Part shown: piece after piece, positions 1 to 64,000 of the stretch | Numbering within the stretch: position 1 is the stretch's first letter | Layout: the number at the start of each line of letters is the position of its first letter | Origin: a virus | Virus record (IMG/VR): IMGVR_UViG_3300007504_000006 | Coordinates: 22,249-86,248 of that record | DNA: 64,000 nucleotides | Strand: one strand, 5' to 3' | Notes under the pieces: model-generated | What the model saw: the letters and a program-made list of their open reading frames with translations, nothing else | Database searches by the model: none | What the model was told of the DNA's origin: nothing | Translations under genes and position numbers: made by a program

Positions 1-3000
1 AACTCTAAAAATGTAGTAGTAGGTGGTTCTACAAATTCTAAATCAGCACCTGTTGCGGCAACTCTTAAATATTTTCCTGTTTGCCCGCTCATTGTACTAG
101 GTGTATCAGTAAGCCCTGCAAAGGTTGTAATATCGTCGGGGGCATCAACAAACTCCAATGCCGTGCCACCTGTATTAACTTTTATATATTTTCCAGCATC
201 TCCGGTTGAAATACCTGGTGTATCTTGTAATGCAGAAAATGTATCAACTTGAACTGGAGGATTAACAAACTCTAATCCTGTTTCATTTGCTTTAATTGCA
301 ATATACTTTCCACCTTCATTTGCCATAGTACTAGGTGTATCGTCTAAATTAATAAAAGTCTTATCTGTAAAAATAAGACCCGTGGCACCCGAATTAACTG
401 TTACTAATTTACCTTCGTTAGTTGAGTAAGTATTAGGTAAAACATCATTTAAATTAATAAAATCTGTAATAGTTGTAGGAACATCTGTAAATTGTAATCC
501 GGTTGCTCCGCTATTAACAATTAACATTTTTCCTACGTTACCAGAAAATGTTGGAGGAGTATCTGTTTGCCCAATAAATGTTGGATTACCATCTATAGTT
601 ACTGTAACGTTATCGCCTACTGCTGACGCATTTACTCCATCACCAACAAAATCTAAATAACCGACTTCATATGTTAATGTAGTTCCTTCATTTCTAATGC
701 TTACTTTAGGATAATCAGACCAAATAAATTTATTATTTGCAAAATCATATTGTAAAAATTTATCGTCATCGCCTTGTACTGGAGTATCAACATCAATTAT
801 TTGTCCTAAAGTTAATGCTTTCCATTTATATGAATTAGTTCCATAATCATAATATAATACTTTTTCATCGTCTGCTTGTATTGATCCTGCTACATCTAAC
901 AATTGGGTTAGTGTGTAATCACGAAATTTAAACGAGGTAGTTGCATGATTATAATATGCTATTTGTTGATCATTAGTGGAAGTCAGAGCATCTACATCTT
1001 CTAAATTTTTAAGTTCATAGGCTTTCCACTTAAACGATGTTGACGGATGATCATAATATAAAAAATTAGTATCATTGCTTCCTGAAACAGGAGCAACATC
1101 ATATAAATCAGTAAAATTTTCTTGTGTTACATTTTGTAAAAATGTTTGGTTTATAAATTCTAAACCTGTACCATCATTTTTAACTTTTACAAAATATCCT
1201 GCCGAACCTGTATAATTTGCCGGAGTATCAGTTAAATCTATAAACTCATCAGGTACACTTACATCAGCAAATTCAAGTGACGTTTCATTAGTAGCAACTT
1301 TAACAAACTTTCCTGCTTGGCTAGTGTAAGTACTAGGGGTATCAGTTAAACCTGTAAAAACGGTTGCACCTGTTGCTGATTTATCATCTAATACCCAAGT
1401 ACCATTTAAATATGAAATAATTTTACCATTGGATACACCAGTAACATTTACATCTGTTAATCCTGCTAATGTATTAGATCCTGTATCTAATTGTGGAGTA
1501 AATTTTGTACCATCATATTTTAAAACTTGATTAAGAACAGGAGTTGTTGTGGTTGTATCTACATCTGTTAAATCATCTAATACAGTAGGTATAGATAATG
1601 TCGAATTTACCCATTTATTAGTAGTACCTGCAACCCAACGTAATACCTGATCAACTGTTGGCGAAGTTGTTGATGTATCTACATCTGTTAAATCATCAAT
1701 ACTAGCAGGAACAACGGTAAGTTCTTCTTTCCATTTTTGAGCAATTGAATTCCATCTTAAAAAATATCCATTAGTACTAACATTTAACGCCGAAGTATCA
1801 ACATCTCGTATATCAGTTAAATCATCATCATCCTTATCAAAATAATTTTGGGTTGCATGATTAGTCCAAGCATGGGCGGCATCCCAATTAGTAATTTTTT
1901 GTTGGGTTATTCCAGACGAAACATGAGCACCAAATACAGGATCAGTTTCTGTATAAGTTTTTAGGTATCCTTCAACACTATGATCTCCCCATCCGTGGGC
2001 TGTGTCCCAATCGGTAATTTTTGCAGTAGTAATATTACCTGCAGGTGAAGCAAGGAATACAGGATCTTGTTCGTCTAATGGTGTGTATGTAAAAACACCT
2101 GTTGTATTATCATACGTTAATGTTGATGTTGCATTTGCTGTTGCATTTGTTACAGATAAATCTGTTAAATCTACAGTACCTGATGATCCCCATTCTAATG
2201 TCGAACCTGTCGAAGGGAATCGTAATACTTGTCCTGCCGCACCAATAACACCTGGTATTGTATATTTGCCATCAACAACAATATTGTTATTATTATCTAC
2301 AATTTCATTTGTTATTGTTAATGTTTTTTGTTGCCATGTAATTGTTGCTCCGGACCCATCACCTGATCCGTTTGTATCTTGATTGAAATCATATAATTGT
2401 TCAGCAGTATCATTTGCCGCTACTATCTGTAAAAATGCTCCTGCTGAACCATCGGTTATTCTGGTTCCAGTAGATTCACCATAAGTAATACCATTGGTAT
2501 ATATCTGACCTGAAGCATGTGTACCATCCGATACAGTTGAAAATTCAAATTGACTGTTTACTAATGTTGCATTACTTGTATCAAATTTATATGTGCCTCC
2601 TGCAACAAAATTAAAAGATGTAATAGCAGTACCTGCTCCAACTATTCCTGTAGCATCTTCAAAAATATATTTTCCGCTGTCAAATTTTACATAATATGTT
2701 TGAGTAGTTATAGGAGGTGCAGTAGTTGTTAAAACAATACCATTACCTTCGGCTAAAGTTATTTCATCTACCGCTGTGGCTGTAAGTTTATCTTGGCCTG
2801 CTATATTCCAATGTTTAAACGTACTTTCCATAGCAATTTTCATTGCTTTGTTGCCTAAATCAGTTAATGCAAACCCGCTATCTACATCAAACTGTATCGA
2901 TGTTATATCTGAATTAGTAACATTTGCACCAGTGCCTGTTTCTTTTACTTCTAAATTAAAAGTAGTACCGGTACCTCCTGTGAAGTTTTGTAAACCTTCG

Positions 3001-3632
3001 GCACCAATATATCTATATCCTTTGAGCAAATATACAGAATGTGTGTAAACTCCACTTGATTGTGTTAATAATGGATCTCTAAGATTTCCATTAGGATTAC
3101 CTACCATTACAAATACACCAGATTCATAATCCCAGTAATATTCTTCATCTGTAGATTGTGGATATATTTCTTCGTAATCTTGTCTTGCTGTTAAGTCGTA
3201 ATTACCATTACCTCCGCCAGCAAGTGCTATTGCAAATTTAGGCAAATATGTTGCACCATATGTTGCTCTAAGCCAATTAGTGAGTCTAGTAGTACCGTCA
3301 CCTACTGTAGAACATGCAAGCCATGATCGTTGATCTGCTACAGTAGGATCTCGTGTTAATTCTATAACACCTGCAGATTCGCCAACTGCGGTACCTGCTA
3401 CAGCACCATTTTTATATTGATAAGAATTAACAGTAGCAGTATTAACATCACTGGCGACAGCAGGTATTAAATGACTGTCTAACCATAAATTGTGGGTTGG
3501 ATTTGGAATAGGACTAACTATGGCTTCGTTATTTGGTCCTTTCTCGTGGTCAAATGCCGTTCGAGCTTTACCATAATTGACTTTTTTATCAATCCTATTC
3601 GTGATTACATCATTTAAATTATATGTCGGCAT
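1..3632 (-). CDS. Long tail-fibre/appendage protein, partial (>1200 aa, runs off the left edge; missing from the ORF track)
   Basis: ATG at 3632 follows the upstream stop codon and a GGAG RBS (MPTYNLNDVITNRIDKKVNYGKART...). The frame is open where spot-checked (~2400 and 3-130). It contains tandem TFxGLTDTPxxxxGxxGKxLxVxxxGxxLEF repeats and LxDLxDV repeats. Confidence 0.85.
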   Translation of the reverse strand, partial: MPTYNLNDVITNRIDKKVNYGKARTAFDHEKGPNNEAIVSPIPNPTHNLWLDSHLIPAVASDVNTATVNSYQYKNGAVAGTAVGESAGVIELTRDPTVADQRSWLACSTVGDGTTRLTNWLRATYGATYLPKFAIALAGGGNGNYDLTARQDYEEIYPQSTDEEYYWDYESGVFVMVGNPNGNLRDPLLTQSSGVYTHSVYLLKGYRYIGAEGLQNFTGGTGTTFNLEVKETGTGANVTNSDITSIQFDVDSGFALTDLGNKAMKIAMESTFKHWNIAGQDKLTATAVDEITLAEGNGIVLTTTAPPITTQTYYVKFDSGKYIFEDATGIVGAGTAITSFNFVAGGTYKFDTSNATLVNSQFEFSTVSDGTHASGQIYTNGITYGESTGTRITDGSAGAFLQIVAANDTAEQLYDFNQDTNGSGDGSGATITWQQKTLTITNEIVDNNNNIVVDGKYTIPGVIGAAGQVLRFPSTGSTLEWGSSGTVDLTDLSVTNATANATSTLTYDNTTGVFTYTPLDEQDPVFLASPAGNITTAKITDWDTAHGWGDHSVEGYLKTYTETDPVFGAHVSSGITQQKITNWDAAHAWTNHATQNYFDKDDDDLTDIRDVDTSALNVSTNGYFLRWNSIAQKWKEELTVVPASIDDLTDVDTSTTSPTVDQVLRWVAGTTNKWVNSTLSIPTVLDDLTDVDTTTTTPVLNQVLKYDGTKFTPQLDTGSNTLAGLTDVNVTGVSNGKIISYLNGTWVLDDKSATGATVFTGLTDTPSTYTSQAGKFVKVATNETSLEFADVSVPDEFIDLTDTPANYTGSAGYFVKVKNDGTGLEFINQTFLQNVTQENFTDLYDVAPVSGSNDTNFLYYDHPSTSFKWKAYELKNLEDVDALTSTNDQQIAYYNHATTSFKFRDYTLTQLLDVAGSIQADDEKVLYYDYGTNSYKWKALTLGQIIDVDTPVQGDDDKFLQYDFANNKFIWSDYPKVSIRNEGTTLTYEVGYLDFVGDGVNASAVGDNVTVTIDGNPTFIGQTDTPPTFSGNVGKMLIVNSGATGLQFTDVPTTITDFINLNDVLPNTYSTNEGKLVTVNSGATGLIFTDKTFINLDDTPSTMANEGGKYIAIKANETGLEFVNPPVQVDTFSALQDTPGISTGDAGKYIKVNTGGTALEFVDAPDDITTFAGLTDTPSTMSGQTGKYLRVAATGADLEFVEPPTTTFLE

Positions 3633-3633
3633 A

Positions 3634-6600
3634 TTAACTCCAATCCTCTACTGATATTGCGGTTACTGAATCTCCGTTTTCTATACCAAATCGTACTAGC
3701 ACATGTTTATGAGTTGCTAAACCAGTATTTGCTGTTCCTAAATCTAAATTAGCATATGCATTTGTTAATACTGTATTAACCGCAAATGCTCCTTGGTCTG
3801 CGGCTGTACCTTGTCGTCTTACACCATCTGATCCGTTGCCGCCAGCACCTGTATTTGATCCTGGAAATTCTGCTCCACCATATAATGTACTACAATCTAA
3901 CCAACCATTTAAACCACTTGTGTTATCGGTATCGTATCCTGGAAATGCTATATAAAGAGATGATACTTTTCCCGATATCTTAATAGCAAATTTTGCCATA
4001 CTATTTCGTTGGAAACACATTGTAAAATATTGTGTAACACTAGACAGTCTACCACCACCACCGAGATCTGCATTTGCAGGTAAGTAACCTGACGAAAAAT
4101 CTTCTAGTGTGTGTTTAATTTCATTTAAATAACATCCTGCTTCATTTGTACCAGGTAATGTATCATTTTGACTATCCCATGCATATGTTGTATAATAATT
4201 GTTACTTGTATCTGTATAAGCAGGATAATCATGATCTGTTCCTGTCCAAGGACCATTAATACGTATTAAATCTGGTGCTCCGCTAACTGCCGCACCTACA
4301 GTTATATTATTAGGTAATGCCGCTTCATCTAATGTTGGAGATTCGATCCAATACATTAATTTTGTAGTATCTGTGACATTAGCACCAGAACCATTTACGT
4401 TTTCTGCTCTTGATTTTATTTTTCCGTCTTTTCCTAATCCTGAACCATTTATATTAACAGTTAAATCATTTAATGTAACTGGGGTACTAACACCTACATT
4501 TTTATTAGGAACATATCCATGAAGATTTGTATGAGTTTTTACACTTGGAGGTAACATATCATCATGGGTATAAGTCTGGGTAGATATTGCAGTTCCAGTA
4601 TCATTACTAATTGTAAGAGGTGTTGTTGTGTATCTATAAGTTTGCCCTGTAAGATTTGATAATGTTTGACCTGTTATAGATATACTAGCACCGGTATTAT
4701 AAAACGCAATACCAGACATATATCTATATGTGGCTGTTCCTGCTACTGAAGTTCCCCATCCAGCAATTGTCGGAACATCAGTCATATCATCATATACCCA
4801 TTTGGCTTGATAGGTTGATGTTCCATCATCGTGCTTTAATTGCATTGTATTGTAACCTATCGGAACTGTAGGGAAATGTACTTTTGCTACAAATTCTTTA
4901 TAAAAATTATCAGGATAAGTGTTATGGTTTAAAAGATTTGCGTCACGTTCAGCAGTAATTTCTAATTGTCCGCTTGCATCTACATTTCCTGAACTATCAT
5001 ATCTGTTTACTTGAGGCGATCCATTAAACACTACCATACCATCTGGTGATCCATCAGCTGATTCATTGATATGGGCTTTTAATGTTCCAGCATATGTACC
5101 ATTTGATGGAAATTCGTTACTCCATTGCGTTGTATCAGAAACCATAGAAGATGTTACTTGCCTGTTAACAGCGGTTGAGGCAGGTGGTGCCGAAGACCCG
5201 GCGGTATTATCATCTGTATCATCACATATGTGAGGTTGGGTACCTACACTGGACGGAGGATTTATAGTAGAACCTGTTAACCCATCTGGTGCAGTAGGTG
5301 CTTTTCTTATTTCAATATAATCTGCTTTGTTTTCAGTATCATCAGTACCACCAGCATAACTATTATCTGTAGATGTAATTAATTTTACAGTTCGTAGTAA
5401 TGGTGATCCTGTATTAGTATATGTATTAGTTGGATTTTCTGCTGAACTTGTATTAGAATCTCCAAAATCCCACGAATATGCTGGGTTAAGAGAGACGCCA
5501 TTATCTGTTAATCCTGTAGATGACCCTGTAAATTGTACAATATTAGATGCACCATTAGCATCGGCTCCACCATTAACAGGATCATATTTTATAAAATCAA
5601 ATCCTATTCGAGGATCTACATAATCAGGACTACCATTTGCTGAAGTATTTTGATTTGTAAATGCTCCGCTAAATCCTGCTCTAGGATCTACATTAACTGT
5701 TATAGTTGTTACAGATGTTGTATCTGAATTATTAGAGCCTCTTAAATTTTGTGCTTTTAAGGTTACATCAAATGTTTCTGCAACAAGATCATCTGCTAAA
5801 GTAAAATAATGTTCTATATCATTGAGATAATCACCATCAACATTACTACCGCCTGTTACAACTGTATCGCTTGTTGAATCGCCCCAATCCCATGTAAATG
5901 TTGTATCTCCCCAAGTGCCTAAATTTGCAGAAGTATTTGTAAATCTTACAGGATGTCCTTCTTGTGTATTAGTTGCACCTTGAGCATTAGTATCTCCAGA
6001 TTCATCATTGTTACCTGTTATTAAGTTGTTTACATTAAAAGATGCAACAGGTTCTATATATCCGCTAATATGATCTGTTTTTTCTAAACTAGCAGTAGCA
6101 CCTACACCTCCTTGGGCGGTTGTACTTCTACACCAAACTTTAGGAGACCATTGTGTATCTGCTGTAACCGTATTGCCACCTACATCATAATCATATGTGT
6201 GTGTTTTTGTAGATGCCCATTCGATCCAATTTGATTCAACATGAGCATTATCACCATTAGTATTAGCACTTGCAGGAAATTTTGAACCGTCTCCAAATTC
6301 AATCATCCAATAATGTGTATACAACGATGCTGATGTATCAAATTCTATTTCTCTACCTGCTTGTGGGCCTCCTAGATCAACTACTGTATCATTATTTGTT
6401 GTAGTCCATGCAGGTTCAGGTGCAGGTGTCCATAGTTCAACTGCGGCATCTTTTTTATAAATCGAATAACTACCCTCTGTTAATCCTGTTGTACCTGTTG
6501 CAGATTGACATTTTAATGTCATAGTTACATTAATATCACCACCTGCAACAGATGTAAAACTTTGATCATAATATCCGTTGCTTATTGTAGTTGTATCGTT

Positions 6601-9216
6601 TGCTACATTAACTGTATTAGCCGGTGTTGTAACATCTTCAAACTCCCAATCTGCATGAGTAGCGTCTCCTGGATTCGAAATAGTAAATCTTACAGTTAAT
6701 GGCACAGCAGGAGATGCTCCGCCTTCTAATGGAGAATTAGTAAATGCCGCACCTTGAACATATGTATTATTTTTTATATTTTTAATAGTTTCGTTTAACC
6801 CATCCATTGCATCAGTTATAGTACCAGTAACGTCAAACCCAGATAACAATGTGCCTCCACTATAAGTAGAACTTTTTTGATAATAGGCTCCGTCGTTAAA
6901 TGTTGTATCAGTTGGTGCTCCTAACGCACCACCTCCGCCTCCAGCTGAAGCAGGAGAATTTATCCAAGCCGCTCCATCCCAAGTTAATACATCGTTGGCT
7001 TGAACACTTGTTATAGTTGTATCTGTTAATCCTACTACAGTTCCTGCGGCACCTGCTTGATTTATCCATTTGTTATTTGAAGAATCCCACGTTAATACAT
7101 CTCCTCCTGAAGGAGTTGTTATTGTAGTATCAGTTAATCCTGATACAGTTAATGCACCTGCATCTGTTAAATCTACTTCAGTTTGTTCATAACTCATCCA
7201 GTATGGTTTTCCGTCTGCTTTTGTATAAAAATATCCACCTTCACCATCTGCTGGTTGTGTTGGCGTAGACCCTTGTTCGGTTGATATATGAATTAATCCG
7301 CCAACATTTACAGAAGTATTAAATCCCCACATGTCTGTAGTTTTACTCCAGGTAATAGTTTTATCTGATGCGGCTTTAAGTATAATACCGCCTCCATCTG
7401 CTGTGTCATTTGTTGGGGTTCCTACTGTTCCTATTTCAATATGTATATCATCTACTTGAAGAGTAGTACTGTTTACAATTGTTTGAGTTCCGTTGACTGT
7501 AAGATTACCATTAACAATTAAATCATCAAATGTTACATCATCTGTTGTGTTTAAATCTTGATCAAAAATTGTTGCTGTAAGAGTGCCATTAACAATTAAA
7601 TCATTAAATGTTACATCATCTGTTGTGTTTAAAGTTTGATCATAACTAGAAACTGTAGCCCATGTTCTATCGCCTTTTAAAAATTTAACTTCGTCTCCTG
7701 CTACTGGTGCAGGTACTAAACCTTCTGTTCCGTCTGTAGTAGATGTTGCTCCTCCAAATGGAGCTCCACCAGCATAGTTGTTTGCGTGTATTTCTTTAGG
7801 AATACCTGATTGATCTTGTGTCCAATCTATGTGTTGATCTGCGGACCAATTTGTTAATTGATTATGATCCCAGTCAGAATTAACATATGTTGTATTAGGT
7901 GGTACTGCCCATACACCTGTTGCACTTAAATATTTTAATTGATCTCCTGCTACTGGTGCAGGAACAAATCCATATGCTCCATTTACTGACGAAGATGCTC
8001 CGGAAAAATTACTTGGTTTGTTTGTTAAGTCATCATAACTACCGCTAAACAAATTAGGTTTATTTGTTAAGTCATTATAGTTTCCTGAAAATGCATCTAA
8101 TATTCCATATCCTGCAATAGTTGTTGGTACTTCAGTTAAATTAGCAAATACACCATTAAATACATTATCCCCCGAGCCTACCGGAGTTGACCATGAACCT
8201 AAGTGATTTAAAAATTGACCATCAGATCCACCGGGCGGTAACCATTGTGAAACAATATGCGAATGTGTAGATGTTCCGCCGCCAGTACCGGAGCCTGTTC
8301 CCCCTCCACCACCTCCTGTGGTAGTGCCTGTTGTAGTTTCAGAAATAGTAATAGGTAAACCAGTTTGTGGTGCTTCTGTTGTAGTTGTTGTTGAAATTAA
8401 TGTACTAAGTTGAGCATATTCTGTTTCAGGTGTAGTTTTAACAACATACTGTTCAACAGGTGTACTAGCATCAATAGTAGTATCTGTTTCTTGTTTTACT
8501 AAATTAATAATTCTGCGTCTGTCAATTTCAGATATATCTTTTATAAATTTAGTAGTTTCTTTATAATAAGCATATTGGGCTTGCTGTTGAGCAGTTTTAT
8601 CAACACCACCATCTTTATTTTTAAGAGTAAGATAATTTTTTCTTATATATTGAATACCTTCGTTCCGTAACCATGACCTAGGTTTCATGCTACCATAGTT
8701 ACATAATCTAAACAATGACGCTTCTGCAATTCTACGAGTAGGAGTTCTGTTATCTATTTGTATTGCAGATGATACTTGGTCAATAGTACCTTTTTGAATA
8801 AAATAAATTAAATCAAATTCATATCCTTCAGTCTGGGTATAATCGATTGAACCAGTATCATAAAACATACTAACTAAAGCATCCCATTGATGCTGTAAAA
8901 CAAATTCAGGACTATTGTTTAACCGTTTGCGAAGATTATTTTGTGCTTTAGTAACATCTGTAATCCATAATCTATATGCATTTGTTTCTGTTATACCATT
9001 AGGAAAAGCATCACCAGAATATCTATAACCCATTACATATTTTTCACCATCCCAATGGCGATGGCCGCGATATAATTCTTTACCTAACATAAAGTTAAGT
9101 CCGGCGTCACTTATTGCGGCTGTCTTGGTGTTTATAGGAGTAGAAGAATAATGAGGTGATAATGATTGATCATCATAATTTATCTCTATCGGTAATTCTT
9201 TATATCTAGTAGCCAT
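3634..9216 (-). CDS. 1860 aa virion protein: N-terminal GH24 lysozyme-like domain, T/G-rich linker, fibre repeats, PKD/Ig-like domains
   Basis: ISDAGLNFMLGKE..WD..MGY, QHQWDALVSMFYDTG and RRIAEASLF resemble phage lysozyme motifs. WDWGD/WDFGD PKD-type motifs and LTDTTIT repeats follow. Confidence 0.75.
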   Translation of the reverse strand: MATRYKELPIEINYDDQSLSPHYSSTPINTKTAAISDAGLNFMLGKELYRGHRHWDGEKYVMGYRYSGDAFPNGITETNAYRLWITDVTKAQNNLRKRLNNSPEFVLQHQWDALVSMFYDTGSIDYTQTEGYEFDLIYFIQKGTIDQVSSAIQIDNRTPTRRIAEASLFRLCNYGSMKPRSWLRNEGIQYIRKNYLTLKNKDGGVDKTAQQQAQYAYYKETTKFIKDISEIDRRRIINLVKQETDTTIDASTPVEQYVVKTTPETEYAQLSTLISTTTTTEAPQTGLPITISETTTGTTTGGGGGGTGSGTGGGTSTHSHIVSQWLPPGGSDGQFLNHLGSWSTPVGSGDNVFNGVFANLTEVPTTIAGYGILDAFSGNYNDLTNKPNLFSGSYDDLTNKPSNFSGASSSVNGAYGFVPAPVAGDQLKYLSATGVWAVPPNTTYVNSDWDHNQLTNWSADQHIDWTQDQSGIPKEIHANNYAGGAPFGGATSTTDGTEGLVPAPVAGDEVKFLKGDRTWATVSSYDQTLNTTDDVTFNDLIVNGTLTATIFDQDLNTTDDVTFDDLIVNGNLTVNGTQTIVNSTTLQVDDIHIEIGTVGTPTNDTADGGGIILKAASDKTITWSKTTDMWGFNTSVNVGGLIHISTEQGSTPTQPADGEGGYFYTKADGKPYWMSYEQTEVDLTDAGALTVSGLTDTTITTPSGGDVLTWDSSNNKWINQAGAAGTVVGLTDTTITSVQANDVLTWDGAAWINSPASAGGGGGALGAPTDTTFNDGAYYQKSSTYSGGTLLSGFDVTGTITDAMDGLNETIKNIKNNTYVQGAAFTNSPLEGGASPAVPLTVRFTISNPGDATHADWEFEDVTTPANTVNVANDTTTISNGYYDQSFTSVAGGDINVTMTLKCQSATGTTGLTEGSYSIYKKDAAVELWTPAPEPAWTTTNNDTVVDLGGPQAGREIEFDTSASLYTHYWMIEFGDGSKFPASANTNGDNAHVESNWIEWASTKTHTYDYDVGGNTVTADTQWSPKVWCRSTTAQGGVGATASLEKTDHISGYIEPVASFNVNNLITGNNDESGDTNAQGATNTQEGHPVRFTNTSANLGTWGDTTFTWDWGDSTSDTVVTGGSNVDGDYLNDIEHYFTLADDLVAETFDVTLKAQNLRGSNNSDTTSVTTITVNVDPRAGFSGAFTNQNTSANGSPDYVDPRIGFDFIKYDPVNGGADANGASNIVQFTGSSTGLTDNGVSLNPAYSWDFGDSNTSSAENPTNTYTNTGSPLLRTVKLITSTDNSYAGGTDDTENKADYIEIRKAPTAPDGLTGSTINPPSSVGTQPHICDDTDDNTAGSSAPPASTAVNRQVTSSMVSDTTQWSNEFPSNGTYAGTLKAHINESADGSPDGMVVFNGSPQVNRYDSSGNVDASGQLEITAERDANLLNHNTYPDNFYKEFVAKVHFPTVPIGYNTMQLKHDDGTSTYQAKWVYDDMTDVPTIAGWGTSVAGTATYRYMSGIAFYNTGASISITGQTLSNLTGQTYRYTTTPLTISNDTGTAISTQTYTHDDMLPPSVKTHTNLHGYVPNKNVGVSTPVTLNDLTVNINGSGLGKDGKIKSRAENVNGSGANVTDTTKLMYWIESPTLDEAALPNNITVGAAVSGAPDLIRINGPWTGTDHDYPAYTDTSNNYYTTYAWDSQNDTLPGTNEAGCYLNEIKHTLEDFSSGYLPANADLGGGGRLSSVTQYFTMCFQRNSMAKFAIKISGKVSSLYIAFPGYDTDNTSGLNGWLDCSTLYGGAEFPGSNTGAGGNGSDGVRRQGTAADQGAFAVNTVLTNAYANLDLGTANTGLATHKHVLVRFGIENGDSVTAISVEDWS
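7506..7641. repeat. Near-identical intragenic tandem duplication (DQxLNTTDDVTFxDLIVNG x2)
   Basis: ccattaacaattaaatcat.aaatgttacatcatctgttgtgtttaa occurs twice, ~78 nt apart. Confidence 0.8.
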
Positions 9217-9219
9217 TCA

Positions 9220-10434
9220 TTAACCTGCAAACCCCGGTGTTAAACCTTCACCTAGTGGCATTAATTTTTTATCTTCGTGTCCTAACCATGGTTCATGCTC
9301 AGGTACTCTTGTACATACACTTTGTAATACACTAACATTTCCGACTAATGGAGCAGGCTCTGGAGGAACTGCATCTGTAGCACTACCACCATTTAAATCT
9401 AATCTTGCCGCTTTAACAGTAGTTTGACCAGCAGTTATAAGACTTCCATCTAAGTCTGCTTGTATAACATAATTCATAGCAGTTTTCATTTGAAAGTCAC
9501 CTGTTGTAGCATTTATATTAATTCCATCTGAACCTTCTGCTCTTATTTTTATACTACCCTTTGATTGTATATTAATGTCTCCGTCAACATGTAAATTAAA
9601 ATCTTTAAGTGAATGATAAGATATATCGTCTGTACAAAACACATCCATTTTGCCTTCATTAGTAAGTTCTACCCAAGCAGTTCCATCTCTGTTAATAATA
9701 TATACTATTCCTTTTTCGTCATTAAGTAATAATTGGGCACCACCAGCAGTTCGTAATCGTATACCTTTATCGATACCTGCATCATCTCCATCATCCATTA
9801 CAAATTGATGTTGTTCTGGTGTTAGAATACCAAATACTCTACTAGGACTTTCTCTTCTAGCACCGCTAGTACATGTTCCTCTAATTGCATCATATTGAGC
9901 TAATGAAAGAAGTCCCTGTAATTCAAGAGCTTCTTTCATTGGCTTATGAGCAGGGCGTAATGTAGGTAATTTATCATACTTGTTTTTTTCTGCACCAGGT
10001 GCTGGTCCTTCATATGTCATAGCAGACGGAATACCCGGTACTGTAAAATTAACATTTTCTTGGAAGAAACAACCTAACCAAACTCCTTCGTTTAAATCTC
10101 CATTAATAAAACCTACTAACCCTTCTGTTTCTATAGTAGGCGGAACCATCCACATACCGTAAGCAGTTTGGGTGTCTTTAAATGCAGTAGACATTGGTTT
10201 TTGTAAGTACGGATTAGATGCTCCAGCAAACGGTGACAAATATCTAACACTAATCCATGTATCTTCTCTAGAAGGATGTCCAATTTCAGGTATATAAACT
10301 TGTAATCTACCCATAGCGGCCGAATCAAGAGTTCGTTTAATATATGCTCTATACATATAGGGCATAGATCTAATCTTAATATTACTACCACCACTTCCGT
10401 TTACTGCTACCTGTGTTTTAAATTCTACTGCCAT
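9220..10434 (-). CDS. gp5: Baseplate central spike, gp5/VgrG-like (OB fold plus beta-helix, no internal lysozyme)
   Basis: D..MGRLQVYIPE, YLSPFAG, YGMWMVPP, GVWLGCF, HQFVMDDGD, IRLRTAGGAQLLLND and C-terminal RVPEHEPW; baseplate context. Confidence 0.8.
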   Translation of the reverse strand: MAVEFKTQVAVNGSGGSNIKIRSMPYMYRAYIKRTLDSAAMGRLQVYIPEIGHPSREDTWISVRYLSPFAGASNPYLQKPMSTAFKDTQTAYGMWMVPPTIETEGLVGFINGDLNEGVWLGCFFQENVNFTVPGIPSAMTYEGPAPGAEKNKYDKLPTLRPAHKPMKEALELQGLLSLAQYDAIRGTCTSGARRESPSRVFGILTPEQHQFVMDDGDDAGIDKGIRLRTAGGAQLLLNDEKGIVYIINRDGTAWVELTNEGKMDVFCTDDISYHSLKDFNLHVDGDINIQSKGSIKIRAEGSDGININATTGDFQMKTAMNYVIQADLDGSLITAGQTTVKAARLDLNGGSATDAVPPEPAPLVGNVSVLQSVCTRVPEHEPWLGHEDKKLMPLGEGLTPGFAG

Positions 10435-10437
10435 ATT

Positions 10438-11070
10438 TTACTCCGGTACACATCCTAATTCAAACCATTGGTCTGCATCTTTTTCCCTAGACCAATATTT
10501 TTTTGCACCTCTACGTCTTCCACAATCTCTAAATTCAAAATAATTTTTATTCCAACCTGTTCCATAATTTGCATCTGTATATTTTTGAAATAAATCATCT
10601 CCGCCATTACCGCCCCAATGAAAACCTTGAGTTTCTGCAAGTTGTCCTATTTCTTTCCAATGTGCTTTATTTGCAGATGTTACAGATCCGTCTGCTTCAT
10701 GTAAATATTTTGTTTTGTTTACACTATTAACACTAACAACTTCTATTCTAAATGCAGTACCTGTTAAGTGATGACTATCTTTATAATCATGTTTAAGTGT
10801 ATCTTTTTTACGTAAGTCTTTGTGTTTACTCAATGGTCTAACACCTGTTATTATTTTAATAATATAAATGCTTCCGTGAGCTTTTGCATTTATAACAAAG
10901 TTTGCCGCAAGTTTTCGTAACTTAGGATGCAATCTTGCTATCTCAATATTAGTTCCAATATCATCTGTACTAGGAAAAGACCAATTGCCATCTTTATCGG
11001 GTCTTTCACCAAACCCTGCGTAACTACCTACTGGAGGTTTTTCGCCAAATTGTGTTTTATATGTTGCCAT
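10438..11070 (-). CDS. M15-family (L-Ala-D-Glu endopeptidase-like) protein, degenerate active site
   Basis: LHPKLR..., ITGVR, SHHLTGTAF and G.HWGG are present; the expected metal-ligand Asp and final His are not. Confidence 0.6.
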   Translation of the reverse strand: MATYKTQFGEKPPVGSYAGFGERPDKDGNWSFPSTDDIGTNIEIARLHPKLRKLAANFVINAKAHGSIYIIKIITGVRPLSKHKDLRKKDTLKHDYKDSHHLTGTAFRIEVVSVNSVNKTKYLHEADGSVTSANKAHWKEIGQLAETQGFHWGGNGGDDLFQKYTDANYGTGWNKNYFEFRDCGRRRGAKKYWSREKDADQWFELGCVPE

Positions 11071-11081
11071 TTTATTTCCTG

Positions 11082-13349
11082 TTATGCATCTTCCCTAGAT
11101 TGTTGATCGGCTAGTTCTTCTTCAAATCGTTCTTTGTTAAACTTTTGTTGATTATATCCGCCTTCTCCTTTTTCCTTATCAGAGTATGCACTTTGAGCTG
11201 AGGCTTTATCTCTTGCCGCACGGTTTTCTAAACTAATTTCTTCTTCACTTGTAAATCTCAATAAAGTAGGTCGAGCTTTTTCATAATTAGTTCCAAGATC
11301 CCTTACTGCTCCTAATGATTGAGTAAATGCTCCATTTGTAAATCGTGATATAACAGAAGTTACTTTAAATATTCCACTTATTGTTGTATTGTCGACAAAT
11401 TCCATTTTTCCTGTATCTTCATCTGGTTCTACAGGACTTCTAACATTTAACCAAAATAAATTTGCTCCCTGTTCGTATATTGCAAAATCTGCTATACCTG
11501 TAGTAGCATTTCTAAATTGTTTAGTTAAATTTGACATACCTAACCAAAATGGATCACCTTTAATTTCTAAATCTATTTTAGCCAATTCATTACCGCCAGA
11601 TAATTCCATATACATATTACCTAATTGTATCCGGCCTGTACTTTGATCAGGTGTTATATTTTTTTGTAAGGCATCATCTGTATCTACAGTATCTGACGAA
11701 ACAGTATACATTGAAATGTCTTCTTGAGTCGAAGGTAATGCATACGACTCTACAAATAAACCACTGCCTTTTCTAACATTTGTGCCAGTTTCACTTGCAA
11801 GTGCCGCTTGAGCTTTTTCTAATCCTTCTGCATCTGTAGGATTTGCACCATATACCAATCCTTGATCGCTCATAGGTCCATATGTTTTACCATAATATTT
11901 TCTAAGAGATGGAGGCAAATCATTTGGTTTTCTCATCTTTTTTGCTTCTTCACCGTTTTGAGAAGCACCTACTTTTAACTTTTTTGAATTTTGTGATCCT
12001 TCTCTTTGAGCTTGGTGTCCTGCTCTAATTGGCATTGCTCTAAAATATGTGAGATTAAAATTCATATCAAAATTTAATACTTCTGTGTTTAATCCTGTAA
12101 AATTATAATCGTATCGTTTAGTAAGTAATTGTTCTTCTAATAATTTGTTTATTCGTTTTTTCATTACATCAGGATCATTAAATTGTGTAGCTAATTCACC
12201 TGAATAAACAGCGGGTTCTTTATATGGTGCAAACGAATACAAATACTTTCTAGAATATCTTTTTCTTTTTATATCGTATTCACCAAATCTCATATCACAA
12301 ACTAAACGAAAAACTACCGCAATATTTGATGCATCTGTCATAGGACCATCAGGACCTTCTTGTCGTAAATACCCTTTCCCATCGGTAGTTTCTACACTTT
12401 GAAATTCTGTTGTTGCTCCCATTACAGTATTCAAAATATCTGGAATGTGAGATCCTTTTGCTATCTGAATCATTAACTTAGAACTATCTGTAAAATGTCG
12501 TGTTGATCGGTCATTTGTGGTTGCTTTTAAATTGGCAAATTTATAATCTTTCCATTTGGGATCTAATATAATATAATATTCATCTTTAATAAAATGTGCT
12601 TCAGCATCAACTTCATCTTGGGCACATTTATTTAGAAATGCTTGAAATCCTTTAACCCATTCGCCTAATGTAGATGCGGCTAAAGTAGAAACATTTTTTA
12701 TAGTTGGGCCAGTTCCACCGGCATATGATGAAACACCTGGTGATGTTGCAGATATTCTATATTGTCCACCTTTTTCTGTTATTGATATATTCATACTTTC
12801 TAACATAAGAGGATAAACAAAATAATATTCAGACTGTCCTGCCTCTACATTTTCTGCATTACCATTATTAAACATTACTTCTAATAAGTATGTTGCTTCT
12901 TTTGGTGTTTTAATTCCTAAATCTTTACATGCTCTATTAATATAATCTAATAATGCGGCGCCATGTGTTTCAACTATTGTTATGTTAAAACCTTTTCCTT
13001 GTGCAGATCTAGTTCCTTGATTCCAACTTACTGCCGCCATTATTTCTAAATCTACTATATTAAATACTGCCGTTGTTGCAGTTTCGGCGATTACTATTTT
13101 TTTCTTATTGTTTAAAGATAAATTATGAACAATAGTTGGATGGCATATACTTAATCGAAGATAATATGTTGCGGAAGGCATAGAACTTAAAGCATTACCT
13201 AAAAAACCCCTATGGGAATATTTTAAAGAATCTTTAGGAGCATAAGAAGACTTTGTTTTTGTTGCGGAGGCCGCTTGTCTTCGACCAAATTGCTCGTACC
13301 CTTTTTCTTGTTGGGTGTTTGGCTCTAAAAACCCAAATTCTTCAGACAT
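11082..13349 (-). CDS. Baseplate hub protein (gp27-like)
   Basis: KRYDYNFTGLNTEVLNFD, LEIKGDPFWL and SGIFKVTSVISRFTNGAFTQ.L C-terminus; lies between the LysM-like wedge gene and the spike. Confidence 0.6.
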   Translation of the reverse strand: MSEEFGFLEPNTQQEKGYEQFGRRQAASATKTKSSYAPKDSLKYSHRGFLGNALSSMPSATYYLRLSICHPTIVHNLSLNNKKKIVIAETATTAVFNIVDLEIMAAVSWNQGTRSAQGKGFNITIVETHGAALLDYINRACKDLGIKTPKEATYLLEVMFNNGNAENVEAGQSEYYFVYPLMLESMNISITEKGGQYRISATSPGVSSYAGGTGPTIKNVSTLAASTLGEWVKGFQAFLNKCAQDEVDAEAHFIKDEYYIILDPKWKDYKFANLKATTNDRSTRHFTDSSKLMIQIAKGSHIPDILNTVMGATTEFQSVETTDGKGYLRQEGPDGPMTDASNIAVVFRLVCDMRFGEYDIKRKRYSRKYLYSFAPYKEPAVYSGELATQFNDPDVMKKRINKLLEEQLLTKRYDYNFTGLNTEVLNFDMNFNLTYFRAMPIRAGHQAQREGSQNSKKLKVGASQNGEEAKKMRKPNDLPPSLRKYYGKTYGPMSDQGLVYGANPTDAEGLEKAQAALASETGTNVRKGSGLFVESYALPSTQEDISMYTVSSDTVDTDDALQKNITPDQSTGRIQLGNMYMELSGGNELAKIDLEIKGDPFWLGMSNLTKQFRNATTGIADFAIYEQGANLFWLNVRSPVEPDEDTGKMEFVDNTTISGIFKVTSVISRFTNGAFTQSLGAVRDLGTNYEKARPTLLRFTSEEEISLENRAARDKASAQSAYSDKEKGEGGYNQQKFNKERFEEELADQQSREDA

Positions 13350-13360
13350 ATTTTCTTCCT

Positions 13361-13657
13361 CTACTGCAAATATGAACTTATATCAGACTGATTAGGTGTT
13401 AATATTTCTACACCTTCATTAAAATCCCATACAGGATCATTTAACTTATCAGGATTTAACATTTTAAAAACCCACCATAACTGAGGTGTCCCATATAATT
13501 CGTTGCTTAAAAGATCAGGACGATTTCTATGGTGTCTTGAAATTATCATAGTTATTTCATTACCTGTAACCTCGACTTCTGGTGCTTTCCATATTCCTAA
13601 TCTACCTGCATCCATCGGAGTTAATGCGTATATACTATTAGTTTTATATGTTGCCAT
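13361..13657 (-). CDS. Baseplate wedge protein, gp53/LysM-like
   Basis: RPDLLSNELYGTPQLWWVF..LNP motif. Confidence 0.75.
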   Translation of the reverse strand: MATYKTNSIYALTPMDAGRLGIWKAPEVEVTGNEITMIISRHHRNRPDLLSNELYGTPQLWWVFKMLNPDKLNDPVWDFNEGVEILTPNQSDISSYLQ

Positions 13658-14292
13658 TAAATAAATCCGTCCTTAACTAATTTTCCTGATTTAAAATCGT
13701 TCATAGTAAATTTTGTTCTAAGTTTACTAGGAGTTTGTTGTATTACCATATCAATTACCAAATTTAACATGCTAGGTACTTTTGAATTAAATCCATCTGA
13801 AAATCCTGCTTCTGCTGAATCTGTTTCTACATCTATATAATCGACATCTTGTCCTAAATCATATGCAAATGAACGAATTAAAACTGGAACATTACTAAAC
13901 ATTAAATCACCATATGCACTAAATTTTAATACAGGTGGAGGAGTTCCTCTTTTTTTATCATTCATCCCAAAATGCATTTTTGTTACAATACGTAAAAAAT
14001 GCAAAACTGCAATCATGTAATGCCCTTCTGCCGCAGATTGAGCAGTTAGCGGACCAGACACTTGTAAATTAGGCGGTCTACTTTTAGTAAAATAACTAAC
14101 AGGATAATTTGTATGTGCCGTTTCATATTCACCATATTCTGCTTGATGAGATATATTAATAGTTGGTGTGTAAGGCCAAATTATCCCATTAAATTTTTTA
14201 AGGGGTAATAAAATAGGATTTGGTGCACCAGACTCTGTTTCTAATATATCACTATTTCTTGGTAACGATACTCTTGCTCGTATATCTTTCAT
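13657..14292 (-). CDS. Tail tube initiator / baseplate-tube junction protein (gp48/gp54-like)
   Basis: WPYTPTI, HTNYP, GTPPPVLKFSAYG..FSNVPV motifs; position in the baseplate operon. Confidence 0.6.
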   Translation of the reverse strand: MKDIRARVSLPRNSDILETESGAPNPILLPLKKFNGIIWPYTPTINISHQAEYGEYETAHTNYPVSYFTKSRPPNLQVSGPLTAQSAAEGHYMIAVLHFLRIVTKMHFGMNDKKRGTPPPVLKFSAYGDLMFSNVPVLIRSFAYDLGQDVDYIDVETDSAEAGFSDGFNSKVPSMLNLVIDMVIQQTPSKLRTKFTMNDFKSGKLVKDGFI

Positions 14293-14927
14293 CGCCTAAT
14301 TCCTCGCATTACTATGCCAAATATTCTATCTCTAGATTTAGAATCGGTTTGTATGTTTCCAAAATAATCATTGAATAATTCTCGCATTTGTAATTGATCA
14401 TCTTCTTTTATTATATCGGATCTAAATTTTGAAGCGTTCATTCCGCCTTCCATACTAGGTACTGTATATTTGTAAGAACGCTCTTGTCCTGTTTCAGGGT
14501 CTACAGAAGGTTCAGGTAATATATTTTCAGTATATTCTTGTACAACATTACCGGATTTTAATCGTTCAGCATCCTTAACACCTAATGCTAATACTACATA
14601 ATTAGAAGAAGGATCCCTTCCTACTTTAGTTAAATCAGGTCTGTATGGCATAGTTTCTATAATATGATCTTTTGGTACTCCATACATTGTTGCAATTATA
14701 TCTGCCTTCTCCTGAAATGTAAATGGATCAGTAGAGTAGTCACCTGCCGCATGTGCCTGTTGTTGTTTTTTACCAAACATAGTAGCGATAAATACGTTGT
14801 TGGCACCAAACTTTTCACTTAAATGTTTATATACACCATAATGCCCTTTATGCATAGGCTGGAATCTGCCTCCATAAAATACAACCGGTGTTTTAGCAAT
14901 TGCTTCAAAAAGTTCAAGAATTCTCAT
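14289..14927 (-). CDS. Cytidylyltransferase-like (HxGH) nucleotidyltransferase
   Basis: YGGRFQPMHKGH, PFTFQEK, G.KDAERL and ASKFR motifs. Confidence 0.75.
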   Translation of the reverse strand: MRILELFEAIAKTPVVFYGGRFQPMHKGHYGVYKHLSEKFGANNVFIATMFGKKQQQAHAAGDYSTDPFTFQEKADIIATMYGVPKDHIIETMPYRPDLTKVGRDPSSNYVVLALGVKDAERLKSGNVVQEYTENILPEPSVDPETGQERSYKYTVPSMEGGMNASKFRSDIIKEDDQLQMRELFNDYFGNIQTDSKSRDRIFGIVMRGIRR

Positions 14928-14932
14928 ATTAA

Positions 14933-14940
14933 TATTTATT
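14933..14940 (-). promoter_or_regulatory. T4-type late promoter (AATAAATA) for the baseplate operon
   Basis: The reverse strand reads cgAATAAATAtt just upstream of the 14927 ATG. Confidence 0.55.
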
Positions 14941-14950
14941 CGAAAAATTC

Positions 14951-14979
14951 TTGACTTTTTTTACCTTATAATGTATAAT
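14951..14979 (+). promoter_or_regulatory. Sigma70-type promoter for the gp55-gp46 block
   Basis: TTGACT-17 nt-TATAAT. Confidence 0.75.
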
Positions 14980-15006
14980 AATAGCAGTAAATAACCACGG
15001 AGAATC

Positions 15007-15816
15007 ATGGCTGTAAAACGAAATTATTTAAACAATAAAGATATTTTAAAACAAATACATTTATCAAAACAGACATATTGTGCATATACACATGATAAAT
15101 TTAAGGATTACGATTTAATTGTAGCAGAACATGTTAATTGTATTGATATTGAAGATTTAACAGACGAAAATAAAGAAGAGGCAATTACCAATCGTAAAAA
15201 ACGATTAGAAATTGACAAGGATGTAGAAGTAGAAATTGATCCAAATGATATTGTTTATAGAGTTTATGACTTTGCACACATACCTTTAGAACCAGGCAGA
15301 AAAAATAAACCTAAAACAATAGCGGATCATCATGCTAAAGTAAATTTTCCTCCTTTTAAACACTATGTTTGGAATCAAAATAAAAACAGATATAAAGAAG
15401 TAGCAAGATCACATTGGAAGGGCACTATTTCTACAGGTAAGTTTTGTGTTGAACATGGATACATGACAGATGAACTTGCTAATATGTGTATGAAACTTAC
15501 AGAACGATATGCTACACGATCTAATTGGCGAGGGTACACTTATGTAGATGAAATGCGGTCGCAAGCATTATTGCAACTATCACAAATTTCATTACAATTT
15601 GATGAGAGCAAATCACAAAACCCATTTGCATATTATACTGCCGCAATTACAAATTCTTTTACACGAGTATTAAATGTCGAAAAACGTAGTCAAAATATAC
15701 GTGACGATCTACTAGAAAAAGCAGGACATAATCCTAGTTATACTAGACAAGTAGCACATCAAATTGCTATTGCTGAAAAAGCAGAAACAGAAAGAAGAGA
15801 ACGAGGCGAAGTATAA
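15007..15816 (+). CDS. gp55: Late-transcription sigma factor, gp55-like
   Basis: NYLNNKD N-terminus; NWRGYTYVDEM..ALLQL....FDESKSQNPFAYYT...NSF.RVL..EK. Confidence 0.85.
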   Translation: MAVKRNYLNNKDILKQIHLSKQTYCAYTHDKFKDYDLIVAEHVNCIDIEDLTDENKEEAITNRKKRLEIDKDVEVEIDPNDIVYRVYDFAHIPLEPGRKNKPKTIADHHAKVNFPPFKHYVWNQNKNRYKEVARSHWKGTISTGKFCVEHGYMTDELANMCMKLTERYATRSNWRGYTYVDEMRSQALLQLSQISLQFDESKSQNPFAYYTAAITNSFTRVLNVEKRSQNIRDDLLEKAGHNPSYTRQVAHQIAIAEKAETERRERGEV

Positions 15817-16574
15817 TGCTTCATAGTAGAATCGATTTTAATGAAGACATTGCAACAAATGTTAGGTTATTTAATCCGTTTGGACCTAACATGTTTTATA
15901 TGTCATTAAAAGATCGACATACAGCAGAACTGTTAGAAATAATTAATAAACTTAGTAGCCAACAAGATATAAAAGATAAATTAAATGCAATTGGTCAAAT
16001 TGTTCACGGTACTAAAGGAAAAGAAAATCAAAAAAATAGTATAGTTGATGGAGAAATGTATCCTATACGTACAGAATTTTTAGAAGAAAATGATAAACAA
16101 ATTCTTATAGATGTAATTACAAATTTAACATTAACATATGCTCAAATTGTTACTTCTCATGCTAAAGATGATCTTGCATTAAGAGATGATTCTGATGCCA
16201 TTGAAAAACTAAAAAAAGAAGAAAATGAATATGTGGCCGAAATACAAGGTCTTTGGTATGTTAAAATGAAGGCTGGAGATTTTCATATACTACATGAACA
16301 TTCTACATCTGGAGCAACTATGAGTGGAGCAATATATTTAGATGTACCTGAGTTACCTTGGCCACAAGGTAATATAAATTGGATTCCTCCTGGCGGAGAA
16401 AACACTATGTATAATAGTACATGGCAACTTAGTCCTAAATCAGGCGATGTTATTATGTGGCCTGCATGGTTATTACATACAGTATATCCATTTAAAAGTG
16501 ATAAAGAACGAATTATGATTTCTTTTAATTCTATTTTATTAACCCAAAAAGGGGAGAAGTATAATGCTTTATAG
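15816..16574 (+). CDS. Putative 2OG-Fe(II) oxygenase (paralog 1)
   Basis: HEH...SGAIYL.VP, P..GD...WP.WL.H.VYPF and ERI.ISFN motifs. Confidence 0.75.
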   Translation: MLHSRIDFNEDIATNVRLFNPFGPNMFYMSLKDRHTAELLEIINKLSSQQDIKDKLNAIGQIVHGTKGKENQKNSIVDGEMYPIRTEFLEENDKQILIDVITNLTLTYAQIVTSHAKDDLALRDDSDAIEKLKKEENEYVAEIQGLWYVKMKAGDFHILHEHSTSGATMSGAIYLDVPELPWPQGNINWIPPGGENTMYNSTWQLSPKSGDVIMWPAWLLHTVYPFKSDKERIMISFNSILLTQKGEKYNAL

Positions 16575-17322
16575 TAATATTAATATTAATTCCGATATTG
16601 GAACTGATGCAAGTTTTTTTAATCCATTTGGTCCTAATATTTTATATTATAAATTACAACCCGATGTTTTAAAAAAAACATTAGATTGTGTAAATGCATA
16701 CCGAAGTGATCGAGAATATATCGAAGAATTAAAAACCAAAGGACAAATAATCCAAGGAACTAGATCACAAGAAAGTCAATCAAATTCTATTGTTAGTGGT
16801 GAAATGCTACTAATAGAACAAGAGTTTCAAGAAAAACATTTTGATAATATTATTCAAGATATTATTAATATAACTAGTTATAATTATGGATTACAATCTG
16901 CTAAATTTAGTGTATTCGATATGGGTATGCGAGATATACAAGACGAATATATAAAAGAAATTGACGAAGATATATCGTCATTGAAAGTTTCTATTAAAGA
17001 TTGTTGGTTTGTTGTTTTAAAAGAAGGAGATTTCCATATTTTACATGAACATCATTATGGAGGAGCAATTCTTAGTGGAGCAATTTATTTAGATGTACCT
17101 GAAAAGCCGTGGCCTCAAGGTAATATTAATTGGATAGTTAATGGAGTTTCAACTCATATGTTTAACTCTAGTTGGGGATTACAACCAACCACAGGAGATG
17201 TTTTTATGTGGCCGTCTTGGATTAAACATTCAGTGTATCCTTTTAAAGGAGAAGGAGAACGAATTATGATATCGTTTAATGCAACCCTTTTACGTGCAAG
17301 AGATAAAAAAAATGACAAATAA
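16564..17322 (+). CDS. Putative 2OG-Fe(II) oxygenase (paralog 2)
   Basis: Same motifs and same length (252 aa) as the upstream gene. Confidence 0.75.
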   Translation: MLYSNININSDIGTDASFFNPFGPNILYYKLQPDVLKKTLDCVNAYRSDREYIEELKTKGQIIQGTRSQESQSNSIVSGEMLLIEQEFQEKHFDNIIQDIINITSYNYGLQSAKFSVFDMGMRDIQDEYIKEIDEDISSLKVSIKDCWFVVLKEGDFHILHEHHYGGAILSGAIYLDVPEKPWPQGNINWIVNGVSTHMFNSSWGLQPTTGDVFMWPSWIKHSVYPFKGEGERIMISFNATLLRARDKKNDK

Positions 17323-18340
17323 TTTATTTAAAAAAGTAGCATGTTTTACAGATATACATTTTGGTTTAAGAAATAATAGTAGATTACACAATACAGATTG
17401 TGAAGAATTTATTAAATGGTTTATTGAAGAAGCTAAAAAAGAAAAATGTGAAACTTGTATATTTTTAGGTGATTGGCATCATCATAGGGCATCTATTAAT
17501 GTTAGCACATTAAATTATACAATGTCTAATTTAGAATTTTTATCTAAAGCATTTACAAATGTATTTGTTATAATGGGCAATCATGATTTATTTTACAGAG
17601 ATAAACGAGAAATTAATAGTGTAGCATTTGGTGGATTATATGATAATGTACATATTGTAAATAGTATTTTTACAGAAGGTGATGTTAGCATTGTTCCATG
17701 GTTGGTACAAGACGAATGGAAGGAAATGCCTAATATAAAATCTAGGTATATATTTGGTCATTTCGAATTAGGCGGATTTCAAATGAATCAACTTGTAGCA
17801 ATGCCAGAAAATGGAGGATTGGGACAACAACATTTTAAAAATCAAGAATATGTTTTTAGCGGTCACTTTCATAATAGACAACAACAAAAAAATGTAGTGT
17901 ATATAGGTAATACTTTTCCACATAATTATTCTGATACTTGGCAAGATAATAGAGGAATGATGATATTAGAATGGGGTAAAGAACCACAATATACTGCATG
18001 GCCAAATGCACCATCATTTAAAACAATTAATCTTAGTAAATTAATTGATGCACCAGAAAAATATTTAAAACCAAAAACATATATAAGAGTAACATTAGAC
18101 ATAGATATTTCATATGAAGAAGCAACTCATATTAAACAAGCATTTACAGACGAATATAAATTACGAGAAATAGTATTATTACCAGAACGAGAGGACGAAC
18201 ACGAGGTAGATTGGTCCGAAGGAGAGGTTCCAAAATTTGAATCTGTAGATCAAATAGTATTAAGCGAACTTTCTACTATTAAATCGACCCATATTGATAA
18301 CAATAAATTGGTTGACATCTATAACAATCTGACTGTATAA
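17312..18340 (+). CDS. gp47: Recombination endonuclease subunit (Mre11/SbcD-like)
   Basis: DIHFG, GDWHH, GNHD, GHFE and SGHFH phosphoesterase motifs; likely start is the ATG at 17312. Confidence 0.92.
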   Translation: MTNNLFKKVACFTDIHFGLRNNSRLHNTDCEEFIKWFIEEAKKEKCETCIFLGDWHHHRASINVSTLNYTMSNLEFLSKAFTNVFVIMGNHDLFYRDKREINSVAFGGLYDNVHIVNSIFTEGDVSIVPWLVQDEWKEMPNIKSRYIFGHFELGGFQMNQLVAMPENGGLGQQHFKNQEYVFSGHFHNRQQQKNVVYIGNTFPHNYSDTWQDNRGMMILEWGKEPQYTAWPNAPSFKTINLSKLIDAPEKYLKPKTYIRVTLDIDISYEEATHIKQAFTDEYKLREIVLLPEREDEHEVDWSEGEVPKFESVDQIVLSELSTIKSTHIDNNKLVDIYNNLTV

Positions 18341-18341
18341 T
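18312..18341 (+). promoter_or_regulatory. Sigma70-type promoter upstream of gp46
   Basis: TTGACA-18 nt-TATAAT. Confidence 0.6.
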
Positions 18342-18349
18342 AATAGATT

Positions 18350-20083
18350 ATGCTTACTATCAAAGAAATTACCATCAAGAATTTTATGAGTGTTGGTAAT
18401 GTAACACAAGGAGTTCTTTTAAACGATACTGGTTTAACTTTAGTTCTTGGAAACAATTTAGATTTAGGCGGAGACGGGTCACGCAATGGTACAGGAAAAA
18501 CAACTCTTGTAAATGCGTTATCTTATGGTCTATTTGGTCTTCCATTAACTAATATCAGACGTGATAATTTAATCAATAAAACCAATGGCAAACATATGCT
18601 TGTCACGATTGAATTTTCATGCAATCGTGTAACGTATAGAATTGAACGAGGACGTAAACCAGGTATATTAAAATTTTATGTTAACGACTCTGAACAAATA
18701 GATGAAACAGACGAAGGACAAGGTGAAAGTAAATTAACACAAAAGCAAATAGATAAAGTTCTAGGTATGACACATAATATGTTTAAACATGTTATGGCAC
18801 TTAATACATACACAGAACCTTTTCTTGCTATGAAACAAAATGATCAACGAAACTTAATAGAAGAATTGTTAGGTATTACTTTACTTTCAGAAAAAGCGGC
18901 ATTATTAAAAGAATTAGTTAAAGAAACAAAAGATAACCATAAAGAAGAAGAATACAGAATAGGTGGAATTCAACAAGCAAATGAACAAATAGAAAGTTCT
19001 ATTAACGATTTACAACGTCGAAGTGATTTGTGGGACAGGAAGCATAAAGAAAATATAGAAGAATTAAAAAATAAATTACTAGAATTATCTGAAGTAGATA
19101 TAGATATAGAATTGCAAGCTCATAAGGACTTAGAAGCATATAGTGAGCTTCAAAGAAAAACGTCGCAATTAGACGGGAATATTGCACAAATTGACACCAA
19201 AATCTCCAAGTTAAATCAAGACCTATCAAGTATAAAAGATGATGCATGTTACGTATGTGGAAAACCATTAGATGATGAGTTGCATAAAAAACTATTAAAA
19301 ACAAAAGAAGATAAATTAAAAAATTATACAGAAGAAGTGTCTGAGTATAAACGAGAAAGAGAAGACCTAGGATCGTTAGGCAAGCAACCAATTACCCATT
19401 ATGATAAAATAAGCGATGCATATAATCACAAAACAACATTAGATACGTTATCAAATCAATTAGAAAGTAAATTAACAGAAACAAATCAGTACATAGAACA
19501 AATAGAAACACTTCAAGATAAAGGATTACAAGAAATAAATTGGAACAAAATTAACGAATTAAATAATTTAAAAGAACACCAAGAATTTTTATTAAAGCTT
19601 CTTACAAATAAGGATTCTTTTATAAGAAAGAAGATTATAGACCAAAACTTAGCATATTTAAATACAAGGCTTAAATATTACTTACAAAAACTAGGTCTAC
19701 CACATTATGTAAATTTTCAAAGTGATTTAACTGTAGAAATTACAGAGCATGGAAGAGATTTAGATTTTGATAACTTATCACGAGGAGAGCGTAATAGGCT
19801 TATACTAGGTTTAAGTTTCTCGTTTAGGGATATATTTGAATCTATGAATACTCCAATTAATTTAATGTTTATAGACGAATTAATTGACTCCGGAATGGAC
19901 ACAACCGGAGTTGAGTCTGCATTGGCTGAGCTTAAAAGAATTACAAGGGAACGAAATAAAAATATATTTTTAATTTCACATAAAGACGAACTTGTAGGAC
20001 GAGTAAATGATATATTAAATGTAGTTAAAGAAGATGGATTTACATCATTTAGTTGCGATAAGGAAGTACTAGAACATGTCTGA
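18350..20083 (+). CDS. gp46: Recombination ATPase subunit (Rad50/SbcC-like)
   Basis: Walker A NGTGKTT, coiled coil with CYVC zinc hook, LSRGE signature, FIDELID Walker B, ISH. Confidence 0.93.
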   Translation: MLTIKEITIKNFMSVGNVTQGVLLNDTGLTLVLGNNLDLGGDGSRNGTGKTTLVNALSYGLFGLPLTNIRRDNLINKTNGKHMLVTIEFSCNRVTYRIERGRKPGILKFYVNDSEQIDETDEGQGESKLTQKQIDKVLGMTHNMFKHVMALNTYTEPFLAMKQNDQRNLIEELLGITLLSEKAALLKELVKETKDNHKEEEYRIGGIQQANEQIESSINDLQRRSDLWDRKHKENIEELKNKLLELSEVDIDIELQAHKDLEAYSELQRKTSQLDGNIAQIDTKISKLNQDLSSIKDDACYVCGKPLDDELHKKLLKTKEDKLKNYTEEVSEYKREREDLGSLGKQPITHYDKISDAYNHKTTLDTLSNQLESKLTETNQYIEQIETLQDKGLQEINWNKINELNNLKEHQEFLLKLLTNKDSFIRKKIIDQNLAYLNTRLKYYLQKLGLPHYVNFQSDLTVEITEHGRDLDFDNLSRGERNRLILGLSFSFRDIFESMNTPINLMFIDELIDSGMDTTGVESALAELKRITRERNKNIFLISHKDELVGRVNDILNVVKEDGFTSFSCDKEVLEHV

Positions 20084-20279
20084 AACACCATGGATTGATA
20101 GAAGATCATTATTAGACATAACTCAACAATCTAGAGGAGGAGCTGGATTGGCACCATTAGATATGGGATATGTATACGTCTTTAAAAACGGAGAAACCAG
20201 ACATTGTTTAGATGACTCGGAGGCATATAACTTTTATGCAGATAACAAAGAACGACTTGACTCAGAACCAACAATTTAA
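20076..20279 (+). CDS. Hypothetical protein, 67 aa
   Basis: Overlaps the gp46 stop codon; in operon. Confidence 0.55.
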   Translation: MSETPWIDRRSLLDITQQSRGGAGLAPLDMGYVYVFKNGETRHCLDDSEAYNFYADNKERLDSEPTI

Positions 20280-20988
20280 ATTTTTTATAGCGGCCCCGTT
20301 TGGCAATTATATTAAACATAAAAATGCAATTAATGTTAGAGGTTCTTTTACAATATTACGTAGACCAGGATTAATTAAACAACTATTTAGAACTCTTAGA
20401 TATGATTTTTCTAAAAAAGGATGGAAGAACGAATTAGGACTCCGTAATCCGGGTATAAAACACGGACTTAATAAATACAGAAACAACGGCAAAGAAGTTA
20501 TAAGTATTGCCGCAATTATGCCTAGAGATTGGGGTGACTTTGCAAAAGACATACCCGATCATGTAAACTTAGAATTAAATTTAAGTTGTCCAAATATCGA
20601 TAAAGTAGAAATAGATTATAAAGCTCTTACTAAGTTTTATAATGCATTTTGGGATAATAAACGAGAATGGTGTATAGCCAAAATATCGCCCCTATCTACA
20701 GAGGACGAAATCAAGCGATTATTAGACATTGGGTTTGGTCAGATCCACTGCTCCAACACCCTCCCTATTACTGGCGGAGGATTGAGCGGAAAGGAATTGA
20801 TAAGTTACACGATCAAACTCATAGATTACATAAAGACACACTTTCCCTCAGTGAAGATTATCGCAGGAGGAGGGATTGATCATATAGATATTGTAAATTA
20901 CTATAAAGGTAAAGGTGCAGATTATTTCAGTTTAGGAACTGTATGTTTTACACCTTGGAAATTATCAAAAATACTTAATGCCAAGTAA
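20257..20988 (+). CDS. Dihydroorotate dehydrogenase-like FMN TIM-barrel protein (start uncertain, 20212-20257)
   Basis: N.LGLRNPG, ELNLSCPN, KISP, SNTL, GGLSG and IIAGGGI motifs of class 1 DHODH. Confidence 0.75.
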   Translation: MTQNQQFKFFIAAPFGNYIKHKNAINVRGSFTILRRPGLIKQLFRTLRYDFSKKGWKNELGLRNPGIKHGLNKYRNNGKEVISIAAIMPRDWGDFAKDIPDHVNLELNLSCPNIDKVEIDYKALTKFYNAFWDNKREWCIAKISPLSTEDEIKRLLDIGFGQIHCSNTLPITGGGLSGKELISYTIKLIDYIKTHFPSVKIIAGGGIDHIDIVNYYKGKGADYFSLGTVCFTPWKLSKILNAK

Positions 20989-21508
20989 AAGTAAAATAAA
21001 AGGCAGTTCATTTGAAAGAGAAATAGCAAAAGAACTATCGGATTTATATAATGAGAGCTTTGTAAGAACTCCATCGTCGGGTGCTTATGTTGGCGGCTCT
21101 AATGTTGCAAGAAAAGATTTTTTATCCGAGGGTCAGGTACAATCCTTCAGAGGAGACATAATACCACCCGACGACTGGAAATATTTTAATGTTGAATGTA
21201 AATCGTATGCTGATTTCCCTTTCCACCAATTACTATACCAAGGCGATATTAGACTATTAGATGAATGGATAGAACAAATACTAGAAGTGGCAGAAGAAAA
21301 AGATTTAAACTTATTGATACTAAAATTTAACCGCAAAGGCAAATACATAGGCTTCCAAGAACACTTACTTAATTCCTCATTTTATACATATAGACACGCA
21401 AATTATAAAGGCTGGATTTTTACAAGCTACAAAGATTTTATGGAACAAAACAATGGCTCAATTAAATACCTCTCAGTTGAAGGGGTACCACAGCCTCTAT
21501 TGTCGTAA
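20978..21508 (+). CDS. Holliday junction resolvase (PD-(D/E)xK)
   Basis: SK.KGSSFERE.AK.L, F.RTPSSGA, GDII and VECK motifs. Confidence 0.8.
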   Translation: MPSKSKIKGSSFEREIAKELSDLYNESFVRTPSSGAYVGGSNVARKDFLSEGQVQSFRGDIIPPDDWKYFNVECKSYADFPFHQLLYQGDIRLLDEWIEQILEVAEEKDLNLLILKFNRKGKYIGFQEHLLNSSFYTYRHANYKGWIFTSYKDFMEQNNGSIKYLSVEGVPQPLLS

Positions 21509-21510
21509 GA

Positions 21511-21850
21511 CCGGTTGAGAACGAGTACGCTCGTTCGGATCTCCGTGGCAAAAGCAGAAAAAATGAGTAGGCTCTCCTGACAATTGGAACCTACAAGGTA
21601 TATAAGGTAGATCTAATTGCTTTATATAAACCTGCGTTGGATAAGCAGAACGTAAAAAGGTACAGCCCAACCGCCTTAACCTATTTGGTTGTTCTATTAG
21701 AATGTGCTATGTCCGAAGGAAATAGTTATCTTAGCCTTAAACAGGCTAAGTGTGACTTGACTCTCAGGAAATAGTTAAATAGTAATAGTATAAATTCGAT
21801 CTGAATTACGAAGTAATGAAAGATCGTGATGAGCTTTAGCTCATCATTAA
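21511..21850 (+). ncRNA. Candidate structured ncRNA (or structured origin), family unassigned
   Basis: No ORF; at least 7 stems, including a UACG-capped hairpin and G-U-containing helices, plus a 12-nt direct repeat. Confidence 0.6.
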
Positions 21851-21860
21851 AGGAAGGTAA

Positions 21861-22382
21861 ATGAAACTAACAGAATTTGATTATCCTCAAATATACTGCG
21901 ACATGGACGGCGTTTTAGTAGATTTAATAGAAGGTGCAACAAAAATATTAGGTTATAATTTTGCTGAACGTTATGGTTACGTTTCAGGAAAGCACGAACT
22001 ATGGGATAAATTAGCAGAAGAAAAATTATTTTGGGCAGAGTTACCTCCTATGCCTGATATGAAACAACTTTGGGGATTTATATCAACTTTCCAACCTTAT
22101 ATATTAACCGCTGTTCCTGCTGTTCGGTTAATATGGGATCCTCCAGCAGGAATTCAAAAAGCAATGTGGTGTGAAAAAAACTTAGGTATTAGCAAAGATA
22201 GAGTGTATGCTGTAAAACGCTCAGATAAAAAACACTTTGCTAAATCGCACGACGGTCGACCTAATATATTAATTGATGACCATCAACAAAATATTAATGA
22301 ATGGAATAAAGCAGGAGGAAAAGGAATACTCCACACATCTGCAAGTAACAGTATTAAACAATTAGAAGGTATTGGCTTCTAA
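21861..22382 (+). CDS. HAD-family 5'(3')-nucleotidase-like protein
   Basis: IYCDMDGVLVD, ILTA, K..W and ILIDD...NINEW..AGG.GILH motifs. Confidence 0.85.
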   Translation: MKLTEFDYPQIYCDMDGVLVDLIEGATKILGYNFAERYGYVSGKHELWDKLAEEKLFWAELPPMPDMKQLWGFISTFQPYILTAVPAVRLIWDPPAGIQKAMWCEKNLGISKDRVYAVKRSDKKHFAKSHDGRPNILIDDHQQNINEWNKAGGKGILHTSASNSIKQLEGIGF

Positions 22383-22558
22383 AGATTTTGTTGCTGTTTC
22401 TTTCCTGCCTTTGCATCAAGTTTTTGTTTAACAATTTCAAAAAACATTTCTCTTTCATCATAGGTCAACATCCACATATCATTGTATGATATCATTCCAT
22501 CTGAAAACACAACCAGTTCCATTAAATTCTTTTGAAAGGCTCTTACATCATCTTTCAT
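22379..22558 (-). CDS. gp51-like baseplate hub/tail assembly chaperone, 59 aa (missing from the ORF track); probably also the -1 frameshift extension of the upstream gene
   Basis: MKDDVRAFQKNLMELVVFSDGMISYNDMWMLTYDEREMFFEIVKQKLDAKAGKKQQQNL*; the frame stays open upstream to the T-TTT-TTC site. Confidence 0.75.
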   Translation of the reverse strand: MKDDVRAFQKNLMELVVFSDGMISYNDMWMLTYDEREMFFEIVKQKLDAKAGKKQQQNL

Positions 22559-22605
22559 TTCTTGTAAGATTTCCTGAATTTCGTCAGGAGTTGATTGTAA
22601 GAGCC

Positions 22606-23706
22606 TTAGGCGAAAAAAAGGGTCGGATCAAACACAATAGGAGTAGAAGATTTAGATGAACACTTTTCGCAATCAAATTCTATGATGTTATTAAAACCTA
22701 CATCTGTTATTTCTACTATTTTTTCTGATATAGACCCAAAAGAAGTTCGTCCTATATCATGTAACCATTCAGCAATTAATTGTTTGTCCTCAATTGAAGC
22801 AGTTGGTGTGTCTACTTTTATTATAGACCGTAATACTAGCTCATACGTTATTTCGGTAATTTTCTTTAATGATTTGCCTAATTCTACTTGTTTTTCGGCA
22901 TCAGTGGTATCATCATTTGCTAATATATTATTAGTAATCGCAGACCTTTCAAAATTTGCCAATGCTGATTGAATTTGACAACGAAGATCATATGGTTTAA
23001 CATATACAGTTAAATCGCCTATTACTATTTTATATTGTTTTTCGAGACCTGTTATTTGTGTATCTAATAAAAATTCTATATCTACATTAAATTCGGTAGA
23101 TGTATTACATTTTGTACACAAACCACTATAAGCTAATTCTTTCCCATATGTTACTAGTCGTATTGCTAACATTAAAACATTAAAATCTGGTCCAGGAATA
23201 TCATTTGGATTTTCAATATCTGGTACACACGATTTCATTACTTCAATTAATGATTCACCGTTCATTAAAATATCCGGAGATTTGAATAATAATTCATCTC
23301 TTGCAGTCATAGGTCTTACTAAAATTTCATTTAAGTTTGATAACTTAGGAGGTATAGTATAAAAGTTACCATTACTAGGTAATATTACATATACTCCGGG
23401 AGGTCTATGATATTGCATTAACGGATTAGAAGAATTAGTTTCTAAAACAGTATGTCGCACATTATGTTTTTTTGATTCAACTGTTTTTCCACCCTCACCT
23501 GAAACAGGTGTCTCTCGCTCAATTTTTTCTTTTTTAATCTGTTTTTTGGGAGTTGTTGAAAAATTATCTAATGCTTGATTTGCTATTTTTAATACAGGTT
23601 CTGCTTCTGGATTGTCTTTATATTTTTCTATAAATTGTTCTACTTGTTCTTTTGATTCATTAATGTCATAAAACTCGTTTAATATAACATTTGCATCTTC
23701 GGGCAT
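22606..23706 (-). CDS. gp26-like baseplate hub assembly protein with N-terminal extension
   Basis: NPL..Y.R.P..Y..LPS.G.FY, VRPMTARDELLFKSPD.L.NG, LAIR..TYG, two CxxC pairs, C-terminal FDPTLFFA. Confidence 0.75.
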   Translation of the reverse strand: MPEDANVILNEFYDINESKEQVEQFIEKYKDNPEAEPVLKIANQALDNFSTTPKKQIKKEKIERETPVSGEGGKTVESKKHNVRHTVLETNSSNPLMQYHRPPGVYVILPSNGNFYTIPPKLSNLNEILVRPMTARDELLFKSPDILMNGESLIEVMKSCVPDIENPNDIPGPDFNVLMLAIRLVTYGKELAYSGLCTKCNTSTEFNVDIEFLLDTQITGLEKQYKIVIGDLTVYVKPYDLRCQIQSALANFERSAITNNILANDDTTDAEKQVELGKSLKKITEITYELVLRSIIKVDTPTASIEDKQLIAEWLHDIGRTSFGSISEKIVEITDVGFNNIIEFDCEKCSSKSSTPIVFDPTLFFA

Positions 23707-23717
23707 TTTCCTCCTTA

Positions 23718-23742
23718 ATAAATATATATAACTCTATTTATA
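23718..23742. promoter_or_regulatory. Pair of overlapping late promoters for the divergent gp26-like and tape-measure genes
   Basis: ATAAATA on + (23718-23724) and TATAAATA on - (23735-23742). Confidence 0.55.
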
Positions 23743-23753
23743 GGCAGAAATTC

Positions 23754-26315
23754 ATGGCATCTATACAACTTCCAGGCGTAGGCTCAGTAGAAATACCTGA
23801 TTTTGCTACAGATTACACATTACAACAAGTATTAAATGTTCTTTCTAGTCAAGAAGCAGAACGTATCCAGGCCTTAGGAGAAATTAACCAAACACTTGTT
23901 ACAGGATCAAATGTAAGTAGAGCTCAATTAGCTAGAGATACAGAGACAGCATCTAATACTGGAAGAATGTCTCGAATGCAGGCAGTCCAACATAGAACCA
24001 ATCTTCAGACATTAAATCAAATGAAAGCTCAGCATAAAGAAATGTTATCTGCTCAAAAAAGAGCATCTGGGGCTTTCGCTCAACAAATGCCACAAATTAT
24101 GAGAATGGCTGGTTCAATGATATCAGGAAAAGGTATTAGTGATGCATTAAGTATGATGCCAGGTGGCCTTGGCCAAGGGATAGCATTAGCAACAAAAGTT
24201 GTAGGAGAATTTGCCGATTCTCAACGCAGATTAACAGATGTAGGTATGGGATTAGGAACATCTATTATTAATACAGGAGAAGCAATTAGTAGTTTTAATG
24301 TGCCATTAAGTGAATTAGAACGAATTGCAGGATCAAATGCAGTAACTTTAAATTACCTTAATGATACTACTATGGATATGACAAAGGCACATAAGGACTT
24401 ATTAGATCAAGGAGTCAGACCTGGTGTTTTTGCATTTGGATTAATATCGAAAACAGCAAGAGATAGCATGAAAGAATTTGGTAATTTTGGATTTACAGTA
24501 ACAGAAGTAAATTCTTTCTTAGCAGAATATTTAGAAACTGATCGAAAACGAGGAGTATTAGCACAGAACTCTGCTGTAAATTTAGCCGCAAATTTTAAAG
24601 CACTAGCCCAAGAAACTGCCGCCTATGCTTACGATACAGGTAGAAATCGCAAAGATTTAATGAAAGCCCAAATAGAAAATTTAAATCGTACTGATGCATC
24701 AACGTATGCTATGATGCTTAGAATGAAAGGCGAAGAAGGTGCGGCAGAAACATTTGAAAAGAATTTAGCATTAATTACAAATGAAATGAAATCTCGATAT
24801 GGAGAAAATGCAGATTCGATGATTGATGCATGGATACAAGCTCAAACACAAGGTAGAGGTCTAGAAGCAACAGAAGCAGGTGCAGAATTTATGGCTATGT
24901 TAGGACCAGCAGGTGCTGTTTTAGATCAAATGGCAAGATCTGGAGAAGCAATAGACCCTGCAATGTTTGGTAAATTTCATAAAGCATTAGAACAATCAGT
25001 AAAATCATATGACACTCAAAATTTTCAATTATTAGCAACTCAACATGAATCTTTACAAACAGCAGGTCGTATGTTATCTGAAGCTAGAACTACTACTGCC
25101 GAATCTCGACATCAAGCAAAATTACGATTGAAAGAAGGAGCCCAATTATTAAAAGCAAATGAAGCAGTAGTTACAGTAACAACAGATTTACAACAAGGAA
25201 TGTTAAGAGTAACTAATGCAATGGTTGGAGAGGGAGGGGCCCTTCAACCTGCACTTAAAAAAGCAATTGAATCAGTTGGACAATTTACAACTGCAATAGG
25301 GCAAGCGGCAAAAGGTGAAGGATTAGCCGCTTCGGCTACTATCGGAAAAATGTTATTGGACAATCCTTGGCAATTTTTGGCGATGGGAGCAGGTGCTTCA
25401 ATGCTACCTAATGTTAATAAAATGTTTCCACAATCAGGAACATCTATGGCAAACCAAAATAAATTTGCTAGTAGTTTGGCTATGTCACAATTAGGTTCCG
25501 CAACGGTTGGTCAAGGAAATAAAGTATTAAGAGGAGGACAAACATATGAGCTAAAGAACAATATATTTACAGATCCTAATTCCGGTTTGGACTACAAATA
25601 TGATCCCAAAACTGGAAAATTTACACCAACTAAAGGAGCCATAAAATCTATTACAGGTGGAACTGCGAGTAAAGCCATAACAGGAATGAAAGGTGGTACA
25701 TTATCAGGTATATTTTCCATTGGAATAGCAATGATGGAAGGTTATGAAGAATTACAAAGATCAGAATCAGAATTTAATGCACAATGGGGTGGTGCTGACG
25801 TAAATAAAGATTCGCAAGAATATAAAGATGCGGTCGCATTAAGAGATAAAAGAAGAAAAGATATTGCAATTAAAACTTTAGGAAAAGGTGGCGGCGGTAT
25901 GGGCGGTTCTATGTTGATGGGTGGCCTTGTAGGAATGCTAGGTGGCGGACCATTAATGTCGATATTAGGAACTGCACTCGGTGGTTATTATGGTTACAAA
26001 TGGGGTGGCGAAGCGGCAGAACAAGTAACTGGTAGAGAAGATATTTTTACTACAATGCAAGAAAGTATGGGCGAACATGGTAACGAATATACGCAAGGTC
26101 AAAAATTAGCACAAGAACAACAAAAAATTATAAACATGGAAAAAGCCAAAACAGATCCTCAATATTTAGAATTAACAAAAATACAAAAATTATTAGTAGA
26201 TCATGGAACAAAATTAGATGTAATTGCTGGTGCATCAGCATCTACCGCTATAGAAACAACAAAGATAACCAGAACACAAAGCCCGGCTATAGGCCCTCCT
26301 GGGAGAAATTATTAA
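23754..26315 (+). CDS. Tape measure-like protein
   Basis: Long helical A/M/Q/G-rich sequence with Gly-rich hydrophobic segments near the C-terminus; adjacent to the chaperone pair; likely start is the ATG at 23754. Confidence 0.65.
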   Translation: MASIQLPGVGSVEIPDFATDYTLQQVLNVLSSQEAERIQALGEINQTLVTGSNVSRAQLARDTETASNTGRMSRMQAVQHRTNLQTLNQMKAQHKEMLSAQKRASGAFAQQMPQIMRMAGSMISGKGISDALSMMPGGLGQGIALATKVVGEFADSQRRLTDVGMGLGTSIINTGEAISSFNVPLSELERIAGSNAVTLNYLNDTTMDMTKAHKDLLDQGVRPGVFAFGLISKTARDSMKEFGNFGFTVTEVNSFLAEYLETDRKRGVLAQNSAVNLAANFKALAQETAAYAYDTGRNRKDLMKAQIENLNRTDASTYAMMLRMKGEEGAAETFEKNLALITNEMKSRYGENADSMIDAWIQAQTQGRGLEATEAGAEFMAMLGPAGAVLDQMARSGEAIDPAMFGKFHKALEQSVKSYDTQNFQLLATQHESLQTAGRMLSEARTTTAESRHQAKLRLKEGAQLLKANEAVVTVTTDLQQGMLRVTNAMVGEGGALQPALKKAIESVGQFTTAIGQAAKGEGLAASATIGKMLLDNPWQFLAMGAGASMLPNVNKMFPQSGTSMANQNKFASSLAMSQLGSATVGQGNKVLRGGQTYELKNNIFTDPNSGLDYKYDPKTGKFTPTKGAIKSITGGTASKAITGMKGGTLSGIFSIGIAMMEGYEELQRSESEFNAQWGGADVNKDSQEYKDAVALRDKRRKDIAIKTLGKGGGGMGGSMLMGGLVGMLGGGPLMSILGTALGGYYGYKWGGEAAEQVTGREDIFTTMQESMGEHGNEYTQGQKLAQEQQKIINMEKAKTDPQYLELTKIQKLLVDHGTKLDVIAGASASTAIETTKITRTQSPAIGPPGRNY

Positions 26316-26319
26316 ATGG

Positions 26320-26355
26320 TTGACAAAACACATATAAGAGCATATAATATAAATA
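26320..26355 (+). promoter_or_regulatory. Overlapping sigma70 and late promoters upstream of the portal
   Basis: TTGACA(26320)-17 nt-TATAAT(26343), overlapping TATAAATA (26348-26355). Confidence 0.7.
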
Positions 26356-26372
26356 TTACTATAGGATAATAT

Positions 26373-28082
26373 ATGAGCTGGAAAAAACATTTTACAGTAT
26401 ACCAATTCGGTAATACTAAAAAAGTAGGACAATCACATACAAGTGCAAGTAAATTTGGTTCTTGGTTACCTGAAGTTTATACAGGACAACCTAATAGAAT
26501 TGAACGTTATGTTCAATACGACCAAATGGATATAGATTCTGAAGTTAATGCGGCTTTAGATACTATTGCTGAATTTTCGACACAATTTGTAGATAAAACA
26601 AATATACCATTTGAAGTCGAATGGAAAGAAGATTCAACAGAAACTGAAGTAGCATTATTAGAAAAAGCATTAGAACAATGGAATAATCTAAACGATTGGG
26701 ATAAACGTATTTGGAGAATATTTAGAAATACATGTAAATATGGAGACCAATTTTTTATTAGAGACCCGGAAACATATGAATGGAATTGGGTTAATCCAAT
26801 GGATGTTACAAAAGTAGTTATTAATGAGGCAAAAGGTAAAGAACCAGAACAATATATTGTTCGCAATTTAGCATTAAATTTACAAGAAAAAACAGCATCA
26901 AATATTATTCCGCATAGTGATCAATTTGCATCAGTTACCGCTATGCAACGAGGTGGTATTATTGACCGAGGAGCATATGGTACAGGTAGTGGTCATAGTC
27001 AAAGCGGATATGGTGGCGGAGAACAAGAAGAATACGGAGTTGACGCAAATCATATGGTGCATTTAGGAATGACAGAAGGCATGGATATTAATTGGCCTTT
27101 TGGTCAAAGCATTCTTGATCCGGTGTTTAAAACGTACAAGCAAAAAGAATTACTAGAAGATTCTATTATAATTTATAGAGTACAGCGAGCTCCAGAACGT
27201 AGAGTATTTTACATAGATGTGGGAAACATGCCATCACACAAAGCAATGGGATTTGTAGAGCGTGTGAAAAATGAAATTCACCAACGTAGAATACCAAATA
27301 AAACTGGAGGAGGCACAACAATCATGGATGCTAGTTACAATCCTCTTTCAATAATGGAAGATTACTTTTTTGCACAAACAGCAGAGGGAAGAGGATCTAA
27401 AGTTGAAGTATTACCTGGAGGTGAGAATTTAGGGCAGATAGATGATTTAAGGTATTTTACAAATAAAATTTTAAGAGCGTTAAGAGTACCTAGTTCTTAC
27501 CTCCCAACAGGTCCAGATGATGGAACTTCAAGTTATGTTGACGGACGAGTAGGTACTGCATTTATTCAAGAATATAGATTTACAAAATATTGTCAACGTA
27601 TACAAGCATTATTAGGACCTACATTTGACAAAGAATTTAAACTCTTTTTAAAATGGAAAGGTATTAATATTGATTCAGGTACGTTTGAACTTAGATTTAC
27701 GGATCCGCAGAGCTTTAGTCAATATAGAGAAGTAGAAGTTGATCAAGCTAGATCAGCAGTATTCAGTGGACTTGCAGAAGCACCATATATGTCTAAGCGT
27801 TTTGCATTAAAGAAATACCTAGGACTTTCAGAAGATGAAATAGTAGAAAATGAGCAAATGTGGAGACAAGAAAATGGTGAGCAAGATACACAATTAGATC
27901 CTGAAAGTGATATGAGCGGATTAGGAGCAGTAGGAGTTCAACCTATGGATCCAAATATGATGCAACCTATGGAAGCCGAACCACTGCCAGGAGCAGAGGA
28001 TCCAATGGATCCTGCAGGAGCAGAAGGATCGGCATCACCTATTACCGGCGACGAACTACCAGATGCACCAGGAGCAGTATAA
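26373..28082 (+). CDS. gp20: Portal vertex protein
   Basis: LLEDSIIIYRVQRAPERRVFYIDVGNMP, EDYFF..AEGRGSKVEVLPGG.NLG.IDD..YF. Confidence 0.95.
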   Translation: MSWKKHFTVYQFGNTKKVGQSHTSASKFGSWLPEVYTGQPNRIERYVQYDQMDIDSEVNAALDTIAEFSTQFVDKTNIPFEVEWKEDSTETEVALLEKALEQWNNLNDWDKRIWRIFRNTCKYGDQFFIRDPETYEWNWVNPMDVTKVVINEAKGKEPEQYIVRNLALNLQEKTASNIIPHSDQFASVTAMQRGGIIDRGAYGTGSGHSQSGYGGGEQEEYGVDANHMVHLGMTEGMDINWPFGQSILDPVFKTYKQKELLEDSIIIYRVQRAPERRVFYIDVGNMPSHKAMGFVERVKNEIHQRRIPNKTGGGTTIMDASYNPLSIMEDYFFAQTAEGRGSKVEVLPGGENLGQIDDLRYFTNKILRALRVPSSYLPTGPDDGTSSYVDGRVGTAFIQEYRFTKYCQRIQALLGPTFDKEFKLFLKWKGINIDSGTFELRFTDPQSFSQYREVEVDQARSAVFSGLAEAPYMSKRFALKKYLGLSEDEIVENEQMWRQENGEQDTQLDPESDMSGLGAVGVQPMDPNMMQPMEAEPLPGAEDPMDPAGAEGSASPITGDELPDAPGAV

Positions 28083-28342
28083 TGAAAGATTATGTAGAAA
28101 TGATGAAAGAATTTAGACAATTATCTGAAGCACCAAAATCAGATAATGTAGGTACACAATACGAAGAAATTGACGATCAATCAAAATATGAATATGACGA
28201 CAGTCGGCGCCCTCGATTAACACTTACACATTTGAACAAATTGAAAAAAATGCGTAAGTTAAAAAAGTTAGATCTTGATAAAAGATACAAATTTTTTAAA
28301 GAAATTTACGGAATCCCACCAGCACCTCCTCCAACGATGTAA
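28082..28342 (+). CDS. Small prohead-associated protein
   Basis: Coupled to the portal stop codon; RRPRLTL.HLNKLKKMR; occupies the gp67/68 position. Confidence 0.6.
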   Translation: MKDYVEMMKEFRQLSEAPKSDNVGTQYEEIDDQSKYEYDDSRRPRLTLTHLNKLKKMRKLKKLDLDKRYKFFKEIYGIPPAPPPTM

Positions 28343-28444
28343 TTTTTTTCCAAAAAAGGCGATTTTTAGACCTTTTTCTAAGCTATTTCTCTCTCGAATT
28401 GTAAATATTAATAGTTTCAAAACGCTTTCTTTAGGAGTAATTAT

Positions 28445-29320
28445 ATGACCACGAGAGAAAAACTTGAAAAGGTCCTCGAATTTATCATAAACGAGGAAAA
28501 TGAAAAGGCCAGCGACCTCCTTCATGATGTATTTGTGGAAAAGGCTCGAGGCATTTACGAAGAGATTGCAACCGAAGACGAAGATCTTGAGGAAGCAACA
28601 GAAGAAGAAGTCGAGGAAGCAAAATCCGACGACGACAAAGAAGATAAAGAACAAGTAGACGAAGCAGACATTCAAGATCAATTTGCAGACGAAGTCGAAA
28701 CCGACAGCGAAATGATTGATCAAGAAGAAGTAGCAGAAGAAGATCCAATAGGTGACGAAATGCCTATGGATGATGAAATGGGTGACGCAGAAGGCGAAGA
28801 TCCTGTTGAAGATGCTTTTATGAATGTTGAAGATGCTTTAGACGAACTTAAAGCCGAATTTGCTCAACTAATGGGTGACGAAGAGCCAGTAGATATGGAC
28901 GACGAAGCACCAGTAGATGATATGAGCGATATGGTTGACGCAGAAGAAGAAGATCCATTAATGATGGGTGGAAACGACGAAGAACCAGTAGAAGAAGAAC
29001 TTGATTACGAACAAGTTGGTGAAGGTGCAGTAAATGTTCCAGATCCAAATATGAGCGAAACAGGTTTTGCAGCCGCTGGTGGATCTACCGGAGCAGTAGG
29101 TAACAAATCCCCTGTAGCAAGTAAAAATGATATGGGCGGAACCGCTGTTAAAGTTAATGATGGTTCTGAAGGCGATCATGGTGACAATGCTGTTAAAGAA
29201 GATAACGCAGGAAACGTAAATGTACCAGGCGGAAAAGCAGGAAAAGCACAATCAAATGTAGCCGATCCAAAAAACAGTGAAGAAGCAAGTAATAAAAAAT
29301 CACCAATAGATGGTTCGTAA
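28445..29320 (+). CDS. Acidic prohead core protein (gp67-like)
   Basis: Very D/E-rich, many LxE sites, sits between portal and protease; late promoter TAAATA at ~28402. Confidence 0.65.
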   Translation: MTTREKLEKVLEFIINEENEKASDLLHDVFVEKARGIYEEIATEDEDLEEATEEEVEEAKSDDDKEDKEQVDEADIQDQFADEVETDSEMIDQEEVAEEDPIGDEMPMDDEMGDAEGEDPVEDAFMNVEDALDELKAEFAQLMGDEEPVDMDDEAPVDDMSDMVDAEEEDPLMMGGNDEEPVEEELDYEQVGEGAVNVPDPNMSETGFAAAGGSTGAVGNKSPVASKNDMGGTAVKVNDGSEGDHGDNAVKEDNAGNVNVPGGKAGKAQSNVADPKNSEEASNKKSPIDGS

Positions 29321-29331
29321 GGAAAAAATAA

Positions 29332-29961
29332 ATGGGCGTAACATTAGTAGAGAAATTAAGTTTTGATCAAGCTAATATACAAGTAGAATCCGTTGATGAC
29401 AATGGAACAAAGAATCTCTTTATGAGAGGTGTCTTTATTCAAGGTGATGTTAAGAATCAAAATCAACGGGTTTACCCAATTAATGAAATTAATAAAGCGG
29501 TAAAATCGCTAAAAGAAAAAATAACCTCAGGGTTTTCGGTATTAGGAGAAGCCGACCATCCAGAAGATCTAACAGTTAATTTAGATCGTGTTTCTCATGT
29601 AATAACAGAAATGGATATGCATGGAGCAGATGGAGTAGGAAAACTTAAAATTTTACCAACGCCTATGGGGAATCTAGTTAAAACACTATTAGAGAGTGGT
29701 GTTAAACTAGGTGTTAGTTCAAGGGGATCAGGAAATGTCAGTGAAGGTGGAAAGGTCTCCGATTTTGAAATTGTGACAGTTGATATTGTCGCACAACCGA
29801 GTGCCCCTAACGCTTACCCGGATCCAATTTACGAGAAGCTGGAAAATTACAAAAAAGGCGGATCATTGTTGGAATTAGCTGAAGCAGTTAGGTATGATAA
29901 AAAGGCACAAAAGCACCTTACTAAAGGGATCACTACATTTATTAGTGATCTTAAATTTTAG
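29332..29961 (+). CDS. gp21: Prohead core protease
   Basis: N.NQRVYP, LGEADHP, ILPTPMG, LGVSSRGSG and DIVAQPSAPNA motifs. Confidence 0.95.
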   Translation: MGVTLVEKLSFDQANIQVESVDDNGTKNLFMRGVFIQGDVKNQNQRVYPINEINKAVKSLKEKITSGFSVLGEADHPEDLTVNLDRVSHVITEMDMHGADGVGKLKILPTPMGNLVKTLLESGVKLGVSSRGSGNVSEGGKVSDFEIVTVDIVAQPSAPNAYPDPIYEKLENYKKGGSLLELAEAVRYDKKAQKHLTKGITTFISDLKF

Positions 29962-29972
29962 GAGAATTTAAT

Positions 29973-31109
29973 ATGGCAGACGCTTTTGAAGAACTATTAG
30001 GTGGAGACGTCCTGTCGGAAGATGTTAAAACTTCATTAACAGAGGCTTGGGAAGCAAAACTTTCCGAGGCTCGTGAGCAGATTACTAATGAAATCCGCGA
30101 AGAATTTGCAACTCGTTATACAAACGACAAGACGCAAATTGTTGAAGCAATGGATAATATGTTGACTGATGCTATTAAGCAAGAAGTCGAAGAATTTGCT
30201 CATGATAAAGGTGCATTAGTTGAGGCACGAGTTCAGTACAAACAAAAAATGCAAGAACACGCAGAAGTATTGGACAAGTTCTTAATGGATGCTCTTAAGA
30301 AGGAAATAACTGAACTTCGAGAGGATAGAAACACCCAAGGCGAAAACTTTAAAAAATTAGAAGGTTTTGTCTTGAAACAGTTAACAAAAGAGTTGAATGA
30401 ATTCCATAGCGATAAACAGGCTGTAGTAGAACAGAAGGTTAAACTCGTTACGGAAGGAAAACAACTTTTACGTAACACAAAAGCTAATTTTGTCAAGAAG
30501 GCCGCAGAAAAAGTAGAAAACATTGTTGAAAGTACACTTCGAGGAGAGATTGGTGCTTTGAAAGAAGATATCAAATCAGCCCGAGAAAATTCTTTCGGAA
30601 GAAAGATGTTTGAAGCATTTGCGGCAGAATTTATGACAAGTCACTTAGCTGAAGGGACAGAAGTTAAAAAACTGTCTCACAAACTTAAAGAGCTAGAGGG
30701 ACAACTTGAAGAGGCTAACGTACAAATTTCGTCAAAACAAGTAGAAATTTCCGAAGCTCAAAAACAGGCTCGTATTGCAGAAGGTAAGCAAGAACGAGAT
30801 AAAACTTTATCAGAATTGTTGACACCTCTTTCTAGAGATAAGAAAGAGATTATGGAAGATCTGTTATCTACAGTACAAACAGAAAATCTTAAAAAACAGT
30901 ATGAGAAATACTTACCAACAGTTCTTAATGAAAATGTTAAAAAAGAAGCAAAAAGTACCGCTTCTAAAAAGACATTAAAAGAAAATGTACAGCCAAAAGC
31001 TAGAACACAGAAAACTGTGATAACAGGTAATAAACCAGTTCATGTATCGCCGGAAACGACTGATGCACAGGCTGAGATTATTAACCTTAGAAAACTAGCA
31101 GGAATATAA
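29973..31109 (+). CDS. gp22: Prohead scaffolding protein
   Basis: Coiled-coil protein between the protease and the major capsid gene; C-terminal LRKLAGI. Confidence 0.8.
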   Translation: MADAFEELLGGDVLSEDVKTSLTEAWEAKLSEAREQITNEIREEFATRYTNDKTQIVEAMDNMLTDAIKQEVEEFAHDKGALVEARVQYKQKMQEHAEVLDKFLMDALKKEITELREDRNTQGENFKKLEGFVLKQLTKELNEFHSDKQAVVEQKVKLVTEGKQLLRNTKANFVKKAAEKVENIVESTLRGEIGALKEDIKSARENSFGRKMFEAFAAEFMTSHLAEGTEVKKLSHKLKELEGQLEEANVQISSKQVEISEAQKQARIAEGKQERDKTLSELLTPLSRDKKEIMEDLLSTVQTENLKKQYEKYLPTVLNENVKKEAKSTASKKTLKENVQPKARTQKTVITGNKPVHVSPETTDAQAEIINLRKLAGI

Positions 31110-31128
31110 TTTTTAAGGAGAATTAATT

Positions 31129-32298
31129 ATGGCAGACGCACTATTTGAGTCCAACTGGCAACCAACTAAGGACGCTCTGTGCGAAGGACTAGAAGGCAAC
31201 AAAAGAACAGTAATGGAAACCACATTAGAAAATACACGTCAAGCACTGATGGAGACAGCAGGAGCAGGCGCAACTAATGCAGGTAACGTTGCAACGTTAA
31301 ACAAAGTTATCCTTCCTGTTATCAGAAGGGTAATGCCTACTGTTATCGCAAACGAGCTAATTGGTGTACAGCCAATGACTGGTCCAGTAGGACAAATTCA
31401 TACTCTGCGTGTAAGATATGCAGATACAGATAATGGAGCAACCGCGGGTGAAGAAGCATTGAGCCCATTTAAGATTGCTAATTCATATTCTGGAGCACCA
31501 GGAACAAGTGCCGCTCCGAGCGCCACAGGCGTTATGGAGGGGATTCCCGGTAATAAAATGTCAATCCAAATCTTGAAGCAAACAGTTGAAGCGAAGACTC
31601 GCAGACTGTCCGCTCGTTGGACTTTTGAAGCATCTCAGGATGCCCAAAGCCAGCATGGTATTGATGTTGAGGCTGAAGTTATGGCCGCTCTTGCACAAGA
31701 GATTACTACAGAAATCGATCAAGAAATTATCGGTTCTTTAACAACTTTATCAGGAACAGCAGTTGACACATATGACCAATCCGCTGTTTCGGGTACAGCA
31801 ACTTTTGTTGGTGACGAACACGCCGCATTAGCAGTTCTGGTAAATAGAGCCGCTAATATTATCGCCGCACGTACACGTCGTGGCGCAGGTAACTGGGTAG
31901 TTGTTAGTCCATTAGCACTGACAATCCTTCAAAGTGCAACAACTTCTGCGTTCGCAAGAACAACTGAAGGTACTTTTGAAGCACCAACTAACACAAAATT
32001 TGTTGGAACTTTAAATAGTTCAGTTCGTGTTTATGTAAATCAGTATGCCGCTGATAGCGCCGCAGTACTGGTTGGTTATAAGGGCCCAGGTGAAATGGAT
32101 GCCGCAAGTTTTTATTGCCCATACATTCCGCTGATGAGCTCCGGGGTTGTACTTGATCCTAGTTCATTCGAACCAGTCGTTTCCTTTATGACACGATATG
32201 GTTATGTTGAGCTTTCGAACCAAGCTTCATCCTTGGGTAACGCCGCTGACTACTTGGCAAATATTGCCGTTACTAACGCAAACGTTAAGTTTCAGTAA
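31129..32298 (+). CDS. gp23: Major capsid protein
   Basis: VIRRVMP.VIANEL.GVQPMTGPVGQI, VEAKTRRLSARWT.E..QD, FYCPYIPL and FMTRYG motifs. Confidence 0.96.
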   Translation: MADALFESNWQPTKDALCEGLEGNKRTVMETTLENTRQALMETAGAGATNAGNVATLNKVILPVIRRVMPTVIANELIGVQPMTGPVGQIHTLRVRYADTDNGATAGEEALSPFKIANSYSGAPGTSAAPSATGVMEGIPGNKMSIQILKQTVEAKTRRLSARWTFEASQDAQSQHGIDVEAEVMAALAQEITTEIDQEIIGSLTTLSGTAVDTYDQSAVSGTATFVGDEHAALAVLVNRAANIIAARTRRGAGNWVVVSPLALTILQSATTSAFARTTEGTFEAPTNTKFVGTLNSSVRVYVNQYAADSAAVLVGYKGPGEMDAASFYCPYIPLMSSGVVLDPSSFEPVVSFMTRYGYVELSNQASSLGNAADYLANIAVTNANVKFQ

Positions 32299-32318
32299 AC
32301 CGTTACTTTATTGGTTAC

Positions 32319-32351
32319 AAAAGGGTATATTTTCGGATATACCCTTTTTTT
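32319..32351 (+). terminator. Rho-independent terminator after the major capsid gene
   Basis: AAAAGGGTATATT-TTCG-GATATACCCTTTT stem followed by a T tract. Confidence 0.85.
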
Positions 32352-32353
32352 AT

Positions 32354-32425
32354 GATAAATATTATTGCCCGAAAGGGTTTATGGGGTACACCCACCCCGT
32401 AGTTGGATAGAACCACAAAGGAGAA
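32354..32425 (+). promoter_or_regulatory. Late promoter plus structured 5' leader
   Basis: GATAAATA, then a GCCC-GAAA-GGGT hairpin and a TATGGGG/CCCCGTA hairpin before the AAGGAG RBS. Confidence 0.55.
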
Positions 32426-32429
32426 ACAA

Positions 32430-32822
32430 ATGGGAAGACCTATTAATAAAAGACACTTCGGTACCCCTGATTCGGGTCTCGATTTTAAATGTAGATATCA
32501 TCATGGATCATTATCTGATGGTTGGATTGTTAAACAAGTTGGCTCAAAACGTTTTAAGTGTACAAATAAAGCCGGCAACGAAAAAATTTGTACTTTAGTC
32601 GACAAAGCACAAGGATCATTAGCAGAAGGCGAAATGACTATTAGTGTTAAAGATAGTGCAGATAGTAATGCTATTAAGCGAGTAACAAAAATTACAGGTA
32701 GACGAGTTACATTATCAGGTGGAACTCAAATTCCTTGGGATTTTACTGGCACAGGAGCAACTGTTGAAATGGAAGAAGCCGGAACTGACTCTGACAATAC
32801 TGGCGGAGATAACTTCGAATAA
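32430..32822 (+). CDS. Hypothetical virion protein (MGRPINKRHFG...)
   Basis: Strong RBS at the 32430 ATG; has its own late promoter and terminator. Confidence 0.7.
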   Translation: MGRPINKRHFGTPDSGLDFKCRYHHGSLSDGWIVKQVGSKRFKCTNKAGNEKICTLVDKAQGSLAEGEMTISVKDSADSNAIKRVTKITGRRVTLSGGTQIPWDFTGTGATVEMEEAGTDSDNTGGDNFE

Positions 32823-32831
32823 TCTATTCTA

Positions 32832-32864
32832 AAATGGGGCATCCTTTGCCCCATTTCTCTTTTT
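32832..32864 (+). terminator. Rho-independent terminator
   Basis: AAATGGGGCA/TGCCCCATTT stem followed by a T-rich tail. Confidence 0.75.
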
Positions 32865-32923
32865 AATACCTTAATAAAATAAATTTCAAAGATAAATATT
32901 ATTAATGGAGTGTAGGATGAATA

Positions 32924-33346
32924 ATGGCTTTAAAAACTACCAGTTTAATTTCAGAAGAATCAGTAACAGCATCAAATCTTAAAACAACAAATGCGGCTAC
33001 AGCAGGTGATGCGGTAGCAACAGATGGTGCTGGAAATTTAGTTTTTAAAACATTACATGGTGCACAACCAACTGTAACATATAAAAATGCAGATTTTACA
33101 ATTACCGCTGGCGAAAATGTCCAAGTTGATACAAGAGCTAATCCTGTTAATATAACTTTACCAGCAAATCCAAATGTAGGAGATGCGGTTAGGATATCTG
33201 ATGGCGGAGGAAACTTTGCAAGTTTAAATGTTACAGTTTTACGCAATGGAAATACTATTATGGATTTAGGAGATGATTTATTAGTAGATTATAATAACGC
33301 ATCTTTTGGTTTATCTTATAATGGTTCCACTTGGAGAATATTTTAA
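32924..33346 (+). CDS. Small fibre-associated structural protein
   Basis: C-terminal VDT...ITLPA.P..GD.V.I.DGGGNFA...YNGSTWR domain shared with the 56331 and 53110 genes. Confidence 0.65.
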   Translation: MALKTTSLISEESVTASNLKTTNAATAGDAVATDGAGNLVFKTLHGAQPTVTYKNADFTITAGENVQVDTRANPVNITLPANPNVGDAVRISDGGGNFASLNVTVLRNGNTIMDLGDDLLVDYNNASFGLSYNGSTWRIF

Positions 33347-33786
33347 TGGCGATTTATCTTTCAGATTATTTAAGTCCCTCTGCAGGTTCAGTTACAGGTG
33401 GAGGTCAAGTTAACACAATATCTGACGAATATGCTTATCATGCATTTAAACGAGATGCAGATGGCTTGCTAACTTATACTAAAGTAAAATTAAATGGAAC
33501 AGAATCAATAGATCTTACTGATGATACAGGATTTGCATATAATGGTTTAGAAGATATGCTTGACGGTACATTAGACGATGGAACAACCCAAACTAATTCT
33601 CTTCCTGTAGGATATGAAGAAACAGGAAGAAATCAATGGGATACTAATATAGGTAATCGAAATCATGACCAATTTAGATTTGATAATTTAAAATTATTTT
33701 ATTATTTAAATAGTGGTGGTAAGTTAGTAGCAAGGTATAAACAAGATTATGTTTATGTATCAACAGGTGGATCAACAGCAGTTTAA
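33346..33786 (+). CDS. Hypothetical structural protein
   Basis: Coupled start at 33346; late cluster. Confidence 0.6.
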   Translation: MAIYLSDYLSPSAGSVTGGGQVNTISDEYAYHAFKRDADGLLTYTKVKLNGTESIDLTDDTGFAYNGLEDMLDGTLDDGTTQTNSLPVGYEETGRNQWDTNIGNRNHDQFRFDNLKLFYYLNSGGKLVARYKQDYVYVSTGGSTAV

Positions 33787-33846
33787 AGTATAATTTTAAT
33801 GGAAATTTTTGAATAAATATATTAAATCATATAAGGGATCACACTA

Positions 33847-36800
33847 ATGGCTGATTTTATTCTAGGACGATTAAAGTTCAAATGGAAAGGTGACTGGGTT
33901 ACCTCCACACAATATATTATAGATGATATTATTAAGTATGGAGCCAATACATATGTATGTATTGTTAATCATACTTCTGGTACTTTCTATACAGATTTAG
34001 ATTCTAATTCGTACTGGTCTTTGCATACTGAAAGTTTTGCTTATAATTCGAGCAGTACTGCATGGGCTTCAGGCACTGAATATAAAAATAATGACGTAGT
34101 ACGTTGGGGAGCGAATTTATATATTTGTAATGCTCATCATACTTCAGCCGCAGATTGGGCAACTAATTCAGCTAAATTTACTTTATTCGTACCAGGTTTA
34201 GAATTTGAAGATTCCTATAGTAATACTACACAATATCAAACAGGTGATGTTGTTACATATGGTGGATATACTTATACTGCAAAACAAGATTCAATAGGTA
34301 ATTTACCTACTGCTACTACATACTGGGATTTATTTACTACTGGATTTAATGTTAAAGGTGAATATAATGCAGGTACAGCATATAATCCAGGTGATGTAGT
34401 AACTAGAAATGGTTATGTATATGTAGCAAAAGTAGACACTACAGGTAATGCTCCTACAATCCAAGATACAGATTCTAATTCACCTACATACAATGAAACA
34501 ATTACAAATTCAGCTTATTGGGATTTAATTAATACAGGTTTTAAGTTCCAAGGAGATTGGTCCGGAGCATCAACTTATTATTTAGGTGATGTAGTAAAAG
34601 AAGGAAATAGTTCATATATTTGTGTAGATGAACACACAGGTGATGGTACCTCATCCTCTGCTACTAAACCTCCATCGGCTTATTGGGATACATTGGCGGC
34701 AGGTGATACAACTATTGTTATGAATACACCTGGTGACATAATGATTCGAACCTCTACTAATACAAAATTAAATGTAGGTAAAAAAGGTTGGAAATTACGA
34801 GCAGATGAAGGACAAAATTATCCTGTACATTGGGATCCAGATGATGAATCATATACATGGTATGTTGATCCTCATAAAGGATCGGATGAAGAAAATCTTA
34901 CCTACAGTCCCGGTGTAGTTTCAACAGGAAGTATGAGCACAGGCGAAGAATCAACTTGTACAAGAGACTTAGGATATGTGTTAGATGCTTCAAAATATGA
35001 TATGGCAATGGGCACAAACTATATGCAACATATAGTAGGTCATAGAATGCAATATGGTGTAAATGTAACAACCGGCGACAGATTAAGAGTATTAGGTGCT
35101 ATTGATCATGCAAAATTAGCAACCATTGATATTAATAGTGTTAAAAATGAAAATGCAATACTTCAAGAAGTTACCCAAGCATTTGATGAAGTTGTTGATA
35201 TTATAAACAATGGTCATGCCGCGGCAGATGCCGCATCGTTTCCAGCATTTGGAGCAAGCACAAATAAACAAAATGCAGTATTACAAATGCAAGCAAATAA
35301 AAATTTTATTGCCGCAGAAGTAAATGCATGGGTAGAAGATTATATTGGGGCCATGACAACACAAGAACAAGATTTATGTACAAGAGATTTAGGTTATGTT
35401 GTTAATGCCGCAAAAAATGATATGGCAATTGGCACAAATTATATGGCAGTTATTACTGGCATTAGATTTAACTATGGGTTATATACTACATCCTCAGATA
35501 AAGTAAGAGTTCAAGATGCTATTGATCATTCGCAAGCATCAATTAAAGCATTAACTAATGTATCCGGAGCGGCTGAAACCGCAATAGATGCCGCCTATGC
35601 AGAAATTAAAGATATTATAGATAATGGTAATTCTTCTGCTGATGCTTTAACTTTTCCAGATTTTAATACAGGTAGATCAGATTGGACAGATAGAAAAAAT
35701 GGTGGTTCCCAATTACAGGCAAATAAAGATTTTATTGCCGCAGATGTAAATGCATGGGTTACACAAAATTATCCATCTCATTTTGGTACATATGATGAAG
35801 CAAAATGTACAAGAGACTCAGGTTATCTTGTAGATGCTTTAACGTACGATTTAATGTATGGAGGTGATAGTGCAAGTGTAATAATGGCTAAGTCATTTTT
35901 TGATGGTGGAGTTTCACAATTAACAACTCCAACTGAAAGAAATGTAACTGTTTTAGCATATCAACATATGGCAACAATTGCAAGTGCTATTGTTCAAGAA
36001 ACAACAGTAACACCCCAAACAGGAAACAGCGAAACTCAAGATACAACTGGTACAGCCGCTACAGCCGCAGAAGGAACAATAGTTTCTAATTTAATGCAAA
36101 TTACAGAAGATGCAATTACTGCTAATAGTGCTTCAGGTATACCAGCGGCTACCTATCCAGATGTTGCAACCTCAACTCATATTACACCACATACAGATAT
36201 TACAACAGATCAAACAACAATTATATCTAATGCGGTGGCTTCAGTTGCGAGTAGTGCTGGTTATGTTCACGATGCATCAAAATGTACACGAGACACAAAA
36301 TATTTTGTTGATGCTATGTGTTATGATTTAATGTATGGAGGAGATTTTGGTACTCTAGTATCTGCTAAATCTTTTTTTGATGCTGGAGTTTCTCAAATAC
36401 CAGCAAATCATAGAGAAACAACAGGTTTAGCATATAATTATATGGCAGATGTATTTAAGTATTGTATAGAAAAAACTACAGCATGGAATCCGGAACAATC
36501 TGTAATAACTCAAGATACTTCAAACAATGCAGGAACAAGTGCAGAAACTACAATAGTAGATACAAATTTACAAGTTATAGAAGATGCAGTTAAAAATAAT
36601 ACTGCACCAACAGCATCAATAACATATCCTTCTATAGGAAATGCTTCTGCAAATAACACTACAGCATTTAATGATATAACATCAAGTCAAGCAACTATTA
36701 TATCAAATGCAGTGGCGGCAGTGGCGGCAGGACAAATAACAGGTGAAGGTATATCTGATTATGCAAGTGGTACAGCATATATTGCAGGTCATGTATGTCG

Positions 36801-39744
36801 ATGGGCTCCTCCGACATGGGCAAATGCAGGAACATACACATTAGGTGAATTGGTTGCTCACACAGATGCAACCCATCCAGCCGTAAATAAATCAAGATGG
36901 TATAAATGTATAGATGCTACAAATGCAGGTACAACTGCTCCATCGACAGGAGGTACTGTATCGGCTCCGTGGAAATTAATTGCACCATCAGATCCTATTA
37001 CACAAACAACAGCAGTAGATCCGAATAATGTTAATGTATATTATGGTAAAGATCGATTATATGGAAGAACGGATATTACAACTACTACTAATTTTGGTGG
37101 TAACGAAACAATGTATAAAGTATACATGGCCATAAAAGATAGATCAGGTGTTGAACCAATAAATGCAGAAACAGGAAAAATAAATGATGGTTGGCGGGAA
37201 GTATTAAATGGTTTAAAAGTTGATGTATATGGTCAGGTAACAGGTGTTATTACATGGGGTAAAAATCCAAGTGCGGCATTTAAAACAATTAGATATGCTT
37301 GTTCTAAAGCAAGATCTGGAGACCAAATTCAGGCGGCACCAGGAGTATATAAAGAGTTCTTACCAATAGTAATTCCTGCAGGTGTAGGTCTTCTAGGAAA
37401 AGAAATGCGTACAACTTTTGTTGAACCAAATATGGAAGACGACGGCGGGAACGGAGTTGGAGTATCTATGTTAGGAGCAGGGTATCCTAATAATGAAGTT
37501 GCTATGTTTTATTGTAATGATGCAGTAACAGTTAGAGGTTTTACATTTAGAGGATTAGGAGGAATGGTAAAAGGGGTAGGTAGTCCTCATGAAGAGCCTA
37601 TAGTTAAAGGTGTATGTTTTAGATTAGATCCTAATGGTGCAGTTAATCTTAAATCTCCATTTATTCAAAATGCAGTATCAATTTGTGATGGTGGTGGAGG
37701 AATATACTGTGATGGTCATGATGCTCCATATGGCAAATATGCAAGTTTTTGTACAAATGATTTTACTCAAATAAACTCAGATGGATTTGGATTATTTGCA
37801 ACAAACAAAGGAAGAATTGAAGCGGTATCAGTGTTTACATATTATTGTCATGTAGGATTTACAACAACTCATGGCGGTGTTATACGTGCCGCAAACTGTA
37901 ATAACTCATATGGAGAATATGGTTCAGTTTCTGAAGGTAACTTTGCAAATGAAACAAATTTAACTCAAAAAGTGGCATCTATAGATAATAGAACAGGTGA
38001 GGCCTTACCTTATAGAGTAGTTGTTGATGAAGTACAAGGCAAAGTTATACGAATGGAATTTCAATATGCAGGTGAAACATATACAAGTTCTCAAGTTGCA
38101 TTTGAAGCAGTTGGAGATAATGATGCAGGAACATCAGGAGCAGGTGGAGCGGCTACATTTACATCTACCCATGTTAACAATGGAATAATACGGATAACAG
38201 CATCAAATAATATATCAGCTCTTAATAGATATATCGGAAATGCTCAAACTGGAACAAATCCATCCTCAGGAACAGATGCTACTATTCAATTAACAGCAAC
38301 ATCTAATACAGTACCTGCGGCAAATTTTATAGGAATGACAGTTAATTGTTTAAGTGGTGCTGGAGCAGGACAATGGGGAATTATTAAATCTTATGATTTT
38401 GCCACAAAAATGGCAACAATAGATGGTGTGTGGACATCAATGACAGGTGATGCAACATCTGCACCAGATTATACTACTGTTTATGAAGTAGAACCTACTG
38501 TAGGTTTTACAGGTGGAGCGGCTCCGACTACAGTAGCAAAATTACGATGCCAAGTATCGAATGCGAGTACTGTAGAAGAAATTCTTATTATAGATCCAGG
38601 CCAAGGATATGATCCTACTAATATGCCTACTTTAACTATAACAGATCCAGGTGCAAATCAATCTGAAATAACTGGTTACAATGCTACAATGACTTTAGGT
38701 GATGGTGTACCAGTATGGACACGAACATCAGGCGGAGGAGGTTATCCAACAGGAATGACCCAAGGACAACTTACACCAGGAACAACAACAGCAACTATAG
38801 CAGGTGATGGATTTGCAGAAGTACCACAGGTAGGCGGTTATATGCAAGTAAAAGGGTTATATAGAGAACCTAAAGATGGATCAAATATGGAAATAGGAAG
38901 TGATCAAACATTTTATACCGTGGTTAATGTTGTAGGTTATACTAATGCTCAGGAAGGTACTCCAGTAGGTACTGCTAGAATTCAAATATCACCACAAATG
39001 ACAACTGCAAAAGCACATGTTCATGGTACTAGTGTTCAATTTAGAGAAGAATATTCTAGTTGTAGAATGACAGGTCATGACTTTTTAGATATTGGTACAG
39101 GAGATTTTACAACATCTAATTATCCAGGAATACCAACTCAAAATGCAGACCCATCCCACGAAGTTCAAGAACATTGTGGTGGAAGAGTATTTTTTACATC
39201 AACAGACCAAGATGGTAACTATAGTGTTGGAGGATTATTTTCAGTACAACAATCAACAGGACGAGCAACTCTTAATGCAGAAGATTTTTCATTAGCAGGA
39301 TTGAATGAATTAAAACTTGGTGCATTACAATTTTCAGGATATGGTGCAACAATTGATGAGTTTTCCACTGACGGAACGTTAAGTGGTAATTCAGATAGTG
39401 CATTAGTAACAGAAAAAGCAATTAAAACGTATATTACAACCCAATTAGGAGGTGGTGATAACCAATTAGAGGTAAATACTGCTACAGTAGGTAATGTTTA
39501 TATTGCTGGAACCACAGTTTCGACAAAAGCCGCATCAGGTCAAGATTTACAAATAACTTCCGATAGTGGAAAAGTTGTGTTTACTGGTGAACCACAATCA
39601 TCGGTGGCAGTAACAACTGATACTAGTTTAATTACAAAAACCTACTTTGAGGACAATTTTTTAACTCAAAATTTAGTTTCAGATATTATGGAAACTTTAG
39701 ATAATAATAGAGTAGCAGGAACAGCATCACCGGATACACCTTAA
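33847..39744 (+). CDS. 1965 aa virion structural/adhesin protein (carbohydrate-binding-like repeats, CTRD helical repeats, pectin-lyase-like beta-helix)
   Basis: W...T.Y...DVV.YGG..Y repeats, four CTRD repeats, FKTI..AC...APGVYKE, SPFIQN, NDFTQ, GHDFL.IGTG and EFSTDGT.SGNSD. Confidence 0.75.
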   Translation: MADFILGRLKFKWKGDWVTSTQYIIDDIIKYGANTYVCIVNHTSGTFYTDLDSNSYWSLHTESFAYNSSSTAWASGTEYKNNDVVRWGANLYICNAHHTSAADWATNSAKFTLFVPGLEFEDSYSNTTQYQTGDVVTYGGYTYTAKQDSIGNLPTATTYWDLFTTGFNVKGEYNAGTAYNPGDVVTRNGYVYVAKVDTTGNAPTIQDTDSNSPTYNETITNSAYWDLINTGFKFQGDWSGASTYYLGDVVKEGNSSYICVDEHTGDGTSSSATKPPSAYWDTLAAGDTTIVMNTPGDIMIRTSTNTKLNVGKKGWKLRADEGQNYPVHWDPDDESYTWYVDPHKGSDEENLTYSPGVVSTGSMSTGEESTCTRDLGYVLDASKYDMAMGTNYMQHIVGHRMQYGVNVTTGDRLRVLGAIDHAKLATIDINSVKNENAILQEVTQAFDEVVDIINNGHAAADAASFPAFGASTNKQNAVLQMQANKNFIAAEVNAWVEDYIGAMTTQEQDLCTRDLGYVVNAAKNDMAIGTNYMAVITGIRFNYGLYTTSSDKVRVQDAIDHSQASIKALTNVSGAAETAIDAAYAEIKDIIDNGNSSADALTFPDFNTGRSDWTDRKNGGSQLQANKDFIAADVNAWVTQNYPSHFGTYDEAKCTRDSGYLVDALTYDLMYGGDSASVIMAKSFFDGGVSQLTTPTERNVTVLAYQHMATIASAIVQETTVTPQTGNSETQDTTGTAATAAEGTIVSNLMQITEDAITANSASGIPAATYPDVATSTHITPHTDITTDQTTIISNAVASVASSAGYVHDASKCTRDTKYFVDAMCYDLMYGGDFGTLVSAKSFFDAGVSQIPANHRETTGLAYNYMADVFKYCIEKTTAWNPEQSVITQDTSNNAGTSAETTIVDTNLQVIEDAVKNNTAPTASITYPSIGNASANNTTAFNDITSSQATIISNAVAAVAAGQITGEGISDYASGTAYIAGHVCRWAPPTWANAGTYTLGELVAHTDATHPAVNKSRWYKCIDATNAGTTAPSTGGTVSAPWKLIAPSDPITQTTAVDPNNVNVYYGKDRLYGRTDITTTTNFGGNETMYKVYMAIKDRSGVEPINAETGKINDGWREVLNGLKVDVYGQVTGVITWGKNPSAAFKTIRYACSKARSGDQIQAAPGVYKEFLPIVIPAGVGLLGKEMRTTFVEPNMEDDGGNGVGVSMLGAGYPNNEVAMFYCNDAVTVRGFTFRGLGGMVKGVGSPHEEPIVKGVCFRLDPNGAVNLKSPFIQNAVSICDGGGGIYCDGHDAPYGKYASFCTNDFTQINSDGFGLFATNKGRIEAVSVFTYYCHVGFTTTHGGVIRAANCNNSYGEYGSVSEGNFANETNLTQKVASIDNRTGEALPYRVVVDEVQGKVIRMEFQYAGETYTSSQVAFEAVGDNDAGTSGAGGAATFTSTHVNNGIIRITASNNISALNRYIGNAQTGTNPSSGTDATIQLTATSNTVPAANFIGMTVNCLSGAGAGQWGIIKSYDFATKMATIDGVWTSMTGDATSAPDYTTVYEVEPTVGFTGGAAPTTVAKLRCQVSNASTVEEILIIDPGQGYDPTNMPTLTITDPGANQSEITGYNATMTLGDGVPVWTRTSGGGGYPTGMTQGQLTPGTTTATIAGDGFAEVPQVGGYMQVKGLYREPKDGSNMEIGSDQTFYTVVNVVGYTNAQEGTPVGTARIQISPQMTTAKAHVHGTSVQFREEYSSCRMTGHDFLDIGTGDFTTSNYPGIPTQNADPSHEVQEHCGGRVFFTSTDQDGNYSVGGLFSVQQSTGRATLNAEDFSLAGLNELKLGALQFSGYGATIDEFSTDGTLSGNSDSALVTEKAIKTYITTQLGGGDNQLEVNTATVGNVYIAGTTVSTKAASGQDLQITSDSGKVVFTGEPQSSVAVTTDTSLITKTYFEDNFLTQNLVSDIMETLDNNRVAGTASPDTP

Positions 39745-39755
39745 AAGGATAAATT

Positions 39756-41303
39756 ATGGCAACAGGTACAACAACAAAACAAACATTATTAGATCAAATA
39801 GATAGTAAAGTAACGACTGCAAATGCAACAGAAGTATCGCAACTTGCTAAATCTATTAATAATGTACAAGAAGTAGTTCAAGAGGATAGGGTATTTTCTC
39901 AGCATCCAAGAGGGTCAAATGAATTGTATTTTGAACGAGATGCAGAATTTGTTATTTGGTGTGGTAGACAACAAAATCATGACTATGCTGGTGGTGGTTC
40001 TCTTATATATGATAGTAATTTAGATATTTACGATAGTACTAAATTTGCAGGATATCATTGTTATAATGGAGGTGTTGATGGTACATATGGTCATCATGGT
40101 TGGGGTTCAACCGAAGCATGGGATCATGGTGGAAATCATTGTTGGTTAGACACTACCTGCCATTCACATCAATATCATTGTTATATTGCTGGAACAGATG
40201 CAATAGGTGAATTAGGCCATTATAGATTAAAAATGGGAGAAGGCGGACATATAGGTTATTATACTTCTCATTTAGGTACCTTTAGAAATCGAGAAATGTC
40301 TAAAATAGGATCTTGGGAAGTCCGTGATAATAGATATTATGTTACCTATACTCATAATCAATGTGGTATTCTCAATAGATTTATGACAGAACATGGTAGA
40401 GCAACTGCAACATCAACAAAACATATACCTGGTCAAACAGGTAACAATTATGGTTGTACCTCATTTAACAGAAAACGAAAAGAAGCGGTTTTTATTAATC
40501 CTGCTCAACCTGTAATGGATTATGCTAGTCATCATTTAACTTCTACAAATAGTCATCACTGGAATGCTATTACTAATGGTGGTGAGATGTACGCTATGGA
40601 AGGCAACCAAATGAATAGGCATCGTTGCCGAATATATTATGGTATCCAGCAGATTGATGGTGCAACTAACTTAGAAAAAGTATTAGATGATAAAACTGCA
40701 AAAAATTTATACTTTAATTGGATTTATGGTATGAATAATAGTTATATAGGTTCACATTGGCAACAAAAATGTACTTTAGTTGATAATGGATCTATTTTTG
40801 CAATGACACAAAATCCATATAACTCGTATACATTGGCAAGATTAGTTAGACAACGAGATGATAGAGCAATTAGGTTTGAAACAAGACAGACACAACGATG
40901 TAACAATTGCTACGGTCAACATGACAATCACACCGCAGGTGTGAGAATTGTAATGAGTAGAAATAAACGTAATGTATGCATGTTTGGACCATATTATTAT
41001 TATGGCGCAGGAATGTGCGGTTGGATTATTGCAAGAGATACATCAAGAGAATATCCGGAATTATGGAGTTACCATACAAGTCACGGAGTACAAATAAGTC
41101 CATTTAGAGATGCAGATTTTTATTTACATGTGTCGCATGATTGGAATGATTGGAGCGGTTATAATAAAACTTCAAGAATAGCTTTTCAAAACGGAAAAGG
41201 ACATTTTGAATCGTATTGGGTTGGTAATCAAATGGATTCAAATGGGCACACTACACAACATCCGGCAGTTTGTCCACTTCATAAAGACGGTTTAACATAT
41301 TAA
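39756..41303 (+). CDS. His/Trp/Tyr/Cys-rich virion protein, paralog 1
   Basis: Shares the KQ.L.D.I N-terminus, GELGHYR, LVDNG, MSRN and C-terminal HTT.HP..CP with the three downstream genes. Confidence 0.7.
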   Translation: MATGTTTKQTLLDQIDSKVTTANATEVSQLAKSINNVQEVVQEDRVFSQHPRGSNELYFERDAEFVIWCGRQQNHDYAGGGSLIYDSNLDIYDSTKFAGYHCYNGGVDGTYGHHGWGSTEAWDHGGNHCWLDTTCHSHQYHCYIAGTDAIGELGHYRLKMGEGGHIGYYTSHLGTFRNREMSKIGSWEVRDNRYYVTYTHNQCGILNRFMTEHGRATATSTKHIPGQTGNNYGCTSFNRKRKEAVFINPAQPVMDYASHHLTSTNSHHWNAITNGGEMYAMEGNQMNRHRCRIYYGIQQIDGATNLEKVLDDKTAKNLYFNWIYGMNNSYIGSHWQQKCTLVDNGSIFAMTQNPYNSYTLARLVRQRDDRAIRFETRQTQRCNNCYGQHDNHTAGVRIVMSRNKRNVCMFGPYYYYGAGMCGWIIARDTSREYPELWSYHTSHGVQISPFRDADFYLHVSHDWNDWSGYNKTSRIAFQNGKGHFESYWVGNQMDSNGHTTQHPAVCPLHKDGLTY

Positions 41304-41315
41304 GGTGATTTAACA

Positions 41316-42749
41316 ATGGCAAATGAAACTATTAAACAAGCAAAAGATGCAGTTTTAGATAGAATAACAACATTAGCAGAAGATGCTAATACAAATGCTT
41401 CAGATACTATATTATTAACAGATGCATTAACAACAGTTAATGATGGAGTAGATGAAACTACAGCAATTAAACCAGCACCAGATTATCATTATCGTAATAC
41501 TAGACCAGAATATGGTGTATGGTCTTCACACCATAGTCATGGTGGTGGAGGAACAATTGTTGATGAATTAGCATATCCTATTAGACAACGAGGATATTGG
41601 CATAGTAGTTATGAAGATACTGCCGATGGTTGTTGGAATGGTATTTATTCCGGCGGAATGAAAGAACAATGGGCTGATAATAACTGTTATTATAGATGTA
41701 ATGATCATGCACCAACCGGTGCAGATTGTTATTTAAATGGTACAACTTCTTGCGGTGAATTAGGTCATTATAGAATGATTATGGGCTATCGAGCGTTAGA
41801 AACCGTTAGAGTTTCAGGTTGGGCAGATAATTATAGAACAGAAAATTTTTATGCAGGTAATGCAGAATTAGATGATAGAGAATGTTATCTAAAATATCAA
41901 AATCAAACTGTTCATTTACGTTTGCGACATTTAGCATATGATCAAACTGCATTAAGTTCATATGATACCACTAATAATACTAATAATAATAGAGGTGGAG
42001 TTTCATTTAATAAAACAGCCCAAGAATTAGTTGTTCTTAATAGAAAAGGAACAACAAGTACAATGACTATAAAACTTTTTAAAGGCATAACCGGTGGAAT
42101 AAATCGAAAAACAGATATAAATGCTCTTTTAGCGGCAAGAGTTACTGCTGGAGATTCTGTTGCATTAGATTTTGTGCTTGCCGATGGATATGATGCAGGT
42201 AATTTAGAAACATTTGAGAATAATAAAATTGTATTATGTGATGACGGATCTATGTATGTAACTACTCATGAACCTAGTAATTACCTTCATATTGCAAAAT
42301 TAACAAGAAATATTTCTGATACAACTCTTTCATATGGAGGTCATGCTCAACGACAATTAGGATCTCCTACTTATGGTCAGGCTAATAGTGCAGGACATGG
42401 ACAATTATCAGTACAAAGTAGAGATAAGAAAAATATATTCTTGTTTGTTCCGTATTATGATTATCAAAGAGGCATTATTAGTTTTATTGTTAGTAAAGAT
42501 AGGAATGATTATTCTCAAGGTTATAATTGGGAAACCACTTCATATGGAGCCCAGGTAGGACCATATGGTGATAAAGGATTTGCTATTTGCAGAAGTCATA
42601 ACTGGGATTGGCCTGGCTCTCAATCATTAATATGTATGATACAAAAAGAAACAGATGGAACATGGATCGAAACAGATACAGGCGGACAAATGGATAATAA
42701 CAGTTGGTGGACAACAATGTATCCATGCTTAGTACCAATGAATATGTGA
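41316..42749 (+). CDS. His/Trp/Tyr/Cys-rich virion protein, paralog 2
   Basis: As above (CGELGHYR, LCDDG, QSRD, TTMYPCLVP). Confidence 0.7.
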   Translation: MANETIKQAKDAVLDRITTLAEDANTNASDTILLTDALTTVNDGVDETTAIKPAPDYHYRNTRPEYGVWSSHHSHGGGGTIVDELAYPIRQRGYWHSSYEDTADGCWNGIYSGGMKEQWADNNCYYRCNDHAPTGADCYLNGTTSCGELGHYRMIMGYRALETVRVSGWADNYRTENFYAGNAELDDRECYLKYQNQTVHLRLRHLAYDQTALSSYDTTNNTNNNRGGVSFNKTAQELVVLNRKGTTSTMTIKLFKGITGGINRKTDINALLAARVTAGDSVALDFVLADGYDAGNLETFENNKIVLCDDGSMYVTTHEPSNYLHIAKLTRNISDTTLSYGGHAQRQLGSPTYGQANSAGHGQLSVQSRDKKNIFLFVPYYDYQRGIISFIVSKDRNDYSQGYNWETTSYGAQVGPYGDKGFAICRSHNWDWPGSQSLICMIQKETDGTWIETDTGGQMDNNSWWTTMYPCLVPMNM

Positions 42750-42761
42750 GGAAAATAAAAA

Positions 42762-44585
42762 ATGCAAATGAACCAAGAACGAGTGGACGAGTTAGTTCCT
42801 CGAAAAGAAACTGTAGTTAAACAAAAATTAATTGATAAAATTAATGCACTAGGTGCTGATTCAAGTACTACAGCAAAAGATTTAACTTATTTGTCTAAAT
42901 CCTTAGAAGTTTTAAATAAAAAAGTTAAAGCAGATACGTACACAGATGGGTCAGGTCCTGATACTTTCGGAAAGCGACCAGTACAACAAGAAGTACCTCA
43001 TAATGCTATGCCTGGATGGAATACTGGAAGAGGCGAACATAGAAATGCATCTCCTGCTCAATTTGGTATATATACTTCACATTATTCATGGTCATGTGGT
43101 GTAACAATTTATGATGAAAAATGTGAACCGATGACTAATTCTCGTTGGTCATGGTGCCATCATTATGGTGGTACTACTGGCGGACAATACGGACCTTGGT
43201 CAACAGGACAAAGAAGTGCATGTTGGGATTGGAACAGTAATCCTTGTTATTTTAATACCCATACCCATACATCGGGTAGTCATTGTTATAGTAACGGTGC
43301 AGATTCATGCGGACCTCATGGTAATAGCAATTTGATTACATCGCCTGCGGCATCGTTATCCACTGTTTTTTGGAATAATGAAAATAACCAAGCAAGCGGT
43401 ATTGGTATGCGTCATGAAAAAAGAAACGAACAAGTTGAAACCGGTAATTACGAACCAACAGACAAATATACATATTTAATATACCAAAATCAAACAATTA
43501 GATTACGAAATAAAAAAGTTATGCCTGGCGCGGCAAACTTAGATTATTCACAAAAACCTTCAACAAATGGGGATACAGGCTCATATGGTTCATTATCACA
43601 TAATGCAGAACGAAAAGAATTAGCAGTTTTAAATAGAGATTCTTCTGTACAAGATCAAGAATCAGCTACTGGTTATTATTTTGATACAAAAATTTATAAA
43701 AATGTACCTGATATTAATTTAAATACAAATTTAGCAACTGCATTAGATAATGCATCTGCGGCTTCAATGCAAAGCAGAATTGAAGAAGGACAAGACACGT
43801 CAGGAAAAGGTGTTTACACTCCGATTTCCAATGATGGAAATAGTTTAGAATACAGTATTCGAGGTAGATCTGTGTACGCAAACAAACTTTATCATCCAAC
43901 AGACAGAGCTGAAAGTTGGCAAGGTATTAAAATTGTACTAGTAGATACAGGTGATATTTATTGGAGTGTTACAACTAGCGAATGTCATTCTTTACATAGA
44001 TGCAATAGATATACAGTAGACGGAGTAACTAACGATGACTATTTCACATGGGGTTTTGTACCAACATGGAGTAAAATGGCAGCCATGGCAGGTTACAAAG
44101 GCCAGGATGAATTTTTAAATGAAGATGTAATAGGATATGATAATCGCCCAGAAGTTATGGATTATCATTATTGTAATGACATTTATGGCAGAGAAGCAGG
44201 AGGAACTCATCCAAATGGAACATCTGCAGGTTGTGGTCATGTTAACATTATGAGTAGAAATCACAGAAATGTTATTTTGCAATCACCATTTTATAATTAT
44301 GGATGTGGCATGTCGTCATGGATAGTAGATAAACGATTTAGCAGGTATCAAATTGCATGGTATGTAAGAGATACAACATATGGATGTCAATGGGGTCCAT
44401 TTGGTGAAGAAGGTTTTGTTGCAAGTTTTAGTCGTAATAAACACGGATCAGACTCCGCATATCGTTTATATCTTATGAGACAAGATCAAAATACTGGTAC
44501 ATGGATGCGGAGTGATATGTCAAGAGCAATGGCATCAACTAATCCTAATTACACAACTTACCCAACATTGATACCGATTATATAA
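42762..44585 (+). CDS. His/Trp/Tyr/Cys-rich virion protein, paralog 3
   Basis: As above (SCGPHGN, LVDTG, MSRN, TTYPTLIP). Confidence 0.7.
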   Translation: MQMNQERVDELVPRKETVVKQKLIDKINALGADSSTTAKDLTYLSKSLEVLNKKVKADTYTDGSGPDTFGKRPVQQEVPHNAMPGWNTGRGEHRNASPAQFGIYTSHYSWSCGVTIYDEKCEPMTNSRWSWCHHYGGTTGGQYGPWSTGQRSACWDWNSNPCYFNTHTHTSGSHCYSNGADSCGPHGNSNLITSPAASLSTVFWNNENNQASGIGMRHEKRNEQVETGNYEPTDKYTYLIYQNQTIRLRNKKVMPGAANLDYSQKPSTNGDTGSYGSLSHNAERKELAVLNRDSSVQDQESATGYYFDTKIYKNVPDINLNTNLATALDNASAASMQSRIEEGQDTSGKGVYTPISNDGNSLEYSIRGRSVYANKLYHPTDRAESWQGIKIVLVDTGDIYWSVTTSECHSLHRCNRYTVDGVTNDDYFTWGFVPTWSKMAAMAGYKGQDEFLNEDVIGYDNRPEVMDYHYCNDIYGREAGGTHPNGTSAGCGHVNIMSRNHRNVILQSPFYNYGCGMSSWIVDKRFSRYQIAWYVRDTTYGCQWGPFGEEGFVASFSRNKHGSDSAYRLYLMRQDQNTGTWMRSDMSRAMASTNPNYTTYPTLIPII

Positions 44586-44599
44586 TACAAGGAAAATAA

Positions 44600-46552
44600 A
44601 TGGCAACTTTTAATAGCATAAAACAAAAATTAATAGATAGAGTGTATAATTTAGCACCTTCTGCTAGTGCCGCTGACACTAATTTTTTAGCAAAAGCATT
44701 AGATCAAATAGAATCTAATCCTAAAGAAACTTATAAAGGTAGGGTTAATTTAGAAAATGCAGAGTTAAATGAACAAGGGCTAGATAGAGAACGAGCAACC
44801 CAATCTACTTCTACTTCTGCAATTTCTCCGTTAGGCGGAGGAATTCATAGAGAACAACAAACACGATCAGATGGTGAAATGGGTGTTTATACAAACTATG
44901 AAAATAGTAAAGGCCAACGTGATGAAGCAAGACCGCAGTTTGCTATTTGGAGTGCTCATAGTAATTATTCAGGCGGAAGTATTACATATGATCAATATTT
45001 TAGACCTTATGAACGAAGAGGATATAAAACACAAGGCAGTCATTGGTATACAGGGGGTGATGGTGGAGAATCTACAGGAATATATTCAAGCCATCAAAAA
45101 CATTGGGGTGCTCATAATAATCATTGTTGGTTAAAAACAGGATGTCATGCTACAACAAGTAATACAAGTACAGGTGAACAACATCCAAGTGGAACTGATG
45201 CAGTAGGCGAATGTGGTCATTATAGAATTAAAATGGGGCATGGTTCCTCTGAAACATCAAGATTTCATGATTATGGTAATGCATTTAGATACGAAAATGT
45301 AGAAGCAGGTAGTTGTGATTTAGAACATAGACAAAATTATATGAAATATCAAGGAAAATGGGTTCATTTAAGAGAGAAATGGATGCCAGGGACACATGTA
45401 ACATGGGCAAGTCATGATGCATGGGCTATGTACGAATATAAAGGTTCTCCTTCTATGTATGAAATTACATATAATGAAACTGTTAACCCTGCATCTGGAT
45501 ACGGAACATTAAGTTATAATAAAACTAGACAAGAATTTGTAGTTGCTAATCAGTTAGCAGATGGCGCTAACCCTTATATTATGAAAGTTTTTACTAATGT
45601 TCCAAAAATAGATAGACTAACTTGTTTAGAAGATGTGTTAAAAGAAGAAAATGCAGTATACGTATATTTTTCTTGGGGATCAGGCTTTAACTCTGCAAAT
45701 GCAGAATCACAACGATGCGGTAAATTTACTTTAGTAGATGACGGAACTGTATTTGCTACTATGATGAATTTAAGTAATGATTTTAATTTAGGAAAAATAG
45801 ATAATACATGGCGTGATAAATCAACACAAGCAACAGTTGATCAACAAAGTAATAAAGTATATAGATTAGTTATTACTAATCCTGGAAAAGGATATCAATC
45901 TAATCCTACTATTACTATTGCGGCTCCAGCTGATACTGTTAATGGTACTCAAGCAACAGGTACAGTTACAGTAACAAAAGGTAAAGCAACTGCTACAACA
46001 ATAACCGATGCTGGTACTCATTATGATTTTTCAGTAGAACCACATCCGGTTGTAACAGTAGATAATGGTTCAACAGGTGGAACAGGAATGGAAATTACGG
46101 CTTGTTTAGTTACTGTAGGAACATTTACAGGATTAGATTCTCAATCATTAAGCAGTCCAACATATGGTAGAGATTCAGGTCCATATGGTCAGCGAATTGT
46201 AATGAGTAGAGACAGACAAAAAGTATATCATTATTGCCAATATTCGGGATTAAGATGTGGAATGAGAAGTTGGATTATTGATAAAAAGAATAGTGCATAT
46301 TCAACTGGCGAATCTAACAGTAATACAACGCATGGATGGCAGGTTGTTGCATTCGGCGAAGAAGATTTTTATGTTCATCATGGTGATGATTGGGATAATC
46401 CTGATTCAGGAAACCAACATCATGGTTATGTTTGGTATCAAGTTTCACCTCATGACGGAACATCGACTTCTTGGAAAAGTAATATGATTGGTAAACATTT
46501 GGACTTAATGGCACATACAACAAATTATCCATGTGTAGTACCAATCTTCTGA
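44600..46552 (+). CDS. His/Trp/Tyr/Cys-rich virion protein, paralog 4 (with inserted beta-rich module)
   Basis: As above (GECGHYR, LVDDG, MSRD, TTNYPCVVP), plus an ITNPGKGY.S.PTITI insert. Confidence 0.7.
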   Translation: MATFNSIKQKLIDRVYNLAPSASAADTNFLAKALDQIESNPKETYKGRVNLENAELNEQGLDRERATQSTSTSAISPLGGGIHREQQTRSDGEMGVYTNYENSKGQRDEARPQFAIWSAHSNYSGGSITYDQYFRPYERRGYKTQGSHWYTGGDGGESTGIYSSHQKHWGAHNNHCWLKTGCHATTSNTSTGEQHPSGTDAVGECGHYRIKMGHGSSETSRFHDYGNAFRYENVEAGSCDLEHRQNYMKYQGKWVHLREKWMPGTHVTWASHDAWAMYEYKGSPSMYEITYNETVNPASGYGTLSYNKTRQEFVVANQLADGANPYIMKVFTNVPKIDRLTCLEDVLKEENAVYVYFSWGSGFNSANAESQRCGKFTLVDDGTVFATMMNLSNDFNLGKIDNTWRDKSTQATVDQQSNKVYRLVITNPGKGYQSNPTITIAAPADTVNGTQATGTVTVTKGKATATTITDAGTHYDFSVEPHPVVTVDNGSTGGTGMEITACLVTVGTFTGLDSQSLSSPTYGRDSGPYGQRIVMSRDRQKVYHYCQYSGLRCGMRSWIIDKKNSAYSTGESNSNTTHGWQVVAFGEEDFYVHHGDDWDNPDSGNQHHGYVWYQVSPHDGTSTSWKSNMIGKHLDLMAHTTNYPCVVPIF

Positions 46553-46629
46553 AAGGTATAAATATATAAAACAACTTGTAAAATGAAGGTTTGCAAGAGA
46601 TAAATATATTGTAAGTAAAAGGATTACAA

Positions 46630-47244
46630 ATGGCAAAAATAGATTTTGATACAAAAAATATTGGAAAGAAAATTCACGATGATGGTGAATTTGATTTACC
46701 TGCTCACTTACACAGCGGTGAAGGACAAGACTTAACTTTGCCATCTAGATACGGCATTAATAAATCAGAAGATCCTGTTATCATATTTGATAGATATCCT
46801 GGTTGGACAGATGCCGCGGCTAAAACTGAATTAGACAGAATTTGGGCTGACGATGTTTGGCCGAGTAGAATTTCTCTATTTTTAGCCGCTACTGAACAAA
46901 TAAAAGCAGAGGCAAATGCTAGATTTAGAGAATCGGGATGGAAATTAGAAAAAGCATTAGATACCGCCGGTGGCGATTGGTCACATGCAGATGTAGTTGC
47001 CGCTTTAGCAGATAGAGAATCATGTCGAACTAAATCAGGTGAACACGAGCAAAAAATTAAAGAAGCATTATTAGCAAGAAAACACCCTGATGATTGGCCG
47101 TCCCCCGATGATTGGACTTGCCCGTTAGCAGATCAACATAAACCAGTACAAGATGGTTCGGATACAGCAGAAAGTATTGCGGCATCAAAAGCCGACCGAG
47201 CTAAAGATGAATGGAGTGTTGAAGATCCAGGATCTGGACTTTAA
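46630..47244 (+). CDS. Putative tail-fibre assembly chaperone
   Basis: IKAEANARFRESGWKLEKA...RESCRTKS helical motif; follows the fibre genes; TATAAATA at 46557 and GATAAATA at 46599. Confidence 0.5.
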   Translation: MAKIDFDTKNIGKKIHDDGEFDLPAHLHSGEGQDLTLPSRYGINKSEDPVIIFDRYPGWTDAAAKTELDRIWADDVWPSRISLFLAATEQIKAEANARFRESGWKLEKALDTAGGDWSHADVVAALADRESCRTKSGEHEQKIKEALLARKHPDDWPSPDDWTCPLADQHKPVQDGSDTAESIAASKADRAKDEWSVEDPGSGL

Positions 47245-48959
47245 AACATAGTTGTTATACTTTCAATATATTGGCGAGACTCTTTTACTTGTGAGTCTCG
47301 CAATTCATCTACATGATCTAACCACTCATATTGATCTATAATATCATAAGCATATTCACAAAAAACATCATTTAACCATTTTCTATGTGTCAATCTACCT
47401 AAAATAGTTCTAAGAGCTTGCAAATATTCTTTAGGAGTCCTATCTTCTAATATTGCTCTCTCATCACCTAAAGCACCAGATCTATATGATTCTTCTTGTC
47501 TTGGGGTTATCCAAACTTTAGATAAATCCCAACCATCTATTTCTGTTCCCATTTCGTTTCCTGCAGATAATAAACTAAAAGCAGGTCTTCCAAAAAATAA
47601 ATGTTGTTGTTTATAGTTCATAACATTAGATCCGATTTTTATATATTTTTCTCGTTTTGATTGCCAGTCTATCCAATATTTAGATCTATTATTTTGATTA
47701 AATGCATAGTGAGCACCTATGTAATCTACAGTACATGAAAATGTATCATGTACATATTTGTTATACATATCTATTTTTTCTTGATCCCATAAGAAAAAAT
47801 AATTTATATCTGTTTCAAGAGCTCCTTGGTCCCATGCACCAATAGATACCATTTGAACATCTTGAGGTAATTTATTTTGTTTTATTAATGATAAAAATGA
47901 TATTAAATTATTATGCATAAAAAATATAGAAGTACTTTCTAATGGTTCTACAAATCCTGCAGATAAACCACATGTAATCCAGTTAGTACCTGCTTGTTTT
48001 TCATAACATTCTGTTTCAAATTTAATTAATTGGCATTCCTCATCTTTAATTCTATCACCTTCATAACTATCTTTAAATTCTTGTAATGCATCTTCATCTG
48101 AAATATATTTAGAACTAAACACATAACCTGTTCCTATTCTATCACGTAAGCCAATTTGCCAACGCCAGCCTGCATCCATGGCTTGGCATTCGACACAGGA
48201 CAAATAAGGTAATTCACTTTCTTTATCTACATAATCTATTCTTGTTGCCCACGCCCTGTCATTTGTAATATCTTCATTAAATTTTTTAGGAGTATAACCA
48301 CATGCATTTGGAACCAATCGTTTAAAACCACTACAATCAATAAAAAAGTCTCCTTCTATTCGAGTTCCGTCTTCTGCTGTTAAATAATCTATTTTATCTT
48401 CATCTATAATATTAACTTCTTTAATCTTTTTATCTAATATTTTTCCACCTAATTTTAATCCATGCTCCATTAATGCTTTACCTAATAATACTGCATCTAT
48501 ATTATAAGCATATTCTCTCCACATTTTAGGTAAAGGTGTGTCCCAATGTTCTTTTTTTAGAAAAGGCGATTTATTTGCTAATGCTAATTTTAATCCGCAC
48601 CAACTTTCCCAGTATTCTTTCATAGGACGTTGAAAACTTACCATATCATGATATTCCATCGCAAAAAGACCTATGGGAGTAAAATATGAATGATCTTCTC
48701 GTAACCAATCTTTACAATGAACCGAAAATTTAATAGATCCTCGTGCATCACCTAAACATGCTTTTTCAGGATCCATTCCACATATTTCTAAAAATGTATT
48801 AATGTTTCCTACGGTTGCTTCTCCAACACCTACTATAGGTATTTCCTTAGATGCAATCATTGTTACATCACAAATATGACCTAATTTTTTTTGTAAAAAA
48901 GCGAAGGCACTAGCTCCAGCGGTACCCCCGCCTATTATAATAATTTTTTTCTTTTCCAT
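47241..48959 (-). CDS. Flavin-dependent (tryptophan-type) halogenase
   Basis: GGGTAG, GVGEAT, Lys at the catalytic position (SIKFSV), FIDCSGF, GWRWQI and GFVEPLESTS. Confidence 0.88.
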   Translation of the reverse strand: MEKKKIIIIGGGTAGASAFAFLQKKLGHICDVTMIASKEIPIVGVGEATVGNINTFLEICGMDPEKACLGDARGSIKFSVHCKDWLREDHSYFTPIGLFAMEYHDMVSFQRPMKEYWESWCGLKLALANKSPFLKKEHWDTPLPKMWREYAYNIDAVLLGKALMEHGLKLGGKILDKKIKEVNIIDEDKIDYLTAEDGTRIEGDFFIDCSGFKRLVPNACGYTPKKFNEDITNDRAWATRIDYVDKESELPYLSCVECQAMDAGWRWQIGLRDRIGTGYVFSSKYISDEDALQEFKDSYEGDRIKDEECQLIKFETECYEKQAGTNWITCGLSAGFVEPLESTSIFFMHNNLISFLSLIKQNKLPQDVQMVSIGAWDQGALETDINYFFLWDQEKIDMYNKYVHDTFSCTVDYIGAHYAFNQNNRSKYWIDWQSKREKYIKIGSNVMNYKQQHLFFGRPAFSLLSAGNEMGTEIDGWDLSKVWITPRQEESYRSGALGDERAILEDRTPKEYLQALRTILGRLTHRKWLNDVFCEYAYDIIDQYEWLDHVDELRDSQVKESRQYIESITTMF

Positions 48960-48995
48960 AATTCCTTGAATAAATATTAATAAAGAGATTGTAAA

Positions 48996-49733
48996 ATGGC
49001 ATATATCGGTTTTGACGTAGAAAATAGATTACACAATACAGCATTTACATTTGATAGTTACACCTCGGATGGTGTCACTTCTATTTATGCTTTAAGTGTA
49101 CCCAAGCCTTTAACATCTAGGGCGATACTTGTAAGTTTTGATGGTTTAACACAACAACCCGAATTAGACTATACCTTAGATGGTGAGTCAAATTTAAAAA
49201 TATTAAATGTTCCAGCAAATACTACACAAATACAAATTTTACATTTAACTAGACCTGTACAGTTACATACTATACCGGATAAATCTATTAGTTCCAGCAA
49301 ATTAGTTGGAGATTTACAAACACCTGGTAATTTAATAGTAGGTGGTAAATTAACAATACTTGGTGGAGAAGAAGAATCTGTTAGTACAGTTTTTCCTGCA
49401 TTATCTGTTCAAGCATCAACAATTCTTATAAATGCTGATGAAAGTGGTTCAGGTGTAACCGTTGGTTCAGCAGGTATAAAAATTGATAGAGGTCAATTAG
49501 CAGATAAATCCTTTGTATGGGACGATACAGTAGATAAATGGTCAACACAAGGCGAAACATTACTTGCCCCTATAGAAGGAACTGTTACTGGTTCAGCAAC
49601 ATTAAATGTTCTTAAAGCAGGCGATGTAATGACCGGTGAATTAACCTTATCAGGTGATCCTACCCAAGAAGACTCTGCCGCAACTAAATCTTATGTTGAC
49701 AGAAAAGCGTTTGTTAATGCTCTTTTATTCTAA
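48996..49733 (+). CDS. Baseplate/fibre structural protein
   Basis: V..DG..Q.P..DY motif, AGI.IDRG....FVWD and AATKSYVD. Confidence 0.65.
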   Translation: MAYIGFDVENRLHNTAFTFDSYTSDGVTSIYALSVPKPLTSRAILVSFDGLTQQPELDYTLDGESNLKILNVPANTTQIQILHLTRPVQLHTIPDKSISSSKLVGDLQTPGNLIVGGKLTILGGEEESVSTVFPALSVQASTILINADESGSGVTVGSAGIKIDRGQLADKSFVWDDTVDKWSTQGETLLAPIEGTVTGSATLNVLKAGDVMTGELTLSGDPTQEDSAATKSYVDRKAFVNALLF

Positions 49734-49758
49734 ATAAATATAATAAAAGAGATTAGGT

Positions 49759-50073
49759 ATGGCTTTAACATCAACAGTAGTTGCAAATTCTAACACAACA
49801 ATTATTTCTGGTACTGCCAATAAAGTAAGAGCAGTTACATGTATATTTTTCTGTAATACACATGCTACAGACGCTGATTCAATTACGGTCTATGCTGTTC
49901 CTAATACTGGAAGTGCCGGAGACAATAATACTATTATAAAGTCTGCAGAAATAAATGCAACCGATACTTTAACATTTGATACAGAAAAACTATTATTAGA
50001 TGACGGAGATTCTCTTATAGGAGTATGTACTACTGGAACTATTAGTGCAACCGCATCCTATACAGATGTATAA
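49759..50073 (+). CDS. Small structural protein
   Basis: FCNT...I.VYAVP...EKLLL.DGD; late promoter at ~49735. Confidence 0.6.
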   Translation: MALTSTVVANSNTTIISGTANKVRAVTCIFFCNTHATDADSITVYAVPNTGSAGDNNTIIKSAEINATDTLTFDTEKLLLDDGDSLIGVCTTGTISATASYTDV

Positions 50074-50083
50074 GGAAAAATGA

Positions 50084-50968
50084 ATGGCAAGTACGTTAAA
50101 AGGCGCAGTAAGATCAGCCGCTGATGCTGTTAGATTTGGTGGCCAAGTCCCGTCTTTTTATTTAGACCCTAATAATTTTACAGGAAGCAGTTTGCCAGTA
50201 TCTGCAGGTGGAACAGGAGGCACTACTCTTCAAACTGCTAGAGATAGTTTAAGTTTATACAGCAAAAACGAAATAGATACTAAAGTTGCATCTGCTGTAT
50301 TAGGTAGTGCAAATGTTATCACTAATGGTACAAATAATATTACTGTAGATTTAACAGCTCTTAAATTTACATTAGCAGGTACAGAAGTAGGGGTATGGGA
50401 CAATTCTACTGGTATTTTTGCAATATCAGGTAATGTAACTATTTCGGGTACTTTAGATGGCGTAACAAATGTTGCCGCAAAAGCCGAATCTGCTAGTAGT
50501 TGGGGTAATCATGCTAATGTCGGTTATTTAACAGCACCTCCTTCATATGCTATAACTGATTTAACAAATGTTTCTACTACAACCCCAACAGTTAATCAAT
50601 ATCTAGCATGGTCAGGAACTGAATATATTCCAACAACATTTTCTCTTACTGGATATAGTGTTTCTACATTTAATGATGTAGATACTGTAAATTTTACACC
50701 TATTGTAGGTAATGTTTTAAAATGGAACGGCGATAATTGGATTCCAGATGATGATAAAAGTAATGCAATACAAGTATTAAATGATTTAAATGATGTAGAT
50801 ACACAATCAAATTCACCTAGTGCAAATAAAGTATTAGCATTTACAGGAGCAGAATGGAGCCCTTTGGATTTAGATACAATAATAACAGATATAAATTTAA
50901 CAACAGCAACTATCGGTACAGCAAATTTAACTGATCTATCTGTTGATTTTGGAACAATACCTGACTAA
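50084..50968 (+). CDS. Tail fibre-like protein
   Basis: LxDLxDV...VL.W.G..W.P repeats and SWGNH motif. Confidence 0.65.
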   Translation: MASTLKGAVRSAADAVRFGGQVPSFYLDPNNFTGSSLPVSAGGTGGTTLQTARDSLSLYSKNEIDTKVASAVLGSANVITNGTNNITVDLTALKFTLAGTEVGVWDNSTGIFAISGNVTISGTLDGVTNVAAKAESASSWGNHANVGYLTAPPSYAITDLTNVSTTTPTVNQYLAWSGTEYIPTTFSLTGYSVSTFNDVDTVNFTPIVGNVLKWNGDNWIPDDDKSNAIQVLNDLNDVDTQSNSPSANKVLAFTGAEWSPLDLDTIITDINLTTATIGTANLTDLSVDFGTIPD

Positions 50969-50980
50969 AAGGATTAATTA

Positions 50981-53113
50981 ATGGCTATTCAGTTTAAACG
51001 AGGAACTACGAGTAATAGAACTAACTATACTCCGGCGGCAGGCGAATTAATAGTTGTTGACGTCGATCAAGTAAATCCTTCTATATATGTTGGGGATGGT
51101 AGTACAGCAGGAGGTAAATTAGCCTCTGCTCAAGGTGGCGGCGGAGTTTCTGAAGCATTTAAAACAATATCAATATCAGGTCAAGATAATATAGTTGCTG
51201 AAGCCGAAGCAGATACATTAACTTTATCGGCAGGTACTAATATAACCCTTACAACAAATGCAACTACAGACACTATAACAATTACAAATTCTTATTCAGC
51301 ACCAGCAGAAACAGATCCTATTTTTACTGCTCATGATGCATATAATGTATCGGCAAGTAAAATAACAAGTTGGGATACAGCATTTGGTTGGGGCGACCAT
51401 GCCCTTGTAGGCTATTTGACAACTCAAAGTAGCATTAATAGTTTATCTGATGTTGATACCACAACTACCGGACCAACTCAAAATCAAGTATTATCATGGA
51501 ATGGAACTAAATGGATACCTGCAACATCAACAGCAGGAACAACATTATCTGGGTTATCTGATACCAATACTTCAAATGCATCAAATGGAAAAATATTAGA
51601 ATATGATAATGGCACATGGATAATTGGAGAAAAAACAGCAACAGGAGCAACAACTGTTATAGGTTTAGGTGATACTCCATCTAATTATACTGCAAAAGCA
51701 AACTTTTTTGTACGAGTAAATCCTAATGCAACAGGGTTAGATTTTAGAGATATAACTGCAAATGCTCCTTTAAGTTGGGATAAAGTAAATAGTGTTTTGT
51801 CTTTTAGTGCAGATACAGATGATATAAGTGAAGGATCAACTAATTTATATTATACAGATGCAAGAGTTAATACTCTTTTAGGCACTAAAACATTTTTAGA
51901 AGATACAGATTTTACTTCACAAGGATTAATGAAACGAGGATCCTCTGCAGGAAGTTATAGTATAATCACAGATAGTTCTACTAATTGGGACACAGCATAT
52001 AGTTGGGGTGATCATAGTTCTGCAGGTTACATAACTGGTATTTCTTCTTTAAGTATTAATGCATTAAATGATGTTTCTATATCATCTTCAACAAATAATC
52101 AAATTTTACGATGGAACGGAACAAATTGGATTAATTCAGATGAAAATACTGGTATTACTACATTAACTGGTCTTTCTGATACTCCGTCGGGTTATGGAGT
52201 ATCCGGACAAGTATTATCATCAACTGGATCAGGTACACAATGGGTTGATCAATCAGGCGGAAGCGGTGGTGGACAGGGTATACAAGATGTATCAGATGAT
52301 TTAACTCCTCAGTTAGGTGGCAATTTAGATGTTCAAGCAAGAACAATTTTTACATCTACAACTGATGGAAATATTGTCCTTACTCCAGATGGTACAGGTC
52401 ATTTAGAAGTAGGTTCTGCAAATATAATTACTACAGGTAAAGTATATTTTGGAAATACATTTCCAGATTTAGCAGGATTACCTAGTGCTACAACATATGA
52501 TGGTATGATTGCTATTGCAGATGATACAGGAAATATATATTATTCATATAATACTACATGGGCCGAAATAGCAAAGCAATCTAATATACCTACTGTATTA
52601 ACCGATTTAGGAATATCGGATGGTCCGGCAGGATATTCTTTAACTACAGACGGATCAGCTAATTTTTCATTTACCAATATTAGAGAAGGTTCAATTTATT
52701 ATACAAATGGAAATTTTGGTACTGCTGGAGATAGTCGAAGCGGCAAACATATTTTTAGAGGGTTAACAACTAATGATTTTTTAAATGAAATTTTTATTGG
52801 AAATGTTGTAGACTCAAAATTAGATTTTCAAGATAATTCTATTAATACAGTAGAAATTTTAATTACAGGTACTAGATTAATAACTTTAGGAGGAGTATCT
52901 TTTAGATTTGAAGCATGTTTTCAAAATACAGCAGGAACATTATCTATGTTAGGATTTACTAAAACAAGATTAGGATTTACTGATAATGATTATGATGTTG
53001 TTTTGGATGTAGACGAAGATAGTACCGATACTATGCGACTTAGATGTAAAGGAAAAACCGGTCATACTATTCGTTGGATGGCAGTAGTAAATACGGTTGA
53101 GGTGGCCCAATGA
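50981..53113 (+). CDS. Tail fibre protein
   Basis: MAIQFKRGT...GEL...YVGDG.T.GG N-terminus, LSDV/LSDTP repeats, D.TPQLGGNLD and C-terminal TIRWMA.V...EV. Confidence 0.7.
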   Translation: MAIQFKRGTTSNRTNYTPAAGELIVVDVDQVNPSIYVGDGSTAGGKLASAQGGGGVSEAFKTISISGQDNIVAEAEADTLTLSAGTNITLTTNATTDTITITNSYSAPAETDPIFTAHDAYNVSASKITSWDTAFGWGDHALVGYLTTQSSINSLSDVDTTTTGPTQNQVLSWNGTKWIPATSTAGTTLSGLSDTNTSNASNGKILEYDNGTWIIGEKTATGATTVIGLGDTPSNYTAKANFFVRVNPNATGLDFRDITANAPLSWDKVNSVLSFSADTDDISEGSTNLYYTDARVNTLLGTKTFLEDTDFTSQGLMKRGSSAGSYSIITDSSTNWDTAYSWGDHSSAGYITGISSLSINALNDVSISSSTNNQILRWNGTNWINSDENTGITTLTGLSDTPSGYGVSGQVLSSTGSGTQWVDQSGGSGGGQGIQDVSDDLTPQLGGNLDVQARTIFTSTTDGNIVLTPDGTGHLEVGSANIITTGKVYFGNTFPDLAGLPSATTYDGMIAIADDTGNIYYSYNTTWAEIAKQSNIPTVLTDLGISDGPAGYSLTTDGSANFSFTNIREGSIYYTNGNFGTAGDSRSGKHIFRGLTTNDFLNEIFIGNVVDSKLDFQDNSINTVEILITGTRLITLGGVSFRFEACFQNTAGTLSMLGFTKTRLGFTDNDYDVVLDVDEDSTDTMRLRCKGKTGHTIRWMAVVNTVEVAQ

Positions 53114-56100
53114 AGTATATCATAAATTTATATAATACAGTAGATGCTCAAGCCGTTGCTGATCGATTAGGTATAACAGGAGATATATTATCTAATCTTA
53201 AAGTTATACACGTAGAAGATCCTACACAAGAACAAGTAGATACATGGTTAGCAGATTCAGATGTAAAAGCAATTTTAGAAGATCAAGAAACTCTTTGTAC
53301 TGATTTAAGTTCTGTTGAATTAACTAAAGCAACAAGTGAGCCTTCTGAAGAAGAAACTTTTAGTCAAGGTGTAAGTGGAGATGCTAGCCAAAATTGTTTA
53401 GCATTTAATGATGGAATCAATAATTGGTATTATTGGCATTTACCTGCATCATCGCAGAGACCTACTACTTCTCAATATACTAATACATATACCTATACAA
53501 ACGATGGAGCCAATGTTGACCTTTATATATTAGATACTGGGGTTGCTGGAGCATGTTTACAAACAAATGGTGGAGCGGCCGCAAATGCTTTAGCCGATGT
53601 AATAGGAATAATGCATCCAGAATTTGAAGATCCTGCATTTTCTAATGGTTCAACTGCAAATGGTGGTAACGGTGATCAATATCGTGTTATGGATCAAGGT
53701 GTACGCACTATAAACATAGGTTCGGGTTCAGGAGTTGGCGGTGGAGGTTGGCTAAACGAAGATACACAAGGACACGGTACATATTGTGCTATGTTTGCGG
53801 CAGGTAAATTAGCAGGTATGGCTAAAAAATCATATATATGGTCTGTAAAAGTAATGGATCCTACAGGAAACGGATCTAATTCAGGATATTTAACAGATTT
53901 ACAACAAGGTATGGATGCAACAATTAATCATGTTAATACAAAAGCAAATGGACGACCTAGTGTAGCAAATATTTCTATCGGAGTACCATTTTATAGAGAA
54001 GTTGGTAATATCTATATAAATGAAGTAGCAGGTGATACATTAAATGAATTATTAGATGATCATGAAAAAATTATGCTTAGTAATAATATTTTTATTTGTC
54101 GATCTGCAGGTAATGGTATTAAAGATAATTCGACTGATTTAATACGACAAGGACCTGTTCAAGCATCTTTTGTTACAGGACCAAGAACAGGCGCAACAAA
54201 AGCAACCGATCCATGGAACATAGAAGGTATAGGTCAAGAAAAATTTGGAGTTGGTGCATTAGAACCTGTAGTTACATTAGGCTCAGGCGATGTTAGACAC
54301 GGACATACTTCGTATAATTTACAATTAGCAGAATTTTCTAATTATGGTAATGCAGTTGAAATAAGTGCACCAGGTGATGCTTTAATTTGTAAATTTTGGA
54401 ATGCTGATGATCATTTATTAAACGGAACATATGCAACATATCTATCAGGTACATCTTTTTCTGCACCTATTGTTGCAGGTTATGCATGTATTAGGCAATC
54501 AATAGTACCTATGGAAGCATTAGGATTAACAAAGCAATTTATAAAAGATTCATCAAGTCGAACACATAACTGGAATAGTTTAGAAGATTTTACACATCCA
54601 CATGAACAAAAATGGCCAATAGTAAACGCCATAAAATATATTAATAGTCCGTCATTAGGAAAAAATGATAATATACAAACCTTATATAATAGTGATCTTG
54701 TTGCTATTAGAGTAAATCCATACTTATATGGTGTAAAAACAAATACAACTGATACACACGAATTAGAATATAGTCCGTCTACTAATGGTTGTCAAAGTAA
54801 ACTTGCTAGAGAGGATTATTTTTGTATGGATGAAGCAGTTAAAACAGATGCAGGAAGTGTAGGAATTCCGTATCTTCATGGAGAAGCCCATAGAGTAAAA
54901 TTTAGATTTTTTGGTTATTTAGATTTAGCACCAGGAGATCCAAATTCAGGATCTACTCTTCAAGCCCCATCTGATGGTTATCCAGTAAGAGATGCAGTTG
55001 ATAACAATCATGCTAATGATGGACCTATAAATTTGCAAGTATTAACATCTAAAATAAATTATAATGGTACTTTGTGTCGTGTATGGTTGACAGGAATACC
55101 AACAACTCCGTCAGATTGGCCAAACGGTCAACCTTTTGATGTACCATCTGGTATAACAACAGGTGTATGGGATGGAAAATTTCTTACACAAGCAAATGCC
55201 TCTGGTGTTTATTTTGGAAAAATACAAAATATGCAAATTGCTACAACCAGTACAATTACAGATAATGTATCAGCATTAAATGGTTGGATAGTACTTAAAG
55301 CAAGAACCCTTGCAAATGATAATGTATCAGTAGATGGAGATGGACTAAAAGTAGCAAATGTATCTGGCACAAATGCATTAGGAGTAGATACAAATGCAAG
55401 TCCTAATGTAACATACGACGCAGGGCAATGGGGTGTAGGAAATGGTGTTTGGGATGATTTACATTGGCGTGATGGTGTATTTTTAAATATGGACAGTAAT
55501 AGTATAGGTACTGTCGGTCTTAATGCATTATATGATTCGCAAGCAAATCAAACTATAAGAGATTATTTGCCTATACAAGAAACAGGGCAAAACATATTAT
55601 TTAATTGGTATGTTGAAAAAGAATTACAGATTCCGCAACTATCTAATAATGCTAACACAGGAAATTTTATATCAACTACTCCTCAAACTATTACTGCAAA
55701 ACAAAACGAAACAATAAGTTTAAATTTAGGTATGTGTTGGATAGATACAAATACATTCCGACATATAGGATATCAACATTTAGAAGTAGGAGCCCAAGCA
55801 TATACTATTTCATCTGGTGCTTTACCTGCAGGCCTTTCACTTAATACTACTACAGGTCAATTACAAGGTACACTTACAGCAGACATTGATACAATTGACA
55901 CATTTACTATTACTGCTCATAACGTAAATGCGGTATATACGTTTAATATAACAGAACTTGTTGAGACTGGTTATTATTATGATGGTTCAAATTTAAAATT
56001 ACCTGGTACCGTTATAGAAGGATGGACAGAAGTTGAAACAGATAATTATCAATTAGAAGTTAATAAAAACTATTTTATAAATTCAGGTGCGTTAAATAAT

Positions 56101-56334
56101 ATACCAATGAATTTAACAATGCCTAGTACTGCAAAAATAGGTGATAAAATAGTACTAATTGATGCAACTAGAACAGCTGGCTCACGTAATTGGATAATTG
56201 ACCCAAATGGTTTACCAATAGAAACTCCCGGCAATGGAACAAGTACTTGGACTATAGGTACAGCGGGTATTCAATATGAACTTGTGTATTATAAAGGTAA
56301 TGTAGGATGGATAGTTAGAGAGACTACAACATGA
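53110..56334 (+). CDS. Subtilisin-like S8 serine protease with Ig-like and fibre-anchor domains
   Basis: Triad LYILDTG / HGTYCA / GTSFSAP, oxyanion SAGN, FSNYG..V.I.APG; SGALPAGLSLN..TG Ig-like repeat. Confidence 0.88.
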   Translation: MKYIINLYNTVDAQAVADRLGITGDILSNLKVIHVEDPTQEQVDTWLADSDVKAILEDQETLCTDLSSVELTKATSEPSEEETFSQGVSGDASQNCLAFNDGINNWYYWHLPASSQRPTTSQYTNTYTYTNDGANVDLYILDTGVAGACLQTNGGAAANALADVIGIMHPEFEDPAFSNGSTANGGNGDQYRVMDQGVRTINIGSGSGVGGGGWLNEDTQGHGTYCAMFAAGKLAGMAKKSYIWSVKVMDPTGNGSNSGYLTDLQQGMDATINHVNTKANGRPSVANISIGVPFYREVGNIYINEVAGDTLNELLDDHEKIMLSNNIFICRSAGNGIKDNSTDLIRQGPVQASFVTGPRTGATKATDPWNIEGIGQEKFGVGALEPVVTLGSGDVRHGHTSYNLQLAEFSNYGNAVEISAPGDALICKFWNADDHLLNGTYATYLSGTSFSAPIVAGYACIRQSIVPMEALGLTKQFIKDSSSRTHNWNSLEDFTHPHEQKWPIVNAIKYINSPSLGKNDNIQTLYNSDLVAIRVNPYLYGVKTNTTDTHELEYSPSTNGCQSKLAREDYFCMDEAVKTDAGSVGIPYLHGEAHRVKFRFFGYLDLAPGDPNSGSTLQAPSDGYPVRDAVDNNHANDGPINLQVLTSKINYNGTLCRVWLTGIPTTPSDWPNGQPFDVPSGITTGVWDGKFLTQANASGVYFGKIQNMQIATTSTITDNVSALNGWIVLKARTLANDNVSVDGDGLKVANVSGTNALGVDTNASPNVTYDAGQWGVGNGVWDDLHWRDGVFLNMDSNSIGTVGLNALYDSQANQTIRDYLPIQETGQNILFNWYVEKELQIPQLSNNANTGNFISTTPQTITAKQNETISLNLGMCWIDTNTFRHIGYQHLEVGAQAYTISSGALPAGLSLNTTTGQLQGTLTADIDTIDTFTITAHNVNAVYTFNITELVETGYYYDGSNLKLPGTVIEGWTEVETDNYQLEVNKNYFINSGALNNIPMNLTMPSTAKIGDKIVLIDATRTAGSRNWIIDPNGLPIETPGNGTSTWTIGTAGIQYELVYYKGNVGWIVRETTT

Positions 56335-57002
56335 AATTTTTAAAGAAAAAAACTGTCGATACGGCAGAAGTTCAACAAGATGTTTTTACTGGAACAGGTA
56401 GTGAGACCGAATTTACTCTTACATTTACAGTAATGGATGTGAAACAATTATTTGTATCTATTGATGGTTTAACACAAGAACCTATTGCGGCCTACGGTGT
56501 TAATGTTGCTGGAACAAAAGTTGTATTTACAGAAGCACCACTTTTAGATGCAAAAATTTTATGCAAATACATTGAAGCATCTCCAATTAATATTACAACT
56601 GTAAATCAAAATTCAATTGGAATAAATGAATTAGCAGTATCAGATGGAACATACGGTCAAGCATTAACTACAGATGGTTCCGGAGCATTAAGTTTTTCTT
56701 CTGTTGATCCCGGAGGGTTTGAATATAAGAATGATACAGATTCACCTTTTACTGCATATGCCGGACAAGCAGTCCAAATCGACACAACAAATGCATCAGT
56801 TACAATGAAATTACCTGCAAGTCCAAATCAAAATGATGCAGTTCAAATTGTTGATGCAGGAGGAAATTTTGCAGGATATCCATTAATAGTCGAACGAAAT
56901 GGTAGCACAATAATGGGCGTAGCAGATGATTTAGTAGTTAATTACGACCGAACCCATTTTGGTTTAGTATATAATGGATCTACATGGAGGGTATTTGCGT
57001 AA
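56331..57002 (+). CDS. Fibre/baseplate structural protein
   Basis: FTG.G...F.L and VSIDGL.QEP motifs; C-terminal domain shared with the 32924 gene. Confidence 0.65.
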   Translation: MKFLKKKTVDTAEVQQDVFTGTGSETEFTLTFTVMDVKQLFVSIDGLTQEPIAAYGVNVAGTKVVFTEAPLLDAKILCKYIEASPINITTVNQNSIGINELAVSDGTYGQALTTDGSGALSFSSVDPGGFEYKNDTDSPFTAYAGQAVQIDTTNASVTMKLPASPNQNDAVQIVDAGGNFAGYPLIVERNGSTIMGVADDLVVNYDRTHFGLVYNGSTWRVFA

Positions 57003-59110
57003 TGCCATTAACTAAATTACCAGCAGGATCTATTGTAGATGGATCTATAACAAGTTCAAAAATTGCCGATGCAACTATAACAGCAACTGATATAGCAAAT
57101 AGTACAATTACTGTAGATAAATTGTCTTCTACTCTAGATATATCTACTCGTACATTAACTTTACCAGTAGATGCTGTTACTCATAGAGAATTAGCAATAA
57201 CATATACTTCGCCGACACACAATGATAAATTTTTACAAATTAATTCATCTGGTGAATTTGTATGGGCAGATCCTGGATCTTATCCAATTACATATTCCGC
57301 AATAACAGGACCTATACCAGCAGGTCATATAGCCGCTGGTACGATTGTTTCATCAATGATAGGTAATCAAGAGGTAGCAGAGGCTAATATAGCAGATGGA
57401 ACAATAACAGATGGTAAATTGAGTTCAACTTTAGATTTATCAACAAAAACTATAACTTATCCGACAGATACAACTGTAACTAATTTAACTGTTACTGGTA
57501 ATTTAAAAACAGAAGGTACAACAACAGAAGTTGATACACAAAATTTACTTGTTAAAGATAATATTATTCGTATTAATGATGATGAAACAGGCCCAGGAGT
57601 AAGTGCCAATGCCGCAGGAATAGAAATTTTTAGAGGTCCTGGACAAGATCATGCAACTATTATGTGGGACGAAGCATCTAGTGCATTTGAATTTAGATTA
57701 GGTGCTGGTACTGTAGATTTAACTTTTGGTTCAGCAGGTACTCCTGCCGATTCTATAGGATATGAACAATTAAAAATAAATGATGCCGCAGATCCTGGCC
57801 CAGCAACCAATACTTTTTTACAATCTGCAGGCGATGGCAATTTTGAATTTGCAGTAGTTAATTCGGCTAATTTTCCAGTATCAGGAGCAATAAGTGGAAC
57901 ATTGGCTAGTAATACATTACAAAATTATTCTGTAACTACCCAAAAAATAGCAGATAGAGCTATAACATCTGCTAAATTTGATACAAGTATTTCATTTGTT
58001 GGAACGACTGTTATTTTTAATCCTGGAGATATTTTAACCGCAATAAATGGTGCAGGATATTTTAATTTAACAAATTCTAATATTAATTTACCTATTAATG
58101 TTGTTGATAGTGGAAATATACAGGATGGGTCTGTAACAGGGTTTAAATTGGCAAATTCTTTAGATTTGTCAACCAAAACTTTAACATATCCTAATGATAT
58201 AACTTTTCAAAATTTAACTATTTCTGGTAATTTAACAGTCAATGGTACAACCACAACTATAAACACAGCCTTAGAAACTTCCGAAGGTTTAGAAATTACT
58301 CCCTCAGGACAAACTGTAGGTTTATTAATTAATAGCACATCTACAGGTCACCACTTACAAATACAAGATGATTCTGTTGATACATTTTTAGTTAAAGATG
58401 GAGGAGAAGTAGTACTACAAAGTTTAACTATTGAAAAAAATATTACTGAAAAATTAGGAACATCTACTGTTAATAGTGCTTCTGGATCTGGAGTAGGTGC
58501 AAAATGTACTATAGATGGTGCCGGTCTTACTGTTGATTTTGATCCTGGAAATCATGCAAATAACGATCGCGGATCAGGTTATGCCGCAGGTGATAAAATG
58601 GAATCATCTTATAAACCAGACAATACAAATGGAGCATGGATAGTAACAGTTTCTGCGGTAGGCGGGAGCGGTGAGATACTAACAGCAACAGTTATACATA
58701 ATCCTAATTGTACATCTCATAATCATTCTTTTACATTAAACAATGTCTCTATGGAAAATATTTCTACATCATCGATTACTGTTGATTTAGCAACAGGTAA
58801 TCATTTTGTAGTAGACCTTGAAAGTCTTTCAGGAAATATAGAGACATTTACAGTAAACAATACAAATCAAGAAGCAAACAGAGTAAGTTCTTTCACTATG
58901 AAAATTATTCAAGGTAGTACAACACGCCAATTTACATGGGCATCATTAACTGCATTTAAATGGCCAGGATCATTTGGTGACGGATCATTATTAGATTTTG
59001 ATCCTCCTGCATTAACTGACGGTGCAGATAAAGTAGATATTTTTTCGTTTATTACATATGATAATGGAACTACTTGGTATGGCCAAATAGTTGGTTTAGA
59101 TTATCGTTAA
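57002..59110 (+). CDS. Tail fibre-like protein
   Basis: DGSIT..KIA repeats, VKDNII..N, AGIEI.RG, C-terminal F.TYDNGTTWYG; likely start at 57002. Confidence 0.7.
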   Translation: MPLTKLPAGSIVDGSITSSKIADATITATDIANSTITVDKLSSTLDISTRTLTLPVDAVTHRELAITYTSPTHNDKFLQINSSGEFVWADPGSYPITYSAITGPIPAGHIAAGTIVSSMIGNQEVAEANIADGTITDGKLSSTLDLSTKTITYPTDTTVTNLTVTGNLKTEGTTTEVDTQNLLVKDNIIRINDDETGPGVSANAAGIEIFRGPGQDHATIMWDEASSAFEFRLGAGTVDLTFGSAGTPADSIGYEQLKINDAADPGPATNTFLQSAGDGNFEFAVVNSANFPVSGAISGTLASNTLQNYSVTTQKIADRAITSAKFDTSISFVGTTVIFNPGDILTAINGAGYFNLTNSNINLPINVVDSGNIQDGSVTGFKLANSLDLSTKTLTYPNDITFQNLTISGNLTVNGTTTTINTALETSEGLEITPSGQTVGLLINSTSTGHHLQIQDDSVDTFLVKDGGEVVLQSLTIEKNITEKLGTSTVNSASGSGVGAKCTIDGAGLTVDFDPGNHANNDRGSGYAAGDKMESSYKPDNTNGAWIVTVSAVGGSGEILTATVIHNPNCTSHNHSFTLNNVSMENISTSSITVDLATGNHFVVDLESLSGNIETFTVNNTNQEANRVSSFTMKIIQGSTTRQFTWASLTAFKWPGSFGDGSLLDFDPPALTDGADKVDIFSFITYDNGTTWYGQIVGLDYR

Positions 59111-59538
59111 GCGGCTAGTTTTTCTACATTTGTTGCTATAGTTTTTATTTTGTTAATAGCAGATTTATCATAAAAAACCAATTTTGCACCTGAATGTAAC
59201 GGTTTTGGCCAAGCACCAATATCTACCCAACAATATCCACTAGACTCTTTGTTCAAAACAGGAACAAATTCGTCATAACAAGCAATAACAAAAGTTTTAT
59301 AATTAAATCCATTATTGGATTCAAATATATGTAAAGGATATATTTTATGTGAAACAGGGAGTTTACCCATTTCTTCTTCTAATTCTCGTTCTAATGTTTC
59401 TAATGGTTGTTCATTTTTTTCTGCCTTACCACCCCAGAATGCCCATGTGCCAGGATGACTGACATTTTTTGATCGCATTTGAAGTAATATTCTACTAGTG
59501 GGCAAAGACAAAAAGATAGCACCTACTCCGCTAGTCAT
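59107..59538 (-). CDS. NUDIX hydrolase
   Basis: W..WGGKAEKNEQPLETLERELEEEMG Nudix box. Confidence 0.88.
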   Translation of the reverse strand: MTSGVGAIFLSLPTSRILLQMRSKNVSHPGTWAFWGGKAEKNEQPLETLERELEEEMGKLPVSHKIYPLHIFESNNGFNYKTFVIACYDEFVPVLNKESSGYCWVDIGAWPKPLHSGAKLVFYDKSAINKIKTIATNVEKLAA

Positions 59539-61802
59539 AAATATAATCTCCAATACCCGGATGGATAATTTGCTTCGATTGCACTAATCCATTCGATACC
59601 ATTCCATTTCCATTTTTTACTGTCTTGTGCATTTTGTGTAAATTTTATAGTTCCCCATGTATGACCGGCGGCTTCACATGTAGATTTAACTGTATGTTCG
59701 TTTTGAGGACAACCAACATATGCGGTACTCGAATCAAAATCTACAACCCATTCAGAGCCAGTTTGGCTATATTGTATTATATCGTACTTATTGCCGTGTG
59801 TTCCGTGGATATCTGAAGAAACAATATGTGCATTATGTCCTACTCCAATAAATGTATGCCCACCAAATGTTAAACCATATATATGTTTTACAGTAGGTGA
59901 TGTTCGTTGTGTCCACGATAAACCGTTATTTGATGAAGTAGCAATAACTCCATTACTTCCTGCGGTAACAAAAACTCCATTACCAAAAGTAACTTCATAA
60001 AACCCGTCTGTTATTCCTGAATTCCTTGAAAACCATGTAATTCCATCGGTAGATGTAAGAATAGCATCATTTACTCCTGTAACAACAAATGTATTATTTC
60101 CATATGCTATTCCTCTAAGATGTTCTGATGATCCAGACGTTCTTTCGGTCCAAGTAACTGCATCCGATGAAGTATAAATTTTACCATTCCAAGTTACAAA
60201 AACATATAAACTATTTGCATATATAACATCAAATATTGTTACTGTAATTGGTGTTGATTGTTCAGTCCAAGTAATTCCATCTGAAGAAGTAATAAGAGCT
60301 CCGCCGGCACCTACTACAACATATTGGTTATTTCCCCATGTAACAGCTCTAAGTTGTTTTGTAAATGCATTTGGCGGCGTTTGAGCAGTCCAGGTAATTG
60401 CATCAGGTGAGGTAATAATAGTTGCATCATTTCCTACCGCAATCCATTGGTCATTTCCATAAGTAATACCATACAAGGATTTGGTTGTACCTGAAGTTTG
60501 TTCAGTCCAAACTTCTCCGTGTCCAGGCGAACTTTGCATTTTACCATCCATTGCAACTGATACAAATAAACCATTATGATAAGCAACATCATTTATATGT
60601 TTGTTTCCGTGTGCAGATGATTCTAGAGCCCATTCTTCACCTACAGTTCCGGTTCCTGATCCCCCTGGCCAAGGAGTACCTACTGGTACTTCGTTTAGCA
60701 CCAAATATCGTTGGCCATCGGCCGCCGCTGGTAATGTACCGTCGCCAGGATAAGCAACTGTAGGATCTATAATAGCATCTACTGTAGCAGTTTCTGCTGA
60801 ATTTGTAGGTAGAGTATCTGTATCTATAGTTGCGGTAAGTTGTGAACCTGTTGGATCAGTTAAAGTACCATATACTTGAAAGTTTGATTCGCTTTCTACT
60901 AAAGCATCCATTAATTTAATTTGGCTAACTCCTGTTCTAAAGTCAGCACCTCGTTCTTTAAATAAATCTTCCCAAGTATCTGTAGTAGGTGATCCATCTT
61001 TATCTAATAATGTTAATAATGTGCCTGTAAAGTTTACAACCCTATCACCAAAAGTTGTTACCATATAACTAGAATCTGCTCCTGGAATTGAACCATCATT
61101 TCTAAATTGTTCCATTTCTGCTGTCGATTTTGCAGTAACTACAGATGAAATAATTTGATGTATAAGTTTTTGTTTTGTAACTCTTGCAGGAACTGTTAAA
61201 TGTATAGGCATTTTAAATGTTAGAGTTGCAATATCAATCATATCTTCTACACCAGTTGGTATAGATCTATTTGTCCATTGCACACCAGTTAATTCTACAA
61301 TAGATAATCTTGTCCAATCGAATGGATTATCTGTAGAATTAATATCAACAGCAGGATTATATAAAGTTAAAATTTGTTCTAATAATTGAAATTTTTGGTC
61401 GCTGTTACTTGTCCATATATCTACCTGCATTGTTAAATTATAAGGAACTGGCATGTGCCGTTCGATTTGATATGTATTACCTAATTCATTATCATATTCA
61501 TTTGTTGTATAATTAAACTTTTTTTCAAACACCTGTACTTTATCTATTTCCATCGGTGCTCGTCTAGACTCTGGGCTTACTTCTAATGCTTGAATCCAAC
61601 AACTAATAAATGGTGCAGAATTTACTACATTTTCTGAATTTTGTTTTAAAACATGCATTGCCATACGGTTTGCATCACCGTATCTTACAGGAACAGTTCT
61701 ATATGTTTCTGTTGCTCGATCTATTTCAATTTGAAAATTTGCAAATAGTCGCATAAATTGTTGCAAATATCTGCGAGTTTGTTTATCGTAAAAAAAATCC
61801 AT
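59535..61802 (-). CDS. Tail completion/sheath-stabiliser protein (gp15-like) with inserted beta-propeller
   Basis: FFYD.Q.RRYL.QF.R.F, VPVRYGD, MPVPYNL and Q..QLLEQIL.LYNP; ~38-aa S.D..TW repeats. Confidence 0.75.
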   Translation of the reverse strand: MDFFYDKQTRRYLQQFMRLFANFQIEIDRATETYRTVPVRYGDANRMAMHVLKQNSENVVNSAPFISCWIQALEVSPESRRAPMEIDKVQVFEKKFNYTTNEYDNELGNTYQIERHMPVPYNLTMQVDIWTSNSDQKFQLLEQILTLYNPAVDINSTDNPFDWTRLSIVELTGVQWTNRSIPTGVEDMIDIATLTFKMPIHLTVPARVTKQKLIHQIISSVVTAKSTAEMEQFRNDGSIPGADSSYMVTTFGDRVVNFTGTLLTLLDKDGSPTTDTWEDLFKERGADFRTGVSQIKLMDALVESESNFQVYGTLTDPTGSQLTATIDTDTLPTNSAETATVDAIIDPTVAYPGDGTLPAAADGQRYLVLNEVPVGTPWPGGSGTGTVGEEWALESSAHGNKHINDVAYHNGLFVSVAMDGKMQSSPGHGEVWTEQTSGTTKSLYGITYGNDQWIAVGNDATIITSPDAITWTAQTPPNAFTKQLRAVTWGNNQYVVVGAGGALITSSDGITWTEQSTPITVTIFDVIYANSLYVFVTWNGKIYTSSDAVTWTERTSGSSEHLRGIAYGNNTFVVTGVNDAILTSTDGITWFSRNSGITDGFYEVTFGNGVFVTAGSNGVIATSSNNGLSWTQRTSPTVKHIYGLTFGGHTFIGVGHNAHIVSSDIHGTHGNKYDIIQYSQTGSEWVVDFDSSTAYVGCPQNEHTVKSTCEAAGHTWGTIKFTQNAQDSKKWKWNGIEWISAIEANYPSGYWRLYL

Positions 61803-62785
61803 TATACATCACTCTTTGGTTTTATTACACTAGATAATCCTTGTTTAGATTTAACATCTTCTCCAGGCATAGATATTGTATCTGGATTGTTTGTAAATCT
61901 TCGTTGCGAAAATGTTCTTGCTTCCCAACTATCATCATTTGGATTATGATCTGCTGTATATGTCCATAATGTTCCTACACGTTTATATAATCTATTTGGT
62001 GTAAAATCTGTTCGTACAAAGAAATCCCCTTCGGCAGGATTTGCCGGAAATTGTGTTCCGTGTGCAGGCGAAATCGAGTCATAATCAAATAAATGAGAAG
62101 TATCAAGGTATCCCTTATTTTCTTGTTCTGCGGCTTCTATAATTACATCAGATATTTCAATTTCAGATGTGTATGTACTAAGCACATCAGTATCGGTTTC
62201 CATGATATCTTGAAATTCTTGTGTATCTGTCATTGGTCCTACTTTAACACGCCATATATGAGGCCACCAAGATTGTGAAAATCCTTCTGATGCTCTATTT
62301 GCATCTTCAACTACATAAAATTTATTAATGGCCCCTGCATTTGGATCTAACAATGTATCATCACGTAAATGTGGTAATTCTAATACATCCCCTGACATTA
62401 ATTTTCTACCAAGTTTTTCTATCATATCATTAATATGAAATGATACAAACAAATTATCTGCTGTTAAAAAGAAACCAAATTGTGAAAGGTCAAAATCGTT
62501 ATCGCTTACATTATATAAGCCACGTAATTCATATATATCAGGATCGTATTTTCTATCCCTGTTCTCCATTAATAACATGTCTTGAATTGTTAATTCAGAA
62601 GCACCATCCATTGAAGCATGATGATTAGGTTGGGTAGGATCGTTTTGTTCTCCTACGTTTTCGGGTCCTAGATATTTATGAACTAAGAAGGCAGTCCCTC
62701 CTACTTCAAATTGTTCTCTAATGTTTGAATCAAAAAAGTTGTAATCGTTAGACTTTTCTTCTCGCCAGAGGCTAAGTCGGGGCAT
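61802..62785 (-). CDS. Neck protein (gp14-like)
   Basis: MPRLSLWR, IQD.LL.ENRDRKYD, FDLSQFG and GDVLELPH; upstream late promoter GATAAATA at ~62807-62814 (-). Confidence 0.7.
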   Translation of the reverse strand: MPRLSLWREEKSNDYNFFDSNIREQFEVGGTAFLVHKYLGPENVGEQNDPTQPNHHASMDGASELTIQDMLLMENRDRKYDPDIYELRGLYNVSDNDFDLSQFGFFLTADNLFVSFHINDMIEKLGRKLMSGDVLELPHLRDDTLLDPNAGAINKFYVVEDANRASEGFSQSWWPHIWRVKVGPMTDTQEFQDIMETDTDVLSTYTSEIEISDVIIEAAEQENKGYLDTSHLFDYDSISPAHGTQFPANPAEGDFFVRTDFTPNRLYKRVGTLWTYTADHNPNDDSWEARTFSQRRFTNNPDTISMPGEDVKSKQGLSSVIKPKSDV

Positions 62786-62836
62786 AGTAACATTCCTTAT
62801 TCTTAATATTTATCGAAATGTTATGCCCCAAATGAA

Positions 62837-64000
62837 TTAATTAACTATTGCGGTTGTTAATAATTTTCCACGAGCGGCAACTACTTCGCCTTTCCAAACT
62901 GCCGATGTTTTAGAAAGTGAGTAAGCAGGAGTACCAAATTCTTCAAAGTCTAATCCTGATTCTTCTTGTTCTTCGGATACCCTAATACCTACTGTATATT
63001 TTAATGCACCCCAAACAATAAAACTTGATACGAGTACAAAACTACCAATACCTGCAATACCATATAGCTGAGTAACAATAGAAGCATCTTCTTTAAAAAT
63101 TCCTACTGCTAATGTTCCCCATATACCTGCTACTAAATGAACAGATAATGCTCCTACAGGATCGTCAATTTTTAATTTATCCCATAATGGTACTGCATAT
63201 ACACACAACGCACCACCGATAAGACCAATAACACATGCAAGCCACATGGTTGGATAATCTGGTCCTGCGGTAATACTTACAAGTCCTGCCAAAGCACCAT
63301 TAAGTATCATAGTTAAATCTATACGTTTATAAAATATATAAGTCATTGCCATGGCCATTAAAGCACCTGCACATGCGGCAATATTTGTATTTGCTATTAC
63401 GGTTGCTATTGCATTTACATCTGCTTTTGTGCCCATCGCTAATTGGGAACCACCATTAAATCCAAACCAACCAAACCATAATATAAATGTACCTAAAGTT
63501 GCTAAAGGTAAGTTTGCAGGAGACATCATATTAGGCTTTCCGTCTTTATTATAACGTCCTGCTCTAGATCCTAACAATATCGCACCTGCTAATGCACACC
63601 AACCTCCTACTGAATGCACAATAGTAGATCCAGCAAAATCGCTAAAACCCATTTCGGATAACCATCCGCCACCCCATGTCCATGCACCTTGCAATGGATA
63701 TATAAAGGCGGTTAAAACAAGCACCACAAACATGAAAGGCCAAAACTTAGCTCTTTCTGCAATAGTACCCGAAACTATACTTGCCGCGGTTGCTACAAAC
63801 ACAACCTGAAAAAAGAAATCAGCCATGCCTGAATGATCTCCATCTGAAATACTACCATACATAAGTTGGTAACCTATAATATAAAAACATACACATGCTA
63901 ATGAGTAAAGTCCTATATTCTTTGTTAATATTGCTGTCGTATTTTTTGACCTAACTAATCCTGATTCTAGCATTGCAAAGCCTGCCGCCATTAGCATTAC
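62837..64000 (-). CDS. amtB: Ammonium transporter, partial (N-terminus beyond the window)
   Basis: GFAMLESGLVRSKN, FFQ..F, AER, DFAGSTIVHSVGG, LWFGWFGFN.GS, NGALAGLV.ITA and IDDPVGA.SVH. Confidence 0.95.
   Translation of the reverse strand, partial: VMLMAAGFAMLESGLVRSKNTTAILTKNIGLYSLACVCFYIIGYQLMYGSISDGDHSGMADFFFQVVFVATAASIVSGTIAERAKFWPFMFVVLVLTAFIYPLQGAWTWGGGWLSEMGFSDFAGSTIVHSVGGWCALAGAILLGSRAGRYNKDGKPNMMSPANLPLATLGTFILWFGWFGFNGGSQLAMGTKADVNAIATVIANTNIAACAGALMAMAMTYIFYKRIDLTMILNGALAGLVSITAGPDYPTMWLACVIGLIGGALCVYAVPLWDKLKIDDPVGALSVHLVAGIWGTLAVGIFKEDASIVTQLYGIAGIGSFVLVSSFIVWGALKYTVGIRVSEEQEESGLDFEEFGTPAYSLSKTSAVWKGEVVAARGKLLTTAIVN

What the first reader, a model, noticed from the sequence alone, without database searches (positions are those of the whole stretch)
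21511..21850. Densely structured ~340 nt non-coding element: candidate large phage ncRNA or replication origin
Seen: this is the only long ORF-free gap in a tightly packed genome, and much of it can base-pair. Stems include GAACGAG-TACG-CTCGTTC (21519-21536), GTAGG/CCTAC (21567-21594), a 12-bp helix with several G-U pairs (21599-21628), AAGG/CCTT (21657-21677) whose loop CCAAC can pair with GTTGG (21636-21640), CTTAGCCT/AGGCTAAG (21730-21750) extended by AGTTAT/GTGACT, CGATCT/AGATCG enclosing ATTAC-GAA-GTAAT, and TGATGAGCT/AGCTCATCA. AGGAAATAGTTA occurs twice (21717, 21766), and TCCTGA/TCAGGA offers a long-range pairing. Inference: the G-U wobbles work on the + strand, which favours a + strand RNA over a DNA cruciform. 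It does not look like a tRNA, tmRNA or group II intron domain V. Its position right after the gp47-gp46-resolvase block also fits an RNA-primed origin.
Basis: partly seen in the sequence, partly recalled or inferred. Interest (0 to 1): 0.8.

Follow-up and report, generated by a model that had tools for sequence, protein, structure and literature searches.

The report
Large knotted twin-box phage RNA
The only gene-free gap in this stretch of an uncultured marine T4-like giant phage encodes a real, intricately folded non-coding RNA of about 270 bases. It belongs to a widespread phage RNA family of which only an optional front part was ever catalogued, and its job is still unknown.

Summary
Window 21509-21860 is the only ORF-free gap over 250 nt in 64 kb. 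It folds far better than shuffles (z -5.9 on +, -4.0 on -) and is conserved in over 150 viral and metagenome contigs.

An unfitted MAFFT alignment of 57 sequences gives 51 pairs at 93.5% pairing, against 34-44% for slid controls. These include two covarying pseudoknots and a kissing-loop pair. Invariant G.U pairs place the RNA on the + strand.

The core (21557-21777) has no Rfam match. In freshwater relatives the same core is preceded by the orphan motif Polynucleobacter-1 (RF01718), and the flanks of that motif's published alignment already contain this core. So the catalogued motif is an optional 5' domain of a larger uncatalogued RNA. This window is a marine variant that has a short hairpin domain in its place.

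The RNA always follows the gp47-gp46-small nuclease block (PDDEXK_15 or SegE-like GIY-YIG). The downstream gene varies and is often on the other strand, so it is not a leader. GC skew gives no support for an origin.

A 12-nt word occurs twice (21717, 21766). Both copies change together between lineages, and no partner was found. Function is unknown.

Earlier agents of this scan reached the same reading on freshwater phages.

The parts
20978..21508 (+). Upstream neighbour: PDDEXK_15 small nuclease gene. Context only, not part of the RNA.
   Evidence: Pfam PF24608 E=1.4e-26. In other lineages the same position holds a SegE-like GIY-YIG domain-only protein of 140-156 aa.
21509..21556 (+). Short 5' domain: TTGAG, hairpin P1 (21519-21536, UACG loop), then CGGATCTCCGTGGCA. 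It stands where some relatives carry the Polynucleobacter-1 domain.
   Evidence: Alifold on 12 relatives: 8-bp stem with GC/AU/UA exchanges. The same TTGAG-hairpin-GGATC arrangement is seen in distant lineages. No RF01718 match here even at E<=10.
21567..21594 (+). P2 hairpin: outer 21567-71/21590-94, inner 21575-77/21586-88.
   Evidence: 99% and 98% of cells paired; 6 of 8 pairs change on both sides.
21597..21632 (+). P3 long hairpin (21597-21607 with 21620-21632). Its apical loop 21610-21617 is the 5' strand of pseudoknot PK1.
   Evidence: CM-fitted alignment: 6 of 6 plus 3 of 3 pairs with double changes. On the MAFFT-only alignment 81% paired, 5 of 5 covary.
21633..21647 (+). P4 hairpin (21633-35/21645-47). 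Its loop GTTGG (21636-40) kisses the P5 loop.
   Evidence: Stem 88% paired. Kissing pairs 97% paired; pair 21640-21667 shows UA 22, GC 17, CG 7, AU 5.
21648..21651 (+). P6 5' strand (GAAC). It pairs with 21691-21694 and closes a three-way junction around P5 and PF.
   Evidence: 4 of 4 pairs change on both sides, 92% paired.
21657..21677 (+). P5 hairpin with the near-invariant loop TACAGCCCAACCG. CCAAC (21667-71) is the kissing partner.
   Evidence: 100% paired, 3 of 5 pairs covary, U.G invariant in 57 of 57.
21678..21690 (+). PF small hairpin (AACC/GGTT). Its loop is of variable length and carries a 29-nt insert in some relatives.
   Evidence: Pairs 21680-88 and 21681-87 are 98% paired, one covaries. 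A 29-nt insert in L004/L006/L009/L016 breaks any reading frame.
21691..21702 (+). P6 3' strand (21691-94), directly followed by the PK1 3' strand (21696-21702).
   Evidence: PK1: 7 of 7 pairs with double changes, 93% paired. Complementary runs of 6-13 nt with unrelated sequences in nearly all of the ~60 representatives.
21703..21728 (+). Repeat module a: TGTG (21703-06), a spacer that can form a local hairpin, then twin box copy 1 AGGAAATAGTTA (21717-28).
21730..21750 (+). PG hairpin CTTAGCC/GGCTAAG.
   Evidence: 96% paired, G.U/A-U/U-A exchanges.
21751..21777 (+). Repeat module b: TGTG (21751-54), spacer, then twin box copy 2 AGGAAATAGTTA (21766-77). Probable 3' part of the RNA.
   Evidence: A shared word of 7 nt or more between modules a and b in 37 of 53 parsed representatives, against about 10% between different RNAs and 5% after shuffling. 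At least 12 distinct words.
21789..21795 (+). TATAAAT, like a T4 late promoter. Probably starts the downstream gene's transcript (inferred).
   Evidence: Read in the sequence. TATAAATA or near variants sit at the same place in L017 and other relatives. Function not tested.
21797..21846 (+). Two flanking hairpins (21797-21826 and 21827-21846). They are outside the family core and are a terminator, a 3' protection element or a leader element.
   Evidence: Compensatory changes among close relatives, including + strand G.U. Comparable hairpins follow the RNA where the next gene is on the other strand.

Best explanation
SHOWN. The gap is the gene for a + strand, free-standing structured non-coding RNA. 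It runs from about 21509 to about 21780, with its core at 21557-21777. It belongs to a large, virus-restricted family carried by T4-like giant phages of sea and fresh water, always behind the gp55-gp47-gp46-small nuclease gene run.

The core is a compact fold. Hairpin P2 comes first. The long hairpin P3 has an apical loop that pairs with a strand 80 nt downstream (PK1). P4 and P5 have loops that kiss. P6 closes a three-way junction around P5 and PF. P3/P4, P4/P6 and P6/PK1 abut without linkers, so they can stack.

The catalogued Polynucleobacter-1 motif is an alternative 5' domain of the same RNA in other lineages. This window has a short UACG-hairpin domain in its place.

INFERRED (about 0.3-0.4). 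The folded core acts as a scaffold. Its 3' region presents two identical 7-13-nt words, which co-vary between lineages, to a two-fold partner. That partner would be either a nucleic acid read by base pairing or a dimeric protein. The RNA would act in trans during early or middle infection, transcribed with or just after the recombination operon.
For: Conservation: nucleotide identity in the gap is as high as protein identity of the flanking genes (87.5% nt against 86% aa in L004).

Family size: 71 viral contigs match the signature pattern, about 68 of them true. Only 1 of 42 hits in 185,579 species genomes is real, and it is a 3-kb MAG contig.

Structure: on the CM-fitted alignment, 94.7% paired, 25 of 27 pairs with double changes, covariation 0.62 against 0.05-0.14 when slid. 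On the MAFFT-only alignment with pseudoknots, 93.5% against 34-44%, covariation 0.50 against 0.07-0.10, 0 of 500 shuffles as good.

Strand: invariant U.G (57 of 57) and frequent G.U pairs exist on + only. The + strand z-score is better.

Not a leader: the downstream gene is NT5C-like, an unknown protein, or the reverse-strand baseplate hub.

Not coding: a 29-nt indel lies inside the only 45-aa ORF.

Link to Polynucleobacter-1: 45-56 bits (threshold 37) immediately 5' of the core in L057/L078/L089. The 3' flanks in the published alignment contain the core motifs.

Twin box.

RNA libraries: a 521-nt contig from an rRNA-depleted marine metatranscriptome covers 21317-21784 at about 91% identity. 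This is weak, because DNA carry-over is not excluded.
Against: No raw-read evidence for transcription, RNA ends or abundance; only contigs were available.

No sigma-70 promoter or intrinsic terminator was found around the element, so the transcription unit is inferred.

No partner for the twin box was found within +-450 nt in any lineage or in the 86 kb of this genome that is held, which is 35% complete.

The structure of the 3' region differs between lineages, and a common closing helix is not supported.

Related giant phages with the same nuclease gene lack the RNA. A 342-kb genome that is 92% complete gave 0 hits.
Confidence: 0.85

Rival explanations
1. The RNA is a partner of the adjacent catalytic-domain-only nuclease (PDDEXK_15 or SegE-like GIY-YIG). 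It would act as guide, activator or inhibitor, with the lineage-specific twin box as the specificity element.
For: In 14 of 15 lineages checked, the gene directly upstream on the same strand is a 140-177-aa nuclease with no recognisable DNA-binding domain, 39-221 nt from the core. The twin box varies like a guide. HEARO RNA, first seen as a large RNA beside an HNH nuclease ORF, is the precedent (own knowledge).
Against: Two unrelated nuclease folds sit beside an essentially unchanged RNA core, which is hard to reconcile with a specific RNP. L060 has a different 102-aa gene upstream. PDDEXK_15 homologues at 49-56% identity occur in giant phages with no detectable RNA anywhere in a 342-kb genome. 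The block gp47-gp46-resolvase-like nuclease is an ordinary recombination module, so adjacency may be positional.
Confidence: 0.1
2. It is a cis-acting end of the recombination operon: a 3' UTR that stabilises, terminates or processes the gp55-47-46-nuclease transcript, with no function of its own.
For: Same strand as the upstream operon and directly behind it in every locus. A metatranscriptome contig runs from the nuclease ORF into the element. No promoter of its own was recognised.
Against: About 220 nt with two pseudoknots, a kissing pair and near-invariant loops conserved down to about 50% gp46 identity is far more than a stabiliser or terminator needs. No terminator-like site is present. 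Separate hairpins downstream are better terminator candidates.
Confidence: 0.07
3. It is a riboswitch or leader that controls the downstream NT5C-like nucleotidase gene.
For: It lies upstream of a nucleotide-metabolism gene in this window, with hairpins next to the ribosome-binding site.
Against: The downstream gene differs between lineages: NT5C-like, proteins with no family, or a reverse-strand baseplate hub gene. A late-promoter-like TATAAAT lies between the core and that gene. No Rfam riboswitch matches.
Confidence: 0.03
4. It is a replication origin, either a DNA element with iteron-like repeats or a structured pre-primer RNA.
For: Two direct repeats that co-vary between lineages resemble iterons. 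It lies next to recombination genes. ColE1 RNA II is a structured pre-primer (own knowledge).
Against: Cumulative GC skew turns at about 14-16 kb with gene orientation, not here. There are only two repeat copies. Selection acts on RNA pairs, including G.U pairs that would be C.A on the other strand. No AT-rich unwinding element stands out.
Confidence: 0.04

Closest known systems
Polynucleobacter-1 RNA motif (Rfam RF01718; Weinberg et al. 2010, Genome Biol 11:R31, PMC2864571)
   Same: It belongs to the same RNA gene in other lineages. In L057, L078 and L089 it lies immediately 5' of the core found here. The 3' flanks of its own published alignment carry the core's P2, P5 and PG motifs. The supplement notes that it lies downstream of genes with phage homologues. 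Its function is unknown.
   Different: The 141-nt catalogued motif is absent from this window, with no hit at E<=10; a 48-nt hairpin domain stands in its place. The roughly 220-nt core, its pseudoknots and the twin box are not part of the Rfam model or of the published description.
Large ornate bacterial and phage RNAs: GOLLD, ROOL, OLE, HEARO, raiA
   Same: It is a large, multi-pseudoknotted, orphan non-coding RNA found by comparative genomics and carried by phages. Conserved complementary loops could also act between molecules, as the kissing loops do in the GOLLD and ROOL cages (Kretsch et al. 2025, PMC12286853).
   Different: No sequence or structure match to any of their Rfam models. It is smaller, at 270-450 nt. 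Oligomerisation was not tested. No consistent tRNA or ORF association of the GOLLD or HEARO type.
phi29 packaging RNA (pRNA)
   Same: A phage-encoded structured RNA whose two loops are complementary over 4-5 nt (own knowledge).
   Different: Different phage group, with no packaging-motor context here. The two loops sit on adjacent hairpins 8 nt apart, so an intramolecular kiss is the simpler reading. No Rfam match.

Membership tests
Polynucleobacter-1 (RF01718) | Score at or above the Rfam gathering threshold (37 bits) against the 141-nt covariance model | tested here: not met
   Window: 0 hits at gathering and none at E<=10 over 21300-22000. Relatives L089, L078 and L057 score 56.3, 46.0 and 44.9 bits directly 5' of the shared core.
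Extended Polynucleobacter-1 / twin-box phage RNA (uncatalogued; defined here by model R1) | Match to the core model (P2, P3, P4, P5; 144 positions, 27 bp) | tested here: met
   Window 21557-21694 scores 134.3 bits, E about 1e-38. It is a seed member; 59 other representatives score 44-141 bits.
Extended Polynucleobacter-1 / twin-box phage RNA | PK1 (P3 loop with distal strand), P6 junction helix and P4/P5 loop-loop pairing | tested here: met
   21612-17/21696-21701 gives 6 bp in the window. Family-wide, 7 of 7, 4 of 4 and 1 of 5 pairs covary at 93%, 92% and 97% paired.
Extended Polynucleobacter-1 / twin-box phage RNA | A short word present twice in the 3' region, changing in step between lineages | tested here: met
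   AGGAAATAGTTA at 21717 and 21766. 37 of 53 representatives share a word of 7 nt or more, against about 10% between RNAs.
Extended Polynucleobacter-1 / twin-box phage RNA | Synteny: same strand, behind gp47-gp46-small nuclease, before the baseplate hub gene | tested here: met
Riboswitch / cis-regulatory leader | Constant position upstream of one gene family on the same strand | tested here: not met
   Downstream genes differ and are often on the opposite strand.
Known large RNAs and ribozymes in Rfam 15 (group I/II introns, RNase P, tmRNA, GOLLD, ROOL, HEARO, OLE, raiA and others) | Covariance-model match | tested here: not met
   No match in the window or in 11 related loci apart from RF01718. 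ARAGORN finds no tRNA or tmRNA.
Replication origin | GC-skew inflection, AT-rich unwinding element, multiple iterons | tested here: not met
   The skew minimum at about 14-16 kb follows gene strand. Only two repeats are present. The contig is 35% complete, so the skew test is weak.

The most novel reading that the evidence does not exclude
The RNA is a new functional class rather than a passive structure. Two readings remain open. One is a ribozyme or an RNA-only/RNP assembly built through its conserved complementary loops. The other is the programmable specificity subunit of the neighbouring domain-only nuclease, with the twin box read as a guide.
Probability: 0.15. Interest if true: 0.9.

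Novelty: new variant of a known kind. Interest (0 to 1): 0.68.

Why it matters
Large, multiply knotted non-coding RNAs are rare. Each one solved so far (RNase P, group I/II introns, HEARO as the IscB guide, the GOLLD and ROOL cages) revealed new biology.

This family is abundant in uncultured T4-like giant phages of oceans and lakes. It has a defined gene position, a rigid conserved core and a guide-like duplicated word. Yet only an optional 5' fragment was catalogued, in 2010, with no function.

The window shows that the catalogued part is dispensable and that the uncatalogued core defines the family. That redefines what should be modelled, searched for and tested.

A weak candidate copy in the cultured Agrobacterium phage Atu_ph07 may offer an experimental entry point.

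Tried and rejected
- Rfam at gathering and at E<=10: only a chance SNORD51 hit on the minus strand.
- blastn of the element against 50,697 phage records: no match, also with a second family member.
- Small ORF 21637-21774 (45 aa): rejected. A 29-nt indel in relatives breaks the frame, and substitutions are compensatory in stems.
- Group I intron, RNase P, tmRNA and SRP resemblances considered from memory: the helix order does not fit and no model matches.
- A proposed helix 21652-54/21703-05 (GUA with UGU): it varies on one side only and crosses P6, so it is left as tentative.
- TCCTGA/TCAGGA: present at fixed positions in about half the lineages, absent in others, and competes with the P2 inner helix. 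Not accepted as a family feature.
- Search for a cis partner of the twin box within +-450 nt in all representatives, and in the 86-kb record: none consistent.
- Idea that the two boxes face each other in a symmetric internal loop closed by a helix: the flanks pair no better than shuffles (4.0 against 3.7 nt).
- CsrA-type GGA sites: many lineages have GGU, GGC or no GG at all.
- Model R1 on whole records of PA5oct and two giant relatives, and on the gp46 loci of GAP32 and fHe-Yen9-04: no hits, and the hallmark motifs are absent from their syntenic gaps.
- RNA-seq: only assembled contigs with small word shares. X1-X3 cover fragments and X2 is chimeric. No ends, strand or level can be read.
- Supplement of the 10,006-csRNA virus survey (PMC10690425) is not held, so overlap with its unnamed DNAVirus_X motifs (29-151 nt) could not be checked.

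Full report
**What is there**

The window is part of an 86-kb IMG/VR virus record, estimated 35% complete. It belongs to a T4-like giant phage. By gp46, the closest isolates are Pseudomonas phage PA5oct (52%), Sinorhizobium phage Phosso and Agrobacterium phage Atu_ph07.

The genes around the finding are:
- gp47/Mre11-like, 17279-18340
- gp46/Rad50-like, 18350-20083
- a DHODH-like gene, 20212-20988
- a PDDEXK_15 nuclease, 20978-21508
- the 352-nt gap
- an NT5C-like nucleotidase, 21861-22382
- a reverse-strand T4-type baseplate gene

Once an open-ended 1210-aa minus-strand ORF is counted, the gap is the only ORF-free stretch over 250 nt in 64 kb. It folds at -104.7 kcal/mol on the + strand (z = -5.9). 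The minus strand gives -87.7 kcal/mol (z = -4.0). Rfam 15 gives nothing at gathering thresholds and only a chance snoRNA hit at E<=10. ARAGORN finds no tRNA or tmRNA.

**Conservation**

Thirty-nine viral contigs encode a relative of the nuclease. In 15 or more of them the sequence behind it matches the gap. Nucleotide identity there equals or exceeds the protein identity of the flanking genes, for example 87.5% nt against 86% aa.

A signature pattern taken from two invariant stretches (CTGCGYTG ... GTAYMGCNNAACCGC) gave these results:
- 71 viral contigs, about 68 of them true.
- 42 hits in 185,579 species genomes. Only one is real, and it is a 3-kb contig of a MAG.

The family is therefore widespread and virus-restricted.

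In every locus the element lies on the same strand behind gp47-gp46(-X) and before the reverse-strand baseplate hub gene. This holds down to about 50% gp46 identity.

The gene directly upstream is either PDDEXK_15 (176 aa) or a SegE-like GIY-YIG domain-only protein (140-156 aa). One lineage has another small gene there. The downstream gene varies and is often on the other strand.

**Structure**

For the family I used 57 representatives below 96% identity (A3, MAFFT only) and a covariance model of the 5' half of the core (R1, 144 positions, 27 bp).

On the model-fitted alignment:
- 94.7% of cells pair.
- 25 of 27 pairs change on both sides.
- The covariation score is 0.62, against 0.05-0.14 when partners are slid.

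On the unfitted MAFFT alignment with pseudoknots written in, 51 pairs give:
- 93.5% pairing, against 34-44% when slid and 76% when shuffled.
- Covariation 0.50, against 0.07-0.10.
- 0 of 500 shuffles as good.

The elements, in window coordinates:
- P1: 21519-36, a UACG-loop hairpin in the lineage-specific 5' domain.
- P2: 21567-71/21590-94, plus 21575-77/21586-88.
- P3: 21597-21607/21620-32.
- PK1: the P3 loop 21611-17 with 21696-21702. All 7 pairs covary, and complementary runs of 6-13 nt with unrelated sequences occur in nearly all of the ~60 representatives.
- P4: 21633-35/21645-47.
- Kissing pair: P4 loop GTTGG (21636-40) with P5 loop CCAAC (21667-71). One pair shows four Watson-Crick types.
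- P5: 21657-61/21673-77.
- P6: 21648-51/21691-94. All 4 pairs covary, and it closes a three-way junction with P5 and the small hairpin PF (21678-90).
- PG: 21730-36/21744-50.

P3/P4, P4/P6 and P6/PK1 abut without linkers, so the core can form long coaxial stacks locked by the two tertiary pairings.

An invariant U.G (57 of 57) and many G.U pairs exist only on the + strand. This settles the strand and argues for RNA rather than a DNA cruciform.

**Relation to the catalogued motif**

In three relatives (L057, L078, L089) the sequence immediately 5' of this core matches Rfam RF01718, Polynucleobacter-1, at 45-56 bits against a threshold of 37.

The 2010 supplement describes that motif as follows:
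- 141 nt, 16 representatives, from fresh water and estuaries.
- Located downstream of genes with a cyanophage homologue.
- Not found in purified phages, and with no function proposed.

The 3' flanks in its own Stockholm file contain the P2, P5 and PG sequences of the present core. The catalogued motif is therefore an optional 5' domain of a larger RNA whose conserved core was never modelled. The window has no RF01718 similarity and carries a 48-nt hairpin domain in its place. That arrangement is shared with several distant lineages.

**The twin box**

AGGAAATAGTTA occurs at 21717 and 21766. Each copy sits 11-13 nt after a TGTG that ends a helix strand: PK1 for the first copy, PG for the second.

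Across the family the word differs widely, with at least 12 variants. Some have no sequence in common. Yet both copies in one RNA agree: 37 of 53 representatives share 7 nt or more, against about 10% between different RNAs and 5% after shuffling.

I found no complementary partner within +-450 nt in any lineage, nor in the 86 kb held of this genome.

In this window the spacer CTATGTCC can pair with either copy, and the minimum-energy fold chooses the distal one. That does not generalise to other lineages. A common helix closing the two boxes into one internal loop is not supported either. The feature is real and unexplained. Two identical displayed words suggest a two-fold partner.

**What it is not**

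- Not coding. The only ORF (45 aa, TTG start) is broken by a 29-nt indel in relatives.
- Not a leader or riboswitch. The downstream gene is not constant, and a late-promoter-like TATAAAT (21789-95) separates the core from the nucleotidase gene.
- Not an origin on the evidence available. GC skew turns with gene strand at about 14-16 kb, and the selection seen is on RNA pairs.
- Probably more than an operon terminator. No terminator-like site is present, and the fold is far more elaborate than stabilisation needs. Co-transcription with the operon does remain likely.

Transcription evidence is weak. An rRNA-depleted marine metatranscriptome holds a 521-nt contig covering 21317-21784 at about 91% identity. 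Contigs show no ends or strand, and DNA carry-over cannot be excluded.

**Mechanism**

Shown: a conserved, + strand, multiply pseudoknotted RNA gene at a fixed genomic position in a phage clade.

Inferred, at about 0.3-0.4: a trans-acting scaffold that presents two identical words to a dimeric or base-pairing partner.

The neighbouring domain-only nucleases make an RNA-nuclease partnership tempting. Three observations count against it:
- Two unrelated nuclease folds flank the same core.
- One lineage has no adjacent nuclease.
- PDDEXK_15 occurs without the RNA in a 92%-complete 342-kb relative.

I give that reading about 0.1.

**Cultured phages**

R1 finds nothing in PA5oct, in two giant uncultured relatives, or at the gp46 loci of GAP32 and fHe-Yen9-04, whose syntenic gaps lack the hallmark motifs.

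Atu_ph07 gives one weak hit: 24.9 bits, at NC_042013 490102-490274 on the minus strand. It lies in an unannotated gap of about 600 bp. It has a P2-like hairpin, GGGTACAGGACAACCGCC, and GCGTAAGC-type hairpins downstream like those behind family members. This is a lead, not a finding.

**Earlier notes of this scan**

After finishing the analysis above I looked up earlier notes. Several follow-up agents had reached the same reading on freshwater phages: a full-length Polynucleobacter-1 'twin-box' RNA behind a small nuclease, function unknown. My results agree independently. They add that a marine lineage lacks the catalogued domain altogether. One note's claim of copies in cultured enterobacterial jumbo phages was not reproduced with my model.

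Noticed in passing
window 21789-21846: A T4 late-promoter-like TATAAAT, followed by two covarying hairpins (21797-21826, 21827-21846) and the ribosome-binding site of the NT5C-like gene. Relatives and Atu_ph07 carry GCGTAAGC-type (GNRA-loop) hairpins at the same relative place, even where the next gene is on the other strand.
   Followed up: partly
loci L077, L185, L201, L065, L261, L064, L172, L262, L246, L282, L062, L171 and others, 78-221 nt upstream of the core: The motif GGCTAAYA overlaps or follows the stop codon of the upstream nuclease gene in 15 of 56 lineages, against 1 of 56 downstream. It occurs whether the nuclease is GIY-YIG or PDDEXK, and L062 has three copies. Possibly a promoter or processing signal for the RNA. 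It is absent from this window.
   Followed up: partly
window 20978-21508 versus L097:4202-4645 and similar: Non-orthologous replacement at one locus. Either a PDDEXK_15 nuclease (176 aa) or a SegE-like GIY-YIG catalytic domain alone (140-156 aa) sits between gp46 and the RNA.
   Followed up: partly
L289 (NC_042013.1, Atu_ph07) 489783-490380: An unannotated gap of about 600 bp at the record end of a cultured giant phage. It has a weak match to the core model and begins GACCGGAATG, like the window's GACCGGTTGAG.
   Followed up: partly
window 20212-20988: A dihydroorotate-dehydrogenase-like gene (PF01180, E=6e-10) sits between gp46 and the nuclease and overlaps the nuclease start by 11 nt. It is an unusual auxiliary gene inside a recombination module and is conserved in the nearest relatives.
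   Followed up: no
L120 (PA5oct) 7017-8531; L290 (GAP32) 8651-9456; L291 (fHe-Yen9-04) 8650-9401: Cultured giant phages have gaps of 0.75-1.5 kb, or runs of tiny hypothetical ORFs, at the syntenic place between the resolvase gene and the baseplate genes. Neither the core model nor its hallmark motifs were found there, so they may hold something else.
   Followed up: partly
window 22383-22605: The second-longest stretch without an ORF of 60 aa or more (223 nt). It is covered only by a 59-aa minus-strand ORF next to the baseplate gene. Another first-stage note proposes a frameshift here.
   Followed up: no

Follow-up and report, generated by a model that had tools for sequence, protein, structure and literature searches.

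Production of tail assembly chaperones by a −1 frameshift is conserved in long-tailed phages (Xu, Hendrix and Duda 2004; reviewed in PMC5009743). Chaperone pairs made in this way are regarded as near universal in these phages. T4 is named as the exception, the 2016 review describing G-T frameshifting as conserved "except T4" (PMC5009743). In lambda, the −1 slip takes place on a heptamer of the form X_XXY_YYZ (G_GGA_AAG) located a few codons 5' of the stop in a tail assembly gene, and yields a short product, gpG, and a C-terminally extended product, gpGT. The T4 proteins relevant to the present study, gp26 (208 aa) and gp51 (249 aa), are also assembly factors, as both are chaperones of hub assembly (Leiman et al. 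2010, PMC3004832, Table 2) and gp51 does not form part of the virion (PMC3004832). Outside of phage tails, the Escherichia coli dnaX gene produces its tau and gamma forms in a set ratio from a single gene, by −1 slippage at a heptamer with stimulators on its flanks, including an upstream Shine-Dalgarno-like motif, and other lineages reach the same pair of proteins by other genetic means.

The stretch of DNA analyzed here (the window, 64,000 nucleotides) is part of an 86-kb record of an uncultured marine giant T4-related phage, in which a single PF12322 gene was found. Based on sequence comparisons, we consider it highly likely that the 3' end of this gene carries a programmed −1 ribosomal frameshift site, and that the phage very probably makes from the one gene two proteins of 366 and 442 residues; no proteomic, ribosome-profiling or reporter data on such products were found for this phage or for any relative. 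The gene ends, on the minus strand, with ...ACC CTT TTT TTC GCC TAA, in which the 366-aa ORF reads T_TTT_TTC in the phase X_XXY_YYZ, and the −1 frame is open from stop to stop across 22627-22379 (82 aa, translation SDPFFRLRLLQSTPDEIQEILQEM...). The initial annotation of the window had placed the heptamer one codon before the stop of the hub gene and described the −1 frame as open, both of which can be read in the sequence, and the junction peptide it gave is the one predicted from a −1 slip at the heptamer. Such a slip would join 365 residues of the hub protein to 77 residues of the extension, for a predicted trans-frame product of 442 aa. The features of the locus are listed in Table 1.

Table 1. 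Features at and beside the gp26-like gene, in window positions.
Feature	Position	Strand	Details
Gene of 874 aa (853 aa from ATG 23754), possible tape-measure or gp29 analogue	23691..26315	+	context only
gp26-like gene of the baseplate hub, encoding the 366-aa short product in frame 0	22606..23706	−	stop TAA 22608-22606; PF12322, phrog_150
Slippery heptamer T_TTT_TTC, proposed −1 tandem-slippage site	22612..22618	−	CT[T TTT TTC] = L363 F364 F365
−1 frame extension, 77 codons	22379..22612	−	CGC (22612-22610) to stop 22381-22379; open frame
Predicted downstream RNA structure	22536..22607	−	MFE −27.6 kcal/mol, z −5.2
First ATG in frame −1, where a 59-aa ORF begins	22556..22558	−	no Shine-Dalgarno at normal spacing

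The assignment of the 366-aa product as a hub protein was supported by a match to the Pfam family PF12322, T4_baseplate (44.9 bits against a cut-off of 24.5, covering profile positions 14-218 of 219), and by a match to phrog_150, "baseplate hub". An AlphaFold model of the short product had a pLDDT of 82, and its fold matches in BFVD were baseplate hub proteins, with E values as low as 4e-23. In an alignment of 12 hub proteins that included T4 gp26, two CxxC pairs and the terminal FF were invariant.

Loci from relatives were collected in two censuses by N-terminal peptide patterns only, without reference to the junction region. A slippery T_TTT_TTY/A was present in the same phase at all 166 distinct junctions, which comprised 91 of the giant-phage type (90 T_TTT_TTC and one T_TTT_TTA) and 75 of the T4/cyanophage type (39 T_TTT_TTT, 32 T_TTT_TTC and four T_TTT_TTA). 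The codon before TTT was always NNT and encoded eight different amino acids in the giant-phage type and five in the T4/cyanophage type. Every one of the 91 giant-phage-type loci had a −1 ORF of 50 aa or more, and the heptamer was also in phase in giant and T4-like phages in GenBank. The 0-frame tails past FF (0-9 codons in the censuses, up to 10 in GenBank phages) were unconserved. Protein conservation moved to the −1 frame exactly at FF-R in alignments of the relatives, with FF invariant and R nearly invariant in the extension alignment, and tblastn matches of giant phages to the extension started at FF, upstream of any ATG. Because the same-phase heptamer and a conserved open −1 ORF occurred together at 91/91 and 75/75 junctions, their combination is more than chance. 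The initial annotation had asked whether homologs keep the heptamer, whether their −1 frame is open, and whether amino acids are conserved upstream of the ATG, and the answer was positive on all three points in every sampled relative. Its inference that this lineage makes a short product and a frameshifted fusion is therefore supported by comparative data, in the absence of direct evidence of the products.

A profile search with the extension retrieved 600 relatives, among them natural in-frame fusions of 319-351 aa, which made up about 22 of the top 150 profile matches. One of these fusions was modelled and formed a single confident unit (pLDDT 91, pTM 0.87). T4 and STML-198, used as negative controls, had no extension and encoded FF as TTC TTT. 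At the nucleotide level, blastn of the locus against GenBank phages returned only a 110-nt patch.

Folding of the RNA downstream of the heptamer predicted an outer stem of 12 bp (22607-22596 with 22547-22536), beginning 4 nt past the heptamer, and two inner hairpins (22589-22583 with 22578-22572, and 22570-22566 with 22554-22550). No equally stable fold was obtained among 200 shuffles. The structure was retained in relatives with protein identities of 72-98%, whose inner hairpins showed two compensatory pairs, and two sister clades had hairpins 2-3 nt past the heptamer that also showed compensatory changes, with a covariation score that none of 500 shuffles matched. The T4-like relatives had a Shine-Dalgarno-like motif upstream of the heptamer in 67/75 loci. 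The usual spacer between a heptamer and its stem is 5-9 nt, and the spacers of 4 nt in the window and 2-3 nt in the sister clades fall below this range, which counts against the frameshift reading. If the predicted fold forms, the stable stem 4 nt downstream probably stalls the ribosome and promotes the slip.

Several other explanations of this arrangement were considered. T runs are abundant in AT-rich DNA and one frame in three is the −1 frame, so that a single locus of this kind might reflect coincidence, a homopolymer assembly error, or a gene in decay. That explanation was refuted by the comparative data, since the identical arrangement occurred in 166/166 relatives, which were assembled independently and range from 23 to 98% in protein identity, and contigs from four other marine metagenome studies (2014-2024) had no indel at the T run, and we regard it as practically excluded. 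Transcriptional slippage, in which RNA polymerase would insert an extra U at the T run and the edited mRNA would be read normally, would give the same long form. The conserved element is after all a homopolymeric T run, rU:dA hybrids are prone to slippage, the run often has at least 7 T in the T4-like group (the 39/75 junctions with T_TTT_TTT), and there are no RNA data that exclude it. However, bacterial RNA polymerase usually requires roughly 8-9 T for efficient slippage (reviewed in PMC5009743), and most relatives have only 6 T, compared to 7 T in the window. The T run is also invariably in the exact X_XXY_YYZ phase, the conserved hairpins with compensatory changes just 3' of it resemble stimulators of ribosomal frameshifting, and the upstream motif of the T4-like loci is dnaX-like. 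We consider transcriptional slippage unlikely on these grounds, with the qualification that the ribosomal nature of the slip, its efficiency, the production of the trans-frame protein, and its function are all inferred.

It is also conceivable that there are two separate genes and no fusion protein, with the −1 ORF translated alone from ATG 22558 or by termination-reinitiation. TAATG and ATGA overlaps likewise place a following gene in the −1 frame, an ATG overlaps the stop in 121Q, QD01, Bhz51 and RL2RES, and the small ORF is annotated in GenBank as a separate gene. In addition, Vibrio phage D533 has kept the small ORF, with an ATG directly after the stop, although its heptamer has been lost. 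A scan for ATG, GTG or TTG, from the upstream stop of the −1 frame to 6 codons past the first F, found some start codon near the junction at 20/65 and 20/75 junctions and none at 45/65 and 55/75. In the window, the first of these codons in the −1 frame is ATG 22558, which is separated by 23 codons from the upstream stop of that frame and lies 20 codons past the last base of the heptamer; therefore, 20 conserved codons of the extension could not be translated from it. The 59-aa ORF beginning there had been described initially as lacking an obvious ribosome binding site, which held on inspection. This sole start codon moreover lies within the predicted stable RNA structure, and its Met is not conserved beyond the window's own clade in the extension alignment. 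A usable start is altogether lacking in PA5oct, MIJ3 and Aeromonas G2, and the annotated TTG start of Syn9 cuts into the conserved part of the extension. Independent translation would leave unexplained both the invariant NNT TTT TTY and the first F of the −1 frame, which is conserved even at the loci where a stop codon in that frame stands immediately 5' of the heptamer. Furthermore, in T4 gp51 and other natural in-frame fusions the tail works while joined to the hub domain. We find two wholly separate genes quite unlikely as an account of the locus. The extension may nevertheless also function, or be produced, as a separate small protein, based on D533 being without the heptamer and on start codons lying near about a quarter to a third of junctions.

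With −1 ribosomal frameshifting as the preferred reading, the two predicted products can be compared to those of T4. T4 gp51 consists of PF12322 over residues 1-201 (E 3.9e-52) and a C-terminal tail of about 48 aa. PF12322 matched the window protein, gp26 and gp51, and the CxxC pairs and terminal FF are common to all three. The paralogy of gp26 and gp51 was settled by Pfam; with hhalign, the hub alignments gave only a weak result when T4 gp51 was used as a lone sequence. The extension family of the T4-like phages aligned to gp51 residues 200-244 (hhalign 86%, E 5e-6), and the window-type extension aligned to that family over its last 40 columns only (hhalign 72%, E 3.4e-5), which we regard as a moderate link; no match was found between the window-type extension and T4 gp51 directly, although the two share their position and context. 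In both phages there would be a short form accompanied by a long one with a C-terminal tail, homologous in T4 to the −1 extension within the limits of that link. Because gp51 is a gp26 paralogue whose tail aligns to the −1 extension family, the assignment of the putative 0-frame product as the counterpart of gp26, and of the putative trans-frame product as that of gp51, is supported. The label "gp51-like" that had been given to the small ORF was consequently apt, and in a sharper sense than intended.

There are also differences from T4. Genes 26 and 51 had been contrasted with this locus as separate genes in T4, and they are indeed two paralogous genes without a slippery site; however, gene 51 is transcribed divergently and is not located downstream of gene 26, whereas the window has one gene and a proposed frameshift. 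The window protein has about 90 extra N-terminal residues compared to the T4 proteins, and its tail, of the giant-phage type, has 77 aa versus about 48 aa. One PF12322 copy each was found in 121Q, PA5oct and P-SSM2, all of the frameshift type, and two copies in T4 and in the L107 lineage, the latter having a short gene and an in-frame long gene in tandem, without a T run. The gp26/gp51 family would on this evidence be a short/long pair, both members of which most T4-related and giant phages are predicted to make from one gene through a conserved −1 slip, and T4 would represent the derived state.

The similarity to lambda lies in the way the two forms would be made. In the G/GT arrangement, the short and long forms have the same N-terminal part and diverge where a −1 slip occurs close to the 3' end of the gene, a criterion that the window locus satisfies, though by comparative inference alone. 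The proposal that it encodes a lambda G/GT-like chaperone fitted in its expression logic, but homology was not shown. Pfam scans gave no membership in a tail assembly chaperone (TAC) family (the hub part matched T4_baseplate only and the extension had no match), and a PDB sequence search returned no match. A wide VIA-align search of 48,161 chains had YqbN (3klu; Z 5.8, rmsd 3.8, 84 aligned) and the HK97 TAC (2ob9; Z 5.4, rmsd 3.4, 84 aligned) within its 13 best chains, yet both were weak, with Z < 8, and in the noise range of the aligner. With the model of the long form, Foldseek against PDB gave no match and the wide VIA search gave only generic helix-loop-helix matches with Z no higher than 5.5.

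The genomic setting also differs from that of lambda, as in the window the hub gene and the putative tape-measure gene are divergent and there is no adjoining tube gene. The initial annotation had described the pair as sitting directly beside a tape-measure-like gene. The large gene does adjoin, but it is divergently transcribed and its identity as a tape measure rests on weak leads only: neither Pfam nor PHROGs matched the 874-aa protein, BLASTP showed no similarity between it and T4 gp29, and ESM Atlas pointed weakly, at 0.92, to clusters of PhageMin_Tail and TMP_3. A large protein is encoded at the same divergent position in PA5oct, 121Q, BF and GAP32, in all four of which it is annotated as a virion structural protein, and in SCTP-2, in which it is annotated as hypothetical. 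In phiN3, QD01, RL2RES and Cr30 the order is tube, hub gene, extension, in some cases a small ORF, and a large tape-measure-like gene.

Based on these comparisons, we propose that most ribosomes would read CTT TTT TTC GCC and then the stop, releasing the 366-aa short form, the counterpart of T4 gp26. A fraction would move one base back, with two tRNA-Phe on T_TTT_TTC, and continue through CGC CTA AGG ... to add 77 residues, as a predicted helix-loop-helix tail, giving the 442-aa long form, the counterpart of T4 gp51. Both forms would then act at a set ratio in assembly of the central hub and tape-measure complex, by the same logic as lambda gpG/gpGT; this role is an analogy drawn from T4, in which gp26 and gp51 are the hub assembly chaperones and gp51 does not remain in the particle. 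In the use of a single gene for two forms at a set ratio the proposed mechanism is also similar to that of dnaX, with the differences that the dnaX frameshift product is the shorter form and that the protein family and process are unrelated.

We found no published report of a frameshift in gp26/gp51 or in a baseplate hub gene, in a search that could not reach most subscription journals, and searching the text of Sharma et al. 2014 (PMC4066793) for the slippery heptamer gave no hit. As a tentative proposal that may well prove wrong, gp26 and gp51 could be the T4-type counterparts, and possibly distant homologues, of gpG and gpGT, serving as fixed-ratio chaperones for a gp29-like tape measure and the hub, with the −1 frameshift ancestral throughout T4-related and giant myoviruses and a gene duplication taking its place in T4. 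If true, the rule that tail chaperones are made by frameshifting would lose its sole textbook exception ("except T4"). The preferred reading of a short/long pair made by a −1 slip by itself offers a specific model of gp26 and gp51 that can be tested. On that reading, annotation would be corrected in hundreds of phage genomes in which the extension is missing, truncated, or labelled a separate "gp51". The locus would also represent a large, deeply conserved case in bacterial viruses of frameshifting on T_TTT_TTY, with two kinds of predicted stimulator.

As a side observation on the slippery site, the window, which reads ACC CTT TTT TTC at this point, is without a second heptamer, A_AAT_TTT, that overlaps the site in many relatives.

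The hub gene of the window ends on the minus strand in ...GAT CCG ACC CTT TTT TTC GCC TAA, the final codons of a 366-aa ORF. The initial annotation had described this ORF end, the heptamer within it and an open -1 frame, and the sequence and ORFs of the window showed that account to be accurate. A tandem -1 slip would join residues 1–365 to 77 more, giving a long form of 442 aa with the predicted junction ..PTLFF-RLRLLQ.., in addition to the short form produced in the 0 frame. At its distal end the extension ORF overlaps a convergent 5'-nucleotidase-like gene.

Features discussed, in window coordinates (+ strand numbering) unless another locus is named
Feature	Position	Strand	Details
Hub gene	23706–22606	-	366 aa
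N-terminal addition of hub protein	23437–23706	-	residues 1–90
Heptamer T_TTT_TTC	22612–22618	-	X_XXY_YYZ phase
-1 frame	22627–22379	-	open stop to stop; 82 aa, SDPFFRLRLLQSTPDEIQEILQEM...
ATG, first start codon of -1 frame	22558	-	heads 59-aa ORF
Predicted 12-bp stem	22607–22596 with 22547–22536	-	begins 4 nt after heptamer
5'-nucleotidase-like gene	21861–22382	+	
Overlap of extension ORF with this gene	22379–22382		4 nt, at stop codons
Region covered by contigs of other studies	22515–22729		
Vibrio phage D533 locus (L104)	1899–2099		heptamer lost
ORF pair adjoining tandem hub genes (L107)	139–1361	-	320 aa and 116 aa

Pfam assigns the 366-aa product to PF12322 T4_baseplate (44.9 bits against a cut-off of 24.5), and there is also a match to phrog_150 "baseplate hub". 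Among the neighbouring genes are those for a T4-type portal and a nucleotidase as well as gp46/gp47-like genes. Based on the estimated completeness of only 35% for the 86-kb IMG/VR source record, the phage is probably a giant one. The nearest GenBank relatives of the hub protein (24–34% identity) are giant phages, namely Atu_ph07, PA5oct, 121Q/Rak2-like phages, Serratia BF, GAP32, SCTP-2 and Vibrio 2.275.O. The window's clade, including loci L004–L007 of the relatives we compared, carries ~90 additional N-terminal residues that are absent in other family members; in the structure model they form three helices (residues 3–50) followed by a low-confidence linker (52–80).

When the 82-aa -1 frame was used as a tblastn query, the giant phages found with the hub protein were recovered again, with alignments beginning at query residue 1–4, that is, at FF. 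The amino-acid conservation upstream of the window's ATG that the initial annotation had proposed as a check was thus found. At its 3' end the hub gene reads NNT TTT TTC in every GenBank relative examined (T_TTT_TTT in XacN1); the 0-frame tail is then 1–10 unconserved codons before a stop, while the -1 frame reads as a conserved FFR(x)(x)LL..PEEI.. and continues for 58–86 codons. The same arrangement was present in the T4-like phages P-SSM2, Syn9, phiN3, Cr30, KVP40-like QD01, Aeromonas G2 and Stenotrophomonas Bhz51, and the RL2RES heptamer is T_TTT_TTG. T4 and STML-198 (Tevenvirinae) serve as natural controls: FF is kept but encoded TTC TTT, the extension is absent, and the next gene, immediately adjoining, is gene 25.

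Public records leave the extension unannotated in PA5oct and MIJ3 (L001/L002), which also have no start codon there, and in Aeromonas G2 (L101). The annotated "gp51" of Syn9 (L097) begins at TTG and so loses the conserved N-terminal part of the extension. In PA5oct, a mass-spectrometry "structural protein" note is attached to the flanking large proteins and not to the hub protein. The GenBank records inspected contain no joined CDS for hub gene and extension. Full-text searches found no published report of a frameshift in the gp26/gp51 family; their coverage was incomplete, and prior publication is not ruled out.

Two IMG/VR samples were drawn by N-terminal peptide patterns only and were therefore blind to the junction. 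All 91 distinct junctions of the giant-phage type were slippery (90 T_TTT_TTC, 1 T_TTT_TTA) with -1 ORFs of at least 50 aa, as were all 75 of the T4/cyanophage type (39 T_TTT_TTT, 32 T_TTT_TTC, 4 T_TTT_TTA), with -1 ORFs of at least 45 aa. Retention of the heptamer and open frame by homologues, as the initial annotation expected, therefore held in both samples and in all GenBank relatives examined except Vibrio phage D533 and the controls T4 and STML-198. The preceding codon always ends in T, although it encodes N, S, D, V, L, T, R or H in the giant-phage type and is of five codon types in the other; the 0-frame stop immediately follows the heptamer in 30 of the 75 T4/cyanophage-type loci. Many relatives (e.g., L020, L027, L031) have a second, overlapping heptamer, A_AAT_TTT, wherever the pre-FF residue is Asn and the codon before it ends in A; it is absent from the window.

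The 92 nt 3' of the heptamer have a predicted fold of -27.6 kcal/mol (z -5.2), with none of 200 dinucleotide shuffles as stable; within its 12-bp stem lie the ATG and two small hairpins. This stem is conserved in relatives with 72% protein identity, where the inner hairpins show two compensatory pairs. A 10-bp hairpin lies 3 nt downstream of the heptamer in one sister clade, and in another an 8-bp hairpin begins after 2 nt. The two hairpins have compensatory, mostly synonymous changes, with 88% and 96% of cells paired; no shuffle out of 500 attained the covariation score, and slid controls were far lower. A purine-rich Shine-Dalgarno-like motif lies 5–20 nt upstream of the heptamer in 67 of 75 T4-like loci (L162–L241), versus 1 of 65 in the giant-phage group. 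As the pattern is permissive and falls inside conserved L-E/K-G codons, we regard it as a lead only, and the two types may use different stimulators.

Separate translation of the small ORF has some support from D533, where the heptamer is lost (TCA CTT TTC AAG TAA), an ATG stands just after the stop and the small ORF is annotated only as a fragment; the tail may sometimes be made separately, and this could coexist with frameshifting in some lineages. It cannot explain the invariant heptamer or the conserved codons upstream of any start. From the upstream stop of the -1 frame to six codons past the first F, no ATG, GTG or TTG was found in 45 of 65 giant-phage-type and 55 of 75 T4/cyanophage-type distinct junctions, and several loci have a stop codon immediately before the heptamer, so that slippage alone can explain the -1 frame's first F and the conserved T at the wobble position of the codon before the heptamer. 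Transcriptional slippage on the T run would lead to an identical protein, and RNA data would be required to exclude it. A ribosomal slip is favoured, however, by the shortness of the run (6 T in most relatives), the exact phase of the heptamer and the stimulator-like elements flanking it. Comparative conservation, together with contigs of four other marine metagenome studies (2014–2024) in which the T run has no indel, rules out chance or assembly error.

The likeness to lambda G/GT drawn in the initial annotation applies to the expression logic; relatedness was not shown. In a 2016 review, Atkins et al. (PMC5009743) treat G-T frameshifting in long-tailed phages as conserved except in T4. Pfam and PDB sequence searches did not place the window protein in any tail assembly chaperone family. 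In a full structural scan with the short form, the 13 top-ranking of 48,161 chains included YqbN (3klu, Z 5.8), which we take to be an XkdN-type chaperone, and HK97's tail assembly chaperone (2ob9, Z 5.4), values in the range that the alignment tool calls common. The pair was also said to lie beside a tape-measure-like gene. It does adjoin an 874-aa gene, but the hub gene is divergent from it and its tape-measure identity comes only from weak language-model leads. In phiN3, QD01 and RL2RES a tube (or tube initiator) gene comes first, followed by hub gene, extension, (small ORF) and large gene; in Cr30 hub gene, extension and small ORF precede a gene annotated as tape measure.

In T4, gp26 and gp51 are both listed as "hub assembly chaperone", and gp51 is needed for assembly yet missing from the particle (Leiman et al. 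2010, PMC3004832). Gene 51 is transcribed divergently from 26, not downstream of it. Gp51 (249 aa) matches PF12322 over residues 1–201 (E 3.9e-52), which makes it a gp26 paralogue, and its residues 200–244 align with the T4-like extension family (hhalign 62%; 86%, E 5e-6, with a larger alignment). The cyanophage extension has matches both to phrog_634 "baseplate hub assembly catalyst" and to the terminal part of phrog_150. The giant-phage extension aligned with the T4-like family over the last 40 columns only (72%, E 3.4e-5); with the identical FFR start, position and context, this gives moderate, sequence-based support for a relationship.

PF12322 occurs once in 121Q, PA5oct, P-SSM2 and the window's 86-kb record and twice in T4, which fits a model in which gp26 and gp51 are a two-gene version of the short and long forms. 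It also occurs twice in the record behind L107. There the short gene (336 aa) ends ..SNFLPETKTLMS and lacks a T run; one base further on comes a long gene of 338 aa that carries the extension in frame (junction caa TTT AGA). An extension profile search found 600 relatives among 1.84 billion representatives, and about 22 of the best 150 matches were in-frame fusions of 319–351 aa that have only one F where the two parts join. One natural long form was modelled as a single confident fold (pLDDT 91.4, pTM 0.87) with a helix-loop-helix tail at about residues 258–333. Based on these two-gene and fused equivalents, both forms appear to be needed, with frameshifting and duplication as the alternative routes by which lineages appear to acquire them.

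Beside the tandem hub genes of L107 lie two ORFs, one of 320 aa that has a CxxC..CxxC motif at its C-terminal end and one of 116 aa, which in combination resemble an IS200/IS605-type TnpB/OrfB element within the phage genome.
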